From Escherichia coli (GTDB taxonomy: Bacteria; Pseudomonadota; Gammaproteobacteria; Enterobacterales; Enterobacteriaceae): a stretch of DNA of 64,000 nt. The translations under genes and the position numbers were made by a program. Below the pieces are notes generated by a model. The model saw only the letters and a list, made by a program, of their open reading frames with translations. It ran no database searches and was not told where the DNA came from. Within the stretch, counting starts at the first letter, position 1, and each line of letters starts with the position of its first letter. Shown piece after piece: positions 1 through 64,000 of this stretch. The stretch lies in assembly GCF_024700885.2 (NCBI RefSeq), contig NZ_CP117016.1. One strand, written 5' to 3'.

Positions 1-185
1 GCCAGTTTGCTCATAATGAAGTAGTTGAACTTGTTGTTCACCATACCTTTGCGATCAAACTGCTCAATGCGCGCGCCATCCCCTGCTGACGTATCATTGC
101 GGAATTCGAGCACCAACAGGTCCGGGTTTTCCGTGCTGTATACGGTTTTCGCTTTACCACGATACAACTCAGCTTGCTTTTGCAT
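1..185 (-). CDS. purC: SAICAR synthetase PurC, first ~61 codons only (gene runs off left edge)
   Basis: Reverse strand from ATG at 185-183 reads [62 protein letters not shown], recognised as E. coli PurC N-terminus. Its position next to bamC fits K-12 order. Confidence 0.85.
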
Positions 186-238
186 CTTTATCACTCCTGG
201 GTGTGAATTAACGTTTTAAAATCTTTTGCTGTCTGGTG

Positions 239-286
239 TGCCGGATGTTTTGTCAGATGCGGCAAGAACGCCTTATCCGACCTACG
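239..286. repeat. REP (repetitive extragenic palindromic) element
   Basis: tgccggatg...cagatgcggcaagaacgccttatccgacctac matches the E. coli REP consensus (GCCGGATGCGGCG...CGCCTTATCCGGCCTAC). It lies in the purC-bamC intergenic region. Confidence 0.55.
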
Positions 287-397
287 TCCGACAAACAAAT
301 TTAGTGCGAATTACCGCTAAAATCGCGTTTTCCTGCCGACGCACACGTTTGCGTATCATATCAGAAAAAAGGGCCGGATGACTCCAGCCCTGTATTT

Positions 398-1432
398 TTA
401 CTTGCTAAACGCAGCCTGGAAGACAGCTACCAGCGCGTCGTTCTGACTCTGAGTCAGAGTATGACCTTTCGGATCGATGAACTGTAGGCTGCTGCGGTTA
501 TCTAAATCGCCAACCTGCAGTTTATAGTCACCGGATGCCAGGCCTGGATCGCTCGCGCCCAGTTCCTGCCAGTCGCTGTCAGACAGCGGCTTGTAAGTTA
601 CGGCCATGTTGCCCTGCGAACGGGTGCTGTCGGTCACTTTCATGCCCACTTTTTCCAGCGCCGCTGGCAGACGTTGCCAAACCACATTGAACGGCCCGCG
701 TACGACCAGCATTGGTAAACCGGTGTCATCAGCTGCACTTTGTACGTCCATAGTGGTGGAGGCACGATTTTGCGCAGCGTTCGCGGCGTCAGTGGCAGAT
801 TTATCCAGACCGGCGGAAATAACGTTCATCATCTCCGTGCTGTAACGCTGCATGGAAGCCGCGTCTGCAACCGGTTTGCCCGCCTGTTCCAGGTTCAGCA
901 GTTTAACCGTAACCGCCTGCTGATAACCCTGCGGCTTAACAGAGATTTGATAACGACCACGATACTGCTCGTCTTCGTCCAGACGGTTCCATTGTACCCA
1001 ATCGGTGGTCAGTGTCTGACCAGCATCATCACGTTGGGTGATGGTGTAGTTTTTCGCCTGCAGCACGCTAACCACCTGCGGCCACAGAGTATTGCCACGA
1101 CCATTTTCCACCAGCAATGAAGCGGTATCGCCCGTGAACTGGGTACGCGCGCCAGAAACCAGTGCCAGCGGCTGGGCTGGTGGACGAATGTCCAGCGCCT
1201 TACCGACAGCACCACTACCGTTGGTCACCGGGATTGCATAATCACCGGAGGTCACCGGCAAAATCATTCCAGCCGGGGCATGAAGCTCCGCAAGCGGTGC
1301 CGCTTCCAGGTAGGCTTCATCACCACTGACCTGACGCTTATAGCGTGAGTCAGAACTACAGGCAGCGAGTAATAAAACAAGCGAAACACCCGCAACCTTT
1401 GCCAGGCGCGACTTTTGAACAGAGTAAGCCAT
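398..1432 (-). CDS. bamC: Outer membrane protein assembly factor BamC (NlpB) lipoprotein
   Basis: ORF 398-1435. The sequence [27 protein letters not shown] (lipobox LAAC) is recognised as BamC. Start placed at the second Met, giving 344 aa. Confidence 0.95.
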
Positions 1433-1448
1433 CAAATCTCCCTAAACT

Positions 1449-2327
1449 TTACAGCAAACCGGCATGCTTAAGCGCCGCTCTGACCGTCTCACGACCACTG
1501 TCGGTGATAGGTGTCATTGGCAGGCGCAGCGTATCGGTCGCCACAAGACCCAGTTCCTTACATGCCCATTTCACAGGGATTGGATTGGGTTCGACAAATA
1601 GTTTGTTGTGTAATGGCATCAGACGCTGATTAATAACGCGTGCCTCGGCAAAATGCCCTTCTGCTGCCAGTTTGCACATCTGGGCCATATCACGCGCTGC
1701 GACGTTAGCCGTAACGGAAATAACCCCATGACCGCCTAATTGCATGAAGTCCAGCGCGCTCGCATCATCGCCGCTCAGCAGAACAAAATCATCTGAAACC
1801 AGCTCTTTGATCTGGTTTACACGCGTTAAGTTCCCTGTTGCCTCTTTGATTCCGATAATATTTTTTACTTTCGCCAGACGGCCCACCGTTTCCGGGAGCA
1901 GATCGCAGCCAGTACGGGACGGCACATTATACAGAATTTGCGGCAGGTCAGTATGTTCAGCGATGGCTTTGAAATGCTGATACAAACCTTCTTGCGACGG
2001 ACGATTGTAGTAAGGGGTTACCGTCAGGCAGCCGACGATACCACTGTCATTGAAGCGCTGCGTCAGGCTAATGGCTTCCGCAGTAGCGTTAGCGCCGGTT
2101 CCGGCAATCACCGGAATGCGCCCGTCAGCCAGCTCCAGCGTCATCATCACCACATCAGCATGTTCGTCATGATTTAAGGTAGCGGACTCGCCAGTGGTGC
2201 CAACAGAAACGATCGCCGAAGTACCGCTGGCGACATGATAATCAATCAGTTTTTTCAAGCTAGCCCGACAGACATTACCTTTTTCATCCATCGGAGTAAC
2301 AATCGCGACAATACTTCCCGTGAACAT
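1449..2327 (-). CDS. dapA: 4-hydroxy-tetrahydrodipicolinate synthase DapA
   Basis: ORF 1449-2345. The K-12 DapA N-terminus [19 protein letters not shown] begins at the internal Met (2327), giving 292 aa. Confidence 0.95.
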
Positions 2328-2472
2328 GGGCCATCCTCTGTGCAAACAAGTGTCTCAATGGTACGTTTGGTATGGCATTAAAAGCAAGCAGACAGAACCG
2401 TTCTGATTGTTGTATGCATGTTTTTTTTATGCTTTCCTTAAGAACAACTCACCCCTTAAAGGAATAACCAGT

Positions 2473-3045
2473 TTGACACTGTCATCGCAACATTATCTGG
2501 TGATCACTGCGTTGGGTGCCGATCGCCCTGGAATTGTGAACACCATCACCCGTCATGTCAGTAGTTGCGGCTGTAATATTGAAGACAGTCGCCTGGCGAT
2601 GCTGGGAGAAGAGTTCACGTTTATTATGCTGCTTTCCGGTTCATGGAATGCCATTACTCTGATTGAATCAACGTTACCGTTGAAAGGTGCCGAGCTGGAT
2701 CTTTTAATCGTGATGAAGCGCACGACGGCGCGTCCGCGTCCGCCAATGCCAGCATCTGTCTGGGTTCAGGTCGATGTGGCAGACTCCCCGCATTTAATTG
2801 AACGCTTCACAGCACTTTTCGACGCGCATCATATGAACATTGCGGAGCTGGTGTCGCGCACGCAACCTGCTGAAAATGAACGGGCTGCGCAGTTGCATAT
2901 TCAGATAACCGCCCACAGCCCCGCATCTGCGGACGCAGCAAATATTGAGCAAGCATTCAAAGCCCTATGTACAGAACTCAATGCACAAGGCAGTATTAAC
3001 GTCGTCAATTATTCCCAACATGATGAACAGGATGGAGTTAAGTAA
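2473..3045 (+). CDS. gcvR: Glycine cleavage system transcriptional repressor GcvR
   Basis: ORF 2407-3045. The known GcvR sequence (M)TLSSQHYLVITALGADRPGIV starts at the in-frame TTG at 2473, giving 190 aa. Tandem ACT-like domains. Confidence 0.9.
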   Translation: MTLSSQHYLVITALGADRPGIVNTITRHVSSCGCNIEDSRLAMLGEEFTFIMLLSGSWNAITLIESTLPLKGAELDLLIVMKRTTARPRPPMPASVWVQVDVADSPHLIERFTALFDAHHMNIAELVSRTQPAENERAAQLHIQITAHSPASADAANIEQAFKALCTELNAQGSINVVNYSQHDEQDGVK

Positions 3046-3515
3046 TGAATCCACTGAAAGCCGGTGATATCGCACCGAAATTTAGCTTGCCGGATCAAGA
3101 CGGAGAACAAGTTAATTTGACCGACTTCCAGGGACAGCGTGTTCTGGTTTATTTCTACCCGAAAGCCATGACCCCCGGCTGTACCGTACAGGCCTGCGGC
3201 TTACGCGATAACATGGATGAGTTGAAAAAAGCGGGCGTTGATGTGCTGGGTATCAGCACCGATAAACCCGAAAAACTCTCCCGTTTTGCGGAAAAAGAGC
3301 TGCTTAACTTTACGCTCCTGTCTGATGAGGACCACCAGGTGTGCGAACAATTCGGCGTCTGGGGTGAAAAGTCCTTCATGGGCAAAACCTACGATGGTAT
3401 TCATCGCATCAGCTTCCTGATTGACGCTGATGGCAAAATCGAACATGTCTTTGACGATTTCAAAACCAGCAATCACCACGACGTTGTGCTGAACTGGCTG
3501 AAAGAACACGCCTGA
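3045..3515 (+). CDS. bcp: Thiol peroxidase / peroxiredoxin Bcp
   Basis: 156 aa with the AhpC/TSA motif FYPKAMTPGCT. ATG overlaps the gcvR stop (TAATG). Confidence 0.95.
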   Translation: MNPLKAGDIAPKFSLPDQDGEQVNLTDFQGQRVLVYFYPKAMTPGCTVQACGLRDNMDELKKAGVDVLGISTDKPEKLSRFAEKELLNFTLLSDEDHQVCEQFGVWGEKSFMGKTYDGIHRISFLIDADGKIEHVFDDFKTSNHHDVVLNWLKEHA

Positions 3516-3570
3516 TTACTTTGCTCCATTCCGTGCTGGCTGCGCTTGCGGTCAGCACACCTCACTTCTC

Positions 3571-3615
3571 GTGATCAAGATCACATTCTCGCTTTCCCCT
3601 GCGACACGGGTGTCG
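3571..3615. promoter_or_regulatory. Two palindromes about 100-140 nt upstream of the hyf -24/-12 promoter; candidate enhancer (UAS) sites for HyfR/FhlA
   Basis: Perfect inverted repeats gtgatcAAgatcac (3571-3584) and cgacacGGgtgtcg (3602-3615). The distance is typical for bacterial enhancer-binding proteins. No consensus was checked. Confidence 0.3.
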
Positions 3616-3710
3616 AATTCATTTTTTACTGAACGTTAATGACCATCATTTTTGTACCATTCAGAATACAGTTAATTCATAACTTATTGAATACATTAAA
3701 TTAATCAGAC

Positions 3711-3726
3711 TGGTATCCTTTATGCA
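3711..3726 (+). promoter_or_regulatory. sigma54 (-24/-12) promoter of the hyf operon
   Basis: TGGTATCCTTTATGCA fits TGGCAC-N5-TTGCA, with the invariant GG and GC at correct spacing, 42 nt upstream of the hyfA ATG. hyf is known to be sigma54/HyfR dependent. Confidence 0.65.
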
Positions 3727-3767
3727 ATATGAAATGCAATGTTTCATATCATTTTCAAGGAGCCGAC

Positions 3768-4385
3768 ATGAACCGCTTTGTGGTGGCCGAACCACTGTGG
3801 TGTACAGGATGTAATACCTGTCTCGCTGCCTGTTCGGACGTGCATAAAACGCAAGGTTTACAGCAACACCCGCGCCTGGCCCTGGCGAAGACGTCAACAC
3901 TCACTGCCCCTGTCGTGTGTCATCACTGTGAGGAAGCCCCTTGCCTGCAGGTCTGCCCGGTCAATGCCATCTCCCAGAGGGATGATGCGATCCAACTCAA
4001 CGAAAGCCTCTGTATTGGCTGCAAGCTTTGTGCCGTGGTCTGCCCATTTGGCGCAATCAGCGCTTCAGGAAGCCGTCCGGTGAATGCCCCTGCGCAATAT
4101 GTTTTTCAGGCTGAGGGCTCACTCAAAGACGGCGAAGAAAACGCGCCGACCCAACATGCTTTGCTGCGCTGGGAACCGGGTGTCCAGACCGTCGCGGTGA
4201 AATGCGACCTGTGTGATTTCTTGCCAGAAGGTCCGGCCTGCGTTCGCGCTTGCCCGAATCAGGCGTTACGGCTGATCACCGACGATAGCCTGCAACGTCA
4301 GATGAAAGAAAAACAGCGCATTGCCGCAAGCTGGTTTGCCAATGGCGGGGAGGATCCCCTTTCCCTCACTCAGGAGCAACGCTAA
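3768..4385 (+). CDS. hyfA: Hydrogenase-4 component A, 4Fe-4S ferredoxin-type subunit
   Basis: ORF 3729-4385. MNRFVVAEPLWCTGCNTCLAAC starts at 3768 behind the RBS aaggag. Multiple CxxCxxCxxxCP clusters. Confidence 0.95.
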   Translation: MNRFVVAEPLWCTGCNTCLAACSDVHKTQGLQQHPRLALAKTSTLTAPVVCHHCEEAPCLQVCPVNAISQRDDAIQLNESLCIGCKLCAVVCPFGAISASGSRPVNAPAQYVFQAEGSLKDGEENAPTQHALLRWEPGVQTVAVKCDLCDFLPEGPACVRACPNQALRLITDDSLQRQMKEKQRIAASWFANGGEDPLSLTQEQR

Positions 4386-6403
4386 TGGATGCCCTGCAAT
4401 TATTAACCTGGTCACTGATCCTCTATCTGTTTGCCAGTCTGGCTTCGCTGTTTTTACTCGGTCTGGACAGACTGGCTATTAAGCTTTCCGGCATCACATC
4501 GCTGGTGGGTGGCGTGATTGGCATCATCAGCGGAATTACGCAATTACATGCAGGCGTAACTTTAGTCGCCCGTTTTGCCACGCCTTTTGACTTTGCCGAT
4601 TTAACACTGCGAATGGATAGCCTCTCGGCATTTATGGTGATGGTTATCTCCTTGCTGGTGGTGGTTTGTTCGCTCTATTCATTGACTTATATGCGCGAAT
4701 ACGAGGGTAAAGGCGCGGCGGCGATGGGCTTCTTTATGAATCTTTTCATCGCATCGATGGTTGCCCTGCTGGTGATGGACAACGCTTTTTGGTTCATCGT
4801 GCTGTTTGAAATGATGTCGCTGTCTTCCTGGTTTCTGGTCATTGCCAGGCAGGATAAAACGTCGATCAACGCTGGCATGCTCTACTTTTTTATCGCCCAC
4901 GCCGGATCGGTGCTGATTATGATCGCCTTCTTGCTGATGGGGCGCGAAAGCGGCAGCCTCGATTTTGCCAGTTTCCGCACGCTTTCACTTTCTCCGGGGC
5001 TGGCGTCGGCGGTGTTCCTGCTGGCCTTTTTCGGTTTTGGCGCGAAAGCCGGGATGATGCCGTTGCACAGCTGGTTGCCACGCGCTCACCCTGCCGCACC
5101 ATCGCACGCTTCGGCGTTGATGTCTGGCGTAATGGTCAAAATCGGTATTTTCGGCATCCTGAAAGTAGCGATGGATCTGCTGGCGCAAACGGGTTTGCCG
5201 CTGTGGTGGGGCATTCTGGTGATGGCGATCGGCGCAATCTCCGCGCTCCTGGGCGTGCTGTATGCGCTGGCGGAACAGGATATCAAACGGCTGCTGGCCT
5301 GGAGTACCGTCGAAAACGTCGGCATTATTTTGCTGGCGGTCGGTGTGGCGATGGTCGGTCTGTCACTGCACGACCCGCTGCTCACCGTTGTTGGACTGCT
5401 CGGCGCGCTGTTTCATCTGCTCAACCATGCGCTGTTCAAAGGGCTGCTGTTTCTCGGCGCGGGTGCGATTATTTCGCGTTTGCATACCCACGACATGGAA
5501 AAAATGGGGGCACTGGCGAAACGTATGCCGTGGACAGCCGCAGCATGCCTGATTGGTTGCCTCGCGATATCAGCCATTCCTCCGCTGAATGGTTTTATCA
5601 GCGAATGGTACACCTGGCAGTCGCTGTTCTCACTAAGTCGTGTGGAAGCCGTAGCGCTACAACTTGCGGGTCCTATTGCTATGGTGATGCTGGCAGTCAC
5701 TGGTGGGCTGGCAGTAATGTGCTTCGTCAAAATGTACGGTATTACTTTCTGTGGAGCGCCGCGCAGTACACACGCTGAAGAGGCACAGGAAGTGCCAAAT
5801 ACGATGATCGTCGCCATGCTACTGCTCGCGGCACTCTGCGTATTCATTGCGCTTAGTGCCAGTTGGCTGGCACCGAAGATAATGCACATTGCCCATGCGT
5901 TTACCAATACCCTTCCCGTCACTGTCGCCAGCGGAATAGCACTTGTACCCGGCACGTTTCATACACGGGTCACTCCCTCATTACTGTTGCTGTTACTACT
6001 GGCGATGCCTTTGCTGCCTGGCCTTTACTGGCTGTGGTGTCGTTCGCGCCGCGCAGCGTTTCGTCGCACTGGAGATGCCTGGGCATGCGGCTACGGCTGG
6101 GAACATGCGATGGCCCCGTCAGGCAATGGCGTGATGCAGCCGCTGCGTGTGGTCTTTTGTGCGCTATTTCGTCTACGACAACAGCTCGACCCTACGCTGA
6201 GGCTAAATAAAGGTCTTGCGCATGTCACCGCCAGGGCTCAGAGCACAGAACCCTTCTGGGATGAGCGGGTGATCCGCCCCATCGTGAGCGCCACCCAACG
6301 GCTGGCCAAAGAAATACAGCATCTGCAAAGCGGCGACTTTCGTCTCTATTGCCTGTATGTGGTCGCCGCACTGGTTGTGCTGCTAATCGCTATTGCCGTC
6401 TAA
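4385..6403 (+). CDS. hyfB: Hydrogenase-4 component B (NuoL/ND5-like antiporter-type membrane subunit)
   Basis: 672-aa polytopic membrane protein with the proton-conducting membrane transporter motif (WLPRAHPAAPSHASALMSG). Operon position. Confidence 0.95.
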   Translation: MDALQLLTWSLILYLFASLASLFLLGLDRLAIKLSGITSLVGGVIGIISGITQLHAGVTLVARFATPFDFADLTLRMDSLSAFMVMVISLLVVVCSLYSLTYMREYEGKGAAAMGFFMNLFIASMVALLVMDNAFWFIVLFEMMSLSSWFLVIARQDKTSINAGMLYFFIAHAGSVLIMIAFLLMGRESGSLDFASFRTLSLSPGLASAVFLLAFFGFGAKAGMMPLHSWLPRAHPAAPSHASALMSGVMVKIGIFGILKVAMDLLAQTGLPLWWGILVMAIGAISALLGVLYALAEQDIKRLLAWSTVENVGIILLAVGVAMVGLSLHDPLLTVVGLLGALFHLLNHALFKGLLFLGAGAIISRLHTHDMEKMGALAKRMPWTAAACLIGCLAISAIPPLNGFISEWYTWQSLFSLSRVEAVALQLAGPIAMVMLAVTGGLAVMCFVKMYGITFCGAPRSTHAEEAQEVPNTMIVAMLLLAALCVFIALSASWLAPKIMHIAHAFTNTLPVTVASGIALVPGTFHTRVTPSLLLLLLLAMPLLPGLYWLWCRSRRAAFRRTGDAWACGYGWEHAMAPSGNGVMQPLRVVFCALFRLRQQLDPTLRLNKGLAHVTARAQSTEPFWDERVIRPIVSATQRLAKEIQHLQSGDFRLYCLYVVAALVVLLIAIAV

Positions 6404-6413
6404 GGAAATCACC

Positions 6414-7361
6414 ATGAGACAAACTCTTTGCGACGGATATCTGGTCATTTTTGCGTTAGCACAGGCCGTGATTCTGCTGGTGCTAACCCCGCTTTTTACG
6501 GGGATTTCCCGGCAGATACGCGCGCGTATGCACTCCCGTCGCGGACCGGGGATCTGGCAGGATTATCGCGATATCCACAAACTGTTTAAACGCCAGGAAG
6601 TTGCGCCGACATCTTCAGGTCTGATGTTCCGCCTGATGCCGTGGGTATTAATCAGCAGCATGCTGGTGCTGGCGATGGCCCTACCACTATTTATTACTGT
6701 TTCCCCTTTTGCGGGCGGCGGCGATCTGATCACCCTTATCTATCTTCTTGCCCTGTTTCGTTTTTTCTTTGCTCTTTCCGGGCTAGATACCGGAAGCCCC
6801 TTTGCGGGAGTCGGTGCCAGTCGCGAGTTGACGCTCGGCATTCTGGTCGAACCCATGCTCATTCTCTCACTGCTGGTATTGGCGCTGATAGCGGATTCCA
6901 CGCATATCGAGATGATCAGCAATACGCTGGCGACGGGCTGGAACTCGCCGCTAACCACCGTACTGGCGTTACTGGCCTGTGGTTTTGCCTGCTTCATTGA
7001 GATGGGAAAAATTCCCTTTGATGTTGCTGAAGCAGAACAGGAATTACAGGAAGGCCCGCTGACCGAATATTCCGGTGCCGGGCTGGCGCTGGCGAAATGG
7101 GGGCTGGGGCTGAAACAGGTCGTGATGGCAGCACTGTTTGTGGCCCTGTTTCTGCCCTTTGGGCGCGCGCAAGAACTTTCTCTCGCCTGCCTGCTGACTT
7201 CACTTGTCGTTACGCTGCTCAAGGTTTTGCTGATTTTTGTACTGGCCTCAATCGCAGAAAACACGCTGGCACGCGGGCGTTTTTTACTCACTCACCATGT
7301 GACCTGGCTTGGTTTCAGCCTTGCTGCGCTTGCATGGGTCTTCTGGTTAACCGGTCTGTAA
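6414..7361 (+). CDS. hyfC: Hydrogenase-4 component C (NuoH/HycD-like membrane subunit)
   Basis: ORF 6393-7361. The K-12 HyfC N-terminus MRQTLCDGYLVIFALAQ begins at 6414, giving 315 aa. Confidence 0.93.
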   Translation: MRQTLCDGYLVIFALAQAVILLVLTPLFTGISRQIRARMHSRRGPGIWQDYRDIHKLFKRQEVAPTSSGLMFRLMPWVLISSMLVLAMALPLFITVSPFAGGGDLITLIYLLALFRFFFALSGLDTGSPFAGVGASRELTLGILVEPMLILSLLVLALIADSTHIEMISNTLATGWNSPLTTVLALLACGFACFIEMGKIPFDVAEAEQELQEGPLTEYSGAGLALAKWGLGLKQVVMAALFVALFLPFGRAQELSLACLLTSLVVTLLKVLLIFVLASIAENTLARGRFLLTHHVTWLGFSLAALAWVFWLTGL

Positions 7362-7377
7362 GGAGCACTGACGGAAT

Positions 7378-8817
7378 ATGGAAAATCTTGCTCTGACGAC
7401 GTTATTGCTGCCTTTTATCGGCGCACTGGTCGTTTCGTTTTCGCCACAACGTCGGGCCGCCGAATGGGGGGTTTTGTTCGCCGCGCTGACCACGCTGTGC
7501 ATGTTGTCACTGATCTCCGCGTTTTATCAGGCCGATAAAGTTGCCGTCACGTTGACGTTGGTCAACGTGGGGGATGTGGCGTTGTTTGGCCTGGTCATTG
7601 ATCGCGTGAGTACGCTGATTCTGTTTGTGGTGGTGTTCCTCGGTTTGCTGGTCACGATCTACTCCACGGGTTATCTGACGGATAAAAATCGCGAACACCC
7701 GCATAACGGCACGAATCGTTATTACGCATTTTTGCTGGTGTTTATCGGCGCGATGGCGGGACTGGTACTCTCCTCGACGCTGCTCGGTCAGTTGTTGTTT
7801 TTTGAAATTACGGGCGGCTGCTCCTGGGCGTTGATCAGTTATTACCAGAGCGATAAAGCGCAGCGTTCAGCACTAAAAGCGTTACTTATCACTCATATCG
7901 GTTCGCTGGGGTTGTATCTTGCCGCCGCCACGCTGTTTTTGCAGACCGGAACGTTTGCGCTTAGCGCGATGAGCGAGTTACACGGCGACGCACGTTATCT
8001 GGTTTATGGCGGCATCCTGTTTGCCGCGTGGGGGAAATCGGCCCAGCTACCGATGCAAGCGTGGCTACCGGATGCAATGGAAGCGCCAACACCGATCAGC
8101 GCCTATCTCCACGCCGCATCGATGGTGAAAGTGGGCGTTTACATTTTTGCCCGGGCCATTATCGACGGCGGCAATATCCCGCATGTGATTGGCGGCGTTG
8201 GCATGGTCATGGCACTGGTCACCATTCTTTACGGCTTCCTGATGTATTTGCCACAGCAGGATATGAAGCGGTTGCTGGCCTGGTCGACCATCACTCAACT
8301 TGGCTGGATGTTTTTCGGCTTGTCGCTCTCCATCTTCGGCTCGCGGCTGGCGCTGGAGGGCAGCATCGCCTACATCGTCAACCACGCGTTCGCTAAAAGC
8401 CTATTTTTCCTTGTAGCAGGTGCGCTGAGTTACAGCTGCGGCACGCGCTTGTTGCCGCGTCTGCGTGGCGTATTGCACACCCTGCCGTTGCCAGGCGTGG
8501 GTTTCTGCGTGGCAGCGCTGGCGATTACCGGCGTACCGCCGTTCAACGGCTTCTTCAGTAAATTCCCGCTGTTTGCTGCCGGTTTTGCGTTGTCAGTGGA
8601 GTACTGGATCCTGCTGCCCGCCATGATTCTGCTGATGATTGAATCGGTCGCCAGTTTCGCCTGGTTTATTCGCTGGTTTGGTCGCGTCGTGCCTGGCAAA
8701 CCGAGCGAGGCCGTCGCCGATGCCGCACCGCTGCCAGGATCAATGCGCCTGGTGTTGATTGTACTGATTGTGATGTCGCTGATTTCCAGCGTAATCGCCG
8801 CGACCTGGTTGCAGTAA
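7378..8817 (+). CDS. hyfD: Hydrogenase-4 component D (NuoM/N-like antiporter-type subunit)
   Basis: 479-aa membrane protein with the motif WLPDAMEAPTPISAYLHAA. Operon order. Confidence 0.95.
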   Translation: MENLALTTLLLPFIGALVVSFSPQRRAAEWGVLFAALTTLCMLSLISAFYQADKVAVTLTLVNVGDVALFGLVIDRVSTLILFVVVFLGLLVTIYSTGYLTDKNREHPHNGTNRYYAFLLVFIGAMAGLVLSSTLLGQLLFFEITGGCSWALISYYQSDKAQRSALKALLITHIGSLGLYLAAATLFLQTGTFALSAMSELHGDARYLVYGGILFAAWGKSAQLPMQAWLPDAMEAPTPISAYLHAASMVKVGVYIFARAIIDGGNIPHVIGGVGMVMALVTILYGFLMYLPQQDMKRLLAWSTITQLGWMFFGLSLSIFGSRLALEGSIAYIVNHAFAKSLFFLVAGALSYSCGTRLLPRLRGVLHTLPLPGVGFCVAALAITGVPPFNGFFSKFPLFAAGFALSVEYWILLPAMILLMIESVASFAWFIRWFGRVVPGKPSEAVADAAPLPGSMRLVLIVLIVMSLISSVIAATWLQ

Positions 8818-8828
8818 GGAGATGATGA

Positions 8829-9479
8829 ATGACCGGTTCTATGATCGTAAATAATCTGGCGGGACTGATGATGCTGACATCGCTGTTTGTGATTAGCGTC
8901 AAAAGCTATCGCCTGTCATGCGGATTTTACGCCTGCCAGTCGCTGGTGCTGGTGTCTATTTTCGCCACTCTCTCGTGCCTGTTCGCCGCAGAGCAACTGC
9001 TGATCTGGTCCGCCAGCGCCTTTATCACCAAAGTGCTGCTGGTACCGTTAATCATGACTTACGCTGCACGAAATATTCCCCAGAACATCCCGGAAAAAGC
9101 GTTATTCGGTCCGGCAATGATGACACTGCTCGCAGCATTAATTGTCCTGCTTTGCGCATTTGTCGTTCAGCCCGTGAAGCTACCGATGGCTACCGGGCTG
9201 AAACCGGCGCTGGCGGTGGCGTTAGGTCATTTTCTGCTTGGCCTGCTGTGCATTGTCAGCCAGCGCAATATCCTGCGGCAAATTTTTGGTTACTGCCTGA
9301 TGGAAAACGGCTCCCATCTGGTGCTGGCGCTTCTTGCCTGGCGTGCACCGGAACTTGTGGAAATTGGTATCGCTACCGATGCCATCTTCGCCGTCATTGT
9401 GATGGTGTTACTGGCAAGAAAAATATGGCGTACCCACGGCACGCTGGACGTGAATAACTTGACCGCGCTGAAGGGATAA
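8829..9479 (+). CDS. hyfE: Hydrogenase-4 component E (small membrane subunit)
   Basis: 216-aa hydrophobic protein. Operon order matches K-12 hyfE. Confidence 0.93.
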
Positions 9480-9483
9480 TGAG

Positions 9484-11064
9484 ATGAGTTATTCTGTGAT
9501 GTTCGCTTTACTCCTGCTCACGCCGCTGCTTTTTTCGCTGCTCTGTTTTGCCTGCCGGAAACGGGGGCACTCTGCGACTCGCACGGTGACAGTACTACAT
9601 GGCTTAGGGATCACACTGCTGCTGATTCTGGCACTGTGGGTGGTCCAAACTGCCGCTGATGCGGGAGAAATATTCGCTGCGGGACTGTGGCTTCACATTG
9701 ATGGTCTGGGCGGTTTGTTCCTCGCCATTCTTGGTGTGATTGGCTTTCTCACCGGTGTTTACTCGATTGGCTACATGCGTCATGAAGTGGCACACGGCGA
9801 GCTTTCACCCGTTACGCTGTGCGATTACTACGGTTTCTTCCATCTGTTTTTGTTCACCATGCTGCTGGTTGTTACCAGCAATAACCTGATTGTGATGTGG
9901 GCGGCAATCGAAGCCACCACCTTAAGCTCGGCGTTTCTGGTAGGCATTTACGGTCAGCGTTCATCGCTGGAAGCTGCATGGAAGTACATCATTATTTGTA
10001 CTGTTGGTGTCGCTTTTGGTCTGTTCGGTACCGTGCTGGTATACGCCAACGCCGCCAGCGTTATGCCGCAGGCAGAAATGGCGATATTCTGGAGCGAGGT
10101 TCTTAAGCAATCGTCCTTGCTTGACCCAACATTAATGCTGTTGGCCTTTGTGTTTGTGCTAATTGGCTTTGGCACCAAAACCGGGCTTTTTCCCATGCAC
10201 GCCTGGCTGCCGGATGCTCACAGTGAAGCGCCGAGTCCGGTCAGCGCCCTGCTCTCCGCCGTATTGCTGAACTGCGCGCTGTTGGTGCTTATTCGCTATT
10301 ACATCATTATTTGCCAGGCCATCGGCAGCGATTTCCCCAACCGGTTGTTGCTCATCTTCGGCATGTTGTCGGTTGCCGTGGCGGCATTTTTCATTCTGGT
10401 ACAGCGGGACATTAAGCGTCTGCTGGCGTACTCCAGCGTGGAGAACATGGGACTGGTCGCGGTGGCGTTAGGCATTGGCGGGCCGCTGGGAATTTTTGCC
10501 GCGCTGCTGCACACCTTAAACCACAGTCTGGCAAAAACGCTGTTGTTCTGCGGTTCCGGCAATGTACTGCTCAAGTACGGCACGCGCGATCTCAACGTCG
10601 TCTGTGGGATGCTCAAAATCATGCCATTTACCGCCGTGTTGTTTGGCGGCGGTGCGCTGGCGCTGGCCGGGATGCCGCCCTTCAACATTTTTCTTAGCGA
10701 ATTTATGACCGTTACCGCCGGACTGGCACGTAATCACCTGCTGATTATCGTCCTGCTGTTATTGCTGTTAACGCTGGTGCTGGCGGGCCTGGTACGGATG
10801 GCTGCGCGGGTGTTAATGGCGAAACCGCCGCAGGCCGTTAACCGGGGTGAACTTGGCTGGTTGACCACCTCGCCAATGGTGATTCTGCTGGTCATGATGC
10901 TGGCGATGGGAACGCATATTCCACAACCTGTCATCAGGATCCTGGCAGGCGCTTCCACTATAGTCCTCTCAGGGACGCACGACCTGCCTGCACAACGTAG
11001 CACCTGGCATGATTTTTTGCCTTCAGGCACCGCATCTGTTTCGGAGAAACACAGTGAACGTTAA
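9484..11064 (+). CDS. hyfF: Hydrogenase-4 component F (NuoN/ND2-like antiporter-type subunit)
   Basis: 526-aa membrane protein with the motif [19 protein letters not shown]. Operon order. Confidence 0.95.
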
Positions 11065-12769
11065 TTCATCGTCAAATCGTGGCGAAGCGATTCTCGCCGC
11101 CCTGAAAACGCAGTTCCCCGGCGCGGTGCTGGATGAAGAGCGACAAACGCCTGAACAGGTCACCATTACGGTGAAAATCAATCTGCTGCCTGACGTTGTG
11201 CATTATCTTTATTATCAACATGATGGCTGGCTTCCAGTCCTGTTTGGCAACGACGAGCGGACACTTAACGGTCATTACGCGGTTTATTATGCCCTTTCTA
11301 TGGAAGGGGCCGAAAAATGCTGGATCGTGGTGAAGGCACTGGTCGATGCCGACAGTCGGGAGTTTCCGTCAGTCACACCGCGCGTCCCTGCCGCGGTCTG
11401 GGGCGAGCGAGAAATTCGCGATATGTACGGGCTGATTCCGGTTGGCCTGCCGGATCAGCGTCGGCTGGTGTTGCCCGATGACTGGCCGGAAGATATGCAT
11501 CCGCTGCGCAAAGACGCGATGGATTATCGACTGCGCCCAGAACCGACGACTGATACCGAAACGTATCCGTTTATCAACGAGGGCAACAGCGATGCGCGGG
11601 TGATCCCTGTCGGCCCGCTGCATATCACCTCCGATGAACCGGGTCACTTCCGCTTGTTTGTGGATGGCGAGCAAATTGTCGATGCTGATTACCGTCTGTT
11701 TTATGTCCATCGCGGCATGGAGAAACTGGCAGAAACGCGGATGGGCTACAACGAAGTGACCTTCTTATCCGACCGCGTGTGTGGGATTTGCGGTTTTGCC
11801 CACAGTGTGGCCTATACCAACTCGGTTGAAAATGCACTGGGGATTGAGGTGCCGCAACGAGCGCATACTATTCGCTCGATTCTGCTGGAAGTCGAACGTC
11901 TGCACAGTCATTTGCTCAACCTTGGCCTCTCCTGCCATTTTGTTGGATTTGATACCGGCTTTATGCAATTTTTCCGCGTGCGGGAAAAGTCGATGACGAT
12001 GGCGGAATTGCTGACCGGGTCGCGTAAAACCTACGGTCTGAATCTGATTGGTGGTGTTCGCCGCGATATTCTCAAAGAGCAACGTCTGCAAACGCTGAAA
12101 CTGGTGCGCGAGATGCGCGCCGACGTGTCGGAGCTGGTAGAGATGCTGCTTGCCACGCCGAATATGGAACAACGCACTCAGGGCATTGGCATTCTCGACC
12201 GACAAATCGCCCGTGATTATAGCCCCGTAGGGCCGCTGATCCGCGGCAGTGGTTTTGCCCGTGATTTGCGCTTTGATCACCCCTACGCCGACTACGGCAA
12301 TATTCCCAAAACGCTGTTTACCTTTACCGGCGGCGATGTCTTCTCCCGCGTGATGGTCCGTGTCAAAGAGACGTTTGATTCGCTGGCAATGCTGGAATTT
12401 GCTCTCGACAACATGCCGGATACCCCACTGCTGACCGAAGGCTTTAGCTATAAACCTCACGCATTCGCGCTGGGCTTTGTTGAAGCGCCACGCGGTGAAG
12501 ACGTGCACTGGAGCATGCTCGGTGATAACCAAAAATTGTTCCGCTGGCGCTGTCGTGCCGCCACCTACGCCAACTGGCCAGTGCTGCGTTACATGCTGCG
12601 CGGCAATACCGTTTCTGACGCACCGCTAATTATCGGTAGCCTTGATCCCTGCTACTCCTGTACCGACCGTGTGACGCTGGTTGATGTGCGCAAGCGCCAG
12701 TCAAAAACCGTGCCGTATAAAGAGATCGAACGCTACGGCATTGATCGTAACCGTTCGCCGCTGAAGTAA
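11054..12769 (+). CDS. hyfG: Hydrogenase-4 large [NiFe] subunit (HycE-like, NuoC-NuoD fusion)
   Basis: ORF 11009-12769. N-terminal [11 protein letters not shown] and C-terminal DPCYSCTDR Ni-Fe ligand motifs. Start placed at GTG 11054 ((M)[16 protein letters not shown]), which aligns with the HycE N-terminus. The exact start is uncertain. Confidence 0.9.
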
Positions 12770-12778
12770 GGACAGAAG

Positions 12779-13324
12779 ATGCTGAAGTTACTGAAAACTA
12801 TTATGCGCGCCGGAACCGCGACGGTGAAATATCCCTTCGCGCCACTGGAGGTCAGCCCAGGCTTTCGCGGGAAACCGGACCTGATGCCCAGCCAATGTAT
12901 TGCCTGTGGTGCCTGCGCCTGTGCTTGTCCGGCAAATGCGCTGACTATCCAGACCGACGACCAGCAAAATTCGCGCACCTGGCAGCTCTATCTGGGGCGT
13001 TGTATTTACTGCGGACGTTGTGAAGAAGTGTGCCCGACCAGAGCCATTCAGCTTACCAATAACTTTGAACTGACCGTCACCAATAAAGCCGATCTCTATA
13101 CCCGCGCGACGTTCCATCTACAACGCTGCAGCCGTTGCGAACGCCCGTTTGCCCCGCAAAAAACCGTCGCACTGGCTGCAGAACTGTTGGCACAGCAACA
13201 AAATGCGCCACAAAACCGCGAAATGTTGCGGGCGCAAGCGAGCGTCTGCCCGGAATGCAAACAACACGCGACGCTGATTAACGACAACACAGATGTACCG
13301 CTGGTGGCTAAGGAGCAGGTATGA
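12779..13324 (+). CDS. hyfH: Hydrogenase-4 component H (2x[4Fe-4S] ferredoxin, HycF/NuoI-like)
   Basis: 181 aa with [12 protein letters not shown] and [12 protein letters not shown] motifs. Confidence 0.95.
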
Positions 13325-14079
13325 GTCCAGTGCTTACGCAACATGTCAGCCAGCCCATCACGCTGGACGAGCAAACGCAAAAGATGAAGCTGCATTTGTT
13401 ACAGGATATCCGTCGCTCGGCTTACGTTTATCGCGTCGATTGCGGCGGCTGCAACGCCTGCGAAATCGAAATTTTTGCCGCCATCACACCCGTATTCGAC
13501 GCAGAACGTTTTGGCATTAAGGTTGTTTCATCACCGCGTCACGCCGATATTTTGTTATTTACTGGCGCAGTCACCCGGGCGATGCGTATGCCTGCACTTC
13601 GGGCGTATGAGTCTGCCCCCGATCATAAAATTTGTGTTTCCTACGGCGCGTGCGGTGTCGGCGGCGGTATTTTCCACGATCTTTACAGCGTCTGGGGCGG
13701 CAGCGACACCATTGTCCCCATTGATGTTTGGATCCCCGGCTGCCCGCCAACACCGGCCGCCACCATTCACGGTTTCGCCGTGGCGCTCGGTTTGCTGCAA
13801 CAGAAGATTCACGCGGTGGATTATCGCGATCCCACCGGGGTGACCATGCAACCGCTGTGGTCGCAGATCCCGCCATCACAGCGTATCGCCATTGAGCGAG
13901 AAGCGAGGCGGCTGGCGGGCTATCGTCAAGGGCGAGAAATTTGCGATCGACTCCTGCGCCATTTAAGCGACGATCCTACAGGAAATCGGGTTAACACCTG
14001 GTTGCGCGAAGCCGACGATCCGCGTCTCAATAGTATCGTTCAGCAACTCTTTCGCGTTCTCCGGGGGTTACATGGCTGA
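13321..14079 (+). CDS. hyfI: Hydrogenase-4 small subunit (HycG/NuoB-like)
   Basis: 252 aa with a NuoB-like [10 protein letters not shown] ... GCPP motif. ATGA overlap with hyfH. Confidence 0.95.
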
Positions 14080-14485
14080 GGAGTGCGGGGAAATTGTTTT
14101 CTGGACGCTGCGAAAAAAATTTATCGCCAGTAGCGACGAGATGCCGGAACACAGCTCCCAGGTAATGTATTACTCGTTGGCTATCGGTCATCACGTTGGC
14201 GTGATTGATTGTCTGAATGTCGCCTTCCGCTGCCCACAGACGGAATACGAAGATTGGCTTGCACAGGTCGAAGAGGAGCAAGCCCGACGTAAGATGCTGG
14301 GGGTGATGACCTTTGGTGAGATTGTTATTGACGCCAGCCACACCGCCCTGTTGACCCGGGCATTCGCGCCACTGGCAGATGACGCGACGTCGGCGTGGCA
14401 GGCGCGTAGCATTCAATTCATTCATCTGTTGGATGAAATTGTGCAGGAACCGGCCATCTATCTGATGGCCAGAAAAATTGCGTGA
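14072..14485 (+). CDS. hyfJ: Hydrogenase-4 maturation/accessory protein (HycH-like)
   Basis: 137 aa, overlaps the hyfI end. Operon position is that of K-12 hyfJ. Confidence 0.9.
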
Positions 14486-14514
14486 GAAGGATTTCTCATT
14501 AATAAGGACTGTTG

Positions 14515-16527
14515 ATGGCTATGTCAGACGAGGCGATGTTTGCCCCGCCGCAAGGAATAACAATTGAAGCGGTAAACGGAATGCTCGCGGAGCGGTTAGC
14601 GCAGAAACACGGCAAGGCGTCTTTATTACGCGCCTTCATCCCGCTGCCGCCGCCGTTCAGCCCGGTACAACTTATTGAACTGCATGTTCTCAAAAGCAAC
14701 TTCTATTACCGCTACCATGATGATGGCAGCGATGTGACGGCAACAACAGAGTATCAGGGTGAGATGGTCGATTATTCGCGCCACGCAGTCCTTCTCGGCA
14801 GTAGTGGAATGGCGGAGCTACGCTTTATTCGCACCCACGGCAGTCGTTTTACTCCCCAGGATTGCACACTGTTTAACTGGCTGGCGCGGATAATCACCCC
14901 GGTTCTGCAATCATGGCTCAATGATGAAGAACAGCAGGTGGCGCTGCGTTTGCTGGAGAAAGATCGCGATCATCATCGGGTACTGGTGGATATCACTAAT
15001 GCAGTATTGTCACATCTTGATCTCGACGATCTGATCGCTGACGTCGCTCGTGAGATCCATCATTTTTTCGGTCTGGCTTCAGTCTGTATGGTACTGGGCG
15101 ATCATCGAAAGAACGAGAAGTTCAGCCTGTGGTGCAGCGATCTTTCTGCCTCACATTGTGCGTGTCTGCCACGCTGTATGCCTGGCGAAAGTGTATTGCT
15201 GACACAAACGCTACAAACCCGACAACCGACCTTGACGCACCGTGCAGACGATCTGTTTCTCTGGCAACGCGACCCGTTATTACACTTACTTGCATCTAAC
15301 GGCTGCGAATCTGCGCTCCTTATACCGCTCACCTTTGGCAACCATACACCGGGCGCATTGTTGCTGGCGCATACCTCTTCCACTCTCTTTAGTGAGGAAA
15401 ACTGCCAGCTACTACAACATATTGCCGATCGCATCGCTATTGCCGTTGGCAATGCCGATGCCTGGCGTAGCATGACCGATTTGCAGGAAAGCTTGCAGCA
15501 AGAAAACCACCAGCTTAGCGAGCAGCTCCTTTCGAATCTGGGCGTCGGTGACATTATCTATCAAAGCCAGGCAATGGAAGATTTGCTCCAGCAGGTAGAT
15601 ATTGTGGCGAAGAGCGACAGTACGGTGTTGATTTGTGGTGAAACCGGAACCGGCAAAGAGGTGATCGCCAGAGCGATCCATCAACTTAGCCCACGACGCG
15701 ACAAGCCACTGGTCAAAATCAACTGCGCTGCCATCCCCGCCAGTCTTCTGGAAAGTGAGTTATTCGGTCATGACAAAGGGGCATTTACTGGTGCGATTAA
15801 TACCCATCGTGGTCGTTTTGAAATTGCCGATGGCGGCACGTTGTTTCTCGATGAAATTGGCGATCTGCCGTTAGAACTTCAGCCTAAACTGCTGCGCGTA
15901 TTGCAGGAACGGGAGATTGAGCGTCTCGGCGGGAGTAGAACGATCCCGGTAAATGTCAGAGTCATTGCCGCCACCAACCGTGATTTGTGGCAAATGGTTG
16001 AAGATCGCCAGTTTCGCAGCGATCTCTTTTATCGCCTGAATGTCTTCCCACTGGAATTGCCCCCGCTACGCGACCGTCCGGAAGATATCCCTCTTTTAGC
16101 AAAACATTTCACGCAAAAAATGGCGCGCCATATGAATCGCGCAATTGACGCCATCCCGACCGAGGCGCTACGCCAGTTGATGTCGTGGGACTGGCCGGGC
16201 AACGTGCGCGAGCTGGAAAACGTGATTGAGCGAGCGGTACTACTGACTCGCGGTAACAGTCTGAATTTACATCTTAATGTCCGACAAAGCCGTTTACTGC
16301 CGACGCTAAATGAAGATTCAGCGCTTCGCAGTTCAATGGCGCAATTGCTGCACCCGACGACGCCAGAGAATGACGAAGAAGAACGTCAGCGCATTGTTCA
16401 GGTATTGCGAGAAACCAATGGCATTGTTGCCGGGCCCCGTGGCGCGGCGACGCGATTAGGGATGAAGCGCACCACGCTGCTGTCACGAATGCAGCGGCTG
16501 GGGATCTCGGTTCGCGAGGTGTTGTAA
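14515..16527 (+). CDS. hyfR: sigma54-dependent transcriptional activator HyfR (FhlA-like; GAF + AAA+ + HTH)
   Basis: ORF 14512-16527. Has the AAA+ Walker A GETGTGKE, the GAFTGA sigma54-contact motif and a C-terminal Fis-type HTH. K-12 HyfR starts MAMSDEAMF. Confidence 0.95.
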
Positions 16528-16548
16528 TCTGTTTTTGCAGGAGTATGC

Positions 16549-17397
16549 ATGAGAAACAAACTCTCTTTCGACTTGCAGTTGAGCGCCAGAAAAGCGGCAA
16601 TCGCTGAACGGATTGCCGCCCATAAAATTGCCCGCAGCAAAGTGTCGGTCTTTTTAATGGCGATGTCCGCAGGCGTGTTTATGGCGATCGGATTTACTTT
16701 TTACCTTACCGTTATCGCCGATGCCCCGTCTTCACAGGCATTAACCCATCTGGTGGGAGGCCTTTGCTTTACGCTCGGCTTTATTTTGCTGGCGGTTTGC
16801 GGCACCAGCCTGTTCACCTCGTCGGTAATGACGGTGATGGCAAAAAGTCGGGGCGTTATTAGCTGGCGAACATGGCTGATTAATGCACTTCTGGTGGCCT
16901 GCGGTAATCTGGCAGGTATTGCCTGTTTCAGTTTGTTAATCTGGTTTTCCGGGCTGGTGATGAGTGAAAACGCGATGTGGGGAGTCGCGGTTTTACACTG
17001 CGCCGAGGGCAAAATGCATCATACATTTACTGAATCAGTCAGCCTCGGCATTATGTGCAATCTGATGGTTTGTCTGGCGCTGTGGATGAGTTATTGCGGA
17101 CGTTCATTATGCGACAAAATCGTCGCCATGATTTTGCCCATCACCCTGTTTGTCGCCAGTGGCTTTGAGCACTGTATCGCCAATTTGTTTGTGATTCCGT
17201 TCGCCATTGCCATTCGCCATTTCGCCCCTACCTCCTTCTGGCAACTGGCGCACAGTAGCGCAGACCATTTTCCGGTACTGACGGTCAGCCATTTTATTAC
17301 CGCCAATCTGCTCCCGGTGATGCTGGGTAATATTATCGGCGGTGCAGTGCTGGTGAGTATTTGTTATCGGGCTATTTATTTACGTCAGGAACCCTAA
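16549..17397 (+). CDS. focB: Formate channel FocB (FNT family)
   Basis: 282-aa membrane protein. FNT family features and position after hyfR. Confidence 0.93.
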   Translation: MRNKLSFDLQLSARKAAIAERIAAHKIARSKVSVFLMAMSAGVFMAIGFTFYLTVIADAPSSQALTHLVGGLCFTLGFILLAVCGTSLFTSSVMTVMAKSRGVISWRTWLINALLVACGNLAGIACFSLLIWFSGLVMSENAMWGVAVLHCAEGKMHHTFTESVSLGIMCNLMVCLALWMSYCGRSLCDKIVAMILPITLFVASGFEHCIANLFVIPFAIAIRHFAPTSFWQLAHSSADHFPVLTVSHFITANLLPVMLGNIIGGAVLVSICYRAIYLRQEP

Positions 17398-17401
17398 AAA
17401 T

Positions 17402-17429
17402 CAGCCCGGCGAAACAGTTCGTCGGGCTG
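17402..17429. terminator. Hairpin between convergent focB and perM (bidirectional terminator candidate)
   Basis: cagcccg...cgggctg stem (17402-17408 / 17423-17429) flanked by an A-run on the left. Confidence 0.5.
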
Positions 17430-17433
17430 AAGA

Positions 17434-18495
17434 TTATTCTTGCGCGATTTGCCCATCGGGCCAGGCGTGAATCACGGCTTTGATCAGCGTCGCCAATGGA
17501 ATGGCGAAGAATACGCCCCAGAATCCCCACAAACCACCGAAGATCACTACTGATAAAATAATGACCAGCGGATGCAGGTTAACCGCTTCGGAGAACAACA
17601 CAGGTACTAACAGGTTGCCGTCCAGCGCCTGAATAATCAGATACACCGCGAAGCAGCTCCAGAATTCCGTGCCAGCACCAAACTGGAATAGCGCCACGCC
17701 AACCACCGGAATGGTCACCACAAATGCACCAATGTACGGAATAAGTACCGAGAAGCCGACCAGCACCGCCAGCAGCAGCGAATAGTTCAGCCCGAAGAGT
17801 AAGAATCCCAGCCAGGTGGCAATCCCCACCACGATCATCTCCAGCACTTTGCCGCGGATATAGTTGGTGATTTGTTGATTCATCTCCTTCCACACCTGTC
17901 CTGCCAGTCCACGGTTACGTGGCAGCACCCGGCGAACGGCGCTCAGCATCTGCTCTTTGTCTTTCAGCAGGAAGAAGACCATCAATGGTACCAGCACCAG
18001 ATAGACGGCAATGGTCAGCAAACCGACCAGCGAGGCGAGGGAAATTTTCACCACCGAATCGCCCATGGTCAGCATCCGACTGCGCATATTTTCGGCCATT
18101 GCATCAATAATGCCCGCATCCATCAACGCCGGATAGCGGCGCGGCAACGTGGCGGCAAAGTCAGAAAGCTTATTGAGCATCCCCGGCATATCGCGAATTA
18201 AGTAGATGCCCTGCTGCCAGGCGATAGGCAATACCACGAACGCCATCAGTAGCAATATACCGACGAAAACCACCAATACAATCGACGTCGCCCAGCGGCG
18301 GGAGCAGCCAATAGATTGCAGGCGCACGGTTGGCCATTCCAGCAAATAGGCCAGCACAATAGCCACCAACAGTGGAGCAAGCAGGCCACTAAAGAAAAAG
18401 ATAATGCCAAATCCGGCAACTAAAATAACCAGCAAGGCAATCGCTTCCGGGTCGCTAAAACGGCGGCGATACCATTGCATCAACATTTCGAGCAT
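17434..18495 (-). CDS. perM: AI-2E/PerM family inner membrane permease
   Basis: 353-aa polytopic membrane protein. Sequence and position match K-12 yfgO/perM. Confidence 0.9.
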   Translation of the reverse strand: MLEMLMQWYRRRFSDPEAIALLVILVAGFGIIFFFSGLLAPLLVAIVLAYLLEWPTVRLQSIGCSRRWATSIVLVVFVGILLLMAFVVLPIAWQQGIYLIRDMPGMLNKLSDFAATLPRRYPALMDAGIIDAMAENMRSRMLTMGDSVVKISLASLVGLLTIAVYLVLVPLMVFFLLKDKEQMLSAVRRVLPRNRGLAGQVWKEMNQQITNYIRGKVLEMIVVGIATWLGFLLFGLNYSLLLAVLVGFSVLIPYIGAFVVTIPVVGVALFQFGAGTEFWSCFAVYLIIQALDGNLLVPVLFSEAVNLHPLVIILSVVIFGGLWGFWGVFFAIPLATLIKAVIHAWPDGQIAQE

Positions 18496-18707
18496 AAAGA
18501 CCTTCCCTGAACCTCAAGAGCGGGATTGCGATCCGCAATTGTATCGAAATGTCACAAAAAAGACTTCGCTTTTTATGACGGATTCAGGAAACTGAAAAGT
18601 CATTTGAGTGGGCTAATCTTCGCCGTTACACTCAAAGGCGGCGCGGTGGGAACGATATTTCACAGTATCGGTCAAATGACTATCTTCAGAAATACAGGAT
18701 AGAGGTT

Positions 18708-20171
18708 ATGTTCAGGCAGTTGAAAAAAAACCTGGTTGCAACCCTCATTGCTGCCATGACCATTGGTCAGGTAGCCCCGGCGTTTGCCGATAGTGCAGAC
18801 ACCTTGCCGGATATGGGAACCTCCGCAGGAAGCACGCTTTCCATTGGTCAGGAAATGCAGATGGGCGACTATTATGTCCGCCAGCTACGCGGCAGCGCGC
18901 CGTTAATTAATGACCCGCTGTTAACGCAATATATTAATTCGCTGGGGATGCGTCTGGTTTCGCATGCCAATTCGGTTAAGACACCGTTTCATTTTTTTCT
19001 GATCAACAACGACGAAATTAACGCCTTTGCTTTCTTTGGCGGCAACGTGGTGCTGCACTCTGCCCTGTTCCGTTATTCCGATAACGAAAGTCAACTGGCT
19101 TCAGTTATGGCGCACGAAATCTCCCACGTCACCCAACGTCACCTGGCGCGAGCGATGGAAGATCAACAACGCAGCGCGCCGCTGACCTGGGTCGGCGCGT
19201 TAGGTTCTATTTTACTGGCGATGGCCAGTCCGCAGGCGGGGATGGCGGCGCTGACCGGTACACTGGCGGGAACGCGCCAGGGGATGATCAGTTTCACCCA
19301 GCAAAATGAACAGGAAGCGGACCGCATTGGTATTCAGGTGCTGCAACGCTCAGGATTCGATCCGCAGGCGATGCCGACCTTCCTCGAAAAATTGCTCGAT
19401 CAGGCGCGTTACTCCTCGCGTCCGCCGGAAATTTTATTGACTCACCCATTGCCGGAAAGTCGTCTGGCAGATGCCCGCAACCGTGCTAATCAGATGCGCC
19501 CGATGGTGGTGCAGTCGTCGGAAGATTTCTATCTGGCGAAAGCGCGCACACTGGGGATGTATAATTCCGGACGTAACCAGCTCACCAGTGATTTGCTGGA
19601 TGAATGGGCGAAAGGAAACGTTCGTCAGCAACGAGCGGCGCAATATGGTCGTGCTTTACAGGCGATGGAAGCCAATAAATACGACGAAGCGCGTAAAACG
19701 CTGCAACCGTTACTGGCGGCAGAACCTGGCAATGCATGGTATCTCGATCTGGCTACCGATATCGATCTTGGGCAAAACAAAGCCAATGACGCTATCAATC
19801 GCCTGAAAAATGCCCGCGATTTGCGCACCAATCCGGTGTTGCAGCTCAACCTGGCGAACGCTTATCTGCAAGGGGGGCAACCACAGGAAGCGGCCAATAT
19901 TCTGAATCGCTACACTTTTAACAATAAAGATGACAGCAACGGCTGGGATTTACTGGCACAGGCGGAAGCCGCACTAAATAACCGCGATCAGGAACTGGCT
20001 GCGCGAGCTGAAGGTTATGCGCTCGCCGGGCGACTCGATCAGGCCATTTCCTTGTTGAGTAGCGCCAGTTCGCAGGTGAAATTAGGCAGCCTGCAACAAG
20101 CGCGTTACGATGCGCGCATCGACCAGTTGCGCCAGCTGCAAGAACGCTTTAAGCCTTATACCAAGATGTAA
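18708..20171 (+). CDS. bepA: Periplasmic beta-barrel assembly-enhancing protease BepA (M48 metalloprotease + TPR)
   Basis: 487 aa with a signal peptide, the HEISH zinc motif and a TPR-like C-terminus. K-12 yfgC. Confidence 0.95.
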
Positions 20172-20191
20172 TTCGCATTAAAGGAAGAACA

Positions 20192-20551
20192 ATGACCAAA
20201 CAGGTAAAAATCTACCATAACCCACGCTGTTCAAAGAGCCGGGAAACGCTGAACCTGCTGAAAGAAAACGGCGTGGAGCCAGAAGTGGTGCTCTACCTTG
20301 AGACACCGGCCGATGCGGCAACGCTGCGCGATTTGCTGAAAATGCTGGGGATGAATAGCGCTCGTGAATTGATGCGCCAGAAAGAGGATCTTTATAAAGA
20401 ACTGAACCTGGCTGACAGTTCGCTTAGCGAAGAGGCGCTGATTCAGGCAATGGTGGATAATCCGAAGCTAATGGAGCGCCCGATTGTGGTCGCGAATGGC
20501 AAAGCGCGAATTGGTCGTCCACCGGAGCAGGTGCTGGAAATCGTGGGTTAA
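20192..20551 (+). CDS. yfgD: ArsC-family (Spx/ArsC glutaredoxin-like) protein YfgD
   Basis: 119 aa. N-terminal YHNPRCSKSR is typical of the ArsC family. Confidence 0.9.
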   Translation: MTKQVKIYHNPRCSKSRETLNLLKENGVEPEVVLYLETPADAATLRDLLKMLGMNSARELMRQKEDLYKELNLADSSLSEEALIQAMVDNPKLMERPIVVANGKARIGRPPEQVLEIVG

Positions 20552-20578
20552 GAAGTGCTCCATCGCTAGTTGAAGCAC

Positions 20579-20643
20579 ATTGCCGGATGCGACGCTTGCC
20601 GCGTCTTATCCGGCCGACGAATACTATGGGGGCGCATCCGACA
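20579..20643. repeat. REP element(s)
   Basis: tgccggatgcgacgcttgccgcgtcttatccggccgac plus a partial inverted copy ggcgcatccgaca. Lies in the yfgD-hda intergenic region. Confidence 0.6.
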
Positions 20644-20656
20644 ATAAACACCTTAT

Positions 20657-21358
20657 CTACAACTTCAGAATTTCTTTCACAAACGGAATGGTCAGCTTAC
20701 GTTGTGCGGTAATCGACGCACGATCCAACTGATCCAACGTCATAAATAACGTGCGCATTTCTCTGTCGAGCCGCTTCAGCAAGAAACGCCCCACATCTTC
20801 CGGCAGTTCAAAACCACGCAAACGCGCGCGTAACTGTAGCGCCTGCAACTTATCTTCATCAGAAAGTGGCTGCAATTTGTAGATCTGCCCCCAGTCGAGT
20901 CGCGACGCGAGATCCGGTAATCCCAGATTCAACTGCCGCGGTGGACGATCGCCGGTGATCAACAACCGTGTTTTGCCCGATTCCAGAATTCGATTGTAGA
21001 GATCGAAAATCGCCATCTCCCACAACTCATCGCCTGCAATACACTCAATGTTGTCGATACAGACCAGCGACAAATGCTCCATACCGTCGAGCACTTCCGG
21101 AACAAACCAGGTGCGTTTATCCAGCGGGACATAGCCCACCGCATCGCCACGCTGCGACAATTCCGCGCAAGCCGCGTGCAGCAGATGGCTGCGCCCCGCG
21201 CCTTCGCGTGCCCAGAGATAGATGTAACCGCTATGTTCCTGACGCAGCACGTTTTGCAGCGCGGCCAGTAAAGAGGAGTTATCCCCCGGCCAGAAACTTG
21301 CAAAGGTTTCGTCGTCAGGAAGATAAAGTGGCAAAGAGAGCTGTGCCGGTGTGTTCAG
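20657..21358 (-). CDS. hda: DnaA-inactivating protein Hda (RIDA)
   Basis: ORF 20657-21403. The mature 233-aa Hda ((M)[18 protein letters not shown], clamp-binding QLSLPL) is known to initiate at a CTG, which here is the Leu codon at 21358. Confidence 0.9.
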
Positions 21359-21452
21359 AGATACCTCAACCAGGATTTCACAAAATCGCGAGAAGTTTAC
21401 CACAGAATCCCATGATGTTTGAACCGGGCAGCAACACTGCCCGGTCGGTACA

Positions 21453-22742
21453 TTATTTGTCTGTTATATCCGCGTCTTCTGCGTCCAGCACCACTTCTTC
21501 AGGGCGCAGCACACTAATCAGTTTGAAGATCAAACTTAAGCCGATACCGACGATGGTCGCCAGCGCCATACCTTTCAGCTCCGCCGCGCCGATGTTTACC
21601 TTCGCGCCACTGACACCGATGATCAAAATCACGGAAGTCAGGATCAGATTCTGTGCTTTGTTGTAATCCACTTTCGATTCGATCAAAACACGAATACCGG
21701 AAGCACCGATGACACCATAAAGCAGCAGCGAAACGCCGCCCATCACCGGCAATGGGATCATCTGGATAGCAGCAGCCAGTTTACCGACGCAGGAAAGCAG
21801 GATAGCGAAAATCGCCGCCCCGCCGATAACCCAGGTACTGTAAACACGGGTGATCGCCATCACGCCAATGTTTTCCCCGTAGGTAGTATTTGGCGTGGAG
21901 CCAAAGAAGCCGGAGATCACGGTCGACAAGCCGTTAGCAAACATCGAACGGTGCAGACCTGGATCGCGCAGCAGATCTTTTTTGACGATATTAGCCGTTA
22001 CCACCAGGTGCCCTACGTGTTCGGCAATAACCACTAACGCCGCTGGCAGAATAGTCAGAATGGCAAACCACTCGAAGCGCGGCGTATAGAGAGTTGGCAG
22101 CGCAAACCAGTGAGCATTAATAATCGGCGTGGTATCGACAATTCCCATTGCGAAAGAGAGCGCGTAGCCCACCAGCACGCCAATTAAAATCGGGATAATT
22201 GCCAGGAAACCACGAAACAGCACGGAACCTAAAACCGTAACCGCCAGCGTGGTAATGGAGATGATGATGGTTTTGGAGTCTGGAGTTTGCCCTTCAGCCG
22301 GGAGTAAACCTGCCATACCGGCAGCTACGCCCGCCAGCTCCAGACCGATGACGGCAACGATTGCGCCCATTGCCGCAGGTGGAAACAGCACGTCCAGCCA
22401 GCCGGTCCCCGCTTTCTTCACGATAAAAGAAACCAGGCAGAACAGCACGCCGCACATAATAAAGCCGCCCAGCGCGACTTCATACCCCAACGGCAACAGT
22501 AACAATACCGGTGAAATAAAGGCAAAGCTGGAACCAAGATAAGCCGGAATTTTCCCTTTACAGATGAAGAGATACAGCAGTGTTCCTATACCGTTAAATA
22601 ACAGTACAGTCGCCGGGTTAATATGAAATAAGACGGGCACCAGGACGGTTGCACCAAACATGGCGAACAAATGTTGCAAACTAAGCGGGATTGTCTGTAA
22701 AAGTGGCGGTCTTTCACTCACCCCGATAGCACGGCGCGTCAT
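21453..22742 (-). CDS. uraA: Uracil:proton symporter UraA
   Basis: ORF 21453-22784. K-12 UraA (429 aa) starts [16 protein letters not shown] at 22742. Confidence 0.95.
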
Positions 22743-22782
22743 AGTATTATCCTCTGTATTATGTGTTATAGGCGCTTTACTC

Positions 22783-22810
22783 AAAAAAAAGCCGACTCTT
22801 AAAGTCGGCT
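22783..22810 (-). terminator. Rho-independent terminator/attenuator between upp and uraA
   Basis: Minus strand: gccgactttaagagtcggc hairpin followed by T8. Confidence 0.6.
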
Positions 22811-22827
22811 TTAATTATTTTTATTCT

Positions 22828-23454
22828 TTATTTCGTACCAAAGATTTTGTCACCGGCATCGCCGAGGCCCGGAATAATGTATCCGTGCTCGTTCAGTCCC
22901 TGGTCAATCGATGCAGTATACAGTTCGACGTCCGGGTGCGCTTTTTCCAGCGCTGCGATACCTTCTGGCGCAGCTACCAGCACCAGAACTTTGATGCTGC
23001 TGCAGCCCGCTTTTTTCAGCAGGTCGATGGTCGCGATAACGGAACCACCGGTTGCCAGCATTGGGTCAACGATCAGCGCCATACGCTCATCGATGTTAGA
23101 AACCAGTTTCTGGAAGTACGGTACCGGCTCCAGCGTTTCTTCATTACGGTACATACCGACGACGCTGATGCGCGCGCTCGGAACGTTTTCCAGCACACCG
23201 TCCATCATCCCCAGACCCGCACGCAGAATTGGCACAACGGTAATTTTCTTACCTTTGATCTGGTCGATTTCTACCGGGCCGTTCCAGCCTTCGATAGTTA
23301 CTTTTTCCGTTTCGAGGTCGGCGGTCGCTTCGTAAGTCAGCAGGCTACCCACTTCGGAAGCGAGTTCGCGAAAGCGCTTGGTGCTGATATCTTGCTCACG
23401 CATCAGTCCCAGCTTGTGTTTGACGAGTGGGTGTTTGACTTCCACGATCTTCAT
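22828..23454 (-). CDS. upp: Uracil phosphoribosyltransferase
   Basis: ORF 22828-23481. K-12 Upp (208 aa) starts [16 protein letters not shown] at 23454. Confidence 0.95.
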
Positions 23455-23480
23455 ACTCTTTCTCCTTTGAGGGGCAGCCA

Positions 23481-23491
23481 CAAAAAAAATC
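23481..23491 (-). promoter_or_regulatory. upp initially-transcribed T8 tract (UTP-sensitive start-site switching / reiterative transcription)
   Basis: The minus strand reads GATTTTTTTTG about 30 nt upstream of the upp ATG. This is the motif described for pyrimidine control of upp-uraA. Confidence 0.6.
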
Positions 23492-23699
23492 GACGGATTA
23501 TACCTCCTTTCTTCAAGGCGGCAATATTATTTTCGTTGACTTTAGTCAAAATGATAACGGTTTGAGATAAAGTTATTTTATATTCAAATGGTTATGGAAG
23601 AAGATTATTCCATCCGAAAACGATCCTTTGCCCTGGTACAAGTATTGTTTTGCCGCGCGCCTGGGGAAAAGACGTACAAAAAGGTTGTGTAAAGCAGTC

Positions 23700-23715
23700 T
23701 CGCAAACGTTTGCTT
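23700..23715. promoter_or_regulatory. PurR operator (PUR box) of purMN
   Basis: tCGCAAACGTTTGCtt matches the palindromic PUR box aCGCAAACGTTTnCnT, about 65 nt upstream of the purM start. Confidence 0.7.
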
Positions 23716-45152: not shown

Positions 45153-47956
45153 TGCGGAATATCTCCGGAGAATCTCTGACGCTTCTGTGTCAGATTAAGA
45201 ACAACGGGAGAACCATCATCTTTCAGCAGATAACCAGTACCAAGTTTCACCAGGTACTGACTATCGCCGTAACTTTGCAAACCATACTGACCAGGCGGTG
45301 TTTTTATCCCGGAGCCGACAACTTGTTCATTCCAAGCCTGATTAACCTGCTTATCGAATTGCTCTGCAGACATTCCCCACGGCAAAAGGACATTCCCCAT
45401 TCCGTTATAGTCATGCACGCCACCTGTAGCTACGTTAACAGCCTGTTTCCAGATATCATTGTCAATTTCGCCTGATACCACGCCTTTTTTCGCCATCACA
45501 CCAGCGTAATAATCCTTTGCGATCTCGTATGCCATTGATGCCCCCTGAGCGTCACCAGCAAATGCATCCTTCACCATGTCAGAAAACTCAAGGCGAAGAT
45601 CAGCATCTTTAGGCATCGGAATACCTTTCGCATCATCAGTACCTTTACGAGCCGCCGCGCCAGCAAGAATTGTCTGCGCAGCGGTTTCAGGAGACACGGA
45701 AACATCCGGATTAAACCAGTTTTTTTCTGCCAAAATACCACCAGGCTTATCCATCAGTATCCCGGCAACGGCAGCAGATGGAGCGTTGGCACTGATCTGC
45801 TGTAGTGCTGACATATACACCTGCCCACCACCAGTGCTCTGCCTGATGGTATCGAGATATGCTGCCTGTTGGGAAACTGGAGCATCACGAAAGAAAACAC
45901 CGATCTGATTGGCCTCGTCTTTGGAAAAGAACGTCAGTGGAGTGCCATATGACTTAGCAAGGTCACTGACCTGAGCGGCACGCAAGGCAACGCTCTGTCC
46001 AAAGTTATCCTTATTGCTCATGTCGATAGGCTTTGCCTGTCCGGAGGCAAGAGAGAACTGCACAGGATCCGACTGCCGCTGCTTTATCACCTGATTTGCA
46101 GCCGAAACAACGTTGTCATAAAGAGCTGCTCGTGCCGCATAGCCCTCCCCTGTATCACCAGTATCCGGGCGTAATTGCTCAACATATGCTGTAATGCTGC
46201 TTGTCGGCATGTTGCGGAAAGAGCCTATATACTGTCCAGCGATCTGCGTATTCTTAAACTCGGTATATCGCAGGTTTCCTTCTCTGACTCCATAAGCTGC
46301 AATAAAATCATCCTCACCAGGTGGGTTAGGAAATTCAACGCCACGCATATATGCAGCTGTCGCATCGCGAACCTGGCTGTCAATCATCGTTTTATATTCA
46401 GCCTGCTGCTGCCGACGCAGTTGATCCGCCTGTCGCATAAAACTTGCCTGCGCCTCAGGAGATGCCGCATCGAATGCTGCATTACCGGTATAGCGTTTGG
46501 TGTTGGTTGGAATTGTTGATAAACCAAGTGCTGCACTGACACCAGCAGTTAACTGCTGATCACTGTATGGCTGGCTACCGTTCTCATGATGGATAATGGC
46601 TGCACAAAGCGCCTTCAGGGTATCAGGATTTGATGCATCGAGAGGCTCATCAGCAGAAACGCCAAGTTGTTCGCACACTGCTTTGATATATGACATAGTG
46701 TCATTTTTATCAGTAGGCGGTGCCCAGCGATTAATTATCTCGCTGACTGTATCAATACCCTGCCGCTGATACGACATCAGGTTCCGCCCTAATGCACGAA
46801 TCCCGTGTTCAGGTGTTTCGAATTTAGCAAATCGACCATCATCACCGGTCTGGCCTACCCACGGATTAGTTTTGCTGTATTCGAGATTTCCTGGGTTGTT
46901 ATTACGGATACCGCGAGCACCACCTTTTACGTAATACTGATCCTGCTGTTCGTGAAGTTTCTCAGCATAGGCGGTCGCATTCTCAGGGTTATCGAATATT
47001 CCAAGGTGTTTTCCAGTTTTTTCATACAGAGCAATAGCTTCGTCATCGGAAAGCAATTTTCCATCATCACTGACGGTGGGAATGAGAACTTCTCCAGCTT
47101 CCGTGCCTATAGAAATTGTTCGAACGGTACTGATAGTCCCATCTTCATTTTTGACAGATGGGCGGTTGAAGAGATTAATATTTCCTTGAACAACCATTCC
47201 CTTTGTGGACTTTGGCTCTCCACCATAAGGATTAACAATAGCCCGCTTTGATCCAGCAGCAGTATCGCTTAGCTCGCCATTACTTTGGATAAATGAGATC
47301 GCATTGTTTGCCGACCACTGGGACAATGCTGCATCAGCAACCTTCTCTTTAAACTCGATTTTCTTGGCCTGTATTTGCTCGTCGCTCCAGCCATGTGCAG
47401 CACCGTACTCCTCAATTTGCTGGAAAGTTTGCTTATTAGCCAATATGTATGCGGCATTGTCGCCATACAATGCTGCGGCATTTTTACCATTGTTCAGCAG
47501 CGTCGCCTGAAACTGACCTTCTTCGTAGGCATTAATTTGCCCTATCTCGTGCCGCCCGGCCTGCGTAGTGAACTGAATGCGCTGCTGCTGTGCCTGCTGC
47601 ATGAAAGCATTACGAGTCTGTTCATCCGGCAGCGACATAGCCAGTTGTTCGACCTGAGCATCAAACTGCTGCGTATACTCCTGACCTTTTCCAATAGCAT
47701 TTTTCCCTTTCAGGTTAAGCAATCCTGTTTCAGTATTATTCAGCAGATCACTGCTTATCTGACTGAGGTTAAGAGATGCCTCCTGAGCCAGAGCGATATT
47801 GGCACGCTGTTTTGCCTGCCCCAAAACATCAATTGCCTCTGTCCCTGCCCGAACAAAAGCATCACTAATACCTGGCTGAGAAAACGTCTGCAAGCCTGCT
47901 GACTGAACTCCACGACTCTCAACCTGACGTCCGGATACTGTTGGTACGACTGGCAT
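45149..47956 (-). CDS. Large internal virion / ejection protein (gp15-position) with a conserved-looking central globular island
   Basis: ORF 45149-48031. Start moved to ATG 47956 ([11 protein letters not shown]) behind ggagga, overlapping the upstream stop as TAATG. 935 aa. Central motif [24 protein letters not shown]. Confidence 0.7.
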
Positions 47957-48501
47957 TATAATCCTCCGGGTAATCTGGTTCCTGCTGCTGCCCCGATTGG
48001 CGCAGGGGTGCTTTGAGTAAACGGACTCCACGTCCCACCAAACATCTGGTACGCACCGTATGCCTTCAGAGGCGCAGTGAGCAATGTTGTTGCTGCTCCC
48101 ACATTCCCCTGTTTACGGGCTGAACTGGCTTCTGCTTTATAGTTGGCAGCCTGAACCTGATAACCGTAAGCCTCGCGTTGCGCGTTATTCACCGTCGTCA
48201 GCGAATCAAGAGCGCCAAACTGGGCAGTGTCGCCAAATATATCCAGCGCGTTACCGGTAGATAAATCGGCGCCGGTCGCCCCCATTGTCGCCGCCTGTGT
48301 ACCAAGCCGCTGTCGGGTCTCTCTGCGCCGTTGCTCAGCTTCAGCGTTACCTCTGTTTATTGCATCATTTGCCTGAGCTGTGGCTATATCTGCGTTCGCT
48401 TCTGCAACCTTCGAGGCATACTTTCCCTGTTGGTACTGGGTGTATGCCTGAATGCCACTCATGGCGAGCATTGCGCCACCAGCAATAACCGGATCGCACA
48501 T
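47956..48501 (-). CDS. Internal virion protein (T7 gp14-position and size)
   Basis: 181 aa, Ala/Gly/Gln-rich. TAATG overlap with the upstream gene. Size and order are like T7 gp14. Confidence 0.55.
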
Positions 48502-48965
48502 TATTTTCTCTCCATGTGAAATCTGTGGAAATTAAGACCAAGAGCACCATAAGGCGCGGCTTCTTCAAGCCTGAATCCAAGCCAGTGCAGCCATGCTTTG
48601 GCAACATGGTTTCGCTCGTCGACGTAGTTTTCCAGGCGTGGATAAACTGCCAGCATCTGCTGCAATACAGGGCGGCAGTGGCGAAGAAATGTCTTCTGAT
48701 ATTTTTCAATACGGCTGGTTCCTACCAGCCAGGGCGTACCATTGCCACCGATCATTGACGCCGGAGATACGCCAAACATGGTTACCAGTTCTCCGTTCGC
48801 AAATCCTGACCAGGCCATAGTCGCAGTGCGAAGACCAACACGCAGCGCATCTTCGGTAGTCATCAGCGATACCGCATACAGTTCGTCAATATCAGCCTGA
48901 CGAACATCCGGAAAAATCATCTGAAGATGCTCTTCGGTAGCGGGAACAATTCGAACATCGATCAT
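48501..48965 (-). CDS. Virion assembly/internal protein (T7 gp13-position)
   Basis: 154 aa, between the gp12-like and gp14-like genes. Assignment by synteny only. Confidence 0.45.
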   Translation of the reverse strand: MIDVRIVPATEEHLQMIFPDVRQADIDELYAVSLMTTEDALRVGLRTATMAWSGFANGELVTMFGVSPASMIGGNGTPWLVGTSRIEKYQKTFLRHCRPVLQQMLAVYPRLENYVDERNHVAKAWLHWLGFRLEEAAPYGALGLNFHRFHMERK

Positions 48966-51436
48966 CAGAATCCCCCAACAGTAAGGCGAGGAATAACGGC
49001 AAGAACAGACAGCGGCAACGGGTCAAGCTGACGGATTCTTACACGTCCGTTTTTGCCCCAGTTACTGTCCAGTTTCACTTCTACTTTTCCGGTAGCGTCA
49101 TCAACAGGATCATCGTAGAACTCGAATTCACGCTGTGGATATTCGTACCATTTACCGCCGGGCGTAGTCGCCCAGATGCCGCGGCTGGCATTCACAACCA
49201 GAGTAACGGATGGGATCACCTGTTTTTTGTCCAGCAGCGTTTCCTGTCCGTTAATGTTGATATCCAGTGTTTCGAATTCAGCAGTTATTGGCAGGCCGAT
49301 GTGCACTACAGCCCCCGGTGATTCCAGCGTGACGGCGCCTCCGGAAACTACTTTCTGTGGTTCCACGTTCGCATCAGAGAGGATGTTTACGGTCTGACCT
49401 TCAAGATGAGACAAGCCGCCAAATGCCCGGCGCGCCATCTGCCAGTTCGTGGTGGCCACATTCCTGAGGGATGGCGGGACGTTCCTGTTAGCACGAACCA
49501 CTACAGCGGTGTTGCTGGTTACAGAAATAATGTCGCAACGTAATTCTTTTGACACTTCATCGCCAGTATCAGGATCAGTTCCGGTATAAGGGAACTGTAG
49601 TTGCGCACCGACATCACTACTGGTGAAGTACGCACCGCCAGAAATACTGATTGTATATTCCGCGCGGTAATCCCATTCGCCAGAACCACCAGTGATGGTC
49701 ATCGTTCTGTCAGACGTATTTCTTCCATCATAGCTAAGGCCAGAATCAACAAAGAAAGCATCTTCATCGCTGGTAAATAAACGGCTGGACAGTCTCTCGA
49801 TGTATCTCACTGTTTGCCCGTTAACGGTTCGGTTAACGACGAAATACACCGCATCTTCATTTCCTTCGCTGATACTGCATGTGCTTTCATATTTTCCGGT
49901 ACTGGATTGTGGTGCCCATGCAAAAACCTGCTGATCACGCAAATAGGTCATCACCAGTAATTTACCGTCATCACGAATGCAGAAGGCGCTGGAGTAAGGG
50001 ACAATAGAGAAGCACCAGTCAACAATGCTGTGCTTCTGAAAAAGATGATTGGCAAGGATGGTCAGGTCGTTCCCCTGATAGCCGTCAACATCGAATGAGT
50101 AGGCCAGATCACGGACAACACTGCCTTTCTCCTGGACGAACAGAGCAATATTCGCCACGGCAATTGGTGGGACATTGCTCGAGCCATTTGATCCCTGAGA
50201 GCTGAATGCAAATGATGATGGGGTTAACACTTTGTTCTGGTCGCCGGTGATGACGTACTCACCTCCGGAAGTCAGTGCCACCAGCGAACCGACATCAATC
50301 AGGTGGCGGATCTCATTAACCTGACGCCCGGCATAGGTGTAGATAATTCTGTCGTTATCCTGCGTAGGATTGCTTTTGCCAAAATCCTTATAATCCCCAG
50401 TACGGCTGGCCCAGATAGTCTGAGGGAACGCAGTCGATGCGGCGAAGTAAAGACGTTGTTGATAATAAACAACAGTGCCAGGATAACCATTAACACTGTT
50501 CCAGGCATATTTAGCCCATTTATAGCTGGCATTATCCTCGCCAACGACCTGCGAAGGGATATAGGAAATCACCTCGGCAGTTGCAGTAGTGCCGTTTACA
50601 GCAGTGATACGGGCAATGCCAAACCCACTGTGCAGATACTCCCACTCAATGCCAGTATTATCATCACCGGATCCGCCCCAGCCATCCCATGATGTGCCTT
50701 CTGTATGCGAAGGGCGCAAAGTACCAGTTTTGCCTGCTGTAACGGCGCGATAGTAGTTACTGTCTGCACGGCGAATATCACCAATCGACGTACTCTTACT
50801 GGTTTCCCATACCGGCACTGAATCCACTGCTGGCTGTTCCAGATAGAACAATTTGCCTACCTGCTCCGCGCCAAAAATAGAGGCGCTTGCCGTTAACGTA
50901 ATTGTCCCGGTGCTGGCGCTGGCATAAACCGTCACTGACTCGTCAATATTGATATCTTCAAATGGCCCGTTCTTCGTTACCACATCAACCAGTTGCCAGT
51001 TGTCATGCGCATAGCGGCGCAACTCTTTCGGCGGGTATGCCGGATGAACCAGCGTAAGCACGTCTGCGCTTTGCGTGAATTTAATTCTGAACAGATCGGC
51101 TTCAGTATATGGCGTGGCAATTTCATAAATAACATTGCTGCTGTTCAGCACCAACGCACCATCTTTGATAACGCGCATGTACTGGTGTCCGAACTCCAGA
51201 GCATAAGTCTGAACCGTCGAGAACTGGAACGGGATCAGGCGGCATTTCCGATTTGGGTATTTGGCGGCACCGACAAAACGCGTACCAGGTCGATTCTCAA
51301 CGCCGCCATACTGCCGCACGATAAAGTTATCGCACTTGCGCAATGCCACCTGGTACTTCGCCATGTCGATACGACCGTACAACGACGGTCCAATCTCACC
51401 ACCGGCAAAGCTGGGCTGGATCCAACTGATAGCCAT
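48965..51436 (-). CDS. Tail tubular protein B-like (nozzle; T7 gp12-position)
   Basis: 823 aa (T7 gp12 is about 794 aa). N-terminus MAISWIQPSFAGGEIGPSLYGRIDMAKYQVAL is typical of podovirus nozzle proteins. Confidence 0.6.
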   Translation of the reverse strand: MAISWIQPSFAGGEIGPSLYGRIDMAKYQVALRKCDNFIVRQYGGVENRPGTRFVGAAKYPNRKCRLIPFQFSTVQTYALEFGHQYMRVIKDGALVLNSSNVIYEIATPYTEADLFRIKFTQSADVLTLVHPAYPPKELRRYAHDNWQLVDVVTKNGPFEDINIDESVTVYASASTGTITLTASASIFGAEQVGKLFYLEQPAVDSVPVWETSKSTSIGDIRRADSNYYRAVTAGKTGTLRPSHTEGTSWDGWGGSGDDNTGIEWEYLHSGFGIARITAVNGTTATAEVISYIPSQVVGEDNASYKWAKYAWNSVNGYPGTVVYYQQRLYFAASTAFPQTIWASRTGDYKDFGKSNPTQDNDRIIYTYAGRQVNEIRHLIDVGSLVALTSGGEYVITGDQNKVLTPSSFAFSSQGSNGSSNVPPIAVANIALFVQEKGSVVRDLAYSFDVDGYQGNDLTILANHLFQKHSIVDWCFSIVPYSSAFCIRDDGKLLVMTYLRDQQVFAWAPQSSTGKYESTCSISEGNEDAVYFVVNRTVNGQTVRYIERLSSRLFTSDEDAFFVDSGLSYDGRNTSDRTMTITGGSGEWDYRAEYTISISGGAYFTSSDVGAQLQFPYTGTDPDTGDEVSKELRCDIISVTSNTAVVVRANRNVPPSLRNVATTNWQMARRAFGGLSHLEGQTVNILSDANVEPQKVVSGGAVTLESPGAVVHIGLPITAEFETLDININGQETLLDKKQVIPSVTLVVNASRGIWATTPGGKWYEYPQREFEFYDDPVDDATGKVEVKLDSNWGKNGRVRIRQLDPLPLSVLAVIPRLTVGGF

Positions 51437-52041
51437 CAGGACAACCTCGCAATGGTAAACTCGTCAACCGGTGGCTGTGGTTCCTGTGATTCATTCTGGC
51501 TATGCGAGCCAGCACTAAGAATCACGCGATTGTACATATTGAGGGCAAACGTACCGAGGTCTGCATTCCCAGTCAGCGCCATGTTAATAGCTGCCGCAAG
51601 ACGCCAGGCCAACGCCTCCATAAAAATGGCATCAAACATGTTCACATCTGTAACACGAGAGACATACTTGAGCCATGCCTGAGGCTGGTCTGTGTAGATC
51701 AACTTTCCTGTTCCGTTGGTGTCTACACCTACTTCGTACTGAACGCGCATTGCTGCTGTTGGATTGCGTACACCAGGAAGCATAATTTCAGTAATGCGCA
51801 GACAATCGGACGGGTACTGATACGCATATTCCCAGTCAGGCGGTAGATTGCTCGTATCTGCAAGCGCCACGCGTTTGGTAGCAAAGTTCCAGTCAAAATC
51901 AGAAAGCACAGCATCACGGCAGGCCTCAAAGTGCAGCGAACATTCCCCCGCTTCCTTGCTGGCTTCCGTCAGGCTGTTAATGCTGCGGCTATTGCCAATA
52001 TTGGACAGCGCACGATTGCAGATCTCTACTACAGAGGCCAT
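51436..52041 (-). CDS. Tail tubular protein A-like (adaptor/gatekeeper; T7 gp11-position)
   Basis: 201 aa (T7 gp11 is about 196 aa). N-terminus MASVVEICNRALSNIG. Lies directly upstream of the nozzle gene. Confidence 0.55.
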   Translation of the reverse strand: MASVVEICNRALSNIGNSRSINSLTEASKEAGECSLHFEACRDAVLSDFDWNFATKRVALADTSNLPPDWEYAYQYPSDCLRITEIMLPGVRNPTAAMRVQYEVGVDTNGTGKLIYTDQPQAWLKYVSRVTDVNMFDAIFMEALAWRLAAAINMALTGNADLGTFALNMYNRVILSAGSHSQNESQEPQPPVDEFTIARLS

Positions 52042-52364
52042 TACTCACCCCCATTGCCGTACAGGGTTTCAGCCGCTGATTTTTCTACATCCCCGGAAAC
52101 AGGAGCGATCGCCATATCAGTGATCTGCAGATCGGCACTGCGATTAACACCATCGTCAGTTTCTCTGGCAGACAGGCCTCGAATAACAGCCTTTGCAGTT
52201 ATCATCACTTCTGTTCCGACGCCCTGAGGTTGCGCCTTCAGCTTATTCAATGTGTCGTTATTAAGAGTGATGCACAGCCCCCACGGGTATTCATCGCGAG
52301 TTCTGGTTTCTCCGCTCTCATCCTGGTAGCTGTCAGTGCCGGTTTTGAGGTTTACGAGTTCCAT
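52041..52364 (-). CDS. Hypothetical head/tail-joining region protein
   Basis: ORF 52041-52370. ATG 52364 (MELVNLK) sits 5 nt after the RBS aggag. Confidence 0.5.
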   Translation of the reverse strand: MELVNLKTGTDSYQDESGETRTRDEYPWGLCITLNNDTLNKLKAQPQGVGTEVMITAKAVIRGLSARETDDGVNRSADLQITDMAIAPVSGDVEKSAAETLYGNGGE

Positions 52365-52379
52365 ATACACTCCTGCAAT

Positions 52380-52399
52380 AAAGGGGCCGAAGCCCCTTG
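52380..52399 (-). terminator. Intra-operon hairpin after the capsid gene block (attenuator candidate)
   Basis: Minus strand: aaggggc-ttcg-gcccctt followed by TATT. Confidence 0.35.
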
Positions 52400-52414
52400 T
52401 CTGATCCGCGAGGC

Positions 52415-52750
52415 TTACACGCCCAGTTCTTTACGCTTATCTGCGATCTTCTCGCGGAGCGTTTCGGCTTTGGCGTTATGGTGTGGCTTCTCGTTAAAGA
52501 GCAATTCGTACTCTTCACGGAGCTTATCCAGTTCACCATCATCTGACACATCGTTGATGATTTTGGTGCTGGTTGCTGCCATTGACACCTTTCCTGCAAC
52601 TTTTGCTTTTGCCTGTCTGGCTGCATCGTTAACAGGTTCCAGTGCGCTACCAGGCTCACCTTCGTATTCGATTTCTGCCCCCTCCGGCCACAGTGTGTTA
52701 TGGATATGAGAGAGGCGCAGAACGCGGTATCTTGGTTTCTCACCTGACAT
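52415..52750 (-). CDS. Hypothetical structural-module protein
   Basis: ORF 52415-52759. ATG 52750 (MSGEKPRYRVL) lies behind aaggtg. Confidence 0.5.
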   Translation of the reverse strand: MSGEKPRYRVLRLSHIHNTLWPEGAEIEYEGEPGSALEPVNDAARQAKAKVAGKVSMAATSTKIINDVSDDGELDKLREEYELLFNEKPHHNAKAETLREKIADKRKELGV

Positions 52751-52760
52751 CGATATCACC

Positions 52761-53198
52761 TTAACCAGTTACTTTTGAGCGGATCGGGTACGGCGTATTG
52801 GCATCAACATCCAGACTGATACCAGCAGTGAATTTGCCATCCGTTAGTGGGCCAGTTGCGACGGAGTAGTTAACACGCAGATATCGCTGAACACCGGCTG
52901 GCACCTTTGCAGAAACAACTCGCTTACCTGCTGTCAGGGTGGCCTTTGCCAGTGCGCCACTATCATAAATAGTGGTCCAAGAGCTGTTATTCTCACTCGT
53001 CTGCAACTGGATGTTTACAGTTGCCTCACCACTTGCCGTGGCGGCTTCGTTAACCAGCGCCCAAAACTCAAGCGGGTAACCCACGTCGATATCGCGACGG
53101 TTTCCATCAATTGGACCGAGATCGATTACGTCAGTAGAAGCCGCGGTATCAGTTACCGCCTGTGCTTCGGAGAACATCAACAGTTTGTCGGTGATCAT
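52761..53198 (-). CDS. Capsid decoration/cement protein candidate (Bbp16 / epsilon15 gp10-type position)
   Basis: 145 aa, directly downstream of the major capsid gene. beta-rich, Thr/Ala/Val-rich composition. RBS ggagaaag. Confidence 0.45.
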   Translation of the reverse strand: MITDKLLMFSEAQAVTDTAASTDVIDLGPIDGNRRDIDVGYPLEFWALVNEAATASGEATVNIQLQTSENNSSWTTIYDSGALAKATLTAGKRVVSAKVPAGVQRYLRVNYSVATGPLTDGKFTAGISLDVDANTPYPIRSKVTG

Positions 53199-53249
53199 CT
53201 TCTTTCTCCATTAGTGGGTCTGTTACGACCCACAGGTTAATAACAGGCG

Positions 53250-54242
53250 TTACACCACGCGGGCTTCTGTTTCCAGAAGCGCATCAGTTTCACGGATTGG
53301 TACACCACGGAATGACGTCCACCACTCGCCTTCTGTCTCTTTTACGCTGATAGCCAGAGATGTTTTCTCCAGAGACTGCAGATCAAGAGCCTGGCCTACA
53401 GTGCGGTTCATGTAGAACACCGGGCGGCCCATGCCACGGTTTGGAATGCGATGTAGTGCTTTAACCATCAACTTCGCAATATTTGCGGCAGAGGAAGGTT
53501 CTGAAAGATTGCTGACATCGATGTTTGCAATGCGAACAACATAACGCCAGTCACGCAGAGCAAGCCCGTTGTCCCATTTGTAATGGGTACGGTAGCCTTC
53601 GTACTTGCCGCCATTCGCATCTTCCAGTGTCACCTGGCCTTTATCTTCCATCTGGATGCCAGCCTTCTGCCCTTTCGGGAAGATGCCATGCACGGTGTTT
53701 TCACCCCACACCACTAACCAGATTGAGGTGTTATCTGTACCCGTGCCACCAGCATCAATGATGTTCTGAGCATTACCCGCAGACAGGCTGGAATAGCGGG
53801 AGGACAGTCCCATAAACTGCTGAGGGTTAACGCTGGAATCACCATAAAACAACGTCTGCGCCATCTGCTGATTCATCGCTTCAATAAATGCGCGGTCTTC
53901 AGACAGGCGGAACTCGGCGGTATTGCCGTTCAGATCAGCCAGTGACTTATCGACTTCAGCATAGGTTTCCAGCATGCCAACGGAATCGGTTACCTGCACT
54001 GTGGTTGATTTGCTTGGCTGTACGCCATAGTTCAGCAAACGCCAGGTAGCTGAAGGTAAACCAGAACGAATGGTGGTTCGGTGTCCGGTAGGAAGGTTCC
54101 CTTCGACAAAAGGCATATCCTGAAGGATCGGGTTAGTTTGACCGAGAAGCTCGATAATCTTATCGACTTTCCCGTTTGGATCGACGCGCTTACCCCAGTC
54201 AGCCAGCGTTAGCGCAGTTAAGCCTTTAACAGCCATTGTCAT
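53250..54242 (-). CDS. Major capsid protein (HK97 fold, BPP-1/epsilon15 type)
   Basis: 330 aa. Position after the scaffold gene. MAVKGLTALTLADWGKRVDPNGKV...ETYAEVDKSLADLNG resembles major capsid proteins of this phage group. Confidence 0.8.
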   Translation of the reverse strand: MTMAVKGLTALTLADWGKRVDPNGKVDKIIELLGQTNPILQDMPFVEGNLPTGHRTTIRSGLPSATWRLLNYGVQPSKSTTVQVTDSVGMLETYAEVDKSLADLNGNTAEFRLSEDRAFIEAMNQQMAQTLFYGDSSVNPQQFMGLSSRYSSLSAGNAQNIIDAGGTGTDNTSIWLVVWGENTVHGIFPKGQKAGIQMEDKGQVTLEDANGGKYEGYRTHYKWDNGLALRDWRYVVRIANIDVSNLSEPSSAANIAKLMVKALHRIPNRGMGRPVFYMNRTVGQALDLQSLEKTSLAISVKETEGEWWTSFRGVPIRETDALLETEARVV

Positions 54243-54250
54243 TTCCTCTC

Positions 54251-54946
54251 TTATTTGCCATAGAGCACTTCGGCCGCACTACGCTGGCCTTCATTACCAC
54301 CGGTGACCATGCCATCTTCAGACATCGCCTTTCCGATTTTCACGAACGTTTTGACCAGATCAGGGTGATTACCCAGCCCGGTGGTGTTCAGATATTCTTT
54401 GAGTTCAGGTGTCCCGAACTGGTCAAGCGCACGCTGTGCGGCGCTAAGGTTAGAAATCAACTTGTCGCCACCGATTTCTTTGTCAGCTTTTACATCCGCA
54501 GCCCACTGCTCGGTTGTTTTCTGCCAGGCTTCTGCCTGGCGCTGCTGAACACCTGCCAGAATCTTCGGATAAGCATCAACCAGCTTTTGCGCTTGCTCGT
54601 TGGTCAGGTTAAGTTCTCGCGCCACTGGCTCGAATTCCTTCAACGCTTCTGTATCCAGCTCTACGCCTTCGGCAGCATGAAATTCGTACTTCTCCGGCGC
54701 ACCCTCTGGTTTATCGCCGTCCTTTTTTTCACCCTGCTTATCGTTTTCAGATTTTTTTTCATCATCAGGTTTATCGACATCAACAACAGGTTGTGGCTTA
54801 TCACCTTCCTGTTGTGATGGATCACCAGCTGGAGCAGGGTTATCACCTGCATGCGCTGACGGTTCTGACGCAGCCGGAGCTGCCCCACCATCGACTTGTT
54901 GCTCATTGCAAAGACGGCGATACAGCAAACGCTCAAATAAACTCAT
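54251..54946 (-). CDS. Scaffolding protein
   Basis: ORF 54251-54952, with ATG 54946 behind caggag. Acidic, low-complexity N-terminus (PAPAGDPSQQEGDKPQP, DDEKKSENDKQGEKKDGDK), helical C-terminus. Lies between the portal and capsid genes. Confidence 0.65.
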   Translation of the reverse strand: MSLFERLLYRRLCNEQQVDGGAAPAASEPSAHAGDNPAPAGDPSQQEGDKPQPVVDVDKPDDEKKSENDKQGEKKDGDKPEGAPEKYEFHAAEGVELDTEALKEFEPVARELNLTNEQAQKLVDAYPKILAGVQQRQAEAWQKTTEQWAADVKADKEIGGDKLISNLSAAQRALDQFGTPELKEYLNTTGLGNHPDLVKTFVKIGKAMSEDGMVTGGNEGQRSAAEVLYGK

Positions 54947-54948
54947 GA

Positions 54949-55245
54949 TCACTCCTGTTCACTGGCCTCTTTGGCCATCTTCAAATACTGTTCAGGGCAA
55001 TGCGCCATAACGCGCTGAAACAGTTCCAGCGCCAGATTGCGTTGCCCCTCATTAAATGCCATTGCCATAGCATCCATCGGAGAGATAGCGGAAAACACCC
55101 GGCCTTTCTCCAGCACCGACCAGACAACGCGACGCCCCTGTTCACTGCTCATGACAAAGCGAATGTCATCAATTTCACGCTGTGCCATGTCACGTTGCTT
55201 ACGGGCGTTTTCTTCTTTCAGTTGATCGTCTTCGTAATCTGTCAT
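54949..55245 (-). CDS. Small head-module protein (Bbp19-like position)
   Basis: 98 aa with ATGA overlaps on both sides, between the portal and scaffold genes. Confidence 0.45.
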   Translation of the reverse strand: MTDYEDDQLKEENARKQRDMAQREIDDIRFVMSSEQGRRVVWSVLEKGRVFSAISPMDAMAMAFNEGQRNLALELFQRVMAHCPEQYLKMAKEASEQE

Positions 55246-56921
55246 TGTGATTGCCCACCCTGACCACTAACTGCATTCGCCATAGCTGACAAAACACTCG
55301 GATCCGAAGTTTTAGCTTCGCTTAGCGTCTTGGCACCCTGTGCCGCCGCCATCCCCATCGCCATCATTTGTTGCTGCTGTTGTTGCTGTGCCCGTTGCTG
55401 GCGAGCCTGCTCAACCTGTTCCTGCGGAACAATGACGGTTGGAGACACTCCGGACATATCAGCGAATGCATCGATCGCCTGATCAACGTTGAGTTTGTCG
55501 AGAGCTTCTGGTTTCGCTTGCGCAAGTTGACCAATAAAGTTGACCGTGGATGCCAGACTGGACAGGCCGATAGACTTCTGCGCCTGAGCCATGACGGAAA
55601 TGTATTCGACCTTCAGGGGCATACCTTCCATCGCGTCAGGCGGTGGCGGCAGCATGTTTTTACGCACCATCATCGAGAAAGCGCGGTCAATGAGAGGATT
55701 AAGACATTCGTCGTTCAGACGCTCCAGAACCGGCCCCAACATCAGAAGTTTTTCTTCTTTCATTTCGATCACCGCTTCAACAGGCATCGAGCGGGTATTG
55801 ATGTTCTGCAACATCATGAACAGATCGACAAAGTAGGCGCTGTTAATGATTTGACGAGTGTCCTGAATGTCTGCCACCAAATCTGCTGTACTGGGGTTAA
55901 CCAGATAAGCAGGCCTGAAACCATCCTGACCAGTAATCTGATCGATATACGTGATGTCGCCAGGAAGAAGGGAGGCACGCTGATTCTTGAGGGAAATCGG
56001 AGCAACCATCGGCGGATTGGTGGCTTTATCAATCAACTGCGACTTGCGCTTCTGGAGAAGCTGCAATGCCTTAACAGGTCCAAGCGCCAGCATACCCGGG
56101 CATGATGATCCATAAACATCTTCGCCGTTAACTTCCCAGCGCGGAGCCATAATTGGAAACTCATCGAATCCGGACTCACGCAACAACTTGTCGTTATCGC
56201 CACCAACCTCGTAATAAACCGATTTGAATGGCTTGTTCTTGCTATCCAGCTTCGATGTATCGCGGTCAATGTTCGGGTAAACCGAATGCATCACTTCAAT
56301 CCACTTCTCGTAGGTGCCGCTTTCCCACATGCTTTTTACGGATTCGCTGACGTTATTTAGCCCGAACTCCTGAACAAGCTGACGAACAGTCATAGAGAAC
56401 TTGCGAAAACAGGTGTCAACACTGCCACGAGGTGAGTTAGCCAGGTAGTAACTTCCTATCGGGAATGGCATTGTACGAATGATGTCCTCGTCATCCTCCA
56501 GCACCGCCATTGCGCCAGTGCTGTATGTGCCGAGGCTTCCGTATAACTGCGGCAGCGACTGATAGAGATTCGACTTATTGAACATATCGTTCATGCGGTT
56601 CTGCACCGCCTCAAGCCACAACTTAACAGGGCCATAATCCATCATTTCAGGATCTGGCGTAGCCAGGCGAAACCACGGACGCGCTGGGCTTGTGATGCCT
56701 GACATCATGCCGCTGGCGAGAGTGCGCGCCGCCATAGTCCCGGTCGAATCAATAATGCGTGTATTGCGTCGATCGTTACGGTTGACCTCAGAAGTCAGAA
56801 AGCGGGAACCACGCGGGTTGATGTAATCACTCAACTCGCGCCAGTGCGGCTCGAACGACTGACGCTCGCTTTCAAGTTGTGCGAACTGTTTGTTCAATCG
56901 CTCTTTAGTTGTTTCCGCCAT
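55242..56921 (-). CDS. Portal protein
   Basis: 559 aa, in the head module downstream of the terminase genes (separated from them by a tRNA/moron island), with a Gln-rich C-terminal tail (ARQQRAQQQQQQQMMAMGMAAAQ). Size is typical for a podovirus portal. Confidence 0.8.
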   Translation of the reverse strand: MAETTKERLNKQFAQLESERQSFEPHWRELSDYINPRGSRFLTSEVNRNDRRNTRIIDSTGTMAARTLASGMMSGITSPARPWFRLATPDPEMMDYGPVKLWLEAVQNRMNDMFNKSNLYQSLPQLYGSLGTYSTGAMAVLEDDEDIIRTMPFPIGSYYLANSPRGSVDTCFRKFSMTVRQLVQEFGLNNVSESVKSMWESGTYEKWIEVMHSVYPNIDRDTSKLDSKNKPFKSVYYEVGGDNDKLLRESGFDEFPIMAPRWEVNGEDVYGSSCPGMLALGPVKALQLLQKRKSQLIDKATNPPMVAPISLKNQRASLLPGDITYIDQITGQDGFRPAYLVNPSTADLVADIQDTRQIINSAYFVDLFMMLQNINTRSMPVEAVIEMKEEKLLMLGPVLERLNDECLNPLIDRAFSMMVRKNMLPPPPDAMEGMPLKVEYISVMAQAQKSIGLSSLASTVNFIGQLAQAKPEALDKLNVDQAIDAFADMSGVSPTVIVPQEQVEQARQQRAQQQQQQQMMAMGMAAAQGAKTLSEAKTSDPSVLSAMANAVSGQGGQSQ

Positions 56922-56935
56922 TTCAATGACTCCGG

Positions 56936-57142
56936 TTACTGACCAAGCAGCGTTTTACCGCTGGTATTAGCGGTTGATGTGTCGCCCTGAGAACCGGTAA
57001 GCAGCGTAGAACTACGACCAGCAGCAGCGCGACGGCGACGAGTTTCTTCGTCGCGGGCATCAACAACGGCGGCATCCTGCTCCTGTGGTGCTGCCTGAAC
57101 TTCTGGTGTTGCAGGCACTGATGGTGAGCTACCCATGCACAT
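56936..57142 (-). CDS. Small Arg/Thr-rich protein preceding the portal gene
   Basis: 68 aa. Its translation-initiation region cggagtcattgaTatg is nearly identical to that of the portal gene (cggagtcattgaAatg). Confidence 0.45.
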   Translation of the reverse strand: MCMGSSPSVPATPEVQAAPQEQDAAVVDARDEETRRRRAAAGRSSTLLTGSQGDTSTANTSGKTLLGQ

Positions 57143-57168
57143 ATCAATGACTCCGTACGCAATTAAAT

Positions 57169-57248
57169 TATTACCAATTTAACCACATATGATTTATTTA
57201 TCGTAGATAGTTGACATTTAACGCACAAATTATTACCTTTAAGGTAAC
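57169..57248. promoter_or_regulatory. Shared regulatory module, copy B, with a plus-strand promoter candidate for the leader/tRNA unit
   Basis: tATTACC-N5-AACCACATATG (57169-57191), TTGACA-N17-TACCTT (57211-57239) and the palindrome TTACCTT-T-AAGGTAA (57233-57247). Compare copy A at 39947-40013. Confidence 0.35.
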
Positions 57249-57569
57249 TAAAGAGTTCATTCCGGTTACTAACCTGACTGGCTTGTCGTTAAATTGAACA
57301 GGTGGAGTGAGCTTTTATTTTGAGCAGTACGGCGTATGGCACATGCGCCGATAGCGGTCTGGATACGTTTAAGGGGCACCCTCCCTTGCTCGGGCAAACG
57401 AACCAGGTAGCCGGAATGTGCAAGTCGAGCGGTTTTATTCCGCGCACGGGGATTCACCATCCCGGCTATTCGGTGTGACGCCTCGGAATAGACGAGGGTA
57501 CAACGATGAGAGCATTTATGGAGCTGCGACAAAGTGTGGCGCATTAACAGGCTAAGTGCTCTCAGCGTT

Positions 57570-57646
57570 GTGGCATTAGCTCAGCTGGACAGAGCAACCG
57601 CCTTCTAAGCGGTTGGTCGCAGGTTCGAATCCTGCATGCCACGCCA
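57570..57646 (+). tRNA. tRNA-Arg (anticodon UCU, reads AGA), CCA encoded
   Basis: Hand-folded cloverleaf: acceptor GTGGCAT/ATGCCAC, D-loop AGCTCAGCTGGACAGAGC, anticodon arm ACCGC-CTTCTAA-GCGGT, T-arm GCAGGTTCGAATCCTGC, discriminator G + CCA. Confidence 0.9.
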
Positions 57647-57689
57647 GAATCACGCCTAAGGACCGTGATGCCAGAAGTTCCAGGTGCTT

Positions 57690-57732
57690 GGCGGTGATGG
57701 TTTCCCTTGAAGGACTATCACCGCCCTTTTTT
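57690..57732 (+). terminator. Rho-independent terminator downstream of the tRNA
   Basis: ggcggtgat ... atcaccgcc 9-bp stem followed by CTTTTTT. Confidence 0.7.
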
Positions 57733-57810
57733 ACAGCAGGACGCCATTGCGATGACTTCATGCTGTAAACCCGTACAGCCACGGAAGGCATAACTCATTG
57801 CTTCCAGTTC

Positions 57811-57834
57811 GCCCGGTTCGCCGGGCATTTTTTT
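57811..57834 (+). terminator. Second rho-independent terminator
   Basis: gcccgg-ttcg-ccgggc followed by ATTTTTTT. Confidence 0.65.
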
Positions 57835-57942
57835 GGCGTGATACGTCACAATTATGATATCGATGCAGATTACGACATACATGAAAAACATGTCATAGTA
57901 TCTCCTGAGGTTAATCTCGATTCAAAAAGAGGATGATTTATA

Positions 57943-58290
57943 ATGATTAAAATCAATAACGTACGTGGTGCTAACGTTAGCGTCAACGGAGAAGACTTCA
58001 CTGGTCATCATATTACGATTAACAATGGAAAAGTGATCGTTGATGGTGTCGAAAAAAATAGCAATCTTGACGGACAGATTAACGTAACAATTAATGGAAG
58101 CGTGGAAGGCGTTGAGATTGAAAATGGATCAGTGACTGTAAGCGGTGATGCACATTATGTGAAAACTATGTCTGGTGATGTCCATTGTTCCAATGTATTG
58201 GGAAATGTAAACACCATGTCTGGAGATGTAATCTGCGAAACTGTTGGTGGAAACGCCAGCACAATGTCTGGAAATATTATCAAGAAATAA
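57943..58290 (+). CDS. Small beta-helix-repeat protein (bactofilin-like repeat pattern), prophage moron
   Basis: 115 aa, RBS gagga. Repeated G-x-V/I pattern and three 16-residue turns beginning TMSGDV/TMSGDV/TMSGNI. Opposite strand to the flanking late genes. Terminators on both sides. Confidence 0.65.
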   Translation: MIKINNVRGANVSVNGEDFTGHHITINNGKVIVDGVEKNSNLDGQINVTINGSVEGVEIENGSVTVSGDAHYVKTMSGDVHCSNVLGNVNTMSGDVICETVGGNASTMSGNIIKK

Positions 58291-58302
58291 TTATTTAAAA
58301 AT

Positions 58303-58332
58303 AAAGCCCGCCAAATGCGCGCGCTTTGTTTT
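58303..58332 (+). terminator. Terminator candidate after the beta-helix moron (convergent with terL)
   Basis: aaagcccgc / gcgcgcttt stem (one mismatch) followed by GTTTT. Confidence 0.45.
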
Positions 58333-58375
58333 ATCCTCACCAGAGGATATCAACGACATTATCCCCACCAGCGGA

Positions 58376-59851
58376 TTAAGCATAGGGATCGTAATCTGTA
58401 ATGGCCTTGCCTTGCTGGTTCTGCTGACCTGGAATTCGCAGACGCTTCGACACAGGGAACGCAAACGTCAGCAGTAGCGCATCGCCTTTACCCGGCGAAC
58501 GCCCAAGCCGCTCCTTGATATCCTCCTTCGGTTCGATAACGATTTTACCGTCCACGCGAACTTTGTACTCTGCCGCCGACAGGTCGTCTGCAGTTTCCTG
58601 GTCATCCAGCATGCCGCCCAGCCTCAGCCATGTCTTGCATGAGTTGAACATCTCCCCGCGCTTGTTGAGCATCTGAGGGTCAGTTGACGCGCCACCGAAC
58701 GGAACAAGTTGCCATGTGCGCCCCCAGCCGTCACCGATTGACTTCAGGCCAGTACCGTAACCGAAGTCGATGAACACCGCGTCGGCCTGATACTGGTCTT
58801 CAAAGTCAGCGATACGCTTCGCCATAATCAGATCGTCGGTGGTCTTGTTGCCAGTCCACAGCACCTTACTGTGCAGCCCCTGCCGCAGGTATATCACCGC
58901 GTCATCAACGCCGGAGTATGCCGGGTCAACTCCGATTATCACCGGAGCATGTGCCACCTGCGCAGCGGTTACCACCCGTTTCATTGCCTCGTCAGTAAGA
59001 CCGGTAGGGATAAACTGCAATTCAGATGCATCAGGGAATATGCCACGCACACGGATTTTAACGAAGTCGCTGTCTTCCCCGTAGTCATCAACCCATTTCT
59101 GCAACTGCTGTTTGTTAGTGCCTTCCACCGTCCGGCTGTCAATCTGCGCAGTTTTCCAGCGGTGTTTATATTTGCGGAAACATTCTCGGAAACGTCCGGT
59201 ATTACGCGTCGGGTTTCCGAACGCCACCCAGATAATCTCAGTGTCTTCGTCCGTAAGCGCACCCTCGGCAACTTCCCACACCAGATCCGCAATGTTCGAC
59301 GCTTCATCGAATACCACGATGATACGTTTGCGCTCGTTGTGTAGTCCGGCGAACGCCTCAGTATTGTGCTCAGACCAGGGGATTGCGTCAGCTCGCCACC
59401 GCTTGTCGTGCCCAGGATCATTGCTGTACATCGCGGTAGCGGTACAGGTGAACCAGTCTTTCGTGATAGCAAGGTTCGACCACTTGATAATTTCCGGCCA
59501 GGTCTTCGTTCGTAGCTGGTTGTCGGTGTTGGCGGTCACCACGATCTTACAATCCTCGCAAGTGGACATGCCCCAGTTGATCAGCATTGAGATGAATGCG
59601 GATTTACCAATACCGTGACCAGAAGCGCGTGCCAGCATAAGCGGCTGATAGCGCGTCTCTGGATTCTGCAGGTGATCACGTATCTCTCGGAACGCATCAG
59701 CCTGCCACTGACGTGGGCCGGTGGCATGTGCCAGTTCAGTCCCCTCTTCCCCCCACGGGAACGCATAGAGGGCATAGCCAAGCGGATCGTGAGTGAACCC
59801 TGCAATATCCTCGATCAACTGCTCTTCAGGAGATAACGCTGTATCTGTCAC
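58376..59851 (-). CDS. Terminase large subunit
   Basis: 491 aa with a Walker-A-like ARASGHGIGKS and a nuclease-type C-terminal half. GTGA overlap with terS. Size and position are typical. Confidence 0.88.
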   Translation of the reverse strand: MTDTALSPEEQLIEDIAGFTHDPLGYALYAFPWGEEGTELAHATGPRQWQADAFREIRDHLQNPETRYQPLMLARASGHGIGKSAFISMLINWGMSTCEDCKIVVTANTDNQLRTKTWPEIIKWSNLAITKDWFTCTATAMYSNDPGHDKRWRADAIPWSEHNTEAFAGLHNERKRIIVVFDEASNIADLVWEVAEGALTDEDTEIIWVAFGNPTRNTGRFRECFRKYKHRWKTAQIDSRTVEGTNKQQLQKWVDDYGEDSDFVKIRVRGIFPDASELQFIPTGLTDEAMKRVVTAAQVAHAPVIIGVDPAYSGVDDAVIYLRQGLHSKVLWTGNKTTDDLIMAKRIADFEDQYQADAVFIDFGYGTGLKSIGDGWGRTWQLVPFGGASTDPQMLNKRGEMFNSCKTWLRLGGMLDDQETADDLSAAEYKVRVDGKIVIEPKEDIKERLGRSPGKGDALLLTFAFPVSKRLRIPGQQNQQGKAITDYDPYA

Positions 59852-60444
59852 TGATTACCATCCTGACGTTCTTTGAGTCGCTTCCTGGCTGCTGCTATGC
59901 GATCAGCAATTGTCACATTCACATTAACATCCAGACGTTCTTTGAACGCGTTGACATCAACATGCTTACCAATCAGCTCAAGGTTCTTCACCTTGTCAGG
60001 CCATTTAATTTTTTTGAGGATTGTCTCTATCGAATCCTCGTTCATGTTCATGATGGTCGATGACAGATCAAAGCCACTAAGCGTAGTGCGCCAGATTTTC
60101 GGCCACTCGCGGATTGGCTTAAGGCTCCCATCGTCGTTGAGGATGTCGATCACATCCATCTGGTCGATCTCCACCAGGCGCATAAGAACGTAATCGGCAC
60201 TGACGCGCATTCGTTTGTTGCGCTCCTCCATCAGCTCGGCAATCCGTTTTTGAATGCGTTCATCGCGCATCATGACACTGGCTTTAACTGCCGCTGTATT
60301 TGGGGAGAATCCTGCGTTAATCGCTGCCTGAGTCTGGTTTTCAGGCGTTTTGATGTATGACTGGCAATAAGCCTCCTGCATTGCTGTTAGTGGCTTAAAT
60401 TGCGTTGATTTGCGTTTATAGGTTTTAGGTTCAGCAGGCATCAT
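59848..60444 (-). CDS. Terminase small subunit (Terminase_2-like)
   Basis: ORF 59848-60522. Start preferred at ATG 60444 (MMPAEPKTYKRK) behind ggtgg. LTAMQEAYCQSYIKTPENQTQAAINAGFSPNTA is a typical terS HTH. Confidence 0.75.
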   Translation of the reverse strand: MMPAEPKTYKRKSTQFKPLTAMQEAYCQSYIKTPENQTQAAINAGFSPNTAAVKASVMMRDERIQKRIAELMEERNKRMRVSADYVLMRLVEIDQMDVIDILNDDGSLKPIREWPKIWRTTLSGFDLSSTIMNMNEDSIETILKKIKWPDKVKNLELIGKHVDVNAFKERLDVNVNVTIADRIAAARKRLKERQDGNQ

Positions 60445-60452
60445 AACCACCG

Positions 60453-60480
60453 TGGTAATAGTTACCGTTTTGGTAATAGT
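60453..60480. repeat. 10-bp direct repeat TGGTAATAGT x2 (18-bp period) at the terS 5' boundary
   Basis: Copies at 60453-60462 and 60471-60480. Contains the same GGTAATA half-site as the intergenic modules A and B. Confidence 0.5.
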
Positions 60481-60562
60481 ACCATGCAAAACAAAGCCGC
60501 CATAGTTGGCGGCAGTATTCAAAACCCATCAAATTCATCATGCATAATCTACTCGTGACATG

Positions 60563-60901
60563 TCACACTATTAATTTCGTTTCATGCCAGCCTTTAGTCA
60601 CCCAGCATTGCGAGTCACCATTACACGGGCATGAATTAACTGGAACTCTCCCGCCGCACTTACCGCAACGTTTTCTGCTGATCGATTTTATACGCCCGCG
60701 CACGCGTGCATCATCCTGGCGGATCAGTAACGCTATATACTCACCAAATTCGTAAGGCGCACGCCCGGGGCGACGCGTGGCACAGTTACGCTCCAGCATT
60801 TCAATTTCCTGAGCATCAAGCACAATTTCCAGCTTACGCACACCAGATGCAGCTTGTCTGGCTCTCTGAGCGGCTTTGCGCTCTGCTGCTGATTTAGCCA
60901 T
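60563..60901 (-). CDS. Hypothetical protein, basic N-terminus and Cys-rich C-terminus (zinc-ribbon-like)
   Basis: ORF 60563-60904 with ATG at 60901. KSAAERKAAQRARQAASG ... RKRCGKCGGRVPVNSCPCNGDSQCW. Confidence 0.5.
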   Translation of the reverse strand: MAKSAAERKAAQRARQAASGVRKLEIVLDAQEIEMLERNCATRRPGRAPYEFGEYIALLIRQDDARVRGRIKSISRKRCGKCGGRVPVNSCPCNGDSQCWVTKGWHETKLIV

Positions 60902-60936
60902 CAATATTTACCTTTATCGCGAACACCTTTACCGGT

Positions 60937-61179
60937 TTATCTCCTTTGCATGGCACGTAATTTTTTCAGATGGTTCTCCTGTTCTGTTTCAGCCAGGATC
61001 TGGTGATATTCTCTGTGATCAATGTGTTCGAATAAATTATTGAATTTTCTGATGCACACCCTTCCAGGATAGCCATCCATCCTCTTGAAGAACACTGAGT
61101 GATCAGTACTACGAATGATTTTTACTGGATAGCCGGCGCTATCGGTGTATATCTGACCACGTTGAATCAGAGAGAACAT
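60937..61179 (-). CDS. Hypothetical early-region protein
   Basis: 80-aa ORF in the same orientation as its neighbours. No recognisable motif. Confidence 0.45.
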   Translation of the reverse strand: MFSLIQRGQIYTDSAGYPVKIIRSTDHSVFFKRMDGYPGRVCIRKFNNLFEHIDHREYHQILAETEQENHLKKLRAMQRR

Positions 61180-61240
61180 TCGCTTATCCCCAGATAAAAA
61201 TATAGCAATACCAATTACATAAAATACTTCAGGCCAAGCA

Positions 61241-62026
61241 TCATTTCACCTCCTGCGGCGGTTCTGGTAGAGGCATCCAGTGTGACGGTTTCCACGACGC
61301 ACCAGGAATTATCCACCCATCATTAGCGTCAGGATGCCCGGGGATGTAAGTAGCCCATTTCATTCGCCAGTCACCTTTCCTGTCAAACTCCACGGCAACA
61401 AGAACGGCTGTTTTGGTATTCGGCATTCGCTCACTACAGCTTATCCAACCATCCGGAGTTACCGGAGAGTTGACAGCCAGTCTGCGCAAAACAGCCTTAA
61501 CAGCCTCAATACGGTCATCATCGCAATTTTCCAGCGTATCTATGCGGTCGAGCATGATGATGGCGTTATCAATATCAGGATTGCCAGTCCACTCATTACT
61601 GCGATTGGATTCGGCAGCCTGGTTGCCAGATGCTGGTTGATTGTCGGCTTGGCTATAGCTAACAGCACGGCAGGCATCCTCTACGCCTTTAACTGCATCT
61701 GCGCAGTAGTTATAGCGATTGCATTCCACTAACTTCTGCTTGAGGTTTTCAATTGCTTGCGCGACATTAGCCTGTGTTACCGGCACAGGTGGAGCGGCGA
61801 ATAGATATCCTCCAAAGTCAGGAAGCTCTCCAATGGCCTGTACGAACTTTTGTTTGCCTACGTCAATTCCTAATGGGTAGTGAGCTATAATTTTTGCCAC
61901 TGGCTCTGCCTCCAGCGATGCCAGAGCAATTTCATAAGCACGGCGCTCAATATTGTCTCGCACGTCCAGGCTGCCGATTCGCTCTTTGATTTCTTTAATC
62001 AGTTCTTTGTCGGTTAAAGTGGTCAT
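61241..62026 (-). CDS. DUF551-domain protein
   Basis: 261 aa. C-terminus DGWISCSERMPNTKTAVLV...GWIIPGASWKPSHWMPLPEPP is the characteristic DUF551 signature of enterobacterial prophage early regions. Confidence 0.65.
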   Translation of the reverse strand: MTTLTDKELIKEIKERIGSLDVRDNIERRAYEIALASLEAEPVAKIIAHYPLGIDVGKQKFVQAIGELPDFGGYLFAAPPVPVTQANVAQAIENLKQKLVECNRYNYCADAVKGVEDACRAVSYSQADNQPASGNQAAESNRSNEWTGNPDIDNAIIMLDRIDTLENCDDDRIEAVKAVLRRLAVNSPVTPDGWISCSERMPNTKTAVLVAVEFDRKGDWRMKWATYIPGHPDANDGWIIPGASWKPSHWMPLPEPPQEVK

Positions 62027-62232
62027 TTGTTAATCCTCAAAACTTTATGCCCGGGCGCAAAAGCACGCGTTTTGTCTTTGCTTATTCGCCACCCGTCTTT
62101 ACGGGCCTCTTTTGCACAACCAGACCATGACGTACCGATATACTCACCGAAGTTTGGCACTGGATATACACCTTCCGTACACTGGCGACAATCACAATAG
62201 AGATGCATGGTGTAACTTGCGGCAATAGCCAT
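62023..62232 (-). CDS. Hypothetical Cys-containing small protein
   Basis: ORF 62023-62304. ATG 62232 (MAIAASYTMHLYCDCRQC) lies behind aaggagag and follows the upstream stop. Confidence 0.5.
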   Translation of the reverse strand: MAIAASYTMHLYCDCRQCTEGVYPVPNFGEYIGTSWSGCAKEARKDGWRISKDKTRAFAPGHKVLRINK

Positions 62233-62233
62233 A

Positions 62234-62422
62234 TCACTCTCCTTTAGTACGCAAGTGGTTTTTCCAGCGGTTTTGCGCCGCGCTGGGCTTTTTGCAAAAA
62301 CCACAATCCATCATCCCGTAATGTTTCATTAACCCCATCCGTCGGTTGCTGAGTCTCACCCACTGCCAGACGCCAGGACCGTTTCTGCGAACTAATAGGA
62401 TTTTTGCTTTACGGTTTTTCAT
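62234..62422 (-). CDS. Hypothetical basic small protein
   Basis: Internal ATG 62422 of ORF 62234-62587 (MKNRKAKILLVRR), 4 nt after the upstream stop. Fills an otherwise empty gap. Confidence 0.4.
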   Translation of the reverse strand: MKNRKAKILLVRRNGPGVWQWVRLSNRRMGLMKHYGMMDCGFCKKPSAAQNRWKNHLRTKGE

Positions 62423-62426
62423 CGCT

Positions 62427-64000: not shown

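What the first reader, a model, noticed from the sequence alone, without database searches (positions are those of the whole stretch)
57143..57569. About 430 nt of hairpin-rich non-coding DNA upstream of the phage tRNA: candidate structured ncRNA / tRNA-like element
Seen: there is no credible ORF between the start of the portal-side operon (57142) and the tRNA (57570). The only track ORF is an Arg-rich antisense artefact. The stretch contains many tight local helices. Examples are ggcgtatg-gca-catgcgcc (57331-57349), ttgc-tcgg-gcaa (57386-57397) and cctcg-gaataga-cgagg (57481-57497). Region 57408-57468 can be drawn as a three-way junction. It is closed by TAGCCGG/CCGGCTA and encloses a long arm (GTGC...GCGG-ttttatt-CCGC GCAC) and a short arm (GGGAT-tcacc-ATCC). 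A TTGACA-N17-TACCTT promoter at 57211-57239 would transcribe it together with the tRNA. Established knowledge: large structured RNAs of unknown function (for example GOLLD and ROOL) are often found next to tRNAs in prophages. Inference: this may be a processed leader, a degenerate tRNA relic or an independent structured RNA. I cannot distinguish these by eye.
Basis: partly seen in the sequence, partly recalled or inferred. Interest (0 to 1): 0.55.

Follow-up and report, generated by a model that had tools for sequence, protein, structure and literature searches.

The report
Unrecorded structured RNA in temperate phages
The stretch upstream of the phage tRNA encodes a roughly 245-nt pseudoknotted RNA that is conserved in phiV10-like, lambda-like and P1-like phages of enteric bacteria, matches no Rfam family, and sits where an RNA that lets RNA polymerase read through terminators would sit.

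Summary
Window 57326-57569 (+) encodes a conserved structured RNA. It has a 177-nt core (helices P1-P6 plus a pseudoknot) and a long terminal hairpin, P7, that ends exactly at the 5' end of tRNA-Arg(UCU).

A covariance model built from 29 non-redundant homologues scores the window at 138 bits. In that alignment 95.7% of cells are paired, against 50.5% or less when partners are slid, and 12 pairs show compensatory changes. No reading frame is conserved, and there is no Rfam 15 match at E <= 10.

Homologues occur in phiV10/SPN1S-type phages, in lambdoid phages just after pL (mEp460, mEp390, cdtI, Stx2c phages), and in P1/P7/D6 between tRNA-Ile2 and ban. About a third of complete E. coli genomes match part of the interval. 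None of the records I opened annotates it.

The RNA heads a small unit: promoter, leader hairpin, core, P7, a tRNA or tRNA-like cassette, then intrinsic terminator(s), all ahead of the protein genes. My best reading, which is inferred, is a cis-acting antiterminator that works like HK022 put. It is not a put family member, because reciprocal model searches are negative. A processed trans-acting RNA is the main rival. The first ~180 nt of the interval are promoter, control region and leader.

The parts
57143..57210 (.). Conserved divergent control region, which is also the 5' leader of the portal-side operon on the minus strand. It is not part of the structured RNA.
   Evidence: Nearly invariant among five Uetakevirus-type phages. 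Its motifs (ATTACC..AACCACATATG) recur upstream of the tailspike gene at 39945-39970.
57211..57247 (+). Promoter-like TTGACA-N17-TACCTT (57211-57239), overlapped by the perfect palindrome TTACCTTTAAGGTAA (57233-57247), a candidate regulator site.
   Evidence: The -35 hexamer is TTGACA in four of the five Uetakevirus-type sequences and TTGACC in the fifth. The -10 is weak and the scan does not report it. The palindrome has a second copy with one mismatch at 39998-40012; there are 8 matches with up to 3 mismatches, against 0.78 expected by chance.
57251..57316 (+). Leader hairpin P0. Its base, AAAGAGUUCA / UGAGCUUUU, resembles the P7 type of hairpin.
   Evidence: Present in both the MFE and centroid folds. 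Klebsiella and Enterobacter homologues have ACAACATGAAAGCGCAC...GGAGTGCGCTTCCAGGTGTG at the same place. Covariation was not formally tested.
57326..57502 (+). Core of the conserved structured RNA. Helices: P1 57330-38/57342-50; P2 57357-62/57403-08, enclosing a variable insert; P3 57410-12/57464-66; P5 57449-52/57460-63; pseudoknot 57455-58 with 57472-75; P6 57481-85/57493-97. The block GGUAGCCGGAAUGUGCAAG at 57406-24 is invariant.
   Evidence: Model R1: 138.4 bits, E = 1.4e-41, full-length match. The pseudoknot pair is 62 C-G, 17 A-U and 0 mixed. Not coding.
57502..57569 (+). Terminal hairpin P7. The base helix is 57502-16 / 57555-69, with a variable apex. It ends at GUU, immediately before G1 of the tRNA.
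   Evidence: Several sequence types keep the helix, for example AACGAUGAGAGCA/UGCUCUCAGCGUU, AACAGGUAAGAGCA/UGCUCUUUCCGUU and AACAUGAAAGCGCA/UGCGCUUCCAGUU. Cognate strands pair at -15.4 kcal/mol, against -10.2 for non-cognate strands.
57570..57646 (+). tRNA-Arg, anticodon UCU.
   Evidence: ARAGORN. Rfam tRNA model, 71.7 bits.
57649..57669 (+). Conserved small hairpin AUCACG-CCUAAGGAC-CGUGAU that follows the tRNA or tRNA-like cassette.
   Evidence: The same element, AATCACGCCTTAGGACCGTGAT, follows the tRNA-like cassette in many homologous loci.
57690..57732 (+). Intrinsic terminator T1: a 14-bp stem followed by a U-tract. It is homologous to the terminator that closes the unit in lambdoid loci.
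   Evidence: Terminator scan. The GGCGGTG...CACCGCC-TTTT element is conserved after the cassette.
57811..57834 (+). Second intrinsic terminator T2: GCCCGG-TTCG-CCGGGC plus T7.
   Evidence: Terminator scan.
57943..58290 (+). Downstream cargo ORF of 115 aa with a repetitive MSGDV motif. It lies behind both terminators, and the scan reports no promoter of its own.
   Evidence: ORF list. Matches phrog_3163, unknown function. No plus-strand promoter is reported in 57000-58450.

Best explanation
SHOWN. Window 57326-57569 (+) encodes one member of a structured RNA family that is absent from Rfam 15 and was found neither in my literature searches nor as an annotated feature in the records I opened. 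It has a 177-nt core with five helices, an H-type pseudoknot and long invariant single-stranded blocks, followed by a covarying terminal hairpin (P7). It is not translated. It is the first product of a compact unit: promoter 57211-39, leader hairpin, core, P7, tRNA-Arg(UCU), small hairpin, terminators T1 and T2.

INFERRED, processing. RNase P cleavage at the tRNA 5' end (57569/57570) would set the RNA's 3' end. In relatives a tRNA-like cassette, or in P1 an upstream tRNA-Ile2, could play the same punctuation role.

INFERRED, function. The nascent RNA acts in cis on the transcribing RNA polymerase, in the manner of HK022 put RNA. Transcription from its promoter could then pass the intrinsic terminators between the RNA and the protein genes: the cargo ORF here, the whole early-left operon in lambdoid relatives, and ban in P1.

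It works like put but is not a member of the put family.
For: Real structured RNA:
- Model R1 scores the window at 138 bits, E = 1e-41.
- 95.7% of cells are paired, against 50.5% or less when partners are slid. Twelve pairs and 75 cells have changes on both sides, and 0 of 500 shuffles reach this.
- The pseudoknot pair is C-G in 62 sequences, A-U in 17, and never mixed.
- P7 covaries.
- Not coding.
- No Rfam match.

Position:
- In mEp460 the repressor gene is followed by its own terminator, then a promoter with operator-like palindromes (TTGCATAATGCGCAA), then the RNA.
- The arrangement is the same in mEp390, with TTGACA-18-TACATT about 50 nt upstream, and in many IMG/VR prophages.
- putL of HK022 and the annotated putL-like RNA of HK639 lie in this same place.

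Need for read-through:
- In the lambdoid loci there is no ORF between the promoter and a strong intrinsic terminator (GGCGGTACCAG...CTGGTACCGC-TCTTTTT). The early genes follow, and no promoter is detected in between.
- None of the first early-operon proteins tested matches a PHROG family annotated as an antiterminator. One is ParB-like and the rest are of unknown function.
- In the window two terminators precede the cargo ORF, which has no detected promoter of its own.

Same slot as put:
- put and this RNA never co-occur in about 1 Mb of flanks sampled for each.
- Both can be followed by the same tRNA-like cassette. L235 after put and phage Tyrion after this RNA share GAATGCGCAGGCTGATGCGCAGTGGGACGTGGCTGACTCACA.

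Other:
- P1 shares ACGGCG...CAUGCGUCG with put stem I. This is weak evidence.
- Long invariant unpaired blocks fit an RNA that binds a conserved host machine. The put alignment shows the same pattern.
Against: - There is no experimental evidence of read-through.
- The put model R2 does not detect this RNA at E <= 10, and R1 does not detect HK639. The link to put is therefore positional, not homology.
- Only one copy is found in the mEp460 stretch that holds both early operons. HK022, by contrast, has both putL and putR.
- In the window, processive read-through would send transcription antisense into the terminase gene.
- The unit has its own promoter and terminator, so it could be a self-contained stable-RNA gene.
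- In P1 the RNA lies mid-operon and no intrinsic terminator is detected on that strand upstream of ban.
- Unannotated early proteins could still be N-like factors.
- The promoter scans are crude, so a missed promoter downstream of the terminators would remove the need for antitermination.
Confidence: 0.4

Rival explanations
1. A discrete, stable, trans-acting RNA. The primary transcript is cut by tRNA-processing enzymes, and possibly by RNase III at the P0 and P7 hairpins. The released ~170-245-nt RNA then binds or sequesters a host or phage protein (for example a nuclease, a defence protein or a translation factor), or it is itself catalytic. The terminators simply end this small stable-RNA operon.
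For: - The RNA is flanked by a tRNA or tRNA-like structure in most loci: tRNA-Arg after it in 28 of 151, tRNA-Ile2 before it in 18 of 151, and cassettes starting GTGGTGAA or GTGGTAA in about 67 of 105.
- P7 ends exactly at the tRNA 5' end.
- Long hairpins lie on both sides of the core.
- In the window the unit has its own promoter and terminator.
- The module moves between unrelated phage types at about 80% identity.
- Two tandem copies separated by an inserted gene occur in L024.
Against: - No partner protein is encoded next to it consistently.
- In lambdoid phages a self-contained unit ending at a strong terminator directly after pL would block the early-left operon unless something lets RNAP through.
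- No target complementarity has been identified.
Confidence: 0.3
2. A cis-regulatory sensor (riboswitch-like, or binding a protein or tRNA) that decides whether transcription stops at T1/T2 or continues into the downstream genes in response to a cellular signal.
For: - A pseudoknotted core with invariant unpaired blocks is typical of ligand-binding RNAs.
- It lies in 5' leaders upstream of terminators.
Against: - A whole tRNA gene or a ~150-nt cassette separates the conserved core from the terminator, so no aptamer/terminator overlap is possible.
- Downstream genes are unrelated between contexts: cargo ORFs, early recombination genes and ban.
- No Rfam riboswitch match.
Confidence: 0.08
3. A processing or stability element only: a folded 5' domain plus RNase III/RNase P sites that protects or matures the co-transcribed tRNA and mRNAs, with no activity of its own.
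For: - It is co-transcribed with tRNAs.
- It is flanked by long hairpins that resemble phage RNase III sites.
Against: - A 19-nt invariant block, other invariant single strands and a conserved pseudoknot are far more constraint than a stabiliser needs.
- Most family members have no genuine tRNA next to them.
Confidence: 0.08
4. A degenerate tRNA relic, or chance hairpins in a non-functional spacer.
For: - It lies next to a tRNA.
- The P5 loop UUCACCA looks superficially like a T-loop or anticodon loop.
Against: - ARAGORN and the Rfam tRNA model are both negative for 57143-57569.
- There is strong conservation and covariation across three unrelated phage groups.
Confidence: 0.01

Closest known systems
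HK022 put RNAs (putL, putR) and the HK639 putL-like antiterminator RNA (King et al. 2011, cited in PMC9378689; cryo-EM in Hwang et al. 2022, PMC9378689)
   Same: - Located directly downstream of the early-left promoter of lambdoid phages in which no N-like gene was identified among the first early-operon proteins.
- Lies ahead of terminators and early genes.
- A structured RNA with long invariant blocks.
- Can be followed by the same tRNA-like cassette.
- Shares ACGGCG...CAUGCGUCG in the first hairpin.
- put and this RNA are mutually exclusive in the loci sampled.
   Different: - put is about 70 nt with two stems. This RNA is 170-245 nt, with five core helices plus P7 and a different pseudoknot.
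- Reciprocal covariance-model searches are negative.
- Only one copy is found in the mEp460 stretch searched.
- It also occurs outside lambdoid phages, in Uetakevirus and P1.
- Antitermination activity is untested.
EAR (eps-associated RNA) of Bacillus, a processive antitermination RNA located inside an operon
   Same: From my own knowledge, not tested here: EAR is a structured RNA of about 120 nt placed within an operon that promotes read-through of distal terminators. That parallels the mid-operon position of this RNA in the P1 ban operon.
   Different: No Rfam family, EAR included, matched the interval at E <= 10. The host range and sequence are different.
Large structured RNAs found near tRNAs in prophages (GOLLD, ROOL)
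   Same: Phage-borne, next to tRNA genes, complex fold, unknown function.
   Different: No Rfam match. This RNA is much smaller, is restricted to Enterobacterales, and has a different architecture.
Stable RNAs of unknown function in the phage T4 tRNA gene cluster (species 1 and 2; rnaC, rnaD)
   Same: From my own knowledge: small stable RNAs co-transcribed and co-processed with phage tRNAs, with function still unknown.
   Different: The phages here are temperate. No sequence relationship was tested. These RNAs are tied to repressor-controlled early promoters.

Membership tests
put antiterminator RNA (HK022/HK639 type) | Sequence and structure match to the put consensus: stem I CGAACGGCGCG..AAACCAUGCGUCGG, and stem II GGCGGG-hairpin-CGGCAAU. 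| tested here: not met
   Model R2, built from 18 put sequences, finds nothing at the RNA in the window or in 22 homologous loci at E <= 10, and nothing in 100 loci at E <= 0.1. Only ACGGCG...CAUGCGUCG is shared.
put antiterminator RNA (HK022/HK639 type) | Lies just downstream of an early, repressor-controlled promoter. | tested here: met
   Lambdoid members: after pL with operator-like palindromes. Window: about 85 nt after TTGACA-N17-TACCTT. P1: inside the ban operon; control of that operon by the C1 repressor is from my own knowledge.
put antiterminator RNA (HK022/HK639 type) | Causes factor-independent read-through of downstream terminators, and this is blocked by RNAP beta-prime zinc-binding-domain mutations. 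| not testable with these tools
   Needs reporter assays or in vitro transcription. Only the presence of terminators downstream is shown.
tRNA / tRNA-like relic | Cloverleaf detectable by ARAGORN or by the Rfam tRNA model. | tested here: not met
   Only 57570-57646 is called.
GOLLD / ROOL and every other Rfam 15 family | Covariance-model match. | tested here: not met
   No hit in 57143-57569 at E <= 10. No hit on the homologous element in five other loci at E <= 1.
Riboswitch | A conserved aptamer whose 3' part overlaps an expression platform (terminator or RBS), with functionally related downstream genes. | tested here: not met
   A tRNA or a ~150-nt cassette separates the core from the terminator. 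Downstream genes differ between contexts.
Protein-coding gene / small ORF | A conserved open reading frame, with indels in multiples of three. | tested here: not met
   No frame is open in all 29 homologues, and insert lengths are evenly spread mod 3.
Conserved structured RNA (generic) | Compensatory base changes that maintain helices across diverged homologues, in excess of controls. | tested here: met

The most novel reading that the evidence does not exclude
This is a second, structurally unrelated class of self-sufficient antiterminator RNA. It is larger than put and pseudoknotted, and it would reprogram E. coli RNA polymerase co-transcriptionally. It would be used by three unrelated groups of temperate enterobacterial phages, including P1 and Stx2c-converting phages, and would be coupled to tRNA or tRNA-like cassettes that release it from the transcript. 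If so, early gene expression in many prophages, among them Shiga-toxin phages, would depend on an RNA that none of the genome records I opened annotates.
Probability: 0.35. Interest if true: 0.85.

Novelty: new variant of a known kind. Interest (0 to 1): 0.72.

Why it matters
Part of this interval matches about a third of complete E. coli genomes, and the RNA is present in textbook phage P1, the O157 typing and reporter phage phiV10, and Stx2c-converting phages. It is nevertheless unannotated in every record I opened and absent from Rfam 15.

If it is an antiterminator, RNA-only control of RNA polymerase would no longer be a curiosity of HK022-like phages. It would give a second, structurally distinct system for studying how a nascent RNA makes polymerase resistant to terminators. 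It would also bear on how early genes of toxin-converting prophages are switched on.

If it is instead a processed trans-acting RNA, it is a widespread phage RNA with an unknown target, linked to tRNA-like cassettes that are themselves undescribed.

Either way, the covariance model and coordinates given here make it directly testable.

Tried and rejected
- **Rfam:** scans of the window region and of five homologous loci gave no family for the element.
- **tRNA relic:** rejected.
- **Protein-coding:** rejected.
- **Homology with put:** model R2 was negative on our loci and model R1 was negative on HK639 and on 100 put loci. At first I read put stem II as similar to P7. The alignment of 18 put sequences showed that the GCUC-AGGA-GAGC part is a local hairpin, so I dropped that resemblance.
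- **BoxA:** the P7 3' strand UGCUCUUU resembles boxA. I rejected this because that strand is base-paired, covaries, and becomes UGCGCUUCC in other members.
- **attC-like or other DNA recombination site for P7:** rejected as the main reading. G-U and U-G wobble pairs occur on the plus strand, which fits folded plus-strand RNA.
- **Second copy in the right operon of mEp460:** none found with filters off.
- **Weak put-like model hit at window 48734-48804:** it lies inside an ORF of a tightly packed operon and is a chance match.
- **Literature:** five searches and look-ups in three papers found no description of this RNA. King et al. 2011 and a 2026 preprint on ncRNA mining were not available in the held library.
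- **Regex counts of the tRNA-like cassette after put:** the patterns were too strict, so I use those counts only qualitatively.

Full report
**What is at the coordinates**

The interval 57143-57569 lies between two minus-strand late operons of a phiV10/epsilon15-type (Uetakevirus) prophage. On one side is the large terminase (58376-59851). On the other are a 68-aa ORF and the portal gene (55242-57142). ARAGORN finds one tRNA in the whole window, tRNA-Arg(UCU) at 57570-57646 on the plus strand. The interval is 97-98% identical to phiV10, TL-2011b and related phages. None of the records I opened annotates anything there.

**The interval has two parts**

BLAST showed that the right-hand 240 nt (about 57329-57572) are roughly 81% identical to unannotated DNA in otherwise unrelated phages. 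These are lambdoid phages (mEp460, cdtI, 2H10, Stx2c-converting phages and Stx2a_WGPS2) and, for the core only, P1, P7, D6 and P1-like plasmids.

The left-hand ~180 nt are conserved only among Uetakevirus-type phages of Escherichia, Salmonella, Klebsiella and Enterobacter.

In the collection of complete E. coli genomes, 1834 of 5426 have a match to some part of the query. Most listed matches cover the right-hand part.

**It is a structured RNA**

An exact 19-mer from the most conserved block, GGTAGCCGGAATGTGCAAG (57406-57424), retrieved at least 120 IMG/VR contigs. A second motif retrieved Enterobacterales genomes.

I aligned 29 sequences that are non-redundant at 93% identity. On that alignment the structure I proposed is paired in 95.7% of cells, against 28.6-50.5% when the 3' partners are slid by 1-3 columns. 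Twelve pairs and 75 cells have changes on both sides, and 0 of 500 column shuffles reach these values.

In window coordinates the helices are:
- P1: 57330-38/57342-50
- P2: 57357-62/57403-08, enclosing a variable insert
- P3: 57410-12/57464-66 (invariant, so untestable by covariation)
- P5: 57449-52/57460-63, with the 7-nt loop UUCACCA
- a pseudoknot between that loop (57455-58) and 57472-75
- P6: 57481-85/57493-97

The pseudoknot pair C57455-G57475 is C-G in 62 and A-U in 17 of 79 distinct sequences, and never mixed.

A covariance model of this core (R1) scores the window at 138.4 bits, E = 1.4e-41, as a full-length match at 57326-57502. It finds no second copy in the window.

The core is followed by a long hairpin, P7 (base helix 57502-16/57555-69). 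Its apex is hypervariable, but its base is maintained in several different sequence versions. Cognate 5' and 3' strands pair at -15.4 kcal/mol on average. Non-cognate partners that differ at four or more positions pair at -10.2 kcal/mol. G-U and U-G wobbles lie on the plus strand, so the plus strand is the one that folds. P7 ends with GUU directly before G1 of the tRNA.

**It is not coding and not a known RNA**

No reading frame is open in all homologues. The lengths of the two variable inserts are spread evenly over the three residues mod 3.

Rfam 15 gives no hit in 57143-57569 at E <= 10. It gives none on the homologous element in mEp460, an Stx2c phage, Tyrion, PAT1 or P1. ARAGORN and the Rfam tRNA model see no tRNA-like fold there.

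Five full-text literature searches and three paper look-ups found no description of this RNA.

**Distribution**

Genuine matches in the species-level genome collection are all Enterobacterales: Escherichia, Citrobacter, Klebsiella, Enterobacter, Kosakonia, Kluyvera, Phytobacter, Pseudescherichia, Pseudocitrobacter, Superficieibacter and 'Ca. Erwinia dacicola'. There is also one 1.7-kb contig labelled Bacillota, which is probably contamination. The other pattern matches were chance hits that the model rejects.

One caveat applies. My collection was seeded with conserved motifs, so the apparent invariance of those motifs is partly by construction. The BLAST-derived homologues were not seeded this way, and they also have the 19-mer intact.

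**The transcription unit**

In the window the order is as follows.
1. A promoter-like TTGACA-N17-TACCTT (57211-39). The -35 is TTGACA in four of the five Uetakevirus-type sequences and TTGACC in the fifth. The -10 is too weak for the scan to report.
2. A perfect palindrome, TTACCTTTAAGGTAA (57233-47).
3. A leader hairpin, P0 (57251-57316).
4. The core, then P7, then tRNA-Arg.
5. A small conserved hairpin (57649-69).
6. Intrinsic terminator T1 (57690-57732) and a second terminator T2 (57811-34).
7. Only then a 115-aa ORF of unknown function (57943-58290; phrog_3163), for which the scan reports no promoter.

The same organisation recurs elsewhere. In about two-thirds of family members P7 is followed by GUGG. 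That GUGG begins either tRNA-Arg (28 of 151 loci) or a ~150-nt tRNA-like cassette. The cassette has an acceptor-like stem GUGGUGA/(U/C)CACCAC, a D-arm-like hairpin GCGCA-GGCUGA-UGCGC and a T-arm-like hairpin GCCGG-AGAUCAGCA-CCGGC. After it come the same small hairpin and the same type of terminator.

In P1 the core directly follows tRNA-Ile2(CAT) and precedes ban, without P7.

**Context in lambdoid phages**

In mEp460 the cI-like repressor gene is followed by its own terminator. Next comes a promoter with two operator-like palindromes (TTGCATATCTCGCAA and TTGCATAATGCGCAA). Then follow the RNA, P7, the tRNA-like cassette, a strong intrinsic terminator, a second P7-like hairpin, and finally the first early-left genes.

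mEp390 and many IMG/VR prophages show the same arrangement, in some cases with the promoter only a few nucleotides upstream of P1.

There is no ORF between the promoter and the terminator. None of the first early proteins tested matches a PHROG family annotated as an antiterminator; one is ParB-like and the others are of unknown function.

This is the place occupied by nutL and N in lambda (my own knowledge). It is also the place of putL in HK022 and of the annotated 'putL-like antiterminator RNA' in HK639.

**Relationship to put**

The first hairpin shares ACGGCG...CAUGCGUCG with put stem I, but that is all they share. A model built from 18 put sequences does not find this RNA. R1 does not find put in HK639 or in 100 put-bearing loci.

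So the two are different families that never co-occur in about 1 Mb of sampled flanks each. Some put loci nevertheless carry the same tRNA-like cassette downstream. L235 after put and phage Tyrion after this RNA share more than 40 identical bases. That is the pattern expected of alternative modules for one slot in mosaic phage genomes.

**Mechanism**

What is shown: this is a conserved, pseudoknotted, non-coding RNA at the head of a unit that contains a tRNA or tRNA-like element and intrinsic terminators ahead of protein genes.

What is inferred:
- RNase P cleavage at the tRNA or tRNA-like 5' end sets the RNA's 3' end.
- The RNA modifies the elongating polymerase in cis so that it passes the downstream terminators, as put does.

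I give this about 0.4. The main rival, at about 0.3, is a processed trans-acting RNA with an unknown protein target, in which case the terminators simply end a small stable-RNA operon.

Points against antitermination:
- The link to put is purely positional.
- Only a single copy is found in the mEp460 stretch searched.
- In the window, read-through would run antisense into the terminase gene.
- In P1 no intrinsic terminator is detected on that strand before ban.

Sensor, stabiliser and relic models are less likely, for the reasons given under the rival explanations.

**Verdict**

The family is absent from Rfam 15, from the genome records I opened and from the literature I could search. This is despite its presence in P1, phiV10 and Stx2c phages, and despite matches to the interval in about a third of complete E. 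coli genomes. Its function is untested. The most economical hypothesis is a new structural class of antiterminator RNA.

Noticed in passing
L001 2741-2960 (mEp460); also L005, L013, L022 and others. The window equivalent is the tRNA-Arg slot, 57570-57732.: There is a ~150-nt tRNA-like cassette. It has an acceptor-like stem GUGGUGA/CACCAC, the hairpin GCGCA-GGCUGA-UGCGC and the hairpin GCCGG-AGAUCAGCA-CCGGC. In many loci it replaces tRNA-Arg after P7, and the same small hairpin and terminator follow it. ARAGORN and Rfam do not detect it.
   Followed up: partly
L235, L200, L273, L259, L227 (IMG/VR lambdoid contigs carrying put), about 90-300 nt after put: Genuine put RNAs of the HK639 type are followed by AACUGGAAUGUUUUG. 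After that come variable tRNA-like cassettes closed by acceptor-like stems. Several end in N-CCA followed by AAGCAUUUC. One cassette matches the one found after the new RNA in phage Tyrion for more than 40 bases.
   Followed up: partly
L024 3995-4156 and 4802-4961 (minus strand of the locus): Two copies of the RNA lie about 650 nt apart (154.8 and 108.1 bits), with an oppositely oriented ORF between them. The RNA may mark a boundary where gene cassettes are exchanged.
   Followed up: no
L001 about 2935-3020; L013, L129 and L011 after the unit's terminator: A second P7-like hairpin (for example ACAAAACAGAGAAGAGCA...UGUUCUUCUCUGUUUUGUGGAG) follows the intrinsic terminator in lambdoid loci, before the first early gene. 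The long noncoding leader (about 0.55-0.85 kb between the promoter and the first early gene in the loci examined) therefore holds several related hairpins.
   Followed up: no
window 39945-40012 and 57170-57247: The control region upstream of the portal-side operon is repeated upstream of the tailspike gene. Both copies carry ATTACC..AACCACATATG and the palindrome TTACCTTTnAGGTAA. The palindrome gives 8 matches with up to 3 mismatches, against 0.78 expected by chance. This is probably a shared regulator site for late operons.
   Followed up: partly
L007 (SPN1S), L097 and L101, inside or just after the P7 apical region: Sequences that look like tRNA T-arms (CUGGUUCAAUUCCAG, GCGGUUCGAUUCCGC, AAAGGUUCGAUUCCUUU) are embedded in the variable apex of P7 in some members. 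This suggests repeated gain and decay of tRNA genes at this site.
   Followed up: no
L319 (phiV10 RefSeq NC_007804.2), locus 2034-2285: The reference record opened here does not annotate tRNA-Arg(UCU) in this stretch. Instead it carries a minus-strand hypothetical ORF (PhiV10p04) beginning directly after the interval, where the window has that tRNA. I did not scan this locus for tRNAs, but the record of O157 typing phage 10 (KP869108.1) does annotate tRNA-Arg at the end of the equivalent match.
   Followed up: no
window 58239-58340: Weak sub-threshold Rfam hits to the Trp, Thr and Leu leader families correspond to a terminator hairpin (AAAGCCCGC...GCGCGCUUUGUUUU). It lies between the cargo ORF and the convergent terminase gene. 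These are not real leader RNAs.
   Followed up: partly
L001 206-394 and L002 276-464 (minus strand); L005 3403-3467: Rfam finds C4 antisense RNA and isrK next to the antirepressor genes of mEp460 and the Stx2c phage. It also finds an int-alpA RNA in phage Tyrion between the new RNA and the terminase gene.
   Followed up: no
L191 (1753-bp contig of a MAG labelled Bacillota): This contig carries a full-length 161-bit match to the RNA. All other genome matches are Enterobacterales, so contamination or mis-binning is likely.
   Followed up: no
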